From: Phoronis australis
Taxonomy: Eukaryota > Animalia > Phoronida
Assembly (NCBI GenBank): GCA_002633005.1
Contig: NMRA01000404.1
Location: 20,384-84,383 of the forward strand
Reading direction: 5' to 3'
Length of the DNA stretch: 64,000 nt
Shown here: in pieces, positions 1 to 64,000 of the stretch
How the letters are laid out: every line of letters starts with the position of its first letter
Position numbering within the stretch: the first letter of the stretch is position 1
Position numbers and translations under genes: made by a program
Notes under the pieces: generated by a model
Told to the model about the DNA's origin: nothing
Seen by the model: the letters and a program-made list of their open reading frames with translations, nothing else
Database searches by the model: none

Positions 1-349
1 AGAATTTATGTTGAGGGTGTGTGTCAGGTTTGGCGGGTAGTTTGAGGAAATTGTTGACAACAATTGCCAGGAAACTTATTTACTTGTGTTTTTGAATGAG
101 AAAAGCCAAGTGTTTACCTACTTTTGATGCAAACTGGTGGCTGTCATTTGCTATCAAACCCTGTCGTATGCTGTCCAAGAAACCAGGTGCGATTTCAGCT
201 GGCTGTCAGACAGATCAAATCTGCTAAAAAAAGTAGCTGGTAAGAGGCTTACTATGACCACATAGCTAGAATCTAGTGAGGACGAGCATTCTGAATCTTT
301 AGTCAGACTTTTTCTAGCACTTGCATGGAAGTGGTTATTTCGGGGAGAA

Positions 350-1458
350 AATTGTCAAATTTGGCGTTTTTTGCAAATAGTTTTGTGTTCCGGGATTTTC
401 TAGCCATGTATATTACCTGCCATAATCGGATCCAAGATGGCGGATGTGGCGGCCATTTTGTTTTCATTTAAAGGTTCAAATGCTACTGGAGGCTACAATT
501 TATTACGTACAAGGCTAAGAATCGGCACAGTAAGTGGACTGGAAGTGTGCTACTAGTATACCGGAAATTGTTCACTTCCGGTTAAAGATGGCAGAAATCG
601 CGCATGCGCACCTCGATTTCGGGAAAAAACGTTTCTCCTGTAGGGGGCGCATTATAGGGCCAATACCTTAGAATTTTTGCAGATGTTAGTCTCTTATGAC
701 ACGCTATTATATAAATCCAAAAAAACAGAAGTTGCTCTCAAGATGGCGGATCCGGCACATGTTGACCCATTTTCAGTCGTGCTGAGGTGCCATTTAAGTG
801 GGAGGAGGAAATGATGTGAATTTTTGCATATGGATTTGCTGAGGTATACGCTTTCAAATGTACTGTAACAATTTTTCTCTCAGACTTCCCGTTTTCGAGT
901 TATTTGATTTTGAATTTCTTAAAAAAACGCATAATTTCATTTTTTTCGAAAAATATATGGAATTGTGTGATACTATCAATTTAGATAGACTTTTGAATGA
1001 GCTTTCAGAAGATGTTTTTTTTCCATTTTTCGCTAGGACGTTTACTGTTTGAGTTATCTGAGATTTTCTGATAACGCTGTTCCTTTGTTGAGCGCTCTTG
1101 CTGCATTGTTGTTGGTTTATCTTCTATTGAACTAGACTGTAGCCTATTTCTTATTGATTTATGACATCTAAGATCGTCGTATGAATGCTATGATGTTGTT
1201 CATCATCGCCACCACCGTCATCATATTCGTCATCTTCGTCATCATCTCCGACGTCATCTTTTCTTCAGTTAATTTCGTCAAGTGTCGCTCAAGACTGTAG
1301 CCTATTTCTTAGTGATTTCTAACCTCTACATTCGTCATATGAATGATATCATAATTTGCATTGTCCATAGCTGTCGTCGTCTTTTCTGGTCATCTCTAAC
1401 GTGGTTTTTTGGTTAATTTCTCCAAGTTTTGGTCCTCGGAGCGCTTTCATTTACTTGT
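350..1458 (+). mobile_element. Interspersed repeat family A, copy 1 (probable non-autonomous DNA or Helentron-type element)
   Basis: Aligns by eye with 25218-26127 and 42520-43330 (shared caagatggc..ggccattttgttttca, tcctgtag.g.g.gca, atcgtgctg...tgcca, atactctttcaaatg, ctgtttttgagtt). Ends are approximate and the class is inferred. Confidence 0.65.
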
Positions 1459-1746
1459 TCATACCAACACTTCTGAATGACTAAAGAAAATTCATGTTTT
1501 AATACAATACAATACACCATGCATGACAAATGTCGCCATTTTACATTTACCAATATAATGAAAACATCCAGGTATACGAGCGTAAAAACAGTAAAAAGCT
1601 ACATCGCCGTGAAAATTTTTACAACAGTCTCTTAGCTTTCTCAGTTTCTTTTGACTGAACATTATCCTTCATGCTCATTTATGAGTCTTGGTGGGGTTTG
1701 ATTGATTATGGCATTTCTGAAGTTCTTGTTTGTGTATTCTCCGTAG

Positions 1747-1803
1747 CCCAGGACATAACATCCAAAAGAACCTACCTCAGATATTCAGTCGTGATTGTGT
1801 ATG
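1747..1803 (+). other. Candidate 57-bp exon
   Basis: Acceptor ttgtttgtgtattctccgtAG and donor ATG|GTAAGT. Two of three frames are open. No recognisable protein. Confidence 0.3.
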
Positions 1804-1991
1804 GTAAGTAGAATAATTTTCTGATTATTTCAAATTTTGACCCACATAATTGATTAGAAAAAGTTGAAAAAGTAATTTTGTAAACTTGCCTCAAATCCCA
1901 CTCGTAAATAAAAAATTTGCAATTTTTCTTGTGTTGGAGAGTTTATTTGTCTCCATTTCCGCAGGGCGACCGAGAATACAATTTTTCTTAG

Positions 1992-2039
1992 GTGACGGTG
2001 ATATTATTTGGTTGAGGAATCCAATCACCAGAACATCTG
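1992..2039 (+). other. Candidate 48-bp exon
   Basis: Acceptor atttttcttAG and weak donor TG|GTACAA. Phase-compatible with 1747-1803 (…YSVVIVY-G-DGDIIWLRNPITRTS). Confidence 0.22.
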
Positions 2040-2120
2040 GTACAAATATGTGGTTTCTAAATCAAATTCTATGTACCATCAACCATTAAAAAACACAGTT
2101 CAAAACACTAGTACTGCTTT

Positions 2121-4269
2121 CAGGGCTCGACGCTATTAAAATTACCAGGTCGCATTTTGCGACGTAGCCAAAATCTCAGGTTGCATTTTCAAAATCCAGC
2201 TCTCATTCGTAAATGCCAGGTCGCAAAATTTTCCCGCCATTTTTACGCGCCAAAATAGATTTTTTAGATCATCGAGAAAATATTTAAATTATGTTCTTAC
2301 CTGCAGCGTTAAATACTCACAAATTTTGGATCTCAAAATTGACTTCATTCATGCAGGTAAGGCCTTACTGTTCTTCACAACTGCCATTGAAAGTCTCTAG
2401 AGCGCAAGGCAAGTTCCCGACATGAAAATTGAATCAGTGCTCTCTAACTGACTTGTGCATTTGAGTAGCTAAATTTGCTATGTGAAAAGGGAGAAAATGC
2501 CCGTTGAAAAAGTATCCGGGATTTTGTTAGATCTGGCCTGCTACTGGCTGTCATCAAAGTCGTTAACGATTCAAACTAACTCGGGTAATGGCGAGATTGC
2601 TTCTCAATACCTTCCAAGTACGGAAAAAATAGGTCAGTCACAAAACGACACGCATGTCACTAGTGTTAACTTTCTTTCCGTGGTATAAAACAAAGCCGGG
2701 ATTTGGTTTTTACATGTTGTGAAAAGACGTTTTTGAAAACTGAAGTTGTGTAAAATGAAAGTGACACACCATATAAGCTGCGTGTCAATTTTAAACCACA
2801 TGCGGTCGTTTGTAGTGCGCTATGATGGGCGCTAGCTTGAACTGTGGGTGCTTAATTGGAAATTCTCAACATTTAAAGGGGGACTTTTAATAGATCAGTG
2901 AGCGCTTATTATGAAACACTTTAATGGTAGGGAGTAGGCTTGTGCGTGAGCATAGTCGTTGACCTCAGTGTTTGCGGTAATAAGATATTAAACTCTACAA
3001 TGGTAAGAAACGTTATAATAATACGATTTTGCGAGGCAAACTCCATCTAGTAGGGGTGACTTTCTGGATATCGTTACCACCTACATTGTACCCTTTTTAG
3101 CCACCCGGAATGATTTTGTGTTTAACTGCCCGCTTCAGCCGGAACAAGGTTGTTTCTATACTACGGTGGTTTGGGGAGCGAAAAGTTGCCGAGGGGGGGA
3201 GGGGGTATAAAGAGAAGAATGAAAAGTTCGCTAACTTGAACCACAATTTCGCATCTAGTGCCAGTTTAGTTGCAATAACTGGCTANAGAACATCGACCTC
3301 GGGAATCATCGGAACAGGAAAACGTCAGTTCTTGTTTATATGGGTCCCGGGACATCGGGTCTTTTATAACCGCTGGGAATCTGAGTTCATTTTCAAATAA
3401 ACCAGAGCCAAGCCGGTATTCTCTTTCATTTAGGACTGTCGTTGTTCTTTGAAGTGGTGCGCACGCGCGAGTTCACGCACTTGAATCGCTGGAGATGGCC
3501 TACGCTTTACGTTGGCAACAACGTGTGAAAGACCAATCATATTTCGCGCACGTAGCCCCAGAAACATGTAAAGGGTTTGAGAATTTCTTGGCAACTGAAA
3601 GTAAAGACGTGACTGTCGTTTGGCGATTAATGAGGTTGTCATTTTTACTTTGGCTGTCTTAATACGATAAAAAGGAGAACCACATCTCGGTCTAAGTCAC
3701 GATTTTCTGCCGGGATTGCTTGCGTGCTAACGGTGCCGCAGTGCAATATCAGGGATATTGTCGTGGATATTTGGTACATGTAATAAGGACATCTTATGTG
3801 AAAAATAAACATTTTTGTCCACCACAAAGTTTAGTAAGTTGATCGCTTAAGAATTAGTAGAAACACCATTGTTTTGTGAAATTTATCATGTGTTGAGCAG
3901 TTGCCCGAAACTGTTTTCGGCGAATCCAGGAATTTACAAAAGTGGCTGAAAGTGTGAGCCAATGAAACGCGTCAAAGATCGATTCTGCATATCCCATGTT
4001 CACGCGACTTGCTTACAAGTCATCGGAAGGGCTGTTCTCTGTTAGTGTTCTTTTGAACTTGGATTTGGCAACAACCAAATAACGGTCGGATTAACAAGAG
4101 CTGCTTTGTATTTGCCAGGTTTCTGTTGAGAAGTGTAAAAACTCAGCTCGCATTCTTTGGAAATTCCAGGTCGCATTTTGCGACTTGATACGAGCTGACA
4201 AAAATCTCAGCTCGCATTTCCAAATTTCAGGTCTCAAATGCGACCTGCAGCTCGTTATGTCGAGCCCTG
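2121..4269. mobile_element. Non-autonomous TIR DNA transposon, hAT-like
   Basis: 11-bp TIR CAGGGCTCGAC (2121-2131) / GTCGAGCCCTG (4259-4269). Subterminal caggtcgca…tgcgac repeats at both ends. No transposase ORF and no clear 8-bp TSD. Confidence 0.75.
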
Positions 4270-6028
4270 GGTTTTCTTTTTCAGCCATGGCTGTAAGAGA
4301 AGGAACGCATACAAATTTAGTGTTTTGCATAACATTGAATATCATTCTGTAAGTCTGCCTGAAAATTGTGTTTGACAAAAACGAGAAATACAATTGTTAA
4401 GATCCTGAAATAACATTAAATTTCAATGAAATGTACGATTCAATTAAATGCCATGTGTATTAAAAACATGCAATGCAAAACTGAAACAAAATATTGATGG
4501 ATTTCTGACTATTTTCAACTATATTAAGGATTACTCTTGCCATAATTAACATTTTTTCGTACTTAAAAATGTGTAAATGTCGTAAGTACTGGTGCTTAAA
4601 ACCAAGATCATCATACAAATATTTGCAAGAGGTGAAGGAATTCTGTCTAGATTTGTACCCTGAGTGAAAAAATGCCAGTTAAATTTAACAAAACAAAAAT
4701 GTATATTGATAGCAAATGAAGGGATCAATATTGTGATCAAATTTAATTTGATATAACTTTTGAAGATGAAATCTCAAAAATTTTGTTTTCTAAAATATTT
4801 TATTATGCAACTTCGGATTTTTGTCATGAAAATCAAAAGTGCTATATTTTGGTAGCTGTACATGCGAAAGTGAAACATTTTATTGGAGCGCACTGTATCA
4901 AGTATAATTTGGGGAGGTTTTGTAGTTGTCTGTGAAAGACTTATCTTCATTTATTGGGTATTTTACCGGTAGTTGAGCTTCCTATGGGTAAACAGCCGTT
5001 AGGTACGTAGCTCAATTTGCTCTGAGTTCATAGCTGTTGGGTATATAGCTGAGCTTGCTGTGGAAATGATAAAAGTGATACATAAACTGGTACATAACCT
5101 GATATTTGTCTGTTGATATCCTTATGACATAGGAGCAGCTTACAAATGAGGAGAGTCTCTGAATAATCCAAGCCTAGTGAGAAGGTATAACCAAGTCAGC
5201 ATGGTGAAGAAGGATAGCGAGATGGGTGGCCCAGGAATCATTCAGAGGTGGAGCGATCCTGTGACGCCTTGAACTATGTGCTGTAAGTTATTATTAATAG
5301 TTGAACTGGAAAGCACTTTTCAGTGAGTGAAAGAAGATTTTTATTCCAGTATTGTTCGATCACGACTCCACTAATGACATAGTCATGCCATAAACTTTCC
5401 CACTAAATAAGATTGACCCAAACCCCGCCGATCAGGGAAAACAGTGGGGTTTGGCCGATTGAACTAGACCGTAGTTATCCACCTTGGCTCACGGTCAAAG
5501 GGATCCCACCTAGCTGCTCTATTCATCGAGTCAGGAGCGAGGATAATTGGCTTCGCTCATGCGGATACGATCAGCTGATTACAATCTAGCCTAGATGACC
5601 GTACTTTTTATGGAGGGTGTTTTACATAGTTTTGAGTGTAATATTTGAAAAGAGGAGGGAAAAAAATGTTGGTACATCTTTGAATTTTTCAAATGGGCCC
5701 ACAATAAGAGATTTAGTAACAGCAACACTCACGATTACTTTCATTCGGCACGCACGAATACAAAAATATAGGAACCAAGTTAGGATAATATAGAACTACT
5801 CTGTATGTTATTTAGATTTTGGAGCACATGGGTTGCAATATTCAAAATATGTTTATTATAGCTCTTACAAGCTGTAAAACGACGTTTAATCTCATTGTGC
5901 TCATTCCATTGTCATCTGTCAAATCGGAAATTTCCGAGATGTGATCTGTGCGCGTATGTATACAAAACACGTGATGTTATGTTCCTGAAGTATGAACATT
6001 TTGTAACAAAGTCTGTTGTCGATAACCT

Positions 6029-6152
6029 GCATGCACTTGCTCACTCTTTCTCATACGCAGACGAACTTCGAAATAAACGTCACAACAACATGTGTGTTCA
6101 TCTAGAGATTTTCTCGTGTTGCGGGGTATGATGTGGCGCAGATTTGGACTTA
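6029..6152 (+). repeat. Internal fragment of the Tc2-like MITE family
   Basis: Matches 18765-18895 and 38340-38470 (tacgcagacgaacttc…tgtgttc.tc.agagattttctc…gcgcagatttggactta). Confidence 0.7.
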
Positions 6153-8540
6153 GTTGCATGTCATGCATACAATGCAGTGAAAACTAAATGAGGCTAATAA
6201 TATATTCATATTTGCATCGTTCTCAGTCTATGACAATATACGATAACTGAGGGATCAAAGTGGAATGTACAAACAGAGAAATCACTACCAAATCATGAAA
6301 CACAACCAAAGAAAATGTGATTACATAGCCAGGAAGGACTAAACAAAAGTCTACGTTTCAACAGCACAGACTTGTTTAACTAAAATTACAGCAATGACAC
6401 CAAGAATAACAAATCACTTAATATGCAAAATCCAAGAATATCCGCAGAGACAAGAGCATAACATAAAACGTAACGGGTAATTAAAAGTTTATCGACAATG
6501 GCCACAGATCTGATTTTGGGAAGTACAATCCTTATGCTAGAAATAGTGCCTACAATCACCTATCATGGTTTTTAACCTTAAAAATATCAATTTTAAAGTC
6601 AAAGTTTTGTTTTGTTGACAATCATAATAACAGTAAATCCAATACACTCCATGGTGCGAATAAGTTTCACTAAAGTAACCCTGGTTATACGAGATGGAAA
6701 TTAGAAAACTTAGACCTTTGACCACAAAAACATTCGTTTTCCTTTAATTTAAAGCTACAAACTGAACTTCATACACATATCTACAGGGCCTTTCATACTA
6801 ACATCGACGCATCAATGCTTTTGGGAGTTACTGTCAGTATGAACGCTTAAACTTTGGTCCTGGATGGAAGTTAACAGCTCCAGTTAATTTTGCACTAAGC
6901 AGGTGGATTTATGTGCTTAGCGTCAACACTGCGGTGCAGTATCAACGATCAACTTCGGTCCTATCGAAGTTTTTGCCAGGGGCCACTGTTGTCATTAACA
7001 ATTGCATAGTAGTGCAATGGCTAATAGTTGCTTATACCTTGCTCTAATAATCACCAATTGATTTAAAAATAAGTTTTATGTCAATTAACACATGAAAATC
7101 TTCCCAAATTGTCACATCTTAGCGTGCAGTACTACCTTGCGAGTAACCTTCGATCACGACACCTACTGTTTATTTCGAAGTTTATTAAATGCCGAAGCCA
7201 GAATGAACGATCCAGTTAACTTCGCAGTATACGTCAACGCTCCACTCAAACAAGAGTTAAGTCAATGTGAAAGGGCCCTATGCTAGACCACAAGCCACTT
7301 AATCGTCTTTAGCTGGATCTGCTCGCTTAGCTTCACAGGCAAATAATCCATGTTTTGTGACTACAAACGCGCATTTCTGAGCTCAGATAACTGAATGCAT
7401 AGGTTCATGAGCTGCAGTTCATAAGTGCATACGTTGTGTTGTCTGGGTAGCCTTCCTTATCCAACAATTGTTGAAGACCCACTCTGCAATAAAGACAACA
7501 AATTTTAGTAACAGACGGGTAAAAGCTATCAGTATAAGACAACTCAACTTGCTGGATAATAATTGTGCTGGTTATACAACACTGATTTGTAAAACTTACT
7601 GACTTGTATACAGAGCCTAGAAAATAGTCTTCAAACTCAAAATTTAACCAATCACTCTCTGAGGATTCAAGCGCATGACTAGTCTGCAAGTTTACTCCAA
7701 GCATGCACTGCAGTGGGTCAGTTTTCCACTTACTATTTTCAATGAAGTTTTAATCCTGTATTCACGACATTCAAAACAATTTTATTCTACACAACTTGAA
7801 TACAAAACATATACACATGGTCACCTACCATGCTATCACAATCTAGAACAAACCGTGCTGCATATGGCAAAACTTAATGTGTTAATAAAATTTGGACTTG
7901 ATGAAACCATTGGCAACTGCAATAAACTACAATTCCCATTATCTTTATGAACTTTTCATCGTTTAATTCGTTAATCTGATAAGACAATGCACAACTCTAC
8001 ATAATGAGCAGAGCTAGTTGTATTCTAACTGGCTGTCTCCAGCATAGAATTGAAATGTCTTCTTACTAATGTTTCATGGACATTCAACAGGCACAACCAG
8101 GGTTAGAACTGAAAGTTTAATCTCACATTGTATACTTCCGCGTGTACTTTTCGAAACTTATAGCAAAACCAAGAAGCTTTACATTGACTTCACCAAATGA
8201 CTACAAGAATCAGTGAGTTTGTTAAAGATTATAAGCCCATTGGCTAAATCTAGGACATATTTCATATTGTTTCAAATTCAAACCCTGATAGCAGATTAAC
8301 TCAACAATGAAACATATGAAGCTTTACCTGCCATGTGGATGTACACAGCCCAATACCACCCCTGGATGATTGTTTCGATGCAAATGTTTGGATGTCTAGT
8401 TCTTTGAAGTACTCCGCCAAGTTATAGAGACCTGAAAACAAAGATATTAGCAAACACAACAGTATGTGATAGCTTCTTAAGAATACACACATAACCCATT
8501 TAAATACAGGGAATGTTATAAATGTAAAGGTCCAGGGCGG

Positions 8541-8704
8541 TCAGGCGGATCCAGGATTTTGAGTTGGGGGGTTAGGATGGAGTATTAGATAGGGTTTTGC
8601 CCATCAGACATTCACCCCCTCCCCCCAACTGCCAAATAGAATCTTGTAGCATTTTAGGGTAGCCGGGGCCATGGCCCCTTAGCCGCCCTCTGAATCCACC
8701 ATTG
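8541..8704. mobile_element. Short degenerate MITE-like element
   Basis: Imperfect inverted ends ggcggatccagg … ctgaatccacc around a G/C-run interior, a common small-MITE layout. Confidence 0.4.
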
Positions 8705-9523
8705 AAGATACTGACATGGTCTTCTCGAGGGTCTTACATAAACATAATAGATTACAGTAAAAATAAAATTATTACCTCATGTACAGTAAACATAAAAATA
8801 CTATATCCTGTACTCCTACCAATCACTTTACTGGCTAACATTTGCAAAGATATTAAATTGAGGTTCCAAGCATGTTCTTGGAAAAGAATTTGCTCCAACA
8901 GACATGGGGAGATCATTCTAGTCAGTCCATATTCAACTCAACTCCTAGTTAAAATTGTACCCAGATTAACTATCACTTTCACCATGACACTGAAATATTT
9001 GATTTCAATAAAACCAGTCGAACTTGCATTGAATGTGAAAATTTTAAGTCTGAATATCGCAAACTTTTGCGACATTCTAGTATTCCACAACCCGGTAAAT
9101 ATTCGAAATCACATACTCAATCCCAAATCAAATCACGCAGATTTTCCTTATTTGCGTTGAATTATTTGGTTCAATTAGATAGGAATTATGCAAGTTTCAC
9201 TGTGCATAACAATAGTTAACATGTTGACTGGTGAGTGTTCACTTGGGTACATTGTGACCTATGCCGGGGGTATTCCAGATAGGGTACTAGTAGCGGGACC
9301 GGGATGTCCTTTCGCATTCAATAATCTAGATCCTCCCGGCAAACCTGAGCAAATCAGTCAAAATAGGCAATACAATAGTTACATTGGGGATTTTTAATTT
9401 TGAGAACCAGGCACATGCGTGTACCCAGGGAGGCTCGAACGATCATCCCCCCACTTGCCGAAGTGGGCATGAAAGGTCAGCCTCATAGAAATAAAAAAAC
9501 TGAGAAAACAAGACAAAAGTCGT

Positions 9524-10292
9524 TAATTGTTTACAATATGACGACATTGACTTACACATATGATTTTGGTATCGTTCGATTCCTTGCAATGTTTCCAAAA
9601 ATACACAGGAAATTTTCCTACCCCGTTCCCTAAGTATTTTATCGTGAAATTTCTTCTCGTACTATTTCCCGGTACTCGGTAGTAATACCGCCATGTTGAA
9701 TGGAAGGAGTCCCCTGGCAGTCAAAAACTGAACTAATCTTCCGCGACTTCTGCAGATCGTCACTTTTCAGAAGTTCAAACTCACCAAGACCCGCCTATCC
9801 CCTGCTCCAGTTGCGGTCCCAAGTGTTCGAATTCGATCCTATGGTGACCCTTGTACGCATCTGCTAGCAAGAATCCGCGAAAAAAGCGAAGGTTGTTTTT
9901 GAGGTCCAAATTGGTGAAAAGGGTATCACATTAGACAATTTCGTAGAAAATGGTCAAAATGGTCACAATTATAAAAAAATTAGAAAAGGTGAAATGCTGC
10001 TACTTGTCCTCCATATTATGTCAGGAAAACTTTAGTGGGAATCTCGGCGCGGGCAAAAACCATTCAGAATCAATGATGCTGTTTCATTCATTAACAACAG
10101 GTGACGCTGTAATCTTGAGTTGAGCTAACATGGCGGTGTCGACCGGGAAATAGTGTGAACCGAAATTCGAGGATAAAATACGGAGCACACGCGGTAGGGG
10201 AAACATTCATTTTTTGGAAGAATATGTTGTGAGGAATCAGACGATACCAAAATCTTGTGTGTTGGTCAATGTCGTCATATTGTAAACAATTA
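9524..10292. repeat. Long imperfect inverted repeat (arms ~9524-9697 and ~10128-10292), probable MITE remnant
   Basis: taattgtttacaatatgacgacattgac…gattttggtatcgt…gtattttatc…actatttcccggt…accgccatgtt recurs as the reverse complement at 10128-10292. Confidence 0.75.
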
Positions 10293-11394
10293 CCCAAAAG
10301 TCCACTAAAAAGCTGTAATTCGGGTATACACAGTGCAGCTCTGAACATTACCCATTTTTTAATAAAAGGTCAACATGCCCAAAAATGTGAGCACCCCCCG
10401 ATATTTTAGGATGTGTGCATGGATGAGGCAAGTGAACCTTGCAAATTATTGACCTGTAATGATATGAGATTTCAAAATCAGGAACTTCCAAGAATTACTT
10501 CGATCACAGACATAAGCACACACAACCACGCCAATATACCCAACTTACGAAATGATTACACTTTGCCTTGGTAGTCCCCCCCTTGCATTGATGCTCACTG
10601 ATACGACCTCAGAACAGAGTCAGAAGGCAGAAATATGATAGAGTAATAGCCTTACGTGAACGTTATGGCTTTGTCATGGGCCTCCAGCAGTATATTACGC
10701 GTTAGAAGTTTAGATCATTCACACACAGATTACAGTCCATGTCAGTGTGACAGCGTGAGTGGCTGACAATAACCACTGAACTAACACGTTCGTTGGATAT
10801 CAATCACATCACCGATTGTGGCCAATCGATTTTAGAACACTCTCTGGCCCTAACCTGACTTCCAAAACTTCTGAAATGTCTTCTTTCCGACTCTGCACAT
10901 AGTAATATAAACTTCAATGTCGCGGGCTAGCCGACACACAACTTTTTCTTCGAAATTGACTGTCAGTTATAAAATTCAAACAGTTGACTTCTAGTGGAAA
11001 CTGCCTTACGAATACATACTCAACACAAAGGAAACTTGCACAATAACTATGCTTTTTTAAGAATTGCAGAAGTTCTATTGATTACATTGTAGTGATCAGG
11101 TAAGTGTCTCACGGGATGAACATTGGATGCATTCTTACTGCTGTTGGTCACCAGATGTTCATCTACATTTAAATTCACAATGATTACGTACTTGCACTAA
11201 ATCTGTACTGACCAGGTTAAACGCTCGTCGTTCTATGGTTTGTATATATATAAATGTTAAGGAAACATTCGGGCAACATTTTTATGAGATGATGGGTTTT
11301 GCATGAGAAAACAAGATTTTTTTGTTGGAAAATAAAGGGAAATTTTCAAACAAAAAATCAAATACATGTATCTCACAATATTCAAATTTTAAAA

Positions 11395-11955
11395 ACTTGA
11401 AAACGTAAATTTTCATCACACAGAAACCTTAGTTTTTTGAAAACTCAAGTTTTTCACACATGAAAAAACTCCAGTTTTCTGAAAAACTTAAGAAGTCATG
11501 AAAACTTAAGTTTCTGTTATTGGAAAAACTAAAGTTTGCGAAAAACTTATGAAGTCAGGAAAACTTAAGTTTTTAAAATTATAAAAACTTAAGTTTTGTG
11601 ATAAACTTAAGTTATCAGAAAAACTTAAGTTTTGTTAGTACAAAAAACTTAAGTTTTCACAAAAGCTTAAGTTATTACTTGAAACTTAAGTTTATTTGTG
11701 AAAACTGAAGTTTTACACCTGAAAAAACTTCAGTTTTCTGAAAAACTTAAGTTCTCGGAAAAACTTAACACTATGCCGAAAAACTTCAGTTTTTGACGAA
11801 AAACTTTTTAATAACTTCAGTTCTTCCGAAAAACTGAAGGTTTTAAAAGAAACTTACGTTTTTCCTCTAAAACTTAAGTTATTTTAAAAAAACTTAAGTT
11901 TTTTCGCCAAAAACTTAAGTTTTCAGCGAAGAACTGAAGTTCATTTTTATAAGGG
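11395..11955. repeat. Degenerate tandem array of ~20-bp units built on the palindrome AAAACTTAAGTTTT
   Basis: More than 20 variants of aaaactt(a/c)agtttt are visible. The array ends abruptly at …tttttataaggg (11955). Confidence 0.85.
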
Positions 11956-11989
11956 ATATCTCACAGACTTGGTTCACCACCAGGTGCGA

Positions 11990-12370
11990 CCTCTTTGGTT
12001 GTGGAATAAAAACAATAACAGATCTGTCAATACACCACCGGGAGATCAAGTCCAGGATCTCTGTTCAGACTTGGTTTGTGGAGATCTCAAAACCTTGCAC
12101 TTCCACTTATTTGGATGTAGACTTAATTCATTGAAATCCTCATCAGAGACCTGGTGATGTAGACCCCTGACATCTTGTTGAATAGCAGGGGGTCTGAGTT
12201 TGCAGTTGTGATGCTCCTTAACCGTGGTCCATAAGTGGCAACCTGTCTCACGAGTATAGTTGTCAGTACATTCACCACTCTTGTATTTGTAAAACAAACC
12301 ACACCTCTCCAGGGGGTTGACACATCTTTCACTGGTGGGAGGATGGACTGAATAGTGCTAAGCATCTTTG
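11990..12370 (-). pseudogene. Penelope-like element 3' remnant (GIY-YIG endonuclease)
   Basis: Minus-strand frames give TIQSILPPVKD…RGVV / YKYKSGECTDNYTRETGCHLWTTVKEH (cf. Y.C..C...YIGETGR.L.TR.KEH) and the terminal motif KPSLNRDPGLDLPVVY. Frameshifted. Confidence 0.85.
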
Positions 12371-14305
12371 GAAACGATGTTGTGTTATAGCTAAAGTGTG
12401 ATTATTTGTGTTTGATTCAAAAGAGATGACTGTTACATTGCTAATTATTGTTGTTCTATTTTTACCCAAGGTGATGCCTTACTTGCAGTAAGGATAAATA
12501 ATTTTGGGGAAGTATTACCAGCGATTTCCGTATATAAGTTCGGGAAACCAAACGTCTTATGTAAAAATACACCAAGGCCTATACTCAGCAAATTGCCGAA
12601 TACACGAACACAGTATAAATACTGTAGCTCACCCTAATTTTTGTAGTGGGAATAGCATTATTTTTAGATTTCAAGCATGCATTTTTATTCTCTTATTGTC
12701 AGAGAATTTCCAAATTTTGACTGTGTTCAGGTAGCCTTGAAAATAAAACTTGTTTTTAACATTTCTTTAAAGCACAAGTTTATTGTAACCACCAAGATTA
12801 TGAAAAAGGAAAACTCAGTGATGCACTTATCAGTGGGTGGTTTCCTCAGCTTTGACTGCATTCAGGCCAATCACATGCCATCACTGTAGGCAGAGTATTA
12901 TATGGTGATTCCAGTTCGTACACTACTGTACGAACTTCTTGTCCCTTGAGAGCTTCGTGTTTCAATTAAGAGTTGCACAAAACTGCTGTAAAGATGAAAA
13001 ACAAGTGTTCGCATTATTATAGAAAAAGATCGATGACAACAATGAATGCAACAGTGGCTGTAAGAGTGGGTGATAGCACAAGGTGTCAACTAGACATTTA
13101 ATACATTTAGTCTTGTTGAAGTGACAGTTATCTACAAACGGCAAAACATTTTGTAAGATAACGGAACCATACAACATTCCCAAAACGTTACCCAATACAG
13201 CTAGCACACCCGGGCTCGACCCCGCCCCGCATTCGACGAAACCATGACTGTAAAGCCGTAGTTAGAAGGTAACAATGAAACACTACAGGTATACAATAAG
13301 CAGACCTACAGTAATAGGATAAACGTAATGCATTAACTAAGTAAATTTACTTACTAGAGCTTTTTGCATGGCCCAGACTCTAAATTACATCATTACATGA
13401 TGAGCACCAATATTTGAATGAGTGCTACAAATGTTCGCACTTAAAACAATCAACTGTACTCTGATTGGTTATAGACTACTATGGTAACATATGCACAGCT
13501 AACATGGAATTCTCGCTAGATTATGGCCACCAAAAATTGTTCACCACACAATTTCAATTATTTTCCTCTCTAGACATTAGGACCACTGAAGGTTGGCACT
13601 GGGAGCCTTTTCTATAAATATGAAGGAATGGCAGTCAGCTGGTGAAGGATTACATTTCTTCCTTTATGACAGTCACACTGAAATGGGCAACACTAAAGTG
13701 GTATTTGTTCCTTTGTGATATACCACAATGTCATTGTGCACTATCCTGTCATAGCTTATTAGATCATATCACAGCAAACCTTGGTGAAATTCAGCCAGTT
13801 GCCCCTCTATTATTCTGAATCCAATGCACTGTGTGTGACCTATTTTCCACTTCAGCAGAAGATATCTAACTTTCTGGAAACTACTTTCCCAGGTCAAGAG
13901 GTCATTCACAACTTTTGCTATTATGGTGGAACAAGTAACTTGCATACAATAAATTGTAGAGAATATTGTGATAATTTCTGGTGAACAACCTCACCAAGAA
14001 GCATGTGCTTTTAGTCAAATTTTCTGCAAAATTCCACAAAAAGGTACACGTTTTCTAGAAATGAAAAATTATAGAATATTCTACTTAACACAAAGAATCA
14101 AATATGCTGCAGGAACATCAAGGCATAGCTAAATTTCATTTCATATATAAATTCATAACAGGTCTCAAAATCAGTTTTCATAATGTCCTTTATTTTATGC
14201 GGCTTTTCAGATGAAAACAGATTTTTCCATCAAAATCATTAATTACAGCCTCAATTTTTGACGGTATCTAATTAAAGAAATAGCCTGTTTTGTCTGGAGA
14301 ACAAT

Positions 14306-14413
14306 GTTGATAGGATAGTGTCCGCTGGTAGGATAGTGTCCGTTGGTAGGGTAGTGTCCGTTGGTAGGGTAGTGTCCGTTGGTAGGGTAGTGTCCGTTGG
14401 TAGGATAGTGTCT
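14306..14413. repeat. Minisatellite, 18-bp unit x6
   Basis: GTTGGTAGGRTAGTGTCC repeated six times. Confidence 0.95.
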
Positions 14414-15627
14414 GTTTCATTTGAGTCTAATATGCTGTTTTTGAGATACCATGTTGGCAAAATCTCTAAATTTTCATCATTCATAACCATAAAGTAAGAC
14501 TTTAACCTTTAAGCTGGAGGCAAAGGTTAATATCCAATTTAAGCACCGCATGAATAGCTAAACCATTGATGGGCAGGCATATTTAAAATGCGATATTCTG
14601 TTGCCAATCACAAAAGAAAGATGCAAGTTGGATAGTTTTAAAATATTTTATTTAAAGTTAGCCGTTTTTACAAACATGATACACTTCTTGAGCAAAAGTG
14701 AGGTCAAAGCATCCATCCTTTCCAAATCATTGTGAAGACACAAGTAATAAAAATGTAATACTGGTTAAATCCCTTCTTAATACTGACATAGACAAAAGCA
14801 GAAAAGTTAAATATTCAGACCTGTCCAAAATGACCAGGTACCGAAATGCACAATGTCACACTGCATAAAATTAAGATGCACGGTATTCCTCTCTCACGGA
14901 TCTGAAGATCCCCCATCAAGCACCAGGCACCCCACACTGTGTAATTGTGTGCTCACAAAGAGATCAGCCCCACTCCCACTCATTATTTCCAACCGTTCCT
15001 ATCTATTACCGCCCTTAATCTGATATACGTACTGTGTGACCCTCAGTCGAGAAATTTAAAATAAATTCTCTCATGCACGCTGTCTGCTTATCCCAACCCC
15101 CTGTTGCGAGGGAACCGTTGAATAAGAGCGGGACAGGTTTTCACGGACGTGCGGTCATTTTTTTCATAGGCTGAAAATTCTTCACATTAAATTTAGACCC
15201 TGTGAAAAAAACTAACCGGGGTCATTTTTCACAGGGTCATAGCTAATGCTACATCGGCTCAGTTGGGTATATTTCCATTCAGTTTCGAGTCGGAAATCCT
15301 GTATTTTGAGTTAAGGCAGAGTGGATGCGCAATTCAGTTGTACAGGTTTGATATATTGGTTACTATGCAATTTACTTTTTTGCACAATTTTCGTCACAAA
15401 ACAGAGAACTTGTAAGCAAGCAGTGCAAATCTAAAAAAATGCCAATATCAACTTCGACATAAGCACAGATTTTGCAGGGATTTGTTGAGATACAACAGAA
15501 AACATCTGATTTTGGAATACGTATTAAGAAATGAGTTTTTAAAGCAGTATACATTTCAGTAGAGAATAAATACACTATTCACTTAGATGTACTGATTTCG
15601 ATGCCCCGGCTGGCGATCAAGTTCGGG

Positions 15628-16010
15628 CAGGGCTCGACATAACGAGCTGCAGGTCGCAAATGCGACCTGAAATTTTGAAATGCGAGCTGAGATTTTTGTC
15701 AGCTCGTATGAAGTCGCAAAGTACGACCTGGAATTTCCAACATATGCAAGCTGATTTTTTGAAATTCTCGGCAGATACCTGGCAAATATAAAGCGACTTT
15801 TAAGTAATCTGACCGTTATTTGGTTGTTGCCAAATCTAAATTCAAAAGAACACTAACCGAGAACAGCCTTCCTGGTGACTTGTAAGCAAGTGAACATGGG
15901 ATATGCAGAATCGATCTTTGATGCCTTTTATTGGCTAACATTTTTGGCCACTTTTGCAAATTTCTGGATTCACCGAAAAAAGTTTCGAGCCACTGCATAA
16001 CACCTGATAA
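15628..16010 (-). mobile_element. Truncated second copy (right end) of the hAT-like element at 2121-4269
   Basis: Starts with CAGGGCTCGAC and is the reverse complement of ~3885-4269. Confidence 0.85.
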
Positions 16011-17852
16011 AATGTCATAAAACTGCAGTTTTTATACTTATTGACCAATTGGTCCATGTCTCGATGCTACAACAGTAAAAAATCAATGTTTTGAATGTGC
16101 ATGCGATTTCAAAACTTCATAGGACTGACAAGCAACTTAGTCTCTGACACATGCATTCAGTAACTAAGTATGCAACTTGATACTGGAGAAATACATGTTG
16201 GAAAAATACTCGCGACTTAAATTGTTTGTGATGTGCCATATGAGTATCAACAAAGTAGTCAAAGATAGACAAGTTACTTTAACAATTTACCTATCTATCT
16301 TTGACCAATTTGTGCAAGAAACACCTGTTGTATGTAGTCCAAATTTTGGAACTCCGCCGATTGAAAAGCGTCCTGTTGAAAAAGAATTGGCAGCATGTTG
16401 CCCTTGCCGAATGACATTGATGCGTGGGTCAATAATTTAGTGCAAATTTCACAACAAAAAAATCCTGTAACTCATGTTGTTCGCGTGCATTGTATTCTAT
16501 GATTAGTTTCGCAGGAAATGTAAAGCCTTGAAATACTTCAACTTTCCGCAAATTTCCGTTATCGGGTGATTCAAGTTCGCTCCCTTAGCATTGAATACAT
16601 CCCACTTATGGGCAAACCAGGACAGTCGTGTTCAACTTCTATTTCAGAGGTATAAAACCAAGCAGTAATTTAGCATTTAAACTTGAACAAAAGACGGGTT
16701 CTTTTGAAAAATGAATTTTCAGTTGTGTAGAACGAGAGTATGTTACCCACTATATAGAATGCGTAAGAGCCAATTTCAGACCACCATTTTTATGTATTAT
16801 GACATGAGATACTTACAGAATATGATATTCCTGGCGACGACTGCATGTATAACCATATTCACTGTGACTGGAAATTGATCCGATTTCTGCATTTGAAAAT
16901 CAGTTCGGTAAAGTAAATTGCGGATGGGTGCAAGCCTGAGCAGGCAGTGGTTACTTCATTAAAAATTGTCAAAATTTAAAGATGGGCGCTTTTAGTCGGA
17001 ACATTGCATGGGCGTTCATTCCGAAATTTTCAAAAGTAAAGGGTAGGCGCTTATTGATTACCCGGGCATGGGCACTAACCCGCGAAAATGGACTGAATTC
17101 ATGGAATCTTTTTTCTCTAGTGGAATTATTTAGCGATTTGGAATGCAAAGTTCCATATTTCAGTATTTTCGCTTTTAGTGACCAGAATTTAAGAATGCAA
17201 TCTATCAAAATTTGACAATAAACAATAAACATGGGTTGCAACAAGTTGTGTGTAATAGGGAGCTACTGTGTAACTCAGTGCAGAAAAAAGGCTGTTGCCA
17301 AATAATTATGTCAGCATTTAAGGCTCTGTCATAGGATAGATGAGACTAGCTGATGACTTTTCTGATTTCAGCAGAGATATAAAATTGTTTGAATATGTAG
17401 TTTGATAACAGAAAATGTATCATGTTACACATTTTGGTAAAATTCTCCAGTTGTGTACAGTGAAGCGTTAATTATCTTCCCTCAAGGTCGGAGCTGGCGT
17501 ACCAAATTTTTGAAATACCAAATATTGGATTTCCAAACTCAAGAATCTTGAGAAAGATGATTTTTTTATTGGAACCTATTTTACCTAATTTATTTCAGAA
17601 TTTGTTGACACAACCTGAAGTGTTCCGAAATTTTGAGAATGTTATCGGCCAAATTACCCATGTCTCAATCTTCGAAATCCTAAAGGCTTGAATTTCTATG
17701 TTCGAAATTTTGGAGATTATATCGAAGTGGATAATTTTTACCACCTTACTTTGGTCATGGAATATATTTTCAAGTGTGTGAACTTGGTCATCTTTAGATA
17801 AGGTCAGTATAACTAGTGACACCTGAAGTTGAACAGTTGCAAAATATATCTA

Positions 17853-19307
17853 CCGTATTCGCCCTAATAAGCACCCATTCCCCTATAAGCACCCCCACGT
17901 GTTTTCAGACTTCGCTAAAATAAGCGCCCAGTCTATGAACGTGTACATGCGAAAAATGCTTACGTACAGTTCTAAAATTCTACAATAACGTCTTCAGTTT
18001 ATCAATAAGTCCTGAAGAAAGTCATTGAGCAAAGAATTTGTAGACCACGAGCCTCGCCGCCATGTCGGTATTTAGCCGTGACTTCTAACTTCAAACTTCC
18101 GCCGTGCTTCAAAAAGAGCACAAAAGTTTTGCTGATCTTGCGAGGAATGTGTTCCATTATTACCTGGCCTTTCAGAACAGACGCAGCGTACTTGTCAAAG
18201 GGATTGTATTGTATCTTTCCCGTACAGATCTCTCAACAGGAAGCCAAATTTCTTTGTACACGTGAAAACCACGAATCGAAGACTAATAAAAAATTGACCT
18301 TTGTTAAAAGCACGTGGCCAGGAAGCGCGCTACATACATGTACCTGTCATCAAAGACCGTAGTCTTCGGGAACTATCTATTCGGGAAATGGGTTGCATTG
18401 CATCAGCAAGAAATGAATATTGGCACTAATTTCCGAAAGTTTCTAATACCGTAAAAAATGTTCACATTATGTTGATGAGGAATTATTTATTTAATCATAA
18501 TTGGTATTTTTAAAGTCAACATAACCCACTGATAGTGAACACTTGCACCCTTACATACCCCCTTGATTTTCCCGCAAAGTAACTGTTAGATTGTCAAGCA
18601 TCCAGTCACCCTGTGACTCACCGAGACAATTCTCGAACGTTTTTCATCAGATCAACAAGTGCTAATTACAACACGTTCTGCTTTACTGCTTGTGTGATTT
18701 TATTTAGTTGCAATGCACACCTAGATTGTTACATCGCGTTTACTCTAGCAAATGAACTCTGATGACATGCATGTGCTCGCTTACTCACATAATACGCACA
18801 CGAACTTCAAAACAAACGTCACATGACAACAATGTGTGTTCGTCCAGCGATTTTTCTTGTGTTGCCGGGTACGATCTCGTGCAGATTTGGTCTTAACGTG
18901 CAGTTAATCCCGACTCCTGGAACTTAAAAATCTTAGGAACACCATTTTGAAAACTTAAGGAGGACTTCAGGTAATTTTTGAGTCGAAATTGTATTTTTAT
19001 TTAACAATTCAAGTTGCTCTATTGACAGTCAAGCAGTGACGCATCAGTCGGAGAGTTTACACCTTGGGATTTCAGCATAATTTTCTGAAAAATGATCGTA
19101 ATTTAACTTGGTAGCAATGTACCATAACTTTGTTAAAAGTCTGTCATAGGTTACAGATATGTCACAGAGCGTAAATTTGATGAATCCTAGCTGAAGATTT
19201 AACCCGTTTTGGGTACTGGATTTTAACCAGCTAAGACTACAATAAGCACCTTCCTCCTGAAACAAATTTTTTCGAAGCGCCCTGGGTGCTTATTAGGGCA
19301 AATACAG
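17853..19307 (+). mobile_element. Complete ~1.45-kb Tc1/mariner (Tc2/pogo-like) MITE
   Basis: TA|CCGTATTCGCCCTAATAAGCACCCA … TGGGTGCTTATTAGGGCAAATACAG|TA, i.e. ~25-bp TIR and TA TSD. Subterminal ataagcgccc repeats; non-coding interior. Confidence 0.85.
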
Positions 19308-22098
19308 TATTTAAAAAAAAATAAATGCAGGTTGACACTAATTGATAGTACTGGCTCTGTGGGCCCTAGTCCAAGAAAACTGACTTAGCTAAGACAAATG
19401 TTAAATTTACGTCAAATTTAAAAAATATCTTCAGTTTGTCTTAAGTTTGTTCCAAGAAAGTGATCTGAAGTGTGACTTTTCATAGTTTGGAAGTTGACAC
19501 AAAACGTAGAGTTAAGTCTTTTTTCTGGAATGAGCCCCTGAGTTTTAAGGTACAGTCATTTGTTCTCTTGAGCATGAAATGGTTCTCATGGCTCCATAAA
19601 AAACAAATTTGTTATTATAACCACCTTACCCAATTGTCACACTGAGATCTTTACAAAATACCCAATATGGCAATTACAATAAAAGCATCAGGTTTCTTAA
19701 GGGCCGCAAACATTTTAAGATGTGCATGCGAGATATGGAAGGTATTCAATTGTGCTGATTTTTTGCTGTAGTTTGAGAATGTAAGAAAGAAGCATCTAAT
19801 ATTTTTTTGGGCAGTCACACTAACCAAAGGTAGCTGTTCCAAAAGCGAAGTTCTTGCCATTATTTCTGCAATACAGCTGTCATTTTTATGCAACCAACAT
19901 TAAACTTGTGTAAAGCGTGTAATGGTAGCTTGAGGCTATGATATTGTTTGGACACAAGTGCAGATCCCCACTGATTGTTCCTGTGAGGAAATTTTGAGGT
20001 ATGTAAGAAGATACATCTGTTCAAAGGCTACAGTGTTTACTCTAATAGTTTGTGCACTAGTGTACAAGCTATTTTTCCCTTGAGAGCTTCATGTCGTACA
20101 AACTATTAGAGAAGAAAGTCGAATGGTTGAACTTTTAGAGATAAAGATCGAAGATAGCAGAGTTCAACGATGGCCTCTGAGATGATGGTGCACAATGTGA
20201 ATTATTAGAGAAAACATATAGGATGTGTGTCATCCATTTCTTGCTATTATTTCATTACTCAAGGTATTAGAGATTTTCCGATTTGATGACTGCTGTTTTA
20301 TTGAGCGATTTCTTTATGCGCTTTTGTTGTACAAGATTTTTTTTGGTAATGTTTATGGGCGTACCTAACCTATCATATGGAGTCTTGCATTAACTGGAGC
20401 CTCAAGTAGCACAAGAATAGTGTCCAAAATTGATGTCAAAAGTGAGTTTATCCTTTAACCAAAGATTTATAAATAAAGATAATATATTAATAACCGTTGT
20501 GCAATTGTAGGAAGAGGAACCAAATAGCAAATATTTTCGTATGTCGTGATTTTGATGGAAAAGACACTCTTCTGTTTGGGAATTTATGTATATGATGGAT
20601 ATGCAGAGTAAGGCCTTGAAGCACAATGTATCATTTTACCAACTAACATGTACCTCACAATATGGTGGTTTACTCTTATAAACTGTTTGCTTCATCTAAT
20701 AGTTGAAAAATTTGTTGAACACACAACAAGGTTTACATTTAATAAGTTCAATGATAGTAGTACATAGAATGCAGCAAAAAGTTAATTTCCCTTAGACCTG
20801 TTTAGCATATTATACATTTCCTGTCAAATAGTACAATAGTTATGACTTCATTGTACCCTTAAAAGCCATTTTAATTGTTCCTCATTAGTTTTTGGACAAA
20901 GTTACCTGCTATCTGTTGATTGCATGAAATATGAACCATGACTCAATTTTGTTATCATTGTTAGTGCCAATTAAGATTGTGAATTGTTCCTCTCTCTCTA
21001 TCTTTTATGAAAGTTTTTGTATAAAGCCAAACGTACCTGGGGCATAAATTTACGTTCTATAAGCTATTACTTGAGGGTTGTTAGAGACATTTTTTTGTGT
21101 ACAGTTCTAGGACAATACATTATTTCCATCTAAAGAATATTTCTAACTATACTACATTATTGATGTCCCAATATGTGTGTAGAGACCTATGCATTATTGT
21201 TAATATTCATTTGTAGGAGAGGCAGTGAATTGTGCCCTCCAGCCATTTGTTTTGTCATGCATAATACTAGGAGTATCCCTTATTCAGATTTGAGATACTG
21301 GCTAAGGCTTGAAGAGAACTGATGGTACAATTGTTGCTCTAGACAGTGTTTATTAAGTTGCTGGTCAGGTGTGGTCTCTGCAATAAATTTAGTCACCAGC
21401 TGCCAGGGGAATTTAAACAAAGGTTAAGGAGGTTAAGAAGGATGAGGTTGGCCTAGGAATGGTAAATATGCCTGTGAAGAGAGTTGATATATTTATCAAC
21501 AACGTGGTGTACCTAGCTTTAACTCAATGCGGACTGTTTGAACATTCTTGCGTTTACTTATTCTTTTTATTTTTGATATCTAGATTGCATTATTAAAGTT
21601 GCTCTTGGTGAACTTAAAACAGTTTGTTAGGGGACAATTCCTGGCCCTAGGGACCTCTACCTCAGTGACTCCTGCCTAGGGGTGTGAAGGCTAAAGTGGC
21701 TTAGCCATTTTTGCCTATCTGGAACCTACTGAATATTATAAGTGCCATTGACATGCTCCAGTTATGCGTTTATTGTACTAGTTACTGAAATGTGTAATTA
21801 CTTTAACATTTAGCGCACATTATGGGGGGGGGGCAACTGAACTTGTAGTTTATCAAATTTCTCATCAACAAGAAATGTGGAGAAAAATCCACTTTAAAAA
21901 GTAACCAGCCTTTGAAAAATTCAACATTTGTAACTTTTTGTCCCAAATAAATTGGTGTGATTGAAACTTTGAGATGCTATGCTTTATGCACTTACTTTCC
22001 AAAACACTTTTCTGATAGAAACTGTTTTTAAAATGTTCCACTTTTGCACAAAGGGCTATTTAAAATTAATTGGATGTTTATGATTTCATGAAGATATG

Positions 22099-22283
22099 AA
22101 AAGTGTTGTATAAAATAAGTGTTGTACAAAACAAAAGTGTTGTACAATACAAAAGTGTTGTACAAAACAAAACTGTTGTACAAAACAAAACTGTTGTACA
22201 AAACAAAAGTGTTGTACAAAACAAAACTGTTGTACAAAACAAAAGTGTTGTACAAAACAAAAGTGTTGTACAAAACAAAAGTG
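22099..22283. repeat. Minisatellite, 18-bp unit x~10
   Basis: AAAA(G/C)TGTTGTACAAAAC tandem array; accounts for the ORFs called at 22028-22297. Confidence 0.95.
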
Positions 22284-22583
22284 AAATGGTAATTTAGGGA
22301 ACCCTCAGCAGCATTTTTTGAGATTTCATCTTGAAAATTTACATCAACTGAAACTAGGTCATGTTATTAAAGAGGCATGGAACGCGAAAGCTCGTCAAAA
22401 TATTTTTAAATGATTCAAAAAGAAAGCACCATCTCACAATGTGTACTACTAAGCTACAGTTATTCACTTTCCCCTGTGAGAGAATTTCCAGAAAAAATCA
22501 CTAAATTTGCAATGTTTGAAATACGCTTGAAGAAAAACACTGTTAAGTCATCACAGAGTTTTTAATTTCTCTGCCACTTGTGT

Positions 22584-22680
22584 TAAATGAGTACATGCGG
22601 TCATAGTCAGTTGATAAATGTGTACATGCGGTCACAGTCAGGTGATAAATGTGTACATGCGGTCACAGTCAGTTGATAAA
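22584..22680. repeat. Tandem repeat, 31-bp unit x3
   Basis: TAAATGTGTACATGCGGTCACAGTCAGTTGA variants at 22584, 22615 and 22646. Confidence 0.9.
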
Positions 22681-25217
22681 CAGCTGATTGACAAGATGGA
22701 GTAATGGCAGGTTATGTGTGGTTACAAGGTGAAAATAAAACGGTCCGCATCATGGTATGAAGCAAGACAATGAAATAAGCAATTTTCCAAGTGCATTTTA
22801 GAATAGATTTGAATACTACGGTACTTTTTAACTAATTTTAAACATCAAATTCTGCAGGTCTTCTACTTTTCAGAAAATAATACTTTTACAAAGATGAAAT
22901 TACTGTTTTCTAGACATTATGCTAAACACATGTTGAAAGCTCCTCTACTTAAGGTGTTGTGGCATTCTAGTTGAAAAATTTCCAAATTTGGTCATGTTTG
23001 TGGAACATGATATCTCAGAAGTTACTTGTCGTATTTTTATTAATTTTCGTGAAATCATTAAAAGTTGCATTAAACAAAAACAAAATGATAATTTAAAAAA
23101 CTGTGACAGCAGTTTTGTGACCTTACTTTGAATATTTAAAATTTGATCATGCTATTGCTAACAATTAGCTTTTTTACATAATTTTACTCTAAGAAAATGG
23201 TCATGTTGCCCAATTAACAGATTTTAATTAAAGTCAAAAATCAAGTTCTACGGAATGCCTGCTTTTAGAAAATAGATTATTTTAGTGAGTTAGAATATAT
23301 AGTTTTCTAGATAGTTTGCTAGAGGTTGTTTATAAGGTCTTACATTATAATAATGGGGAAAGTGCTTCTATGCAAGTATAAGTTACCATTCTTTAGGAAA
23401 GTTTTAATTTAAGTCTGAATTGATGTGCCATTTATCTATTTTATCTCGATAAATTTTTCAAATGCATTTTTTATGTAAAAATACTTCAAGGGCTACAAAT
23501 GTTTGCAGGTTTTGTTATTCTTGTACATTTTTGAAAACTAACTCTGTTAATATGTGAGTCTTATTCTTATTGTTATTTTATCTCTTTGTGAATGCACTGT
23601 TGAGATGGTTTAACTTTTTCGCAAAAAATCATAAAAGTTGTCTTTTGATATTCCCTCTTGCATAAGTGGAGTATTTAAAAAACAACTCCTGAAAACACAG
23701 AGCATGAATCATATCATCTGAAGGATTCATATACGTAAATCCAATCAGTTGTTTCTTAGATATGATGGTCCAGTTTGCTTATTACTCATTGAGCATTTGT
23801 CCAATTGGTCCTACATTAAAGTCTTAAAATGACTGATTGTATGCTAAATACCACAATTATAAAAAAGTTCTTGTTAGAAACACAGTGTGGGATATAGGCG
23901 TATGTGCCTAAATTCATGAATTTTTGTATTTGATAGATATGGTTTTAAGACTACCTATAAACTATTTAGTAATTTATGTGCTGAGGCAGTTGAATGTCTA
24001 CTGGTGTTGTTATTACTGTTGGTGAGCCTTTTACTCACAATTCACCTGAAGGTTTATTCAACAAGTCATCTATATTTCAACTACCTGACAAAAATTAGAA
24101 AAGCTGATATATGTAGCAGGTCTTAACTTTTTCAGTTATGTCGTGCATACCATCAGATGTAATACCTAGAGAATACTTCATAGATCGATGTTTTGAATTG
24201 TTAAGCTAGTTTTTACATTGCACTGTTTTACGCTACAGTAGGTACATAATACTTTAATGTGTGCTAAGTGAACAATAGGGTATCAATATTTATGTAGTCC
24301 CGCTTATCTTAGCATGATGAGAGTGATGACAAGCTTGATTGCCTTTCTAGTGCAGTGCTTCATGCCTGGCTGTCTTCTGTCATAATTGGCGTGCTGCTGT
24401 TGTGCAGTTCAGTTGTGTTGGAGCTAGGTGATGGGTGACCTGTCTGACCTCGGTGCTCATACAGCTCTGTAGATCAGGCTTGTCTTTACCTGAAGGATTA
24501 AGGTAAGATATTTGTCTTAAGAACAATTAGGTTTGTGTTTTTGAGTATGGATGCATTTCTTTTGCAGCTGTTGAAGGAAATGAATGGAAATAGCCGACCA
24601 CAAAGTCCAGCTGAAATTCGTTGAGAGGTGGTGAGGTTTACAATTTCATGGCTATAAAACTTGTGTATATGCTTCAAATTGTAGACACTCGTGTCTGAAA
24701 CATATCTTGAGTTCAATATACAGGTGATCATTTTCGTTCAAGTTCTACAATTTGCCAGTCAGCTATACTGTTAGTACATGGTCTGTTAACTTTAACCCTA
24801 ACCACAATTTATTTTGTCAGGAAATTTTCAGAATATATTACTCACAGTTAACAGTCAAGACTGGGTTTCAATTCAAATACTTGGTCATGTACAGTAGGCT
24901 TACTGATGAAACCGTTAATCAGCTGATCAAAAAAGTAATTGAAGCAAAACTCAATATTCGTGCCATAATAACAACAGTATCAACAACAATTGAACTGTGA
25001 CTGCACTTTGCATCTTTGCATGTGAGCACTCCACATTCCTGCCTACAACTTCTGCCTTGCCACCGTTTCTGAGTTGCGGGTGTATAAACGGCCGCTTGGC
25101 ACTGATCGTCTTGTACCTTGTCTGTTGTGCCATGTTGAAAGTTAATTTCTAAGCAGGACTTTTGTTGATTTCCTATGAATTCAATGACATTGGTTAAACC
25201 AAGTTATTACTTGCAAA

Positions 25218-26127
25218 GAGAATTTTGTTATTTGGTGGAATATTTCGCCAAGTATGTTGCGCTGACACGAAGTCGTTTTTGTTTGTTTGCACGATACAGA
25301 TCGCCATTTTTGTCGGAATGGCATGAAATTTACGCTCAACCTGTAGCTCAAGAAGAGCTGGAAGCCTATTGTTTTTCGTCATGACCGGATTCATTTTGTT
25401 TTCAAATTCAGATTCAAATGCTCATAGAGGCCACAATCTTTAACGTACACGACTGAAAATCCGAGTAGGATTACTGTACCAGACGTGTTCTACAGATTTG
25501 TCGGAAGTAATTTACTTCTAATTAAAGATGACGGAATGCCATTGCGCATGCGCACCTTGATTTTGGGACGGAAATATTTTGTCCTGTAGAGAGTGCATTG
25601 TATATTCAACCAATTTTTCTTAAGTTTCCCGTTGCTCAATAATTATTGAATGCTGCTTAACCTGAAGTTTTTAAAAATGTCGGATTTCATGCATTTTTAT
25701 CCATTTTCAATCGTGCTGGAGTGCCATTTTGAATGGAAAGAGCAAATGACATGAATTTTTGTATGTGGGTTTGTGAGATATACTCTTTCAAATGAACTCG
25801 AATATTTTTTTCTCAGACTTACTGTTTTTGAGTTTTTTGATTCATGCAAAATCTGAAAATTTTTGAAGAATTTGTGTAATTTTGTGAAACTAATCTGTTA
25901 GATAGAATTTCAAACGGACCTTCAGAGAGTGTTTTCCTTTTTTCATTTTTGAATTGTTTGGGATTTTCTGATTATGCTGTTCCTTTGTCGATTTTGCTGC
26001 ACTTTTGTTGGTTTACCTCCTTATGAACAAGACTATTTTTTGCTCATTTGTGGCATCTTCATTCATCATATGATTGTTATCATGTTCGTCATCGCCACCA
26101 CCATTGTCATCATCGTCATCATCATTA
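25218..26127 (+). mobile_element. Repeat family A, copy 2 (resumes at ~26946-27010 after a LINE insertion)
   Basis: Similar to 350-1240. The tail tcatctcc…ttttcagtcaatttcg after 26945 matches 1240-1280. Confidence 0.65.
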
Positions 26128-26897
26128 TTAGACAGCGTCTTCGTCTTCTCCAGCGTATATCAACATTTCTTCCCACAGAAGGGCGTTTGCAATTTACATT
26201 TCAGCGCTTGTATATTTCCTCTGTTCATTTATTGTAGTACCGCATGGTGTGGTCAGGATGCAATGCAAAATTGATTTCCTCTTTGTCGAAGGCTCAGACT
26301 TGTTCTAGGTGTTACTTTTGATACTCCATCAACTCATATGTTTAACAAACTGGAGTGGCTCCCTATTGACAAATATTTTATATATACTGTTTTTGTATGA
26401 TGCATAAGTGTTTTCACAACAATCTACCTACTTATTTATCTCGTAACCTTGTACTTGTTTGAAATAGCCACCAAATCAGGACAAGATTTTCTTCCTCAAA
26501 CAATTTGGTTTTACCTAAACACAGAACTTGGTTTTATTCTAAGTGCTTTATTCAGGGCATTCAACAGTGGAACAACTCGCCAAACAGTCTAAAGGAGGCT
26601 GACAGTTATGATGATGTCAGACTCAAACTCTTCAGTTACCTGTGGTCGCCACAGCTGTCCCTCCTTTTTGTCACTCCAATGTATATACCTTATAAAAGTT
26701 TTTTATTTATTTATTTATTTATTTTTAGTTCAGTCTTTAAATCCAATTTGTAAATACTGTTTAATGTAATGTAACTTAATTTAATCTATTTATCCATCTT
26801 CATTTATTTGATTTAATTTTTGCTGTAGAGGACCAAGCTGGCTTAAAGCATGTTTTATATCTAATGTATTTTATCCCCTATAAATGAAGTTTATTAC

Positions 26898-26942
<45 letters not shown>

Positions 26943-26945
26943 CAT
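26128..26945 (+). pseudogene. CR1/L2-group LINE, 3' fragment with (TTA)n tail
   Basis: Frameshifted peptides RQRLRLLQRISTFLP…IFPLFIYCSTAW…LVLGVTFDTPSTHMFNKLEWLPI…LPTYL…LVLPKHRT…GIQQWNNSP.SLK match the post-RT region of this group. Ends in (TTA)n at ~26891-26945. Confidence 0.85.
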
Positions 26946-27062
26946 CATCTTACTATTATTGTCATCGTCATCTCCATACCCATTTATCTTTTCAGTCAAT
27001 TTCGCTCTTGCAAGCGTTTTCATTGAGATATTTTCAGTATTGGCACTCTCACATTGCTTATA

Positions 27063-27340
27063 CCGTATTCGCCGTAATATTAGCGCCCTGAGTGCTTATT
27101 AAAAATCACTCCGGGAGGGGGCGCTTATTGTAGCCTATGGCAGTCAAAACCCGGTCTAGGAAACGGATGAAATCGAAAGCTAGGATTCATCAAATTTACG
27201 CTCTGCGAGGTATCTGTAACCTATGACATACTTTCCACAAAACTGTGGTGCATTGTTACGAAACTTCATTGTTAAATTAGGATCCTTTATCAGAAAATAG
27301 TGGAAATCCCAGGGCGAAAACTCACAGACTAATACATTGC
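27063..27340 (-). mobile_element. Tc2-like MITE, right-end fragment
   Basis: TA|CCGTATTCGCCGTAAT…; reverse complement of ~19040-19307. Confidence 0.75.
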
Positions 27341-27546
27341 TGTACCTGAGTATTAAAAATGAATTATGTGTTTTTGTGGAATGTGATGCTTATTACGCTC
27401 ATGGTCTGTCTGCTTTGACAGGAATCCTCCTACTCAACACAAAATCATGAGCTTGTTATACGATCCACATGAATCTCTTACGAAGTTCATACACTTGGCC
27501 TTGAGGAGAGAGTGGCTTTGTGTGACACTACACCAGATCTGATATA

Positions 27547-28060
27547 CCGTATTCGCCGTAATAACCGCCCATGCCCCTATAAGCGCCCCCCCCACGCGTT
27601 TTCAGACTTTGCTGGAATAAGCGCCCAGTCCATGAACGTGTACATGCGAACAATGACGTACCTTCAGTTCTAAAACTTGGCTACAGTAACGTCTTCAATT
27701 TATCAAAAAAGTTTTGCACGGGTCTTCTAGACCACCAGCGGCACTGCTACGTTTGTATTTAGCCGTGACAATACACTTCAAAGTAACACAGCGCTTCAAA
27801 AAGAACGCAACAGCGTTGCTACTTTCGCGACGACCGTGTCCCACTATGGTCTGACCTCACAGTACACATCGACTGTCTCATGAATAAAAATAACTCGGTG
27901 TTGAACGCACGTGGCCAGAAAGCGCGCGCTACATATATGAACCTAGCTGTCATCAAAGACATTAGTCGGGAACTATCCATTCATGAAACGGGTAGCATAG
28001 CATCGGTAAGAAATGAATATTGGCCCTAATTTCCGACAATTTCTAATACTATAAAACATG
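27547..28060 (+). mobile_element. Tc2-like MITE, left-end fragment
   Basis: TA|CCGTATTCGCCGTAATAACCGCCC…; colinear with 17853-18460. Confidence 0.8.
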
Positions 28061-29275
28061 TTTGCGTTATTTTTNNTTATATTTGTGAACGAAAACTTGA
28101 CGTCACACTTCGCATTCATCTACTTTTATTCAATTTTGTATGCCGTTAGTAATACTCGGTTAAACCTGAAAAGTTTCTTTTCTGTCTTAGTTGGTCAGAC
28201 TATTCCCAACACTATACCTACCTGCAAGATAAATTTGCTATAGACTACTTTTCTGAACGTTTTGATGATTTTATATTTGTATGATATTTGTAGTGTTGGT
28301 TTGTCATTAATACACGTTTAAACGCTATCGGTTTTATGTTCTGCGTTAGCTGGTCGCTTCTTATTATTAGTAGTATTATTAGTACGATTCGCTCAGTACC
28401 GTCGGGGCCTGGGTTAGACTTTACGCGACATCTGTTGTTGGGTTGGGTGGTTATCGCCTTTTTCCTTTGTTTTTGATGAAACAAACACACAATATACAAC
28501 GACACTCGGCGCACACGAACTAAGGTAATTCACGTTTTGTTCTTATCATCTTTTGTTTCAATCCGTTGCTAGGAGCCGCAAAACGAGTTGCCTGTCTAAT
28601 TAAACCTATTACGTCATGACGTCATTGACACATCCGTCCGCTAGGTGTCCCGATCGCAGTTATACCACGTGACCTCCTTTCACATAGATGACCTTTGACC
28701 GAGACCCGCAAAGTAAGACTCCTAAATGACTTACTATACTACTGATGTTGATTGATGCGACTTTTCAGGGCTTGTGTGGTTTCCCCAATGTTTGCTTTCC
28801 CACAGTCTGGTTCCGAGCATGAAATGCCTTACACCACATTTGATTTTTTCTCTGTCGTGGTCTTATCTTTCACATTCATCAGCTGACTCCTTATGATGTT
28901 ACTCTGGAGTTCCGAATAGTAGTAGAGACAGCAATAATAGTAGAGACTTATAATAGTACAGACCCAACATTTTTGCCACTAGAAAAGTAGAATAATAATA
29001 TAGACCGGAAATTGTCGAAAAAAATTAATAATTAAGTATAGAATGGAATAATGGTATAGACGGCAAATTTTTGGAAATTTAAACATAGTATAGACTGGAA
29101 TAATAATATTGGTTACAAATTTAGGTAAAAACTAATAATGATGTAGATGGGATTGGAATAATAATGCAAAGAAGCATATTCTGTCTGACCGCTATAATTA
29201 TGCGCCCACATATTTATATGTGGACGCATTATGCCGTCATCTCTGTTCGTCCGTCCGTCCGTCCGGGCGGCGTCC

Positions 29276-29665
29276 GTCTTCGATTCGCAGTTTTCACATA
29301 TACAAAGAAATTCGGATTCCTGTTGAGGGAGAAGATCTGTACGGGAAAGATACAATACAATCCCGTTGACAAGTACGATGCATCTGTTCTGATAGGCCAG
29401 AGCATTATAGGACACGTCACTCGCTAGTTAACAAAACTTTTGCGTTCTTTTTGAACCAAGGTAGAAGTTTGAAGTGTATAGTCATGGCTAAAAAGCAGCG
29501 AGGCTTGTGGTCTACAAGTTCCGTGCACAATGACTTTTTCAGGACTGTCAGATCTTATTGATAAATTGAAGACGTTCATTTTAGCAACGTCTGTAAACGC
29601 GTGGGCATCGCCTATAGGGGCATGAGTGCTTATAGGGGCATGGGCGCTTATTAGGGCGAATACAG
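29276..29665 (-). mobile_element. Tc2-like MITE, left-end fragment inside HINE A
   Basis: Ends GGGCGCTTATTAGGGCGAATACAG|TA; reverse complement of ~17853-18285. Confidence 0.8.
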
Positions 29666-30032
29666 TATGTGTTCTTTCTGTGTAGTAAACGGCTCACGAT
29701 GATTTTTGGATGACTTCGAATACTGTGGCACCTCCTGGTGGTTGTTTTTGCGCCTGTGACTGTATCTGCTTAATGTTCTACAGGATCTTTGAAGTTTGCA
29801 AATGTATTTATATGAAGTTGACAACGGACGATGATGACTTTCGTATAGATTGGAGTACCGGTGTGCCCCCTAGTGGCAATTTTAGCTTTTGTTACCCGTT
29901 TACCCCTTTATCTTCAATGGTCCTCAACGAGTTCCCATAAAATTTGTCAGGTAGGCGTCTATTAGTGAGGTAATGTTATCCATCCGTTTTTGGAGTGATT
30001 CAAGGTTATTTTACACCACCTAGTGGCCATTG

Positions 30033-31602
30033 TTATGCGCCCACATAATTTTATGTGGACGCATTATGCTATCATCCCAATCTGTCCGGCGACTGTCCTG
30101 TGTGCGGCGTCTGCTTCTCTACTTCCAAAAGCCTTTAACATTATTGTGTTCATGAAACTGCACATAGGTTCCTTTCATGGATGGCATGAGTGAACTTTCG
30201 GACGGGTGCGACTACCGGTATGCCCCCTAGTAGCAATTTTAGTTTTTTACATTTACTGTATCCTCATCGGATTTTCATAAAATTTGGCATATAGGCATCT
30301 ATCAGTGAGACGAAAAGGTCCTTCGATCTTCAGATGGATTTGAGGTATTTTGCTTCACCTAGTGGCCATTTTTACTGTTTTCGAGTGTTTTTTGGCATCT
30401 GCCCCTCTGTCAACAAAACTAGATGGTTTGGAAATTGGCATGTGTGCTTCTACTATGAAGAAGATGGCTGTCAATGATTTTCTGATGACCTCGAGTACAG
30501 TAGCGCCTTCTAGTGGCAGTTTTGTTTTATTTACACCCATGGCTGTATCTCCCAAACTCTCCCAACATCTTTATTTAACAAGTGCATTTCTATAAAGTTG
30601 ACGGCGATGACTTTCAGACAAAAACGACAAAGGCTGTGCCCCCTAGTGGCAATTTCCTTTTTCCGTTTTCCTCTGTTTTTTGGCGTCCTCCCCGCTATCA
30701 ACCAAACCGCTCTAAGGATGATTGTGAAAATTGACATGTGTTTTCTTACTATGACGAGGACGGCTGAAGACAATTTTCCCATGATTTCGACTACTGTGGC
30801 GCCTCCTAGTGGCAGTTTTTTTGCGCTCATTGCTGTATCACCTAAACTGTGCGCAGGATCTTTACTAAATTTAGCAAGTGTATGGATGTCAGATGTTGAC
30901 AACCTAAGACAATGACTTCCGGACGGATCTGACTACCGGTGTTTCCCTTAGTGGCAATTTTAAGTTTTTTACATTTATCTCTGTATCTTTAAAGGCCTTC
31001 GAGGTATTTTCATAAAATTTGGCAGTTAGGCATCTATTAGTGAGATGACACTATCCTCCCATTTTCGGGTGGATTTGACGTAGTTAGCGCCACCTAGTGG
31101 CCATTTTTGCTGTTTTTCGAGTCTCATTGGCGTCCAACGAAACCATTCTAAGGATGATTTTGAAAATTCGCGTATATGTTCTCAGTATGAAGAGGACGGC
31201 TGATGATAACCACTTTGACTACTGTGGCACCTCCTGGTGGTAGCTTTGTTTTGTTTTGTACCCATAGCTGCATCTCCTAAACACACTGCCCGATCTTTAT
31301 TAAATTTAGTGGTTGTGTAATATATGAAGTTAACAACGGTCTTTCAGGCAGATCCAATGAACGCTGTGCCCCATAGTATCAATTTTCCGTTTTCCTTTGT
31401 TTCTCTGATGGTCCTTGACAGATTCTATGAAATTTTGTAGATAACTTTCTATTAAAAAAGCGATGCATGTTCTCGTTTTCAAATGGATTGAACGTTTTTG
31501 CACCATCTAGTGGTCATTTTTATGAAACAAATAAACAACCCTAGAAGCACACCGTTTGCTTTGGATTCATGGGCATATTTCAACGCTCTGCGTTGCTCTT
31601 GT
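30033..31602 (+). mobile_element. HINE/DINE-1-like element B with central ~140-160-bp tandem subrepeats
   Basis: 5' TTATGCGCCCACATAA…TTATGTGGACGCAT; 3' tgggcatattt plus hairpin CAACGC-tct-GCGTTG plus ctcttgt. Confidence 0.75.
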
Positions 31603-31836
31603 GAAATTTGTTAAATAGGTTTCTATGAAAGAAGCCATGACAAGTTCCCGTTTTTGGATGGATTTGACTCATTTTGCGCCATCTAGTGGCCATTTCTGTG
31701 ATACAAATAAACAGCCCTAGAAGCACACTGTGTGCAGTGCCTTCGTGGGTGAATTTCAATGCCCCGCGTTGTTCTTATATTGTATTCTGTTTTTTGTTGT
31801 CCTCGGTATCTTTGAAACTCCTTCATTGGCTGATTT

Positions 31837-33540
31837 TTATGCACCCACATATTTATATTGGGACGCATTGTGTCGTCATCTCTGGCTGTCCGTTCGCTGC
31901 TCTATCTCAAAAACCCCATGACGTATGTTCATGAAATTTTGCACATGTGTTTCTTCTGTAAATGGGATGGTATTAGCTAACTTTCGGGCGGATCCGGCTA
32001 CTGGTGTGTCCCCTAGTGGCATTTTTAGTTTTTTACGGTTACCTCTAAGTACTCAACGGATTTTCATAAAATTCAGTATGTAGTCTTTTATGAGTGAGGT
32101 GACACTATTCTCTTATTTTCGGATGGATGCGACTTAGTTTGCGCCACTCAGTAGCCATTTTTACTGTTTTCGAGTCAAATTTTTTGTGTCCACACCTCTA
32201 TCAACCAAATCGCTCAAAGAATGATTGTGAAAATTGGCATGTACGTTTTTACTATGAAGTGGATGGCTGAGGATGATTTTCCAACGACTTTGGTTACTGT
32301 GGTGCCTCCTCGTGGCAGTTTTGTTCTTTGCGCCTATGCCTGTCCTAAACCGTTCGCAGGATCTTTACTTTATTTAGTAAGTGTATTCATATGATGTTAA
32401 CAATGGATGACGACGACTTTCGGACAGATTTGACTACTCGTGTGCCACCTAGTGGCAATTCTATTTTTTATGTTTATCTCTGTATCTTCAAAGGTCCTCA
32501 ACGTGTTTTCATAAAATTTGGCCTACAGGCATGTTTTAATGAGGTGACGCAATCTCTCCATTTTCAGATGGATTCGACCTAGTTTGCACCACCTTTAAGT
32601 CTCCATTTTTTATTGTTCTCAAGGGTGCTTTTGGCGTCCACTCGTCTATCGATCAAACTGCTTTCAGGATAACTGAAAATTGGCATGTATGTTTTTGTTA
32701 CAAAGTGGCCGGCTGATGATGATTTTCCAACGACTTCCACTACTGTGGCGCTTCCTAATGGCAGTTTCATATTTTTTATGCTCATGGCTGTATCTCCTAA
32801 ACAGTTTGCAGGATCTTTATTTAATTTAACAACTGTATGAATATGATGTTGACAACAAATGACAACGACTTTTGTACGGATCTGACTTCTGATATCCCCC
32901 CTAAAGGCAATTTTATTTTCTTACGTTTTAACTCTGTATGTTCAAAGGTCCTCAACGGATTTTCATAAAATTTCAAATATAGGCATCTATTGGCGAGGTG
33001 ACGTTTTCTTCCTGTTTTCGAATGGAATCAAGGTATTTTGTACCACCTGGTGGCCATTTTTGCTGTTTTCGAATCTTGTTTTTGGCGTCCACCTTTCTAT
33101 CAACCAAATCATTCTAGGGATGGTTTTAAAAATTGACATATATGTTCTCAGTGTGAAGGGGACGTTTGATGATGGTGACTAACTATTGTGGCACCTCCTA
33201 GTGGTAGTTTTGTTTTGTTTTGCGCCCATGGCTGTATCTCCTAAACCCACTGCAGGATGTTTATTAAATTTAGTGAGTGTATTTATAAGAAGATAACAAC
33301 AGATGATGACTTTCAGGCAGATCCAACAGACGCTGTGCCCACTTAAGTGGCAACTTCATTTTATTCTGTTTTCCTTTGTTTCTCTGAAGTTCCTTGACAC
33401 ATTTTTATGAAATATGGCATGTTTCCGTTTTTGTTAGATTTTACATTTTTGGCCATTTTTGATACAAATGAATAACCCTAAAAGCATACCATTTGCGAAG
33501 CATTTGTGGGCGCATTTCAACGCTCCGCGTTGCTCTCGTT
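31837..33540 (+). mobile_element. HINE/DINE-1-like element C with central tandem subrepeats
   Basis: 5' TTATGCACCCACATA…; 3' subterminal inverted repeat GTGGGCGCAT, hairpin CAACGC-tcc-GCGTTG, then ctctcgTT. Confidence 0.8.
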
Positions 33541-34450
33541 ACGAAATAAGTAGGTTTCAGTTAGAGTCGACAGGTTCCCATTTTCTATAGATTCGACATA
33601 TTGTAGCCATTTTTATTATCATGAAATTTTCGGGCGGATTTAACATATTCTGTGCTAATTGGTGGCCATTTTAAAAATTGTTCAGTAGGTTTTTGATATC
33701 ACCAAACCTCTTGAAGGATCATTATTAAAATTTGGAGATGTATTTCTGATGAGAAGACCTTGGCTGACGTCGATATTCGGAGGTGTTCAACTACTCTGGC
33801 GTCCTCTAGTGGTGTTTTTTGCATCCACAGGTTTATCTCCTATACTGTTTGTAACATCTTTTTGAAATTCAGCAAATGTGTTCCTGTGGAGATTTCAACA
33901 GATGACGGTGAGATTCAGACCAATCCAACTACAGCTGTGCTCCGTAGTGGCACTGTTACTTTTTTGTTTGCTTGATGCTTTGGCAAACAACTTTCTATTG
34001 TGAAGACGACAACACCTTCCCTTTTTTGTGATGGATTTGATGTATTCTGCACCAACTTATGGCCATTTTTATTGTTTTTAGTCTGTTTTTTCTGTCTGCT
34101 TATATATCTGCTAAATTGATCAGAGGATCATTATGAAAATTGGAAGATATGTTTCTAAGGACGTGAGCATGACTGACATGGATTTTCAGATGGTGCTTCA
34201 GTGACATTTTTCCGCATGTACGGCTGTATATCCTTAACCCCTTGCAAGTTGTTTTTGAAATTTTGCTATTGCATTCCTATTAAATTGATAGCAGGCGGAC
34301 GAATTCAACTAACTCTGTGGTTCCTAAAGGCTGTTTGTTTTTTAAGTTTGCCTTTGTGTCTTTGGATTTGTTTTGCAGATTTTCATAAAATTTGGCAAAA
34401 TAGTTTTGAGAGACGATTACTCCTTACCACTATGTCGTCTAAGGCCATTT
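33541..34450 (+). repeat. Older, more degenerate array of the same subrepeat
   Basis: Recurrent tggccatttt, aaatt(t)gg and ctagtgg motifs at similar spacing. Confidence 0.6.
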
Positions 34451-34886
34451 TTTCCTATTTTTTAAAAAATTTTTTGTTCAAATATTTATTATCATTGATA
34501 AACAAGTACAAAAACAAACAAACAGATGAGTACATCCATTCATTCACGCATGCGCACCTCAGGAGAGAGCATTCTCGTATATCATATAAAGTAAAACTAA
34601 GTGCTACATTGAGTTAACAGGAACAATCAAATTTTGCCATTTCCCAGAGAAGCTGTCATACACAAAATTTTTATGTGCAATTAATTTTTCAGCATTATAT
34701 TACTCATAAATATATGTAACAAACTTGTTAATATTTTGTATTTATTGTGACATCTCTCATTGTAAATGTACTGTTTGGCTAGTAATAGCAAAATGTTAAA
34801 TAAAAAACCACCTGTCTCATAAAGTCCAAGAATAACAGGTTTGTAAGAGAGACAGTAGGGAAGCTGAATGAGACACTTATGAAGTA

Positions 34887-35069
34887 TTAAAAACGGGACG
34901 ATCGCCGCACAAATAAAAAAGTTCATGTTCCATTCAACGTTTCGTCTTTTCATTAGACATCATCAGGATCATATTTGCAACAATTTAGGACAACAAGTGC
35001 CATAGAGTGAAGTGAGAGATACATAGAATATTGTCAGTAGTCTTATTGTGGTCAAAAACTGATTTAATT
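34887..35069 (-). mobile_element. 183-bp hammerhead-containing insertion (Penelope pLTR or retrozyme-like) with 12-bp TSD
   Basis: Direct repeat ACTTATGAAGTA at 34875-34886 and 35070-35081. Removing the insert and one repeat copy restores the Tx1 frame (…KLLHK|CLIQL…). Confidence 0.8.
34933..34970 (-). ncRNA. Minimal type-I hammerhead ribozyme motif
   Basis: Minus strand reads gatc-CUGAUGA-u-GUCU(aaugaaa)AGAC-GAAAC-GUU-gaa: intact core, 4-bp stem II, palindromic AACGUU stem III, weak stem I. Confidence 0.7.
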
Positions 35070-35337
35070 ACTTATGAAGTAGTTTTCCGAATTGCTTTCA
35101 AAAATCTTGTTCAGGGTGACATTCCCAAAAAAGGTATGACAGGGTCTCTGGAACTCTGGCACATAAATTAGAATCCTGAACTTAGATTTTCACTAAAAAG
35201 TATTTGTTGCAATAATCCTGTGTAATATTCTTAATTGCAATAATCTGATATTGGGATCCTTTGTAATTTCATAAGGTAATGGGTATATTTTCTTCCAATC
35301 TAAACTACCGTATTTGCCCTAATGAGCGCCCATGTCC

Positions 35338-37574
35338 CAGTGTTTTCCACATCTGAAAATCTAAACAGGTCGCACGTGTAAAAACTGCAACGTGCCGTAA
35401 CCGCGCGGCGGTCAACGTTCTCCATAAGCTAGTGTGCACCTAATTTTTACCCACGCATTCTAATAGTAATGCTCAGTAGTGCAAACAAATAACTGTTCGT
35501 TCAAGTTTTTATTTTTAAAATTTGGACTTATTCACAAACACATCACATAACTCATTTGTTTGGTCAATGACTTTGAAATGGAAGTCTACAGAGGTGTTTC
35601 AAACAGTATGGGGAAATGTTGTACTCAATAATTGTGAAGTCAATGTCAACTAAGTACAAAAAGTCTAACACAGAAGTAAACTTTTCTCACAAAGTAGACG
35701 GTTGCAGTGAAGTGTCTTTGTAAAGCCAGTCACATTTTTATGTCTTGATACGTTTTCCCTTATTCTGTAAGTGTAATGTCTTGCACAGCATTCTTATAGT
35801 CTGAATTCTATGTTTTGAAGCTGGTACAACATTAAACATCTGAACTACCATAACTCTTGTTAAAACTGCACAATATGTGAGTCCTCCCTTATGAATACAA
35901 ATTAGGTAGGGTAAACAAAGCAATTCACGTGGGTTTTCCTTCTACTTGGACGGTTAGTGTTAAGCCTATTGATGACAACCAATATTTCTACTGGATTATG
36001 ATGACAAACGCTTGCAACTATGGAATTCCCATAATTTTCAGGATAGTCACTAACTCATTCTTCCACATGAGAACCATCTATTCTCAAGTTAGAGCGAATT
36101 GTATTGCCGATGTCTGAAGTTGTCGGCAAAACTTCTGTTCACCATTTGTGACACAGATATTTGCGATTCGTTGACCGAGCCCGGCAATATCACCACCATC
36201 CGGACCTGGATTATCTGTCGTATCTTCATCTGAGTCAACGTCAGTTTCTGAAACATCTCTCGGTTTTTACAATAATCCTTAGGATTAGCAGTCCTTCGCC
36301 TTCCTGCGGCAGACAACATTTCTGATTATGTAGAATGCGCATGTCAATCGCTGATGGAAACTAAGTGTGCGTTCAGTAACGCTCTATGCTAGGACCTATA
36401 GCTAAAAGTTAGCCAATCACGTAATCTTATTGAAAATACACGGCATTATCTCACGTAATCTCACGAAGTCTTGCTTTTTACCGAGGTCTTAGCGTTACTG
36501 AATGGGAGGCAGGATAGAATTCACTATTGTAAGGACCAAGCTAGGTAAACAAGACACTGCGAGATTACGTGTTTTTGGCTATAATTTCTCAGTGCGAGAC
36601 ATATATTTTGAACTTTTCACAGTGACGTCACCTGCTGTCCCAAGTCTTGGAATACTCCCCTGAAACTGCAAACATTACGCACGGCCACTACTGAAGTTGA
36701 GTTTGCGAATGGCTTGACAGATTTTTAGAGGGAGTATGCGCCACAGATATAATGTTCATGCTGCCAATGAAACTCCTTATAAGGCAATGAGATGAACTCG
36801 GTCAATCTCAATGGGCCGGTGGCACCAAAAGTAACCAATAATTTTCATCTAAGTGAGAAATACACATGAATGAGAACCATCAAAAGCAGTTTCATGCAAA
36901 TGTTTGTTGAGACTGATATTGGTAAAGTCTGTGACGTGGGGCCCACGGATTATTGAAAAATGTGCTACAAAAACTAAAATCTGGCCTCCCAAAAGATGGT
37001 CGTTGTAAAAACTGCTGCTCAATAGGGTCTTTGCTGACAGCATATGCTTTGCAGAACTAACCATGGAGCCATAATTATTTTCAATGGGTAATATGATCAG
37101 TTGTCGGCCGAACACAAAAAGGTGACTACAAAAGCGAATAGGCCTAATGTAACGATCCGATCCACGACTTCCGTGCCGGAATGCACCTACAGTGAGCAGG
37201 TAGTGGATTAGGCCTATAGGTAGCACTGGGCCTTTGTTTAAATTCAATTGACTATGGCTAGTTGAATTGAAAAGATTATTTATGCGCCATTAATTGATTA
37301 GTGGCCTGGTCTGCCACTTGCAGTGAGACTGGTGCTTAGACTTTCCTCAACTGACCACTTAACCTTTATTCAGTTTCAGTGGGCTGAGGCCAGTTGCTAT
37401 CAAGCGTAATTTGAACCACTGAAGACCATATTAACAAGGACGACGCCTTTTTACAAAGTAGTTACTATATTCAGGTCACGGGATTTTTAAACGGGACGCG
37501 GGACATTTAAACAGGCCGTGCGTTCGGCCAAACAGGACGCTGCGTCATGTTAAAAGTGGTAGTGGAGAACACCG
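35338..37574. mobile_element. Non-autonomous TIR element, ~2.24 kb
   Basis: 13-bp TIR with two mismatches, CAGTGTTTTCCAC / GTGGAGAACACCG, located exactly where the host MITE is broken. Confidence 0.7.
36368..36510 (-). repeat. Short quasi-palindromic interspersed element (second copy at 40313-40465)
   Basis: gcgttcagtaacgct … agcgttactgaatgggaggc; reverse complement of gcctcccgttcagtagcgct … tactgaacgc at 40313-40465. Confidence 0.75.
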
Positions 37575-39665
37575 CCCCTATTAGCGCCCCCTCATGTGTT
37601 TTCAGACTTTGCTAAATTAAGCGCCCAGTCCATGAATATGTACATGCAAAAAATGCCTTACCTACAGTTCTTAAATTCCACAGTAACATCTTCAATTTAT
37701 CATTAAGATCCGACAATCCTGAAAAAATCATTGTGCACGGAATTTGTAGACCACGAGCCTCGCCGCTGTCGGTATTTAGCCATGACTATACACTTCAAAC
37801 TTCCGCCGTGCTTTAAAAAGAACACAAGCGCAAATCGAAGACTAATAAAAACTTGACCTTTGTTCAGGTAAAAGCACGTGGCCAGGAAGCGCACGCTACA
37901 TTCAAGTACATGTACCAGTCATCGGAGATTAGTGTTCGGAAACTACCTATTCATGAAACGGGTAGCATAGCATCGGCAAGAAATAAATACTGGCACTTAT
38001 ATCTGAAAGTTTTTAATACCGTAAAAAACTTTTGCATTTTTTGAAGGGGGAATTATTAAATTAGTCGTAATTCATGTTTTTGCTGTCAAAATGAACCACT
38101 GATAGTGAACACTTCCGTATCCTATACCTTCCGAATCTCCCGAAAAATAACTTGCATCCAGTCACCCAGGGACTCAATATTAGCCTTACCAAGACACTTC
38201 TTGAACGTTTTTTAGCAGATGAGATCAACAAGTGCTAAATAAAACATGTTCTGCTTTACTGCTTATGTTAATTTCCTTAGTTGCAATGAACACCTAGATC
38301 GTTGCATCGCTTTTACTCTGGCAAATGAACTCTGATGACACGCACGCTGACTTGCTCACTCACACAATACGCAGACGAACTTCAAAGCAAACATCACATG
38401 ACAACAACGTGTGTTCGTCCAGAGATTTTTCTCACGTTGCGGAGCACGATCTAGCGCAGATTTGGACTTAATATGCTGTTAATCCTAACTCCACAGGAAC
38501 TTAAGAATCGAAAACTTACGGTGGACTTCATGTAATTTGTTCATCAAAACTATTTTTACTCAAGAATTCAAGTTGACCTATCGGTGATTGCAAGGCAGCA
38601 ATGCATCAGTTGGCGAGTTTTCGCACTGGATTTTCTGAAAAATGCTCATAATTTAACAACAAAGTTTAATAGCAATGCACTGCAAATTTGTAGAAACTCT
38701 GTCATAGGTTACAGATGAGTCACAGAGCATAAATTTGATGAAGTTTAGCTTACGATTTCACTTGTTTCGGAGACCGGACTTTGACCTTTTTTGGGCTGTA
38801 ATAAGCGCCCCCGGCCTTCCTGAGGCAAATTTTTAAGCGCCCTGGGCGCTTATTAGGGTGAATACGCTATCTCTTAACTCTATTTCCCGTGTATACTCTG
38901 ACTTAGAAGGTTTCTATTCGCATCTTTCTGTAAGTGAGTAATCGCAAAAGGCAGGCAAGGAGAATTAGACATTAAATAACACTTTTAAATTTACTTTGAA
39001 GTAGGACTTTTTTAAAAACCTTTTTAGAACAGAAAAAATCATTATTTGCTACAAAGTTGGTTCTTACATCGTACCCATTTATCGTATGGTCTAAACTACC
39101 GAAACCAACATCAGAGGTATAGATATCTCTGATACAAACCAAAACTTATATTGAATACTTGTGCCTGACTTATCCCCATGTTACTATTAAACCACAAAGG
39201 TTGATTCAAAAAGTCTTCTTTACTCGTAACAATTATTTTCTTATACTTCCAAATACGCCGTGGCAGTAGGAAATTATCAATTAGAGTCAACTTTAACTTA
39301 ATAAAGTCATCTCCAAATGAAACCAAATTTTAGATGCAGGGCTTTCAAGATATCTACGGGCCATGGCAAGTTTTAAGGCTTTGCTGAAAGTATGTATATT
39401 AACCATATAAAGTCCCCTTGATTTATTATTACAATCCTGCCATACATATCTAAAGAATATCATACTCAATTCGTCGAAGACTTTTACTGGTGGATTTGAT
39501 AAATTTGACAACAAAAATTAAGTTTAGAAATAGCTAATGTTTTAATAGACCTAACTCACGCGGCGGACATTAAAATCCAATGTGAGACTCACTGCGATAA
39601 CCAAAGCAGAAGTTGACATTGCGTGAGTTAAATGGTCAGTCTTTCGAGTCCCACCTGGATATTAA

Positions 39666-41496
39666 AGTCCTTGTCTCATGCGTTGTTAACCCTTATTACA
39701 TGGTTAGAAGATGTTATAAGGATCCAAGAAGTACCTACCCCATAACTAATACACGATCCGTACTCGAAAACAGTTTAAATGAATGCGCCACTCACGATTC
39801 GCACCCGAAGAAACACCGCCATTTTGAACTTGCCGCGAACCCGGAAGTACAATTCATTCAGGAACCCAGGCCGAGAAAACGCCGTCAGTGCGACTCGAGC
39901 AGTGCCTGTACTGTTACCAGCCAGCAAACGGGGATAAAATGATCGACAGCGCGCCTTAATTTTAATAAAATCAAACTACAGACAATTTTATCGAATTTGC
40001 TGAAGAAATGTGGCGAATAAATTTTGACAGAAATTATTTTGCCAGACTCGGGACCGCAGCCTATCGGACCCGGTGCGGATCGAGACCAGACACTGGCGAA
40101 CGGTAAATGCATGCGGTTGCAAGCTGTTTTGTCGAAGTAAAATGGTCAAATGATAAATGCTGCATATATTCAAGGGTAGTTTCAGACACTTGCATGAAAT
40201 TACGGGCTGGTTAGTCCTGTGTCACACTGCCGCGGCAGACCTTAGTTAGCCTCAGTCACCAGCTACCAGTGAAGACTATAGTCAAAATACAGCTTGTTAG
40301 TAGGCCTATACAGCCTCCCGTTCAGTAGCGCTAGGACCTCGCTAAGAAGCAAGACTTCGCGAGATTACGTGAGATATTGCCGTGTATTTTAAATGAGAAC
40401 ATGTGACTTTGACTAGGATTTTGCAAGGTCCTAGCGTAGGTCCTAGCGTCTACTGAACGCACGCCAGCTTTGCGCCAAGACTACCCTTAGGCCTAACTGG
40501 TCGCTGGCCACAAACACAAAAAACACGAAAATTGAACAAAGTTTCTTTTTTGTAGCAACGTTTGTCAAAATGTATCAACGTTAAATCTTCACAAATTACA
40601 AAGTAGCCGATTGAACATGCCTTTCAGTTCAGCAAAAGTCGACATTGTAGGTGCCGCCAGAAATGAGACGAAGTCCAACGGGAATTGTGAGCACATTTAT
40701 CACTTAATGAGTAACAACTGCGAGGCTGAAATTTGGTGAACACTGCTAAATCGTGCAGAATAGTAAGTAAAGATATGTCTAACTAAATTTCACCGTAATT
40801 TGTTGGCGAAAACAATTTACACAAAGTTTTAAACTCGTAACTCATCCCGCTGTCCTCCAATATGGCCGACGCGATCCAAACAAAGTGACCCAAATTTCGC
40901 CACAAAACTTGCAATAACTTTACAGTGCTTGCCCCGATTTTGATACTTTTTCGATTTTTACTGAGTAGAATGTACTACCTTTCCGATGATAGCAAAGTAC
41001 TTTTTCAAAACGAGGAAAAAAATAAAACCGAAAAAAAATTGGTTCGACCCATATTGGTTCCTAGGTTCGACCGGCCTACGTAAGGAACTAAACACCAATG
41101 CTATTTTAACATACTAAGTACGCGTAACATTCCAAAAAAAATAACGACCACTAACTACAAACTATAAATACACTACATATGCAAACGAATCACGATATAT
41201 TACTAATAAAACAAAATAATGAAGACTTTTCGAGCAAGCCATAGCACATTCAGTTACAAGGAAAAAATGGCGGCGTTCAGGACAAGTTCCTGAACTGATG
41301 AGCCGGAAATGTGGGTACGGAAATAACCGATGACAACCGGTAATCATACGCTCAGAGAAAAGGGTCAAATACGGTTGAAAAATCGCTTTTGGCAAGAAAG
41401 GCGAAAAGAATGTAAAGAAAGGGTGTCGAAAATAAGATTTTATGTAGTAAGTATTTTCGGATACCAGAACCACATGGGCAGTTTGCAACAAGGACT
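39666..41496. mobile_element. Non-autonomous Kolobok-like element (TTAA TSD)
   Basis: TTAA|AGTCCTTGT … ACAAGGACT|TTAA: 9-bp TIR with AG/CT termini. Both halves recur inverted at 46003-49350 and 52945-53875. Confidence 0.7.
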
Positions 41497-41829
41497 TTAA
41501 ATCTTAAAAATATGTCGATAATTTACTACAGAAACGTAGAAAAATACATTATTTAGAGAACAGTCAATGCACCAAAGAGTTGTCTGACGAAAGGATAAAT
41601 TTTTTCGGAAAACTAGCTTCGAATCATAAAAAGTAAATGTGACCAAATTGCGGTGATCGTAGTGTTACGGATTAGATATTGTGGTGAATGCAGGTTTACG
41701 TTTCTTCTAACTTGTAAATTGTTGATAATGCTTTCTACACGAACCAGGTCATCTGCTCATATTGTTATAAGATAGTAAAACTACTAAAATTAAAACAGCG
41801 GGCATCGGTTCTAAAATATATTAAAATAT

Positions 41830-42100
41830 CCCCACGTTTCGAGCGATGCGCTCTTTGTCAGGGGTGTGCTACAGCACTACTTCTTGAGGGGCCTCATTAT
41901 CCGAGGGCAAAGGTGCCTATGTCTTCTCAGAGGGAAATTTTTTCGTTGAGTGAGGGGAAAAATCTACCTCCCGATCACCATCAATAGCACCCTCGCCCTT
42001 ATTGCAAGTTCTCATAGGCTCTGTCTCAAGTAGCATTTTGTGCTCTTTCAAATTGTCACCTGTGTGGTTAGGTGATTTGAACTTCGAAGAGAAATTTTCA
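41830..42100 (-). pseudogene. Decayed Penelope-like 3' end followed by a degenerate hammerhead (41830-41864)
   Basis: Minus strand gives frameshifted ELAIR…LL.VI…PSLNEK, resembling the PLE GIY-YIG terminus, then ccc-CUGACAA-a-GAGCG(cau)CGCUC-GAAAC-GU-g-ggg. Confidence 0.5.
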
Positions 42101-42184
42101 ATCACTAGGGGAATTCGCGTGATTTTTGAATATTTTTGAGAGGGGAATAGGGATGATATTCAGCCCCAAAATCGAGGGACTGTC

Positions 42185-42440
42185 ACATTGAGTAAGGATA
42201 TGGGTCTCCCAGTTTTTCAAATAATGTTTACTTTGATCTGCTCCCTAAGGGTCCTTTATGCAGGTATCACTCCCTCTTTCTGTGTTGATGATAAATGACC
42301 AACAACAAAACCAATATTAAGTGAGTGAACAACGAAATGTCCAATGTCAGCCCAAAAAAATTCAGAAATTCTGAAAAACTATCAGAGTCTGTGCTGTTGT
42401 TGTTTTTCATTTTTTCAAGCATTGAGTAACTTTTTCATGT
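42185..42440 (-). pseudogene. L1/Tx1 RT N-terminal fragment
   Basis: FFWADIGHFVVHSLNIGFVVGHLSSTQKEGVI … KHYLKNW/RPISLLNV (frameshifted). Confidence 0.75.
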
Positions 42441-42519
42441 GTAAGGAGAGAGCCTTCTAATATTTCTTTTTTCAGTCTCATTTTTATGATACAAATAAAC
42501 ACCCCTAGAAGCACATGTT

Positions 42520-43330
42520 TGTAGTGCTGTATTTCGCCAAGTATGTTGCTCTGCCATCAATTTTATTTTTTTTAATTCCCACTCTAATGAGGTTGCATTT
42601 TTCGTCTGATTTCCACGAAATTCACACACAACGTCAAGTTCTGGATGAACTGGATCCCTGTTGTTTTTGGTCATGATCAGATTCAAGATGGCATACGTGG
42701 TGGCCATTTTGTTTTCAATTTCATATTCAAATGCTCCTGAGGCCGTAATTTTTGATGTATTGGTTGAAGCTCAGTACAATTATTGCAGCAAACGGGTACT
42801 AAAGATGTGCCATAAATCATCAACATCCGGTCAATGATGGCGGAAATATTGGCCATTGTGCATGGGCAAAAACATTTTCTCCTGTAGAGGGTGCAATGTA
42901 GACCCAATTGTTTCGAAATTTTTCATGTATTAGTTTCTTGTGAGTAGCTATTGTCAAGTGCAGGTGAACTAAAAGTTGTATTCAAAATGGCTGACCTAGC
43001 ATATTTGCATCAACTTTAATCGTGCTGGGGTGCCACCTTGAATGGGAAGAGTAAATGACATGAATTTTTGCATGTGGATTCTCTGATAAAGATATTGAGC
43101 AAATATCCCTTTTGGAACCAAAGAAAAGGAATCTGCTCAAAAAAAGGGATCTTTGGTCAATATTTTTATCACTTAAATGGAATCCAGTAATATACATAGT
43201 ATCGTAGATTCTCTGAGGTATACTCTTTCAAATGTCCTTTAACATTTTTTCTCATACTTACTGTTTTTGAGTTATTTGACTTGAAATTTCCAAAAAATGC
43301 AAAATTTGAAATTTTTTGAAATTATCACGG
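42520..43330 (+). mobile_element. Repeat family A, copy 3
   Basis: Shares tatttcgccaagtatgttgc with 25241 and caagatggc..gtggccattttgttttca with 433-470. Confidence 0.65.
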
Positions 43331-43403
43331 AATCTTGTGAAACTGCTCCATCAGCTGACGTTCAATCAGATCTTGCTTTATTACGTATGCATGTACCCAA
43401 ATA

Positions 43404-43428
43404 TGTGTGTGTGTGTGTGTGCGTGTGT
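43404..43428. repeat. (TG)n microsatellite
   Basis: tgtgtgtgtgtgtgtgtgcgtgtgt. Confidence 0.9.
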
Positions 43429-44739
43429 CTGCAGATGGTCTGGCACATGTTATACCAGACGTGTGCAGGTCGGGCATGTGGGCCCATTGCGCTGATCACT
43501 TGGAACTAGTTAATGCTTTCTTAGAATACGGGTTGGGTGGAGACACTCATGAACATAACCAGACAAGTGTAAACCCAGTAGTGTCAACAAGTTGTAAGCC
43601 TTAATTCTAAAATTTAATTGAACTCTGTTTAATGTTTTTATTACAAACAATACAATCTGCAGTAAGGAGACCTAAGTATATGTAGGATCTTTTTAATTTT
43701 TTTCTCTGTGGATAAATCTGTTACCTTCATTTCTAGTTAACTTTAAAATCAGCAGCCTGTTTTAGCATAGAAAAAAACGATTTTCCAGAAGAGGCTCACC
43801 TCAACCACATGGACTACTTGTCTACGTTCATTGGTTACAGAGCTGCTACTCAAGTCAAATGTGTGACCTGCCAGGTTCTTTTATTCACTGAGTTGCCATA
43901 ATATTGCGTCAATGATGTCTGTGTTGCATACAAAGATGCTGTGGAAAACGAAGACGAAACGTAGTTTGATCGTGAGGCAGTTGTGCATCTGCGTGCATCC
44001 GACCGTTGAGATCAAAATTGCACCGAGTTACAGCACATTGTCTGTAACTATATCCACAAGCACAGCAAGTTGTGAAAAAAAACATAAATCCTCACCCAAA
44101 TTCATTAGTTTCATTAGTAATTTGACGTTTCACTGATTCAGTCTCGTGCACACAGCGTGCTTTAATTACCGACTTGATTTCTATTATCCATTTTGTAGTT
44201 GACTTCTTGATATCAGCGTCTCGGCGTGTACTTCATATGTTGTGTATCACAAGAGCTTTTGACTTACTTACTGCTGAGTCCACTGTTGTCTTGGTGATAA
44301 TTACGTTAAGTACGCCCTGCCATTTCAGTTGACATTGCCAGTGAATATTGAAATAATGAACATGGTTTAGGCATGTAAGGTTTAACCATAAACGAGTTTT
44401 CAATGGATCACCTAGCTGTAGCATGACGCGTTTCATTTCTTCTCGACTTCAGCAAATTGGCTTAATTTGAATTTAGGTAAACAAGTTCTCAGAAACTGAT
44501 TGGTGAATTTCATTGAATCTTTCCAATTTTAACATTAATTATCATTCTCAAAAATGCTGTTAGGATTTTTACAAAAATGTTGAATAGGATTTTTTTACAA
44601 AAATGGCAAGTTAATATGGGGTACAAATCAAACTACACAAGTTATCGAAAATTCCCAACAGCGTTTTTGAGAGACATCAGCTAGTTGTCAATCTTGGTTT
44701 CATTGAAATGGGCGAAGGAGTATTTGTACTATGAACGTA

Positions 44740-45200
44740 CCTTGTTATAATCAAAATTTGTCTTAGAAAGGTGTGGCCTTGTTATAATAACAGTGATATG
44801 TAAGTATAAAGACGTCATTATTAACAGTAAAGCCATAGTATCTGTATGAGGGTTTATTACTATGTTAGACTTTGGTGTTAATAAAATGAACATTACTTGC
44901 TGTATTGAACCCAGGTGTTTAAGTACACTGGCTGACTGAAATGGGCATGAATAAGGGCTACACTGATACATAGTGACAGCTAAGTATTTATACATACTGG
45001 TTATTGCTTGGGTAATATAGGAGACTTTGATTTGTGTTCTTTTCGATAACGATTTAATTTAGTTGTGTTAAATTGAATCATGTGTAAAAGATTACCGTCC
45101 AATAGAAAGATGCCATCCAGTAGGTAGATGTTGTTCTATTAAGGAAGATGATGTTTCCTGTTTAGACAGATTCATAGTATTGGATTGCTGTGAGATGTAT
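44740..45200 (-). pseudogene. Possible highly decayed Penelope-like RT N-terminal fragment
   Basis: Weak motif echoes in the expected order: NLSKQE, LPKQ*P, SCPFQSASVL, TSLYLHI, LSKTNFDYN. Each is weak on its own. Confidence 0.25.
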
Positions 45201-46002
45201 TTCAAAAGGCTGCTTTCATTTTGTATCTTAACCAAATACACCTGTTATAACAAAATGGAAGGTATGGGCTGTTATAAAGTTATCTCTCAACAAATGTTTT
45301 GGATTAAGGTTTAAAAAGACTAACTTAATTTGCTGCCCTAAAGCACTGCTTGCACATGTATGTCAGTGTGCCATGCTTGTCGCACTTTTCAATATCCCAA
45401 GGTAGCTTTTCTAAGCTTGGAGGTAAGAATGTTGAATAAGTCACACCAGCATAATGCTTGTTATAGTAAGCTCTGTTTACATGATCCAATTTTCACCTTA
45501 AGTTTATCAATTTGCACTAGCTAAGGCGAAGTTTAGTTTCAATTGAGATTTAGTAAAGATTCAATTGAAATTCAATAGAAAATTAAATTTCTATTGAATA
45601 AGTTTATTGAATGAACACTGTCCTCCAGCAATCGATTGAATGGCTTTTGAGTATCTGTTGAATAACTGTTGAACAACTGAATAGTTATTGAGCTTCAAGA
45701 CTACCTCAATTGAATAGCAATTGAATTTCAGTTCTTACAGAATTTCTAGCTGTTCTGTATTGTATGGTTTTTGAATTTCAGGACTTTAAAAATTCTGGCT
45801 GTTCTGAATTGACTTGCTATTGAATTCGACTTGAGTATCGTACTGACTGACATGCATTTCATTGCCAACTTACAAGCGCCTTATTCAGCGGATGCGCATA
45901 CACCCCATTCAACCTCCATTTTACTAAAAAAAGTGACACGAAATACAATGAAAAAAATCAGAAATGTCAAATTTGTAAAAACTAAACAGTCTTAGACCTT
46001 AA

Positions 46003-49000
46003 AGTGGCTCCTGAGTATCTGAAAATACTTAGTAACTAAAATATTATTTTTGATACCTTTTCGTTATATTCTTTTCGCCTTTCGTGCCAGAAGTGCTTTT
46101 TTACCTGTAGTTGACCTTTCTCTGTGAGCAAATAAGTACCGGCTATCATCGGTTATTTCCGTACCCTCATTTCCAGCTCGTCAGTTTAGGAACTTGTAAT
46201 CAACGCCGCCATTTTTTCCTTGTAACTGAATGTGCTATCGCTTGCTCGAAAAGTCTTCATTTTTTGTTTTATTAGTAATATCTCGTGATTTGTTTGTATA
46301 TGTAGTGTATTTATAGTTCGTAGTTATTGTTTGTTAAATTTTTCGGAATGTTATGCATACTTATGTTTATTACCGTAATTGTTCGGGTTAACGCCCATGT
46401 TCAGTTAACCGCCCATTCCCGACTTTAAGTGGATTTTCGATTTAACCGCCCACTGCTCGGTTAACCGCCCATCCCTGACTTTTGCGATTTTTGAAGATTT
46501 CCAGTTAAGCGCCCACCTCTCGGTTAAGCGCCCATCCCTGACTTTTAAAGAATGAAGATTTAGCGCCTAGTGCTAAGGAAACGCGCGATTCCCCGACTTT
46601 TAGAAAAATATCGATGATCACAATGAGTGCAACGACGCCGGGACTCCCGAGACAGTGGTTTAGCAATCTGAATTACAATACAGGTAACGAGTTATTGTCT
46701 TGGGTCATGAACTCACTTCAAAATATAATACTTGAACCTTTTTGTCTCTTTATTTTCTTCCTTTGTTTGCAAAGTTTAAGAACGCCGCCGCCGTCAAAAC
46801 CTCCGCTTTCAGCGACTTTGTCTGCCGCGCTGAGTTTCCGTCTGCAGTGCACTAAATAAAACATATATTCGAAAAAATCAGGCCAGAAAAATGTGACAAT
46901 GGTTTTGCCAACTCTCCAAATTCTATTGAGGTGGGAAGCTCTCGTAATTTGAACAAATCTCATAACTCACGGAAAGATGTCAAATTCTCAATATTTTGAT
47001 GAATATAACTGCCGGGTTATAGAGGATGTGGGGCGACCGAAGGGACAGTACAAGTTCCTTACTGGGTTACCGATTTCGTTGCTGCCTGTCGATTTCTGAA
47101 TTCAAACGTTGGCAATAATGTATGTTTGTATGATCTTGAAGTAATAAAAAACGGCTAGTCAAATTTTGTTTTTAGCTTATTGCATCTCAGTCAAACTGGT
47201 TAGCAGATTTTAACTAATGTCGCTGGCTGTTCTTTACTATTCTTGCGTCAGCCTGCACGTAAGCGTGACTGTGTGAATTATCGTTTCCACATCCCCTTTA
47301 TAGCCATCCAGAATAATTTTGTTTATACATTGGCCATTTTCAGCCTAAACAAAAATTATTACCATTCGAGTCTGAAATATCTATGACGTAGACTGCTTGA
47401 CGATAGTGGGTAGGAGATTTACACAGCTAGTTACAGAATGGGCTCAGGGAGCATCGAGCCGGGAAATATGGCAATAGACTTGACATCGCAGTTTTGGGGA
47501 ACATTGGCAACGGAGGAATATCGTAAAGAACTAGGTCTTTCGTAACAACAGCTAAAAGCACATAGTCACGCCCATTTTTGTTACTTCGGACTGTCGCTAT
47601 GTGTGACTGATTTGTAGTGGTGCAAGTGCGCAAGTTCCCACACTTTGGAGTGCATGTTACCTTGACACCAACATGTGATTGACAGGTGACTCACACGTAG
47701 GCCCTACGTGCGTGCTGAATACCGCCACTATCTTTGGCCATAAAAAACGAGATGCATTACTTGACGCCATTTCCAAGTCACGATTGTCAGCCCGGCAACT
47801 GAGACATTGCGCGATAACAGCGGGACCGAACAGTGCCGCAGTGCGATTTTACAAGTGATATAAATAGGATAATCTGGACATCTTAATGAAAAATAAATGT
47901 TTTTCCACCACGAAGTTTGGTAAGGTGATCGTTTAGAATAATGAATTGAAACATTGCTGTTTTCTGACATTTTGTAGCATATTTATGCAGTTGCTTGAAA
48001 TTTTATTCTTGATCGACGACTGGCTCGACCACCCCCGATCCTTGTCTTAATACTTTGCATAGCATGTTTGGTGCAACGACTAGAGAGCAATGCCGGGCTG
48101 TCGAGATGACAGCTAGCCGCAGAACCATACGCTGAAAATGTCATTGAGTCACGGAGTGTCAACTATAACATTCCAAACACAAAAAAACAACAGAGTTAAG
48201 TTTTTCAAACTTTCATTACAACCAATTTTAAAACTGCTGTAGGAGTCAGAACTTGACAGCTACATATAATACGAGACTGTAACCATAAATTTGATGTCTG
48301 ACCTCTGCACCGCGTGAAGCTTGCACTCGCGCACTTAAGCAGGGTCACATCATGACAGTGTTTATTCTAGTGGAGGCTGCGAGGTCACTGGTCGTCTGCG
48401 CACCGCAGGACGGCACGGGGCTATTACTCAGCAATTTTGTAAATTTAATAGTGAATGACTAATCTTAGGGCAAGAGAACCTTTGTTGGGATCATCCGCTG
48501 TTATGATGTTTTCACAGTCATTTGCCGACGTGACGATAAAGCTCTTTGAAAAGGGCTACGCGTTCCGAGTATGATTGTCGTGTCGGGATTTAGATCGCCA
48601 GGTAAGATTAATCGCCCAGGGCGGTTGTCTGTCGTAATAAGCGCCCATGTTCGGTTAACCGCCCATCCCCTACTTTAGGTGGATTTTCGATTTAAGCGCC
48701 CACTGCTCGGTTAACCGCCCTCCCCCGATTTTTTGAAGTCACCAATTTAACCGCCCAGGGCGTTAACGCGAACGATTACGGTATGTTAAAATAGTATTGA
48801 TGTTTAGTTCCTGTGAGGGCTTTCGAACCAAAAAAATTTTTTTTGTTTTGAAATTTTTTCTTTTGTTTTGAAAAAGTACTTTCTTGTCATCGAAAAGATA
48901 TTGCATCCTACTCAGTAAAAATTAAGAAAGTATCAAAAACGGGGCAAGCAGTGCAAAGTTATTGCAATTTTTGTGGCGATATTTGGGTCAATTTGTTTGG

Positions 49001-49350
49001 ATCGGGTCAGCCATCTTGGACGACAACGGGATTAGTTATGAGTATAAAACTTTGTGTAAATTGTTTTCGCCAACAATTTACAGTGAAATTTAGTGAGACA
49101 CATTTTTACTTGCTATTCAACAGTTTTCACCAATTTTCAGCCTCGCAGTTGTTACTTTTTTATTAAGTGATAAATATGCTCACAATTCCCGTTGGACTTA
49201 GAGTCATTTCTGTGGGCACCGACAACATGGCGACTTTTGCTGAACTGAAAGGCATGTTCAATGGGTTACTTTGTGTGAAGATTTAACGTTGATAGATTTT
49301 ATCAAACGTTGCTACAAAAATGGAACTTTGTTCAATTTTCATGTATTTGT
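46003..49350 (-). mobile_element. Inverted relative of the right half of 39666-41496, interrupted by a MITE at 46373-48781
   Basis: Begins TTAA|AGTGG. 46003-46370 and 48784-49350 are reverse complements of ~41110-41474 and ~40520-41110. Confidence 0.75.
46373..48781. mobile_element. Second Tc2/pogo-like non-autonomous element, 2.4 kb
   Basis: TA|CCGTAATTGTTCGGGTTAACGCCC … GGGCGTTAACGCGAACGATTACGG|TA, with multiple subterminal ttaa(c/g)cgccca repeats. Confidence 0.85.
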
Positions 49351-50360
49351 GCAAAAAAATGTAAGGTATATTGGAATTGTTCTACTGAGTATTTCCCATT
49401 CAGGGGATCTTACACTTAACTAAAAAATAGTTGAAATAATTTTGAAATGGTTTTTTGTTTGACTATCAACTGCTGTTCAAGGCTTGATTAGGTGTCACAA
49501 AATGATTCATATTTTTCTAAATTTTAAGTCTAAATTGCTTTGAAGTCATGTTTTGTGACTTGTCGCTTTCTTAATTCAGGTTATGAAGTCAACAATATGA
49601 AGAATCTTTCGATAAATAAGCTATGTTGGATTGTGAAACTTCAAGCCTCCAATTCTTGTTCCTTCCAACTTTACATTTTTTAATCATGCTTGTCAAATTC
49701 TGGTGTAAGGAAACACTATTTGGTTACCATGGTAATAGTTACATGCATGTCCACTTTCATATCATGAAAACTTGTGCTGTTGGATAGTGTTTGTAATGCT
49801 TAAATGTTATAAAGTAATATGCATTCTAAGTTCCTTATTATGGTAAAAGGTTGAATCAGTTCAGCTTACATAGTGTTCCTATACTGAGATTATTCCAATT
49901 TTGACTGATGTACAGTAGATGTAAATGTCAACTATCTTGAAAGTCTTTAAGTATACACTTTATTCACGTTAAGACAAAAATGCAGTTAATACAAATTTAA
50001 TGCTTATGGAGACTTTGTGGAGGAATTGAAACCAAATATAGAATTCCTGAAAGCACTTGATTTTGATTTGAACTGTGGAACACCTAAGGGATTAAAGGCG
50101 AAGACAACCTTTTTCCATGTCATTTTGAGCTAAAATAAGGTTGGTTGGTTATCCTAGACATATTTTCCACTTAATTACAGCTTTTCGTAATTTTATTAAT
50201 TACTCGTCCGCTACTGCGGAAGTGACGTTTTAGGAGGCAAGCATTTCGCGCCAACTTCTTTTCATATAGTCTGACTGTGAGAGCTGCCTAGTCAGTCATT
50301 GTTCTACCTCGGTTATGTTAAGTTCCGTCGTCGTTTGCTTTCATTTACTAGTCAGTTAAC

Positions 50361-51431
50361 ATGCCACACTGTTGCTGCGTACCGGAATGTACTAATTATC
50401 GGCTCACGCGCGCTTTGGGAGTGCCTTTGCATCGCTTTCCGATGATGACACACTTCGCCGTACTTGGCTCGTTCGTGTGAAGAACGCAGCGTTACCCGTC
50501 CACGCAACGTACAAAGCAGTGGAGAATTACCGTGTGTGTGGCAAGCACTTTCTGCCGTCCGATTACGAAAGGAATCTGTACGCTGAACTGATGAAGGTCC
50601 CTGCGAAACAACGCCTGAAGAAGGATGCCATTCCGTCTGTGTTGATTCCCGGCAGTGCCCCGTCGCCACCCCCGAGAAGTGCGTTTTTGAAGCGAGAAGC
50701 CTCGCGAGCTGTGGCCAGTACAGTGACTGGAGCCAGTGGAGGCACTTCATCTACTGTCACCCGTGCCTCCGAACGTACCCCAGAGCGTGCAATTCCTGGA
50801 ACCAGTAGTGATTCGCCCTGTGCTGTTTTCTCCAGCCCAGAGCCTCTAAGCAGCCCTGCAGCGATATTGAGTAGTGGGAGTGATTACAGGCCCAGTTCGA
50901 CACCCAGTGAAGAGGACAGTTCGTCGTCCAGTGAACAGATCGGTGAGCCAAACTTTGATAAGTTTATTGTGGACTTGTCTAAAGTGTTGGAGCTATTTAG
51001 AAGGTGCCAGGTGTGTGGCGAGGGAGTCACACGACACAATGTAAGCAGTTTGGGTGCTCAGGTCACCATCCAGTGGGAGTGTGTCACGGGACACTCTGGC
51101 AAGTGGGACAGTTGTTCCTCTGTCCGTGGTATGCCGGAGGTCCACTTAACCATGTCCAGTGGTGTGCTCTTCACTGGAAACACGTTTCAGTCGGTGAAGA
51201 CAATGATGGACTTTGGAAAAGTCAAGTTTTTTTTCGAAAACAACATTCAACAACATTCAGAATTCCTATTTAATACCAGTTGTCAATGACGCATACATGT
51301 CACAACATCTCGAGTTGGTGGCGGAATTCATGGAGAAGGAGAACTTGTCTGACTCACCAGGGCGGTCCGCCAAGTATACCACATACACTCTAATGGAGGA
51401 AGAGACCAAAAAGATAATTGATGTGGAACTC
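50361..51431 (+). pseudogene. Kolobok THAP-DDE transposase, 5' half
   Basis: THAP domain MPHCCCVPECTN…LHRFP/DDTLRRTW…RVCGKHF…DAIPS (frameshift ~50441). Then FIVDLSKVLELFRRCQVC…WECVTGHSGKWDS and, after a poly-T frameshift at ~51230, DSPGRSAKYTTYTLME…KIIDVEL, where it is truncated. Confidence 0.9.
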
Positions 51432-51701
51432 GGAACAGCACAAGCATTCAATTGAGGTAGGCATAACAACGCACACAGTGCATTTGCACCAAGATGTGTC
51501 ACCACGTCTGTCCTCAGTAGCCGCCTCGTTTCTCTCAACAGCTGCCTGTGCCTGTGTGTACTCTGCCTCGTTGTACTCGGGCTCAAACATGTACCCACCC
51601 ACTGAATGTCCGTGAAAAAATTCCTCGTCACCACTGCTGTGAACAAGGTCTCCGTCACTCACACTACTGTCACTGTGATACGGGTCACCGACTCCAGCCA
51701 T
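51426..51701 (-). pseudogene. KolX accessory protein (P2X7 ballast-like Cys-rich domain), 5' part
   Basis: MAGVGDP…GYMFEPEY…RRGDTSWCKCTVCVVMPTSIECLCCSE fits the Y.FEP…WCxCxxCxxMPTxxECxCCxE signature. Confidence 0.88.
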
Positions 51702-52608
51702 TTTCAGCTTACAACACACTAAACAATCCCTAAATCCAACGCAGTTGAGTTCTCTACTAACCTATCTTGCCGCAGAATACTCGCCGATGGAAAGTGGTGG
51801 CGACAATTGGTGAAAAATAGCACAAAACAAAAGTAGAATAGAACAGATTCGCACAGTAAAGTCAACGCAAAACCAAGTGGCGGGAAACGCTTGCCTCCTA
51901 AAACGTCACTTCCGGAGTAGCGAACGAGTATTTAATAAAATTACGAAAAGCTGTAATTAAATGGAAAATATGTCTAGGATAACCAACCAACCTTATTTTA
52001 GCTCAAAATGACATGGAAAAAGGTTGCCTTTGCCTTTAAATCATAATGGTCCTCTGATTTATTCTTTCATTTCAATGATTGAGTGAACAAAGCATGATAT
52101 AATTAGCTTGGCACTGATATAATTTGTTCACTAGCATCTTCAGGCAACATTTCTTGATGCCTTGGCTTTACTATTTTTCAATAGAGTAATACATAAATTT
52201 TAAAAACATACAGTTGAAAACCAAGTTCACTGGAAGTTTTTCATTCCATGGGTTCTTGCAATTCTGTCATTGAGATTGCCACCTCCACTCAAATTACAAT
52301 TATCGATGTGGTTCAGTTGTAAGGTCACTTCCTTCGTACTGACTGCTTAATAAATAAAAAATTATTAGATTTTATATTGAACTTGTCATACTTATGTGCT
52401 CCAACGAGCCCCCTATTTGGAGTAACGGAAAAAGGTCTGCCTCAGTCAGAGAAGCAATAACTCTGAAAAAAGTAGAAAACGAGACAAAAGTCCACTAGAA
52501 GGCAGGAAGTACCAAAATTTGCATCTTCAGGTCATAGCTCTGAACATACCCAATGAATCTTATATTACCATAAAAGGTACACTTTCTCAAAATTTGAGAC
52601 CCCCATAT

Positions 52609-52930
52609 TTATGCGCCCACATATTTATATGTGGACACATTATGCCGTCATCTCCGTCTGTCCGGGCGGAGTCCGGCGTCCGCTGCTCTATCTCCAAAAC
52701 CCTTTGACATAAGTTCATGAAATATGGCATATATGTTCAATTCATGAATGGGACGGCATGTGCGAACTTTCGGATGTGGTATGTAGGCACCTATTAGTGA
52801 GACGACGCTATCCTCCCGTTTCAGATGGATTCGACATAGTTTGCGCCACCTAGTGGCCATTTTTACCATTTTCGAGTCTGTTTTTGCGTCCACCCCTCTA
52901 TCAACCAAACCGCTCAAAGGATGATTATGA
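52609..52930 (+). mobile_element. HINE 5' fragment
   Basis: TTATGCGCCCACATATTTATATGTGGACACAT plus gtcc repeats and one array unit containing GCGCCACCTAGTGG (52843). Confidence 0.8.
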
Positions 52931-52944
52931 CTGCTAGCTGGCAG

Positions 52945-53875
52945 GCTAGCTAGCCTAAAGGCTGTCGCGTCAGTGTGACACAGGACTAACCAGCCCTGAA
53001 TTTTATGCAAGTGTCTGAAACTACCTTGTTTGTATGTATACAGCATTTATGATTTGAACCTTTTACTTTGACAAAACAGCTTGCAACCGCATGCCTTTAC
53101 CGTTCGCCAGTGTCTGGTCTCGGTCTGCACCGGGTCCGATTGGCTGCAGACCCGAGTCTGGCAAAATAATTTCTGTCAAAATTTATTCGCCACATTTCGT
53201 CAGCAATTTCGATACAATTTATTAACATTAGGGCGCACTGTTGATTATTTTATCCCCGTTTGCAGGCTGGTAACAGACACTGCTCCAGTTGCACAGAGGG
53301 CGTATATTAAGCCTAGGTTCCTCAGGATGAATTGTACTTCCGGGTTCGCCTTAAGTTCAAAATGGCGGTATGTTCTTCGGGTCCGAATCGTGAGTGGTGG
53401 GTTTATTTAAACTTTATTGGATTACGGATTGTGTATTAGTTATGGGGTAGGTACTACTTGGANCAGTGTCTGGTCTCGGTCTGCACCGGGTCCGATTGGC
53501 TGCGGACCCGAGTCTGGCAAAATAATTTCTGTCAAAATTTATTCGCCACATTTCGTCAGCAATTTCGATACAATTTATTAACATTAGGGCGCGCTGTTGA
53601 TTATTTTATCCCCGTTTGCAGGCTGGTAACAGACACTGCTCCAGTTGCACAGAGGGCGTATATTAAGCCTAGGTTCCTCAGGATGAATTGTACTTCCGGG
53701 TTCGCCTTAAGTTCAAAATGGCGGTATGTTCTTCGGGTCCGAATCGTGAGTGGTGGGTTTATTTAAACTTTATTGGATTACGGATTGTGTATTAGTTATG
53801 GGGTAGGTACTACTTGGATTCTTATAACATCCTCTAACCATGTAATAAAGGTTAACAACGTGTGCTTCTTGGACT
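52945..53875 (-). mobile_element. Inverted relative of the left half of 39666-41496
   Basis: Reverse complement of ~39666-40250; ends GGACT|TTAA. Contains a 355-bp duplication across an N, probably an assembly artefact. Confidence 0.8.
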
Positions 53876-56800
53876 TTAACTGCCTGTAGATATAATGGGT
53901 AAGCAGATATACCTATGTAAAAATACAGAATGCAGTTGTTATGTTTGATGCTCTATTAAGTCCTTTATTACAAAGTGTCGAACTTCGTTCCGAGAATGTG
54001 AACGCAACGAAATAAAAATTTGTAATAATGACAAGTGTCATATATTCAACCAATTTTGCATGCAAAAACAAAAAGAACACAAATGGGATACTTTTAGAAA
54101 CCAATCCACATGGTGGCGCTGCTACCAAGTCAGGAGGTCGTCCATCAGTCAATACCTACAGACGTAGACATTCCTGTGGGATATAAGGTTGTTCTAACAT
54201 TGCTAAAAGATAAAGTAGTATTTTTGTTGCAATTAAAAGAATTTACTGAATGCCTTATGGCATCAACTTTAAAAATCACTTATTCTTTCTAAAAATGACA
54301 TTGGCAAGAAATGGAATTTCCAGCCTCAAAAGGTAGGGCCCCATATTAATATGGATGGCCTTGTCCGAACATGGCCAAAGGGTGATGCCCACTATTTTAA
54401 TGTAGAAGCCCCACCCCGCAGGTTGTTTCTATGAGGTAGGCATTATTTGTGTAAGACCTTTTTGGTTTTGAAAATATATTTCTGTCTTGGGAAGTCCTGA
54501 AGGAAAAATAGAAGTTATGTTATGTTGCGTTGAGACGAGCGATGAAGTGGCAGGCTTGAAACAGTGACTTCCAAGTCAAATTGTATAAAATCTTTCAAAT
54601 CAAATTAGTTTGATACTCATCATGCCAGAAAGGTTCTTTATTAAATTGCCTTGCCTCCTGATGTTCAGTACAGTTTGATTGATTGTTATTCCAGACAACA
54701 AATTAGCAAATCTGTGCTCTTCTATATAAACTATTCTTACTTCCTTATGTGAAAATATTAAAATATTACATTTAAAGGCTTTATCAAATTTCTTTTTTTT
54801 AATGAAAATAATGAGCTGGAAAAATTTTTTACCAATGTGTTTGTTCAATGTAAAATTTCATTCCGGGCAGTGTCTGAGAAAAGAGTCCGCTCGACTTCCA
54901 TTGTTTCGAGCGGACGCTCTTATGCGCATAAATTACGTGCCCACTGACTGCAATAGGCATGTTTTGCTAAAGGCAATGATCTTTATCTAATTATGGTCTT
55001 GCCTATGGATTGCCTGCCATCGCGTATCTTGGATTTCATTAAATTTTCAGTCTGGACATAAACGTAATTAAATTCTTCATAAAAAATAAAGATTTGCCTT
55101 TTTTGAACGCAAAATTTTGACCCAGAATTACATGAAATATCCTTGTGAAAAGCAAACTTGAACAACATTTAACTGGGGATTCCCTTGAAGATTAATGCGC
55201 GGCCTTGTGTTGTGAATGCTTTATAACCTGATTCATAAAAATGAAATTTAGTAGTGTTCATAACATCTTTACCAATCTAATTTTACAGAATTCAGTTTTA
55301 ACTAAGCGTTCTTAAACTTTGTTTCATTGTTACTGTGAGCTTTAGCGAACTATTTTATTGCGCGGACATGCATGGCTGTGCCCTAGGGCTCAGTAACATG
55401 GCATAACAATGTTCAGTCTAGGGGAGAAGGGTTTTTGTTTTGCTGCCGTCAAAAATGTCGAAGAGCAAAGGCGTGGACTAAAACGAACAATAGGCTGCTG
55501 CTTGAATCAGGGAGCTCGGGAGGGTCGTACACAATTATCTTTTGTTGGTTGGTCTGCTGAGTTCGATCAATTGGTGAGTGATGACGAAGTTGGGTCACCG
55601 GCAGTTCCATTCAAAACTATCAACGAGTAGAATTGCAACCGAGGTGAGTCTCATTTTATGTAAGTCCCATGGACCATGAGACAAGAAAATGGGTACAAAT
55701 GTTTGCTGCACAAATTAGCCAGCATTGTCATCCATAGCATTGATTGATACCATGCATGGCTAAACACTGAAGACCTAATACAGGTGGTTATGGTGGTTGT
55801 AAGCCATGGTAATGCAATGGTTTAAGTATTGGTGTTTATGTTAGGTAAATAATGCAATATCATGTTTGTTAAATGGTGATCCTTATTACTTTGTTTGGTG
55901 TGCTTGGTCACAGTCTTTTATCATAGGTTAAAAACTGGGTAGTCGTGGGGTTGTCTTCATCTGAAAGGATGGGATGTTCCTTACTGTTAATGTATTATAG
56001 GGGATCGGTTTTTATTTTTTATTCCCTGTCATGTTTAGTCTTTTAATTAACATTATTGCACTGGATGGTGTTAGATTGAGAATTATGGTAAAACTTTTAG
56101 CGGTTGTCATGCGATTGGTTTGTAAAACATACTTCGTTTTTAGAGGATGACTGATGAGCACACGTTGCTGTTGATGAACAATAGTTTGTAGATTACACTG
56201 TACTGTATTCATTTAAAGTTATCTGTGTACCTACTGTGTGGATTTACGGTCTGGTAAACAGGGATTAGTGGCTATCAATAAATGTGGTTTTGCTGTTTGA
56301 CATCGTAAACTAATGTTTTTACTGTGTCGGTGATGAACTGGTTGTTTTTTGACTACACTTACAGAAGATTCCATGTTTCTCATTTCTTTTTGACTACTGG
56401 TGGACATAGGTTTAGAAGTTTAAGCTTATGCCATGTGTCACGTGATGAATCCTCAGAATTTTTTATTGACGCTCATTTATGATGATGACAGGTAGCTAGC
56501 CTAAACTATTTCCTAAATTTTATCACTTGAACATTTGCTGTATGCACGATCAGCAAGTTTTTTGCATGTACGAAAGACCGTACAAGACAGAGGCTTGAAC
56601 AACCCTGAAATTCAGCTTGTTGCCCATAAATACTGCCATGCAGTTATATACCCTAAACAAACTATCTTTGTCTTTTAATTATGGCTGTACTCTATTGTTC
56701 CTGGTTTGTATTTCTTGATATTCCTTTCCTATTTTATCCAAGTTTGTTTTACTTTATATCTTTTATATTGCAGCAGTATTGTTGCTAGTTAGTGAATAGA

Positions 56801-59147
56801 ATTTATTTGTAGTAAGTTATGGACACAATCTTTTTGAAATCTGGGGAAGACTCAAAGCATTGATTTTCTGATGTATGTATAATCATTACTGGTTTAATTT
56901 ATAAGGCATTGGTTTGAAGTTGTAGGTATTTTATTTTTACTATAAATGTATGGGTGTTACATGGGCGGCACACCATAGGGAACTAGGGGCTATAGCTCCA
57001 CTTTTTTTCAGTGCTGCGCTGCCAATGTGTTAGCTACAATAATCATGACAAAGTAGTAGCGCTATATCAGCATGCGGTTGCGTGGTTGCAGTATAGTTAC
57101 AGATCGTGTTGAAAATTTTGGCGTTTTAACCGTATAATAGCCTGCACGGTAGGCACTTAAGCAGCGCCTGCAAGCCTCTCATTTGCGGTATTCATTTGCT
57201 TAATTTTCGAGGGTCGGTTTCTTTTGCATTGCAACTTTTAAAGTTCACAAATTTTGCTAAGGGTAAGAGATATGTTAATGTATTGAACATTTTGAAGCAG
57301 TACACATGGCCCATTTGTGTTAAGAGTAAAATTACAATGACCAGAATTATCACAATGTCTCTTATCAAGCGGCATGTGGAACGAACGAGTATTTTTAAAT
57401 AATATTGCATTGAAATCCAAACGTTTTTATGACAGAGGTGTTGAAAGTATTTTTAAATAATGTGCTTCTTTCTCAGGACTAAATTGCTAAAATGTTGTAT
57501 CACTGACTAATCATACCACTAGACTTTGAAGGAAACAATGGTATTTTCAAAACTGGCATTACGTGGGCTGGCTTGCAACAGTATGAATGGGCCTTTATTG
57601 AGGGCTCTATATCAATCAAAAATTGTGTTTACATCAGAGCTTCAAAAGACTTTGTCAGATTTTAATGCAAGTGTACGACACTATAGACAAGTTCAAAGAT
57701 TTTTAATATGTTCAAAATTATTGCCACTTGCAATCTCAAATTTATACAAAGTGTACCTGTTTCCCAGGAACTGTAACTTGTAAGCAATGGTTTAAAAATT
57801 GGAAAATTGCGGGAGTCGAAATTAAGTTTTAACAGAATTGGACAATTCAGTGTCTGCAGCTTAAGTGAAAATGTTAGATTGTCAAAATGCTGATGTAATT
57901 TGATATGCTGGCTTTAGTTTGAAAGTAGTTCCCTGCTAATGGAGCAAAGCTCATCATATAGCTATGCATAGCAGGCCCCACTGGCTAATGCACTGTGAAG
58001 TTTCAATTAAATTGGTTCAGCTGATAAGGACTTAATGAGCCCCTAAGAGACTTCTCAGACCAGGCCCGAAATGTGTTAAAGCCTTGTGGCATGATGATCA
58101 GAGGTTAATAACCAACATAGATGCACAATTTTAACTTGGACACTCACGCCAAATGAGATATGGATTTCGCAAGCTATTTTAAGTTGCGAGATCCATACGA
58201 TGGGATTCTACCATTGTTTTCCTTTGTTGCGTCTTTGGTGGATGTAACAATACTTGTTTCATGGATACTGTACCTGGGGGACACACCAGCCGGTTACCCT
58301 TAAATGCTTACCATTATCTTTATTATAAGAAACACAAAGTGTCAGCAATAGGTATACATGCCTATCTGCCCATATCTATGCTAGGAGCTTGAGCCCTTAA
58401 GTTTCCCATGGGCTAACATGTGTTATTGGCTGCATATTTTGGATGTTGATTTTGAGGAGGTCAACAGTATATTAAGCATGTGTCAATATTTCATTTATCT
58501 AGTGTGTACTAAGGACCAAAGTACATCCACATTATTTTTGTATTGATATTACCATGCGAAATTGTCTCCCCTTGATGAATATGAAAACCTCTAATACAGT
58601 CTTTTGGGAAACCGTATCATTTGGAGCAATAATACAAAATGAAATCGGGATTATTTTGAAGCAAGAATGTTGGGAAAATTCTTAAGAGGATCTTGGCAAG
58701 GGCAAAGGTTAACGAATAGGAAGTTAATTTAAGAGTTTGTCATTTGCATTATGAGTTGATACTGCTTTCATGGGTTGTGTGGGGGTCCCTATGAAGTGAT
58801 CAAGGTACTCTGTTGTGTAGGAAGAGGTAAACAGCATGTTGAAGTGTGGGACCATCTGATACTCCCCATAACTTTCCAGTTGTCGTGGTGAAGAAGAAAG
58901 TTTTTTCATTGACATAAAGAACAAAAATTTAAAGACAAGTGCAAGCTATTCTCATTCTTATCACATAAACACGCACAAACGAGCACATACACCCACCCCC
59001 TCAACGTAACCGCCCACTTTAGCTAGGATGTTGTCAGGAAAAAGTTATGGTTAACCAGTTCCTCCAGGTTACATGGTATTCATCTAAATTTATTATTATT
59101 TAATAAAATTCATGATCTTTGAATATAAAATTCTCTTTCTCACGTAG

Positions 59148-60800
59148 AGTCGCACAATGAAAGCTAAGCCGAGCAAATGTAAAACACTTGAATTTCGTGG
59201 AGGTACAACATTCCAATCATATGATCCTCAAATGTCAATACAGAATACAAAAATGCCCTACATCCACCAAGAACCAATGAAATTCCTTGGGAAAGCAATA
59301 TTCAAAAATCTGAAAGACACGGAAATACGGAATAAACTTGAGACAAAATTAATTGCTTTGCTGGAAATTCTAGACAAAGACAGCGCTAATGGTCCAACTA
59401 AAGCATGGATCTACAACAACAGCGTGGTTCCAAGCATTACTTGGGAATTTACAGTGTATGTCTCCCCAGTGGGTTTCGCTAAAAAACTTGGAACATATGT
59501 GTACAAAATATCTGAAACAATAGCTTGGAATCAGTAAAATGTCAACTAACACAGTTCTCTTCAGATCCAAAGAGCATCTTGGTTTAGGCATGACTACCCT
59601 AACAACCCATCTCAAGAAGATGCAAGTAGTCAAGTTTCACATCAACAAATATGCGAACGACCCTGAATCAAGGAAACTTTACATGGGTAAAGTTAAACAA
59701 TTTTCATGTCAAAACGGTTGTATGGCATAAAAGAACTCGAAGAGAGAGAAAGGGATATATTTCTGATTAGAATTTGTAATTCGAGAAGTCATAATGACAG
59801 GAAAGGTTTGGGTTATAACACCAATAATAGAAAATTCATCAAGAATATGACAACTAAAGAGCATAGAGCATCTATAACGAAACGAAACGTATAAAGGAAG
59901 TCGACGAAAATAAAGCACTCTTATATCTGTATAGTTGTGTCAAACAAGGGTTATGGCTCAGATGGGAAATAGTTATGTCACTGATGTATCTTGGAGCAAG
60001 AGTTTCTATGCATGGAATATATCTCTCGGCATTTAGGTTAAATGCCATACACGATGTACTTCCAACACCAGTTTATTTACATTTATGGAAACAATCACCT
60101 CCTGAATGCTGCAACCTCTGCAAAACAGCTAAAGGCACACTTCACCACATCCTCAACAATTGCACAGTAGCTTTAAATAAAGGTCGTTACACTTGGCGAC
60201 ATGACCAAGTCCTAGCAATAATATTTGATGCTATCATTGAAGTAGGTCAAAATCCTAAGCCTAGAACTGAAACAGCAATCGGATTTAAATCAAAGAATGG
60301 TATGTACTTCGACAATAACAGAACAGCTGAAATTCAGGGAACAGGCCCACTTCCTGGCCACGACCAGCGGTTGGAAACTAATTAAAGATTGTGCAGAAAT
60401 GCCTCTTATATTCCCATCTGAAATAACAGATTCCGCATTAAGACTTGACATTGTGTTATGGTCAATTCAGGCAAACAGCGCAATTTTAATAGAACTTACA
60501 GTATCAGCAGAAGACAATATGGAATCAGCACACCTGAGGAAAAGAATGAAATACACAAATCTCGTCGAAAAATGTAAAAATGCAGGATGGCAAACAGTCC
60601 TGTTCCCTAATGAAGTCAGCAGTAGAGGCTTCATCCGCAAATCATTAAAGTAACTTAAAATGAATTTCCTTGAGTTCCCCAAAGAAATCAAAAAACAAAC
60701 ATACCAAACGGCCTCTCAGACAGCTCTCAGATATAGCTATACGATATATTTATCAAGAAACAACAACCAATTTTTGGAATGGCAACTTTGCAACCTTTCT
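59148..60800 (+). mobile_element. 5'-truncated, decayed HERO-clade (RLE-type) non-LTR retrotransposon
   Basis: SRTMKAKPSKC…EPMKFLGK (end of RT); KAWIY…W.FTVY; DRKGLG; KQGLWLRWE..DVSW; AFRLNAIHDVLPTP; CNLC…GTLHHILNNC..ALNKGRYTWRHDQVL (CCHC knuckle plus RHD); LRLDIVLWS…IELTV..EDNMESAHLRKRMKY…FP.EVSSRGF (PD..E..K endonuclease, P>L). Several frameshifts and stops. Confidence 0.88.
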
Positions 60801-60899
60801 AGGCCAGTGATTGAAACCCAGAGAAAAGGTGAAACTATTCACCGTCATGATTCAATAGTTAGTAAGAGCCATATACAATCAGCTACTTCGTCATCCCCG

Positions 60900-61694
60900 A
60901 TATTAAGAAGACAAATCAAGAATCTACAAAAGATAAAAGATTTTGTCTTTGCTATGCTGGAAACACATTTTTTGTGAACTCTATGCTCCAAGCTATCTTC
61001 ATGTAACCTCAACTGGCACAAGTACTAAACAAGAAAAACAATATGAAAACCATCCTTGTGAACACGTATGAAGGAACCAAAAGGTATATATCAACTCAGT
61101 CTGAAATATTGAATAAACTAAGATCACAGAACAAATCTTGGCAACGGAAGTCAACAGGATGCCCATGAGTTTTTACTATGGTTACTGAACCAATGGCACG
61201 TAGAAACACTTGCTTACAACTCTGATAATGTATCGTCTGATGTTACTAGTACCTTCCAACACGTAAAGAAGCAAACTAGGAGTTGTAATAACTGCTCAAC
61301 AACAAAGGAAAAAACAGATAGACTGGGAGTTGACACGCTACCCCCCCCCCCAACACTGGGGAAAACAGTAACTATGCAGGAGTTGTGGCACAGCTTGTGG
61401 ACGTCGTTGAACATCGAAAACTTTAGTTGCCCACACTGTAGCAGTCTTAGTGGCCAGCTCACTTGGTCATTATTAAAACTGCCAAAATACCTTTGTATTT
61501 ACATCTTACGAACCGTCACTAATGGTAAAAAAATCAACACGCAGATTTCTTCGTATGACCTCTCTGGCTATAAAATAATAGCAGTCATTGAACACCATGG
61601 AAGAAACACAACGGGTGGTCATTACACATGCTGTGTTAAATCGTCATCATGGGAGTGGATAAATTTTGACGACTCTACAGTCACAAGTACATGA
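60900..61694 (+). pseudogene. Compact ubiquitin-specific protease (USP/peptidase C19) domain directly after the RLE domain
   Basis: Cys box CLCYAGNTFFVNSMLQAIF (60944-61000); QQDAHEFL (61152); CNNC and CPHC; LPKYLCIYILR; His box YKIIAVIEHHG…GGHY; WINFDD. One stop (61004) and one frameshift (~61143). Confidence 0.88.
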
Positions 61695-62019
61695 CCAAGC
61701 CTCCCCATATGAATTATCTTCTGAAATCCAACAAAGGAAATCAACCTAAAAAGTATGGCGCACTTTCAACATAGACTTAGCACATCACATCTGACTCAAA
61801 CAAGTCAAGATATTTTTGAAATTCATCCTGGTATGGGAATTGGGAATAGTTAGGCCTTTAAGAGATCTTAAACCCAGCTGTAGAGCGTCTAAAGCCCTGC
61901 ACCGTACCAGTGACTGTTGGCAACTCATCAGAGACACACCTGTAATATCCTTTGCCGCAGTGATAATAACTCTTGGGCTGTTTCTAGTGAGTCCATTCAT
62001 TCTTGAATGTTATTAAGGT

Positions 62020-63812
62020 AAAGTAAGAAAATGACAGAAACTGGGATTATTTTTACACTTATATACATATATAAAATATTTGAAAACTTTGTTTACTTAT
62101 AGGCAAGCCAAAAATCATTGTTTTTTGTCAATAATCATATTGATACTTTTTACCCACAACACCCAAATGCGTAATTCTATCAATATTCTCATATTATTGC
62201 ATTCGAAAAGGATGCAACCTACTGTTTCAGTTTGTCTTTGGCAGAAAGTACATACATCAGAGTCCACAAAGTTAATTTTTTTAAGAAAAGAGTTCGTTGC
62301 AAGTATTCTATGTAATAGTTTAAATTCTGTTGTACTTGAAATCGACAGTAGTTTTGAGAGACAAAGTTACAACCTGCTTCTTGAAATCTTTTTTGGGCAA
62401 TCACACTTTTGTTCTGGCAAATAATTTCATATATCATTTTACATATTGACATGCAGTTTAAAAAATTACGCATATTCAAAGGTATCATTGGTCCATATAT
62501 CTTAATTAAATGCAGTTGTAATGGTTTCCTTCTCAGAAACGACCTCATAGACTGAATCAGAGAGCAATATTCTAAAAAATGTGTAGGTATATTAGAGATC
62601 TTTTTAAATTCATTAAATGAGTAAAACCTGTTATTTTCATCAATGTCATTAATAAAAAGCATACCACCACTAACATACTTACTAACGAAGGTAATTTTTC
62701 TGCCTATTAGTATTTCATCGTTATGCCATAAATTCGTTGAGAGTAAATCATTCGCATCTTTATGGGGCTGTTTACTTTTGGAAAAGGACCAGTTGCTGAG
62801 AACTTCATTCCATAAAGGATTAACTTCTTCAGTATGATTTCTAATGTAATCATGCAATCCCCATTTCATGTTCAAATAATTTCACCCATTTTGGATCAAA
62901 GGTAAGTAGTCTTTTTATCCATGAAATTTTTATAGCCTTGTTAAAATTGTATTACTCAATTTCACTCCCTCTTTCTCATCAGTTGTAATTAATACATCTA
63001 TCTTCACTCTCTCAACTTTGTTATTCCAAATTAACTTAAAAAGTTTGTGTTCAATTCATTCATAATGATGTCTGATGGAGTAGGCAGAGCTGTCATTAAG
63101 TGAATAATTTTTGGCATCATCAAGATCTTTACCATTGTAACTGTCCCCAAAAAAATTTTCTTCTGGACCAAATTTTTGTAACATTACTGATTTCATCAAT
63201 CTTCTCATTCTAATTCATTTCAGTCATTTTTTCTAAGTTAACATTGAAATTGATACCTAGCATCTTAAATTCGGTTATGCCCCATTCTAACCTTCATCTT
63301 GCATGATGGAAAAATCTTAACAAAACAAAGTTTTTTACTGCCCATCCAAATAACATTTGTTTTGGAATAATTTTCTCTCAAACCGGACATTTCTGCATAT
63401 TTACTCAAAGCTTCTGCAGCTGAAGCTTCTAAAGTACGCAGGGAACCATCTAAATAGAAGTTATGTCAGCATACTGAGTGAGTAGAATTCATCATTTCCT
63501 ATTTGAATGCCTTTAATTTCCGTATCTTGTTTCGTCATCAAAGCTGATATTTCAGCACAGCACTTCAAATGAACAGAGAAAGAGGATCACCTTGTCTACA
63601 GCCCCTGTGCAGAATAAAACTTCTGGACAGAAAATCACTTTGAACAATGTATGACACTGGACATTCATAAAAAGTTTTAATCCAATGCTTAATTGAAACC
63701 TTGAAATTGATGATGTCCAAAACCTTATTTATGAAGTTCCGTGACCAGCTCTCAAAAGCTTTTTTCAAAATCTATATGTAACAACAGCCCCGGTATACCA
63801 TTTTTTCACACA
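62020..63812 (-). pseudogene. L1/Tx1-type LINE ORF2 fragment (RT to C-terminal knuckle)
   Basis: GIPGLLLHIDFEK(AF), GCRQGDPLS, QYAD, FKMLGINF, LWHNDEILIG…GMLFINDI, DSDVCTFC…ET…LFEC. Many frameshifts. Confidence 0.92.
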
Positions 63813-64000
63813 TATCGGTCAGCAGGTTCAGAACTGCTATAGGGGATCATTATCTCTTATCTGATTTTGTATACCTTACCCTATTGTGCCTGCATTGACT
63901 TTCATAATAAAGGGCTATTGTGGAGATGTTTAAACTGTAGGCTTGGGTAACAATAGGCATTCCTCTGCCTGTTACTAAAGACCAAGCTACACCACAAGGG

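Follow-up and report, generated by a model that had tools for sequence, protein, structure and literature searches.

A USP deubiquitinase domain carried behind the endonuclease of an RLE-type non-LTR retrotransposon family

Proteases of the ubiquitin and SUMO systems have been described in several classes of transposable elements. Among non-LTR retrotransposons, the available text of PMC4640811 describes an Ulp1 protease for NeSL and Utopia-1_TSP only, and that of PMC8557442 a Josephin-like protease in Dualen. DNA transposons have been joined to interchangeable deubiquitinase classes: the VTD domains of Helentrons are active deubiquitinases that, as PMC9741609 proposes, keep transposition proteins from being degraded, Ginger1 ends in a C-terminal OTU or Ulp1 domain, and a Trichomonas transposase is fused to Peptidase C19 (XP_001314237.1). 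The accessible portion of PMC2836005, which reports the latter two, also proposes that transposon Ulp1 and OTU domains act on DNA repair during transposition.

In RLE-bearing elements the RLE is described as C-terminal (PMC4640811 and PMC13708176, as far as their available text extends), and targeting within the HERO clade as mostly non-specific or directed to microsatellites (PMC4640811, same portion). HERO elements (HEROTn, HERO-1_BF, HERO-1_SP) encode a single ORF with an N-terminal zinc finger, RT, CCHC knuckle and RLE. The family reported here shares this layout; unlike in the HERO clade, its ORF does not stop at the RLE but goes on with a linker and a USP domain. Like NeSL, Utopia-1_TSP and Dualen, it places a ubiquitin- or SUMO-type cysteine protease in a non-LTR retrotransposon ORF, but the protease is of class C19 and lies downstream of the endonuclease, whereas Ulp1 is N-terminal. 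The Helentron, Ginger1 and Trichomonas fusions are DNA transposons, none of them a retrotransposon with a USP. The USP class and the post-RLE position in a LINE protein are what is new, transposon-borne deubiquitinases (Ulp1, Josephin, OTU, VTD) being an established theme. No USP in a non-LTR retrotransposon was found in full-text searches of the literature, which took in the available parts of PMC4640811, PMC2836005, PMC9741609, PMC8557442, PMC6431247, PMC10294476, PMC13580325, PMC13708176, PMC5678591 and PMC7650587; Repbase Reports, Dfam and most subscription papers lay outside this scope, so earlier cataloguing is possible.

The window, a stretch of 64,000 nucleotides from Phoronis australis, contains on its plus strand a 5′-truncated, decayed copy of an RLE-type non-LTR retrotransposon that belongs to a multi-copy family (Table 1). 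Its three-frame translation leads along that strand from an RT end through a thumb, CCHC knuckle, RLE and short linker to the full set of USP boxes, with stops and frameshifts breaking it up; in the RLE, LD stands in place of the PD motif. Matches (tblastn) to the intact relative P0004, described below, are collinear across 59136-61697, and the USP segment at 61137-61697 is 25% identical to it. A preliminary description made from the sequence had placed RT tail, CCHC knuckle, RLE and USP motifs on one strand, an arrangement that these matches and the UCH profile bear out; it had also seen both parts as similarly A-rich, and A content is indeed comparable over the two.

Table 1. Features of the retrotransposon copy in the window
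Feature	Position	Strand	Evidence
Whole element copy	59136..62024	+	P0004 homology from 59136; empty-site joints; unlike loose ends past 62022
RT end and thumb/linker, frameshifted	59136..59879	+	tblastn with P0004 residues 559-807, 37% identity
Linker helices and CCHC zinc knuckle (CxxC-H-C, RYTWRHD)	59882..60265	+	53% identity to P0004 807-935; Pfam zf-RVT E 3.7e-4 at 59867-60382, below curated cut-off
RLE	60330..60770 (tblastn match to 60833)	+	42% identity to P0004 955-1120; IELTV and KxxKY motifs
Variable linker	60771..60940	+	Comparison with other copies; frame test
USP / peptidase C19 domain	60941..61725	+	Pfam UCH E 1.4e-23 at 61122-61691; Cys box, QQDAHE box, two CxxC pairs, His box, FDD
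Likely 3′ UTR, high read depth	61780..62024	+	Read depth; no poly(A); folding z -0.81

The element encloses the USP. In empty-site contigs, 59138/59140 connects to 62024/62025 across 6-11 other letters, and many unlike loose ends set in behind 62022, marking diverse 3′ flanks in the read and contig comparison; the element end is therefore placed about 300 nt beyond the USP, at ~62022-62024 and not at 61694, where the preliminary description had let it stop. No target-site duplication was found at the 59136 and 62024 junctions, where the longest word common to both regions measures 5 nt and lies off the junction. No poly(A) is visible at the 3′ end, and the 3′ UTR folds no better than its shuffles. 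The 5′ truncation point falls inside the RT, and read depth climbs toward the 3′ end, as for 5′-truncated LINEs. Over the thumb, family contigs exceed the locus-specific ones in depth ~9-13-fold, and over the USP ~35-fold (run X3). This suggests a copy count in the tens and a bias toward the 3′ end, depth being only a rough guide to copy number; the 64-kb window itself contains no second copy. Far higher depth on both strands was seen at 61824-62071, together with a second frequent end behind 61981, and this peak may stem from copies truncated to a short length or from a SINE-like derivative whose 3′ end is the same.

The insertion interrupts a decayed LINE on the opposite strand (62024-64000 and ~59040-59140, minus strand), recognisable by an RT motif and a C-terminal zinc knuckle and which we take, from its motifs, to be L1/Tx1-like. 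The element has thus landed in another repeat and not in rDNA. The surrounding sequence is AT-rich (~37% GC) and rich in repeats. Elsewhere in the window, diverged repeats of ~440-450 nt with a shared CCACCTAGTGG core form an array with one dispersed copy (29190-34280 and 52600-52910), and 18-nt tandem arrays occur at 14288-14431 and 22076-22319.

Other copies of the family were observed through sequencing reads and short contigs, with eight of nine runs compared. Five DNA runs share words with the stretch, four from organism A and one from organism B, no indexed RNA run being listed among them, and the contigs of organism B cover just 60998-61130, part of the USP. Most compared reads are less than 95% alike to the window and so represent other copies. 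In the detailed comparison, over 60620-61130, an additional base follows 60906 in the other copies (9/10 RNA reads of run X8, a depth of 96 of 100 for the dominant contig in X2 and of 17.7 of 38 in X4). Its absence from the window copy shifts the USP out of the RLE frame, and the post-RLE frame (60654-60977) overlaps a Cys box that sits in another frame, as had been noted beforehand. The single-base indel postulated to explain this offset was confirmed at 60906, though it is not the sole break: the raw frame 60381-61691 holds seven stops, and the window copy differs from the others by indels at 60651/60657, 60906, 60997, 61025, 61027 and 61135. The other copies show a net −3 at 60651-60658, which removes an RLE stop at 60651 present in the window copy only, and +2 at 60997, 61025 and 61027, with a further +2 at 61135.

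When the breaks are read as X, the frame that leads from within the RLE to beyond the His box counts 439 codons and no stop. Two indels were left out of this test, a −1 at 60928 (six of nine X8 RNA reads, none of the DNA contigs) and a +2 at 61313 (26/68 and 29/58 reads), for which a compensating change was unseen among the indels listed. No single other-copy contig among those compared spans the RLE to the His box; the link between them is made by overlapping contigs and loose ends, bridged at 60855-60876 with an in-frame 6-nt difference, as judged by eye. Sister copies of the window family therefore carry an in-frame RLE-USP fusion. The USP motif set had been described as complete; the boxes are present, but the catalytic Cys codon at 60968 reads Phe in the window copy. 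A T>G difference at 60969, seen in 10/10 reads and in the dominant contigs, restores the Cys in the other copies, where the Cys-box codons read G, N, V, C. The last USP strand is likely partly deleted in the window copy, since a loose end before 61728 reads, by eye, as an AYI-type last strand.

Most other copies carry the USP, and no stop or separate tail stands between it and the RLE. In a minority, ~60903-60906 is joined to 61747-61760, which removes the USP almost exactly through an internal gap and keeps the 3′ end of the element. The USP-less joint has a depth of 17-25 per contig (X1, X3) against 79 and 264 with the USP, and these copies are either a derived deletion or the form before capture. 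RNA reads extend over 60460-61700, and their first mates fall mainly on the plus strand, which is antisense in most stranded libraries. They come from diverged copies and include a 57-nt skip as well as the 1-nt loss at 60928; probably they are decayed copies inside host transcripts. Because of the antisense-type strand, the skip and the other lesions, they do not demonstrate expression of an intact element.

An intact relative shows that the architecture does not depend on the window copy. A search with the window CCHC segment among longer proteins gave four matches, including P0004 at 53% identity. P0004 is a single ORF of 1523 aa with RVT_1 at 350-612, zf-RVT at 837-905 and UCH at 1226-1513 (E 2e-31), and it retains an N-terminal zinc finger, YADD, RPDI, IELTV and KRAKY motifs, an intact Cys box, QQDAHE, the His box and W..SD. 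Its RT is followed by a CCHC knuckle and a PD-(D/E)xK RLE in one ORF, collinear with the window, and in P0004 as in the window family the RLE is not the last domain of the ORF. The cluster comprises six ENA records (two full-length, four halves) on contigs of 5.1-7.0 kb. RT-CCHC-RLE-linker-USP is a natural one-ORF architecture, and the ancestral ORF of this form that had been proposed for the window element is upheld by P0004 and by the extra base behind 60906.

In a tree of 20 rows from RT end to RLE, the window element groups with P0004 and the fragment P0003 (99/99), within a larger clade (100/100) that also takes in P0014 and P0015. The best solved relatives are R2 proteins. The window clade is likely HERO-like, an assignment made purely by motif comparison by eye: P0004 has RT motifs similar to those of HERO rows in the PMC7650587 supplement, and the clade falls in a poorly resolved group, in a tree without named HERO sequences, with proteins whose motifs look HEROTn- or HERO-1_BF-like. 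Target sites seen here comprise the one insertion in another LINE and the diverse 3′ flanks.

The catalytic boxes (Cys, QQD and His, with the catalytic Cys, His and Asp/Asn) are intact in P0004 and in other copies of the window family. A model of the P0004 domain, built from an alignment of 32 USP sequences, reached pLDDT 89 and pTM 0.88 and aligned to USP2 and USP21 with TM 0.82-0.86 (Foldseek E 5e-26 to USP2); the predicted structure is a USP fingers-palm-thumb fold with a zinc site. The domain thus resembles the cores of cellular USPs (USP2, USP21, USP15; MEROPS C19, Pfam PF00443) in its Cys box, QQDAHE box, finger zinc site, His box and predicted fold. It differs from them in its ~22-25% identity and in being compact, without regulatory modules, and the comparisons made bring out no orthology to any one host USP. 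Giant-virus USPs fit the model no more closely than cellular USPs do, and hence no viral origin is claimed. Where the window USP has Asp-Asp, P0004 has Ser-Asp; Ser at that position occurs in some active USPs.

Between P0004 and its variant P0009, 11 of 115 linker residues differ, against two of 299 in the USP and one of 313 in CCHC plus RLE (Fisher p 2.4e-5, from two sequences only), which suggests constraint. The USP trees, made from 37 and 20 of 124 extracted domains, do not repeat the RT-RLE grouping. The window and P0004 USPs are only ~25% identical and group in 0% of bootstrap trees, a grouping neither supported nor rejected (AU p 0.325), and the nearest relative of the window USP is P0033, an unnamed 373-aa ENA protein (31-33% identity; 98/95). 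One capture followed by fast divergence and two separate captures would both be consistent with these alignments. Among proteins of 334-2000 aa, two matched the window USP, both with domain sets of cellular USPs. No match to an RT-RLE profile at E<0.1 was found in these two or in the best 150 of 907 phmmer matches, P0004 itself lying outside the best 150; the fusion is therefore rare in the protein collection.

The predicted combination of RT, RLE and UCH was found in one cluster, that of P0004, among 17 long RT relatives; six of the others carry an N-terminal Ulp1, one (P0014) a JAB/MPN domain and nine no protease domain, some of these being incomplete. In P0014, residues 1158-1230 lie behind the RLE and a linker and form an AMSH/STAMBP-like JAMM piece (Pfam above cut-off; E 5e-13 to an AMSH-like protease), which comprises just the first ~70 residues of the domain in a single record. 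The order of RT-RLE followed by JAB/MPN echoes that of Prp8, a likeness that is probably convergence. P0015, close kin, ends shortly after the RLE. P0020, P0022 and P0024-P0027, HERO-like RT-RLE proteins with N-terminal Ulp1, form a clade of their own. In the Atlas, one RT+Ulp1 cluster numbers 102 members and stands beside generic UCH and RT clusters; no RT+UCH cluster was present among the clusters listed, small clusters being outside the search. A metagenome scan returned at least one decayed relative (L001), nearest to P0015 and with no USP match among the matches listed, and scans of viral contigs returned no related loci. We tentatively propose, as one possible reading of these sequences, that a deubiquitinase slot behind the RLE in the HERO-like lineage was filled independently by two USPs and an AMSH-type JAMM, the sister lineage having taken an N-terminal Ulp1.

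Separately, two JGI proteins (P0060 and P0181) are Helentron-like, with a PIF1 helicase and an AP-type endonuclease, and end in a compact USP with intact boxes that groups with P0058 and P0103. USPs may therefore also ride on rolling-circle transposons, for which only OTU and VTD domains were found named in the literature covered.

We consider it likely that the tethered, in-frame USP deubiquitinates in cis, shielding the protein or RNP of the element itself against degradation directed by ubiquitin. The ORF protein would bind its own RNA and insert by target-primed reverse transcription, as in other RLE LINEs; the USP behind the RLE would strip ubiquitin in cis, its substrate being the ORF protein rather than host chromatin, to the benefit of retrotransposition. 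The domain order, the in-frame fusion, the catalytic motifs and the mobility of the family, seen in its 5′-truncated insertion into another LINE, are observed. Self-protection draws on the intact P0004 ORF, the window-family frame, the position of the USP inside the element, the RT-RLE clade, the constraint and the predicted fold, and it is favoured because deubiquitinase recruitment recurs (the P0014 JAMM, Ulp1) and Helentron VTDs are active (PMC9741609, in the part available). Against it count the dispensability of the USP, which is missing from P0015, from nine of 17 long relatives and from the minority copies lacking ~60903-61747, the single UCH among those 17, and the failure of the window and P0004 USPs to group. 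An active USP could instead work at the insertion site, on repair factors or histones where the DNA has been nicked, or on silencing and defence proteins, and so ease integration. Directly behind the endonuclease on a flexible linker it would reach the nick, and a role in DNA repair has been proposed for transposon Ulp1/OTU (PMC2836005, in the part available). The AMSH-like domain of the sister element P0014 also fits signalling more than degradation, as AMSH prefers K63 linkages. No substrate-targeting module is seen in the compact P0004 domain, however, which resembles generic catalytic cores, and the present data do not separate substrates; we regard an insertion-site target as rather unlikely.

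That the USP is a tolerated passenger, a host coding sequence captured in frame at the 3′ side, separately in the window and P0004 families, with USP-less copies ancestral, appears improbable. It would account for the two USPs not grouping, for USP-less copies with an identical 3′ end, and for close kin with no domain or a different one. Yet catalytic and zinc-binding residues are kept in a domain only ~31-33% identical to the nearest known USP, P0004 and P0009 differ far less in the USP than in the linker, and random capture would not repeatedly bring deubiquitinase classes to one slot. We give hardly any credence to an adjacency of USP and LINE at this locus only, by independent retrocopy, one-off transduction or assembly chimera: the two parts do lie in different frames in the window copy, but they are in frame in other copies, the element's 3′ end lies past the USP, and the fusion recurs in the independent protein P0004. 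A locus-specific retrocopy is ruled out by the in-frame copies and P0004, and an intron-containing host USP gene beside the LINE by the lack of an intron-sized gap and, again, by the shared frame.

These results add the USPs, the largest deubiquitinase family, and probably JAMM enzymes too, to those carried by retrotransposons, at a position that had been thought to end the protein. They touch on the question of why unrelated transposon classes keep gaining ubiquitin and SUMO proteases. Because the ORF exists intact in nature and close relatives lack the USP, the role of the domain can be tested directly by one point mutation, and the tolerance of an RLE protein for a C-terminal enzyme fusion bears on the engineering of R2-like gene-insertion tools. 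If the slot behind the RLE has indeed been filled repeatedly, this would point to hosts restricting LINE retrotransposition by means of ubiquitin, with enough force to have driven the repeated capture of counter-defence enzymes.
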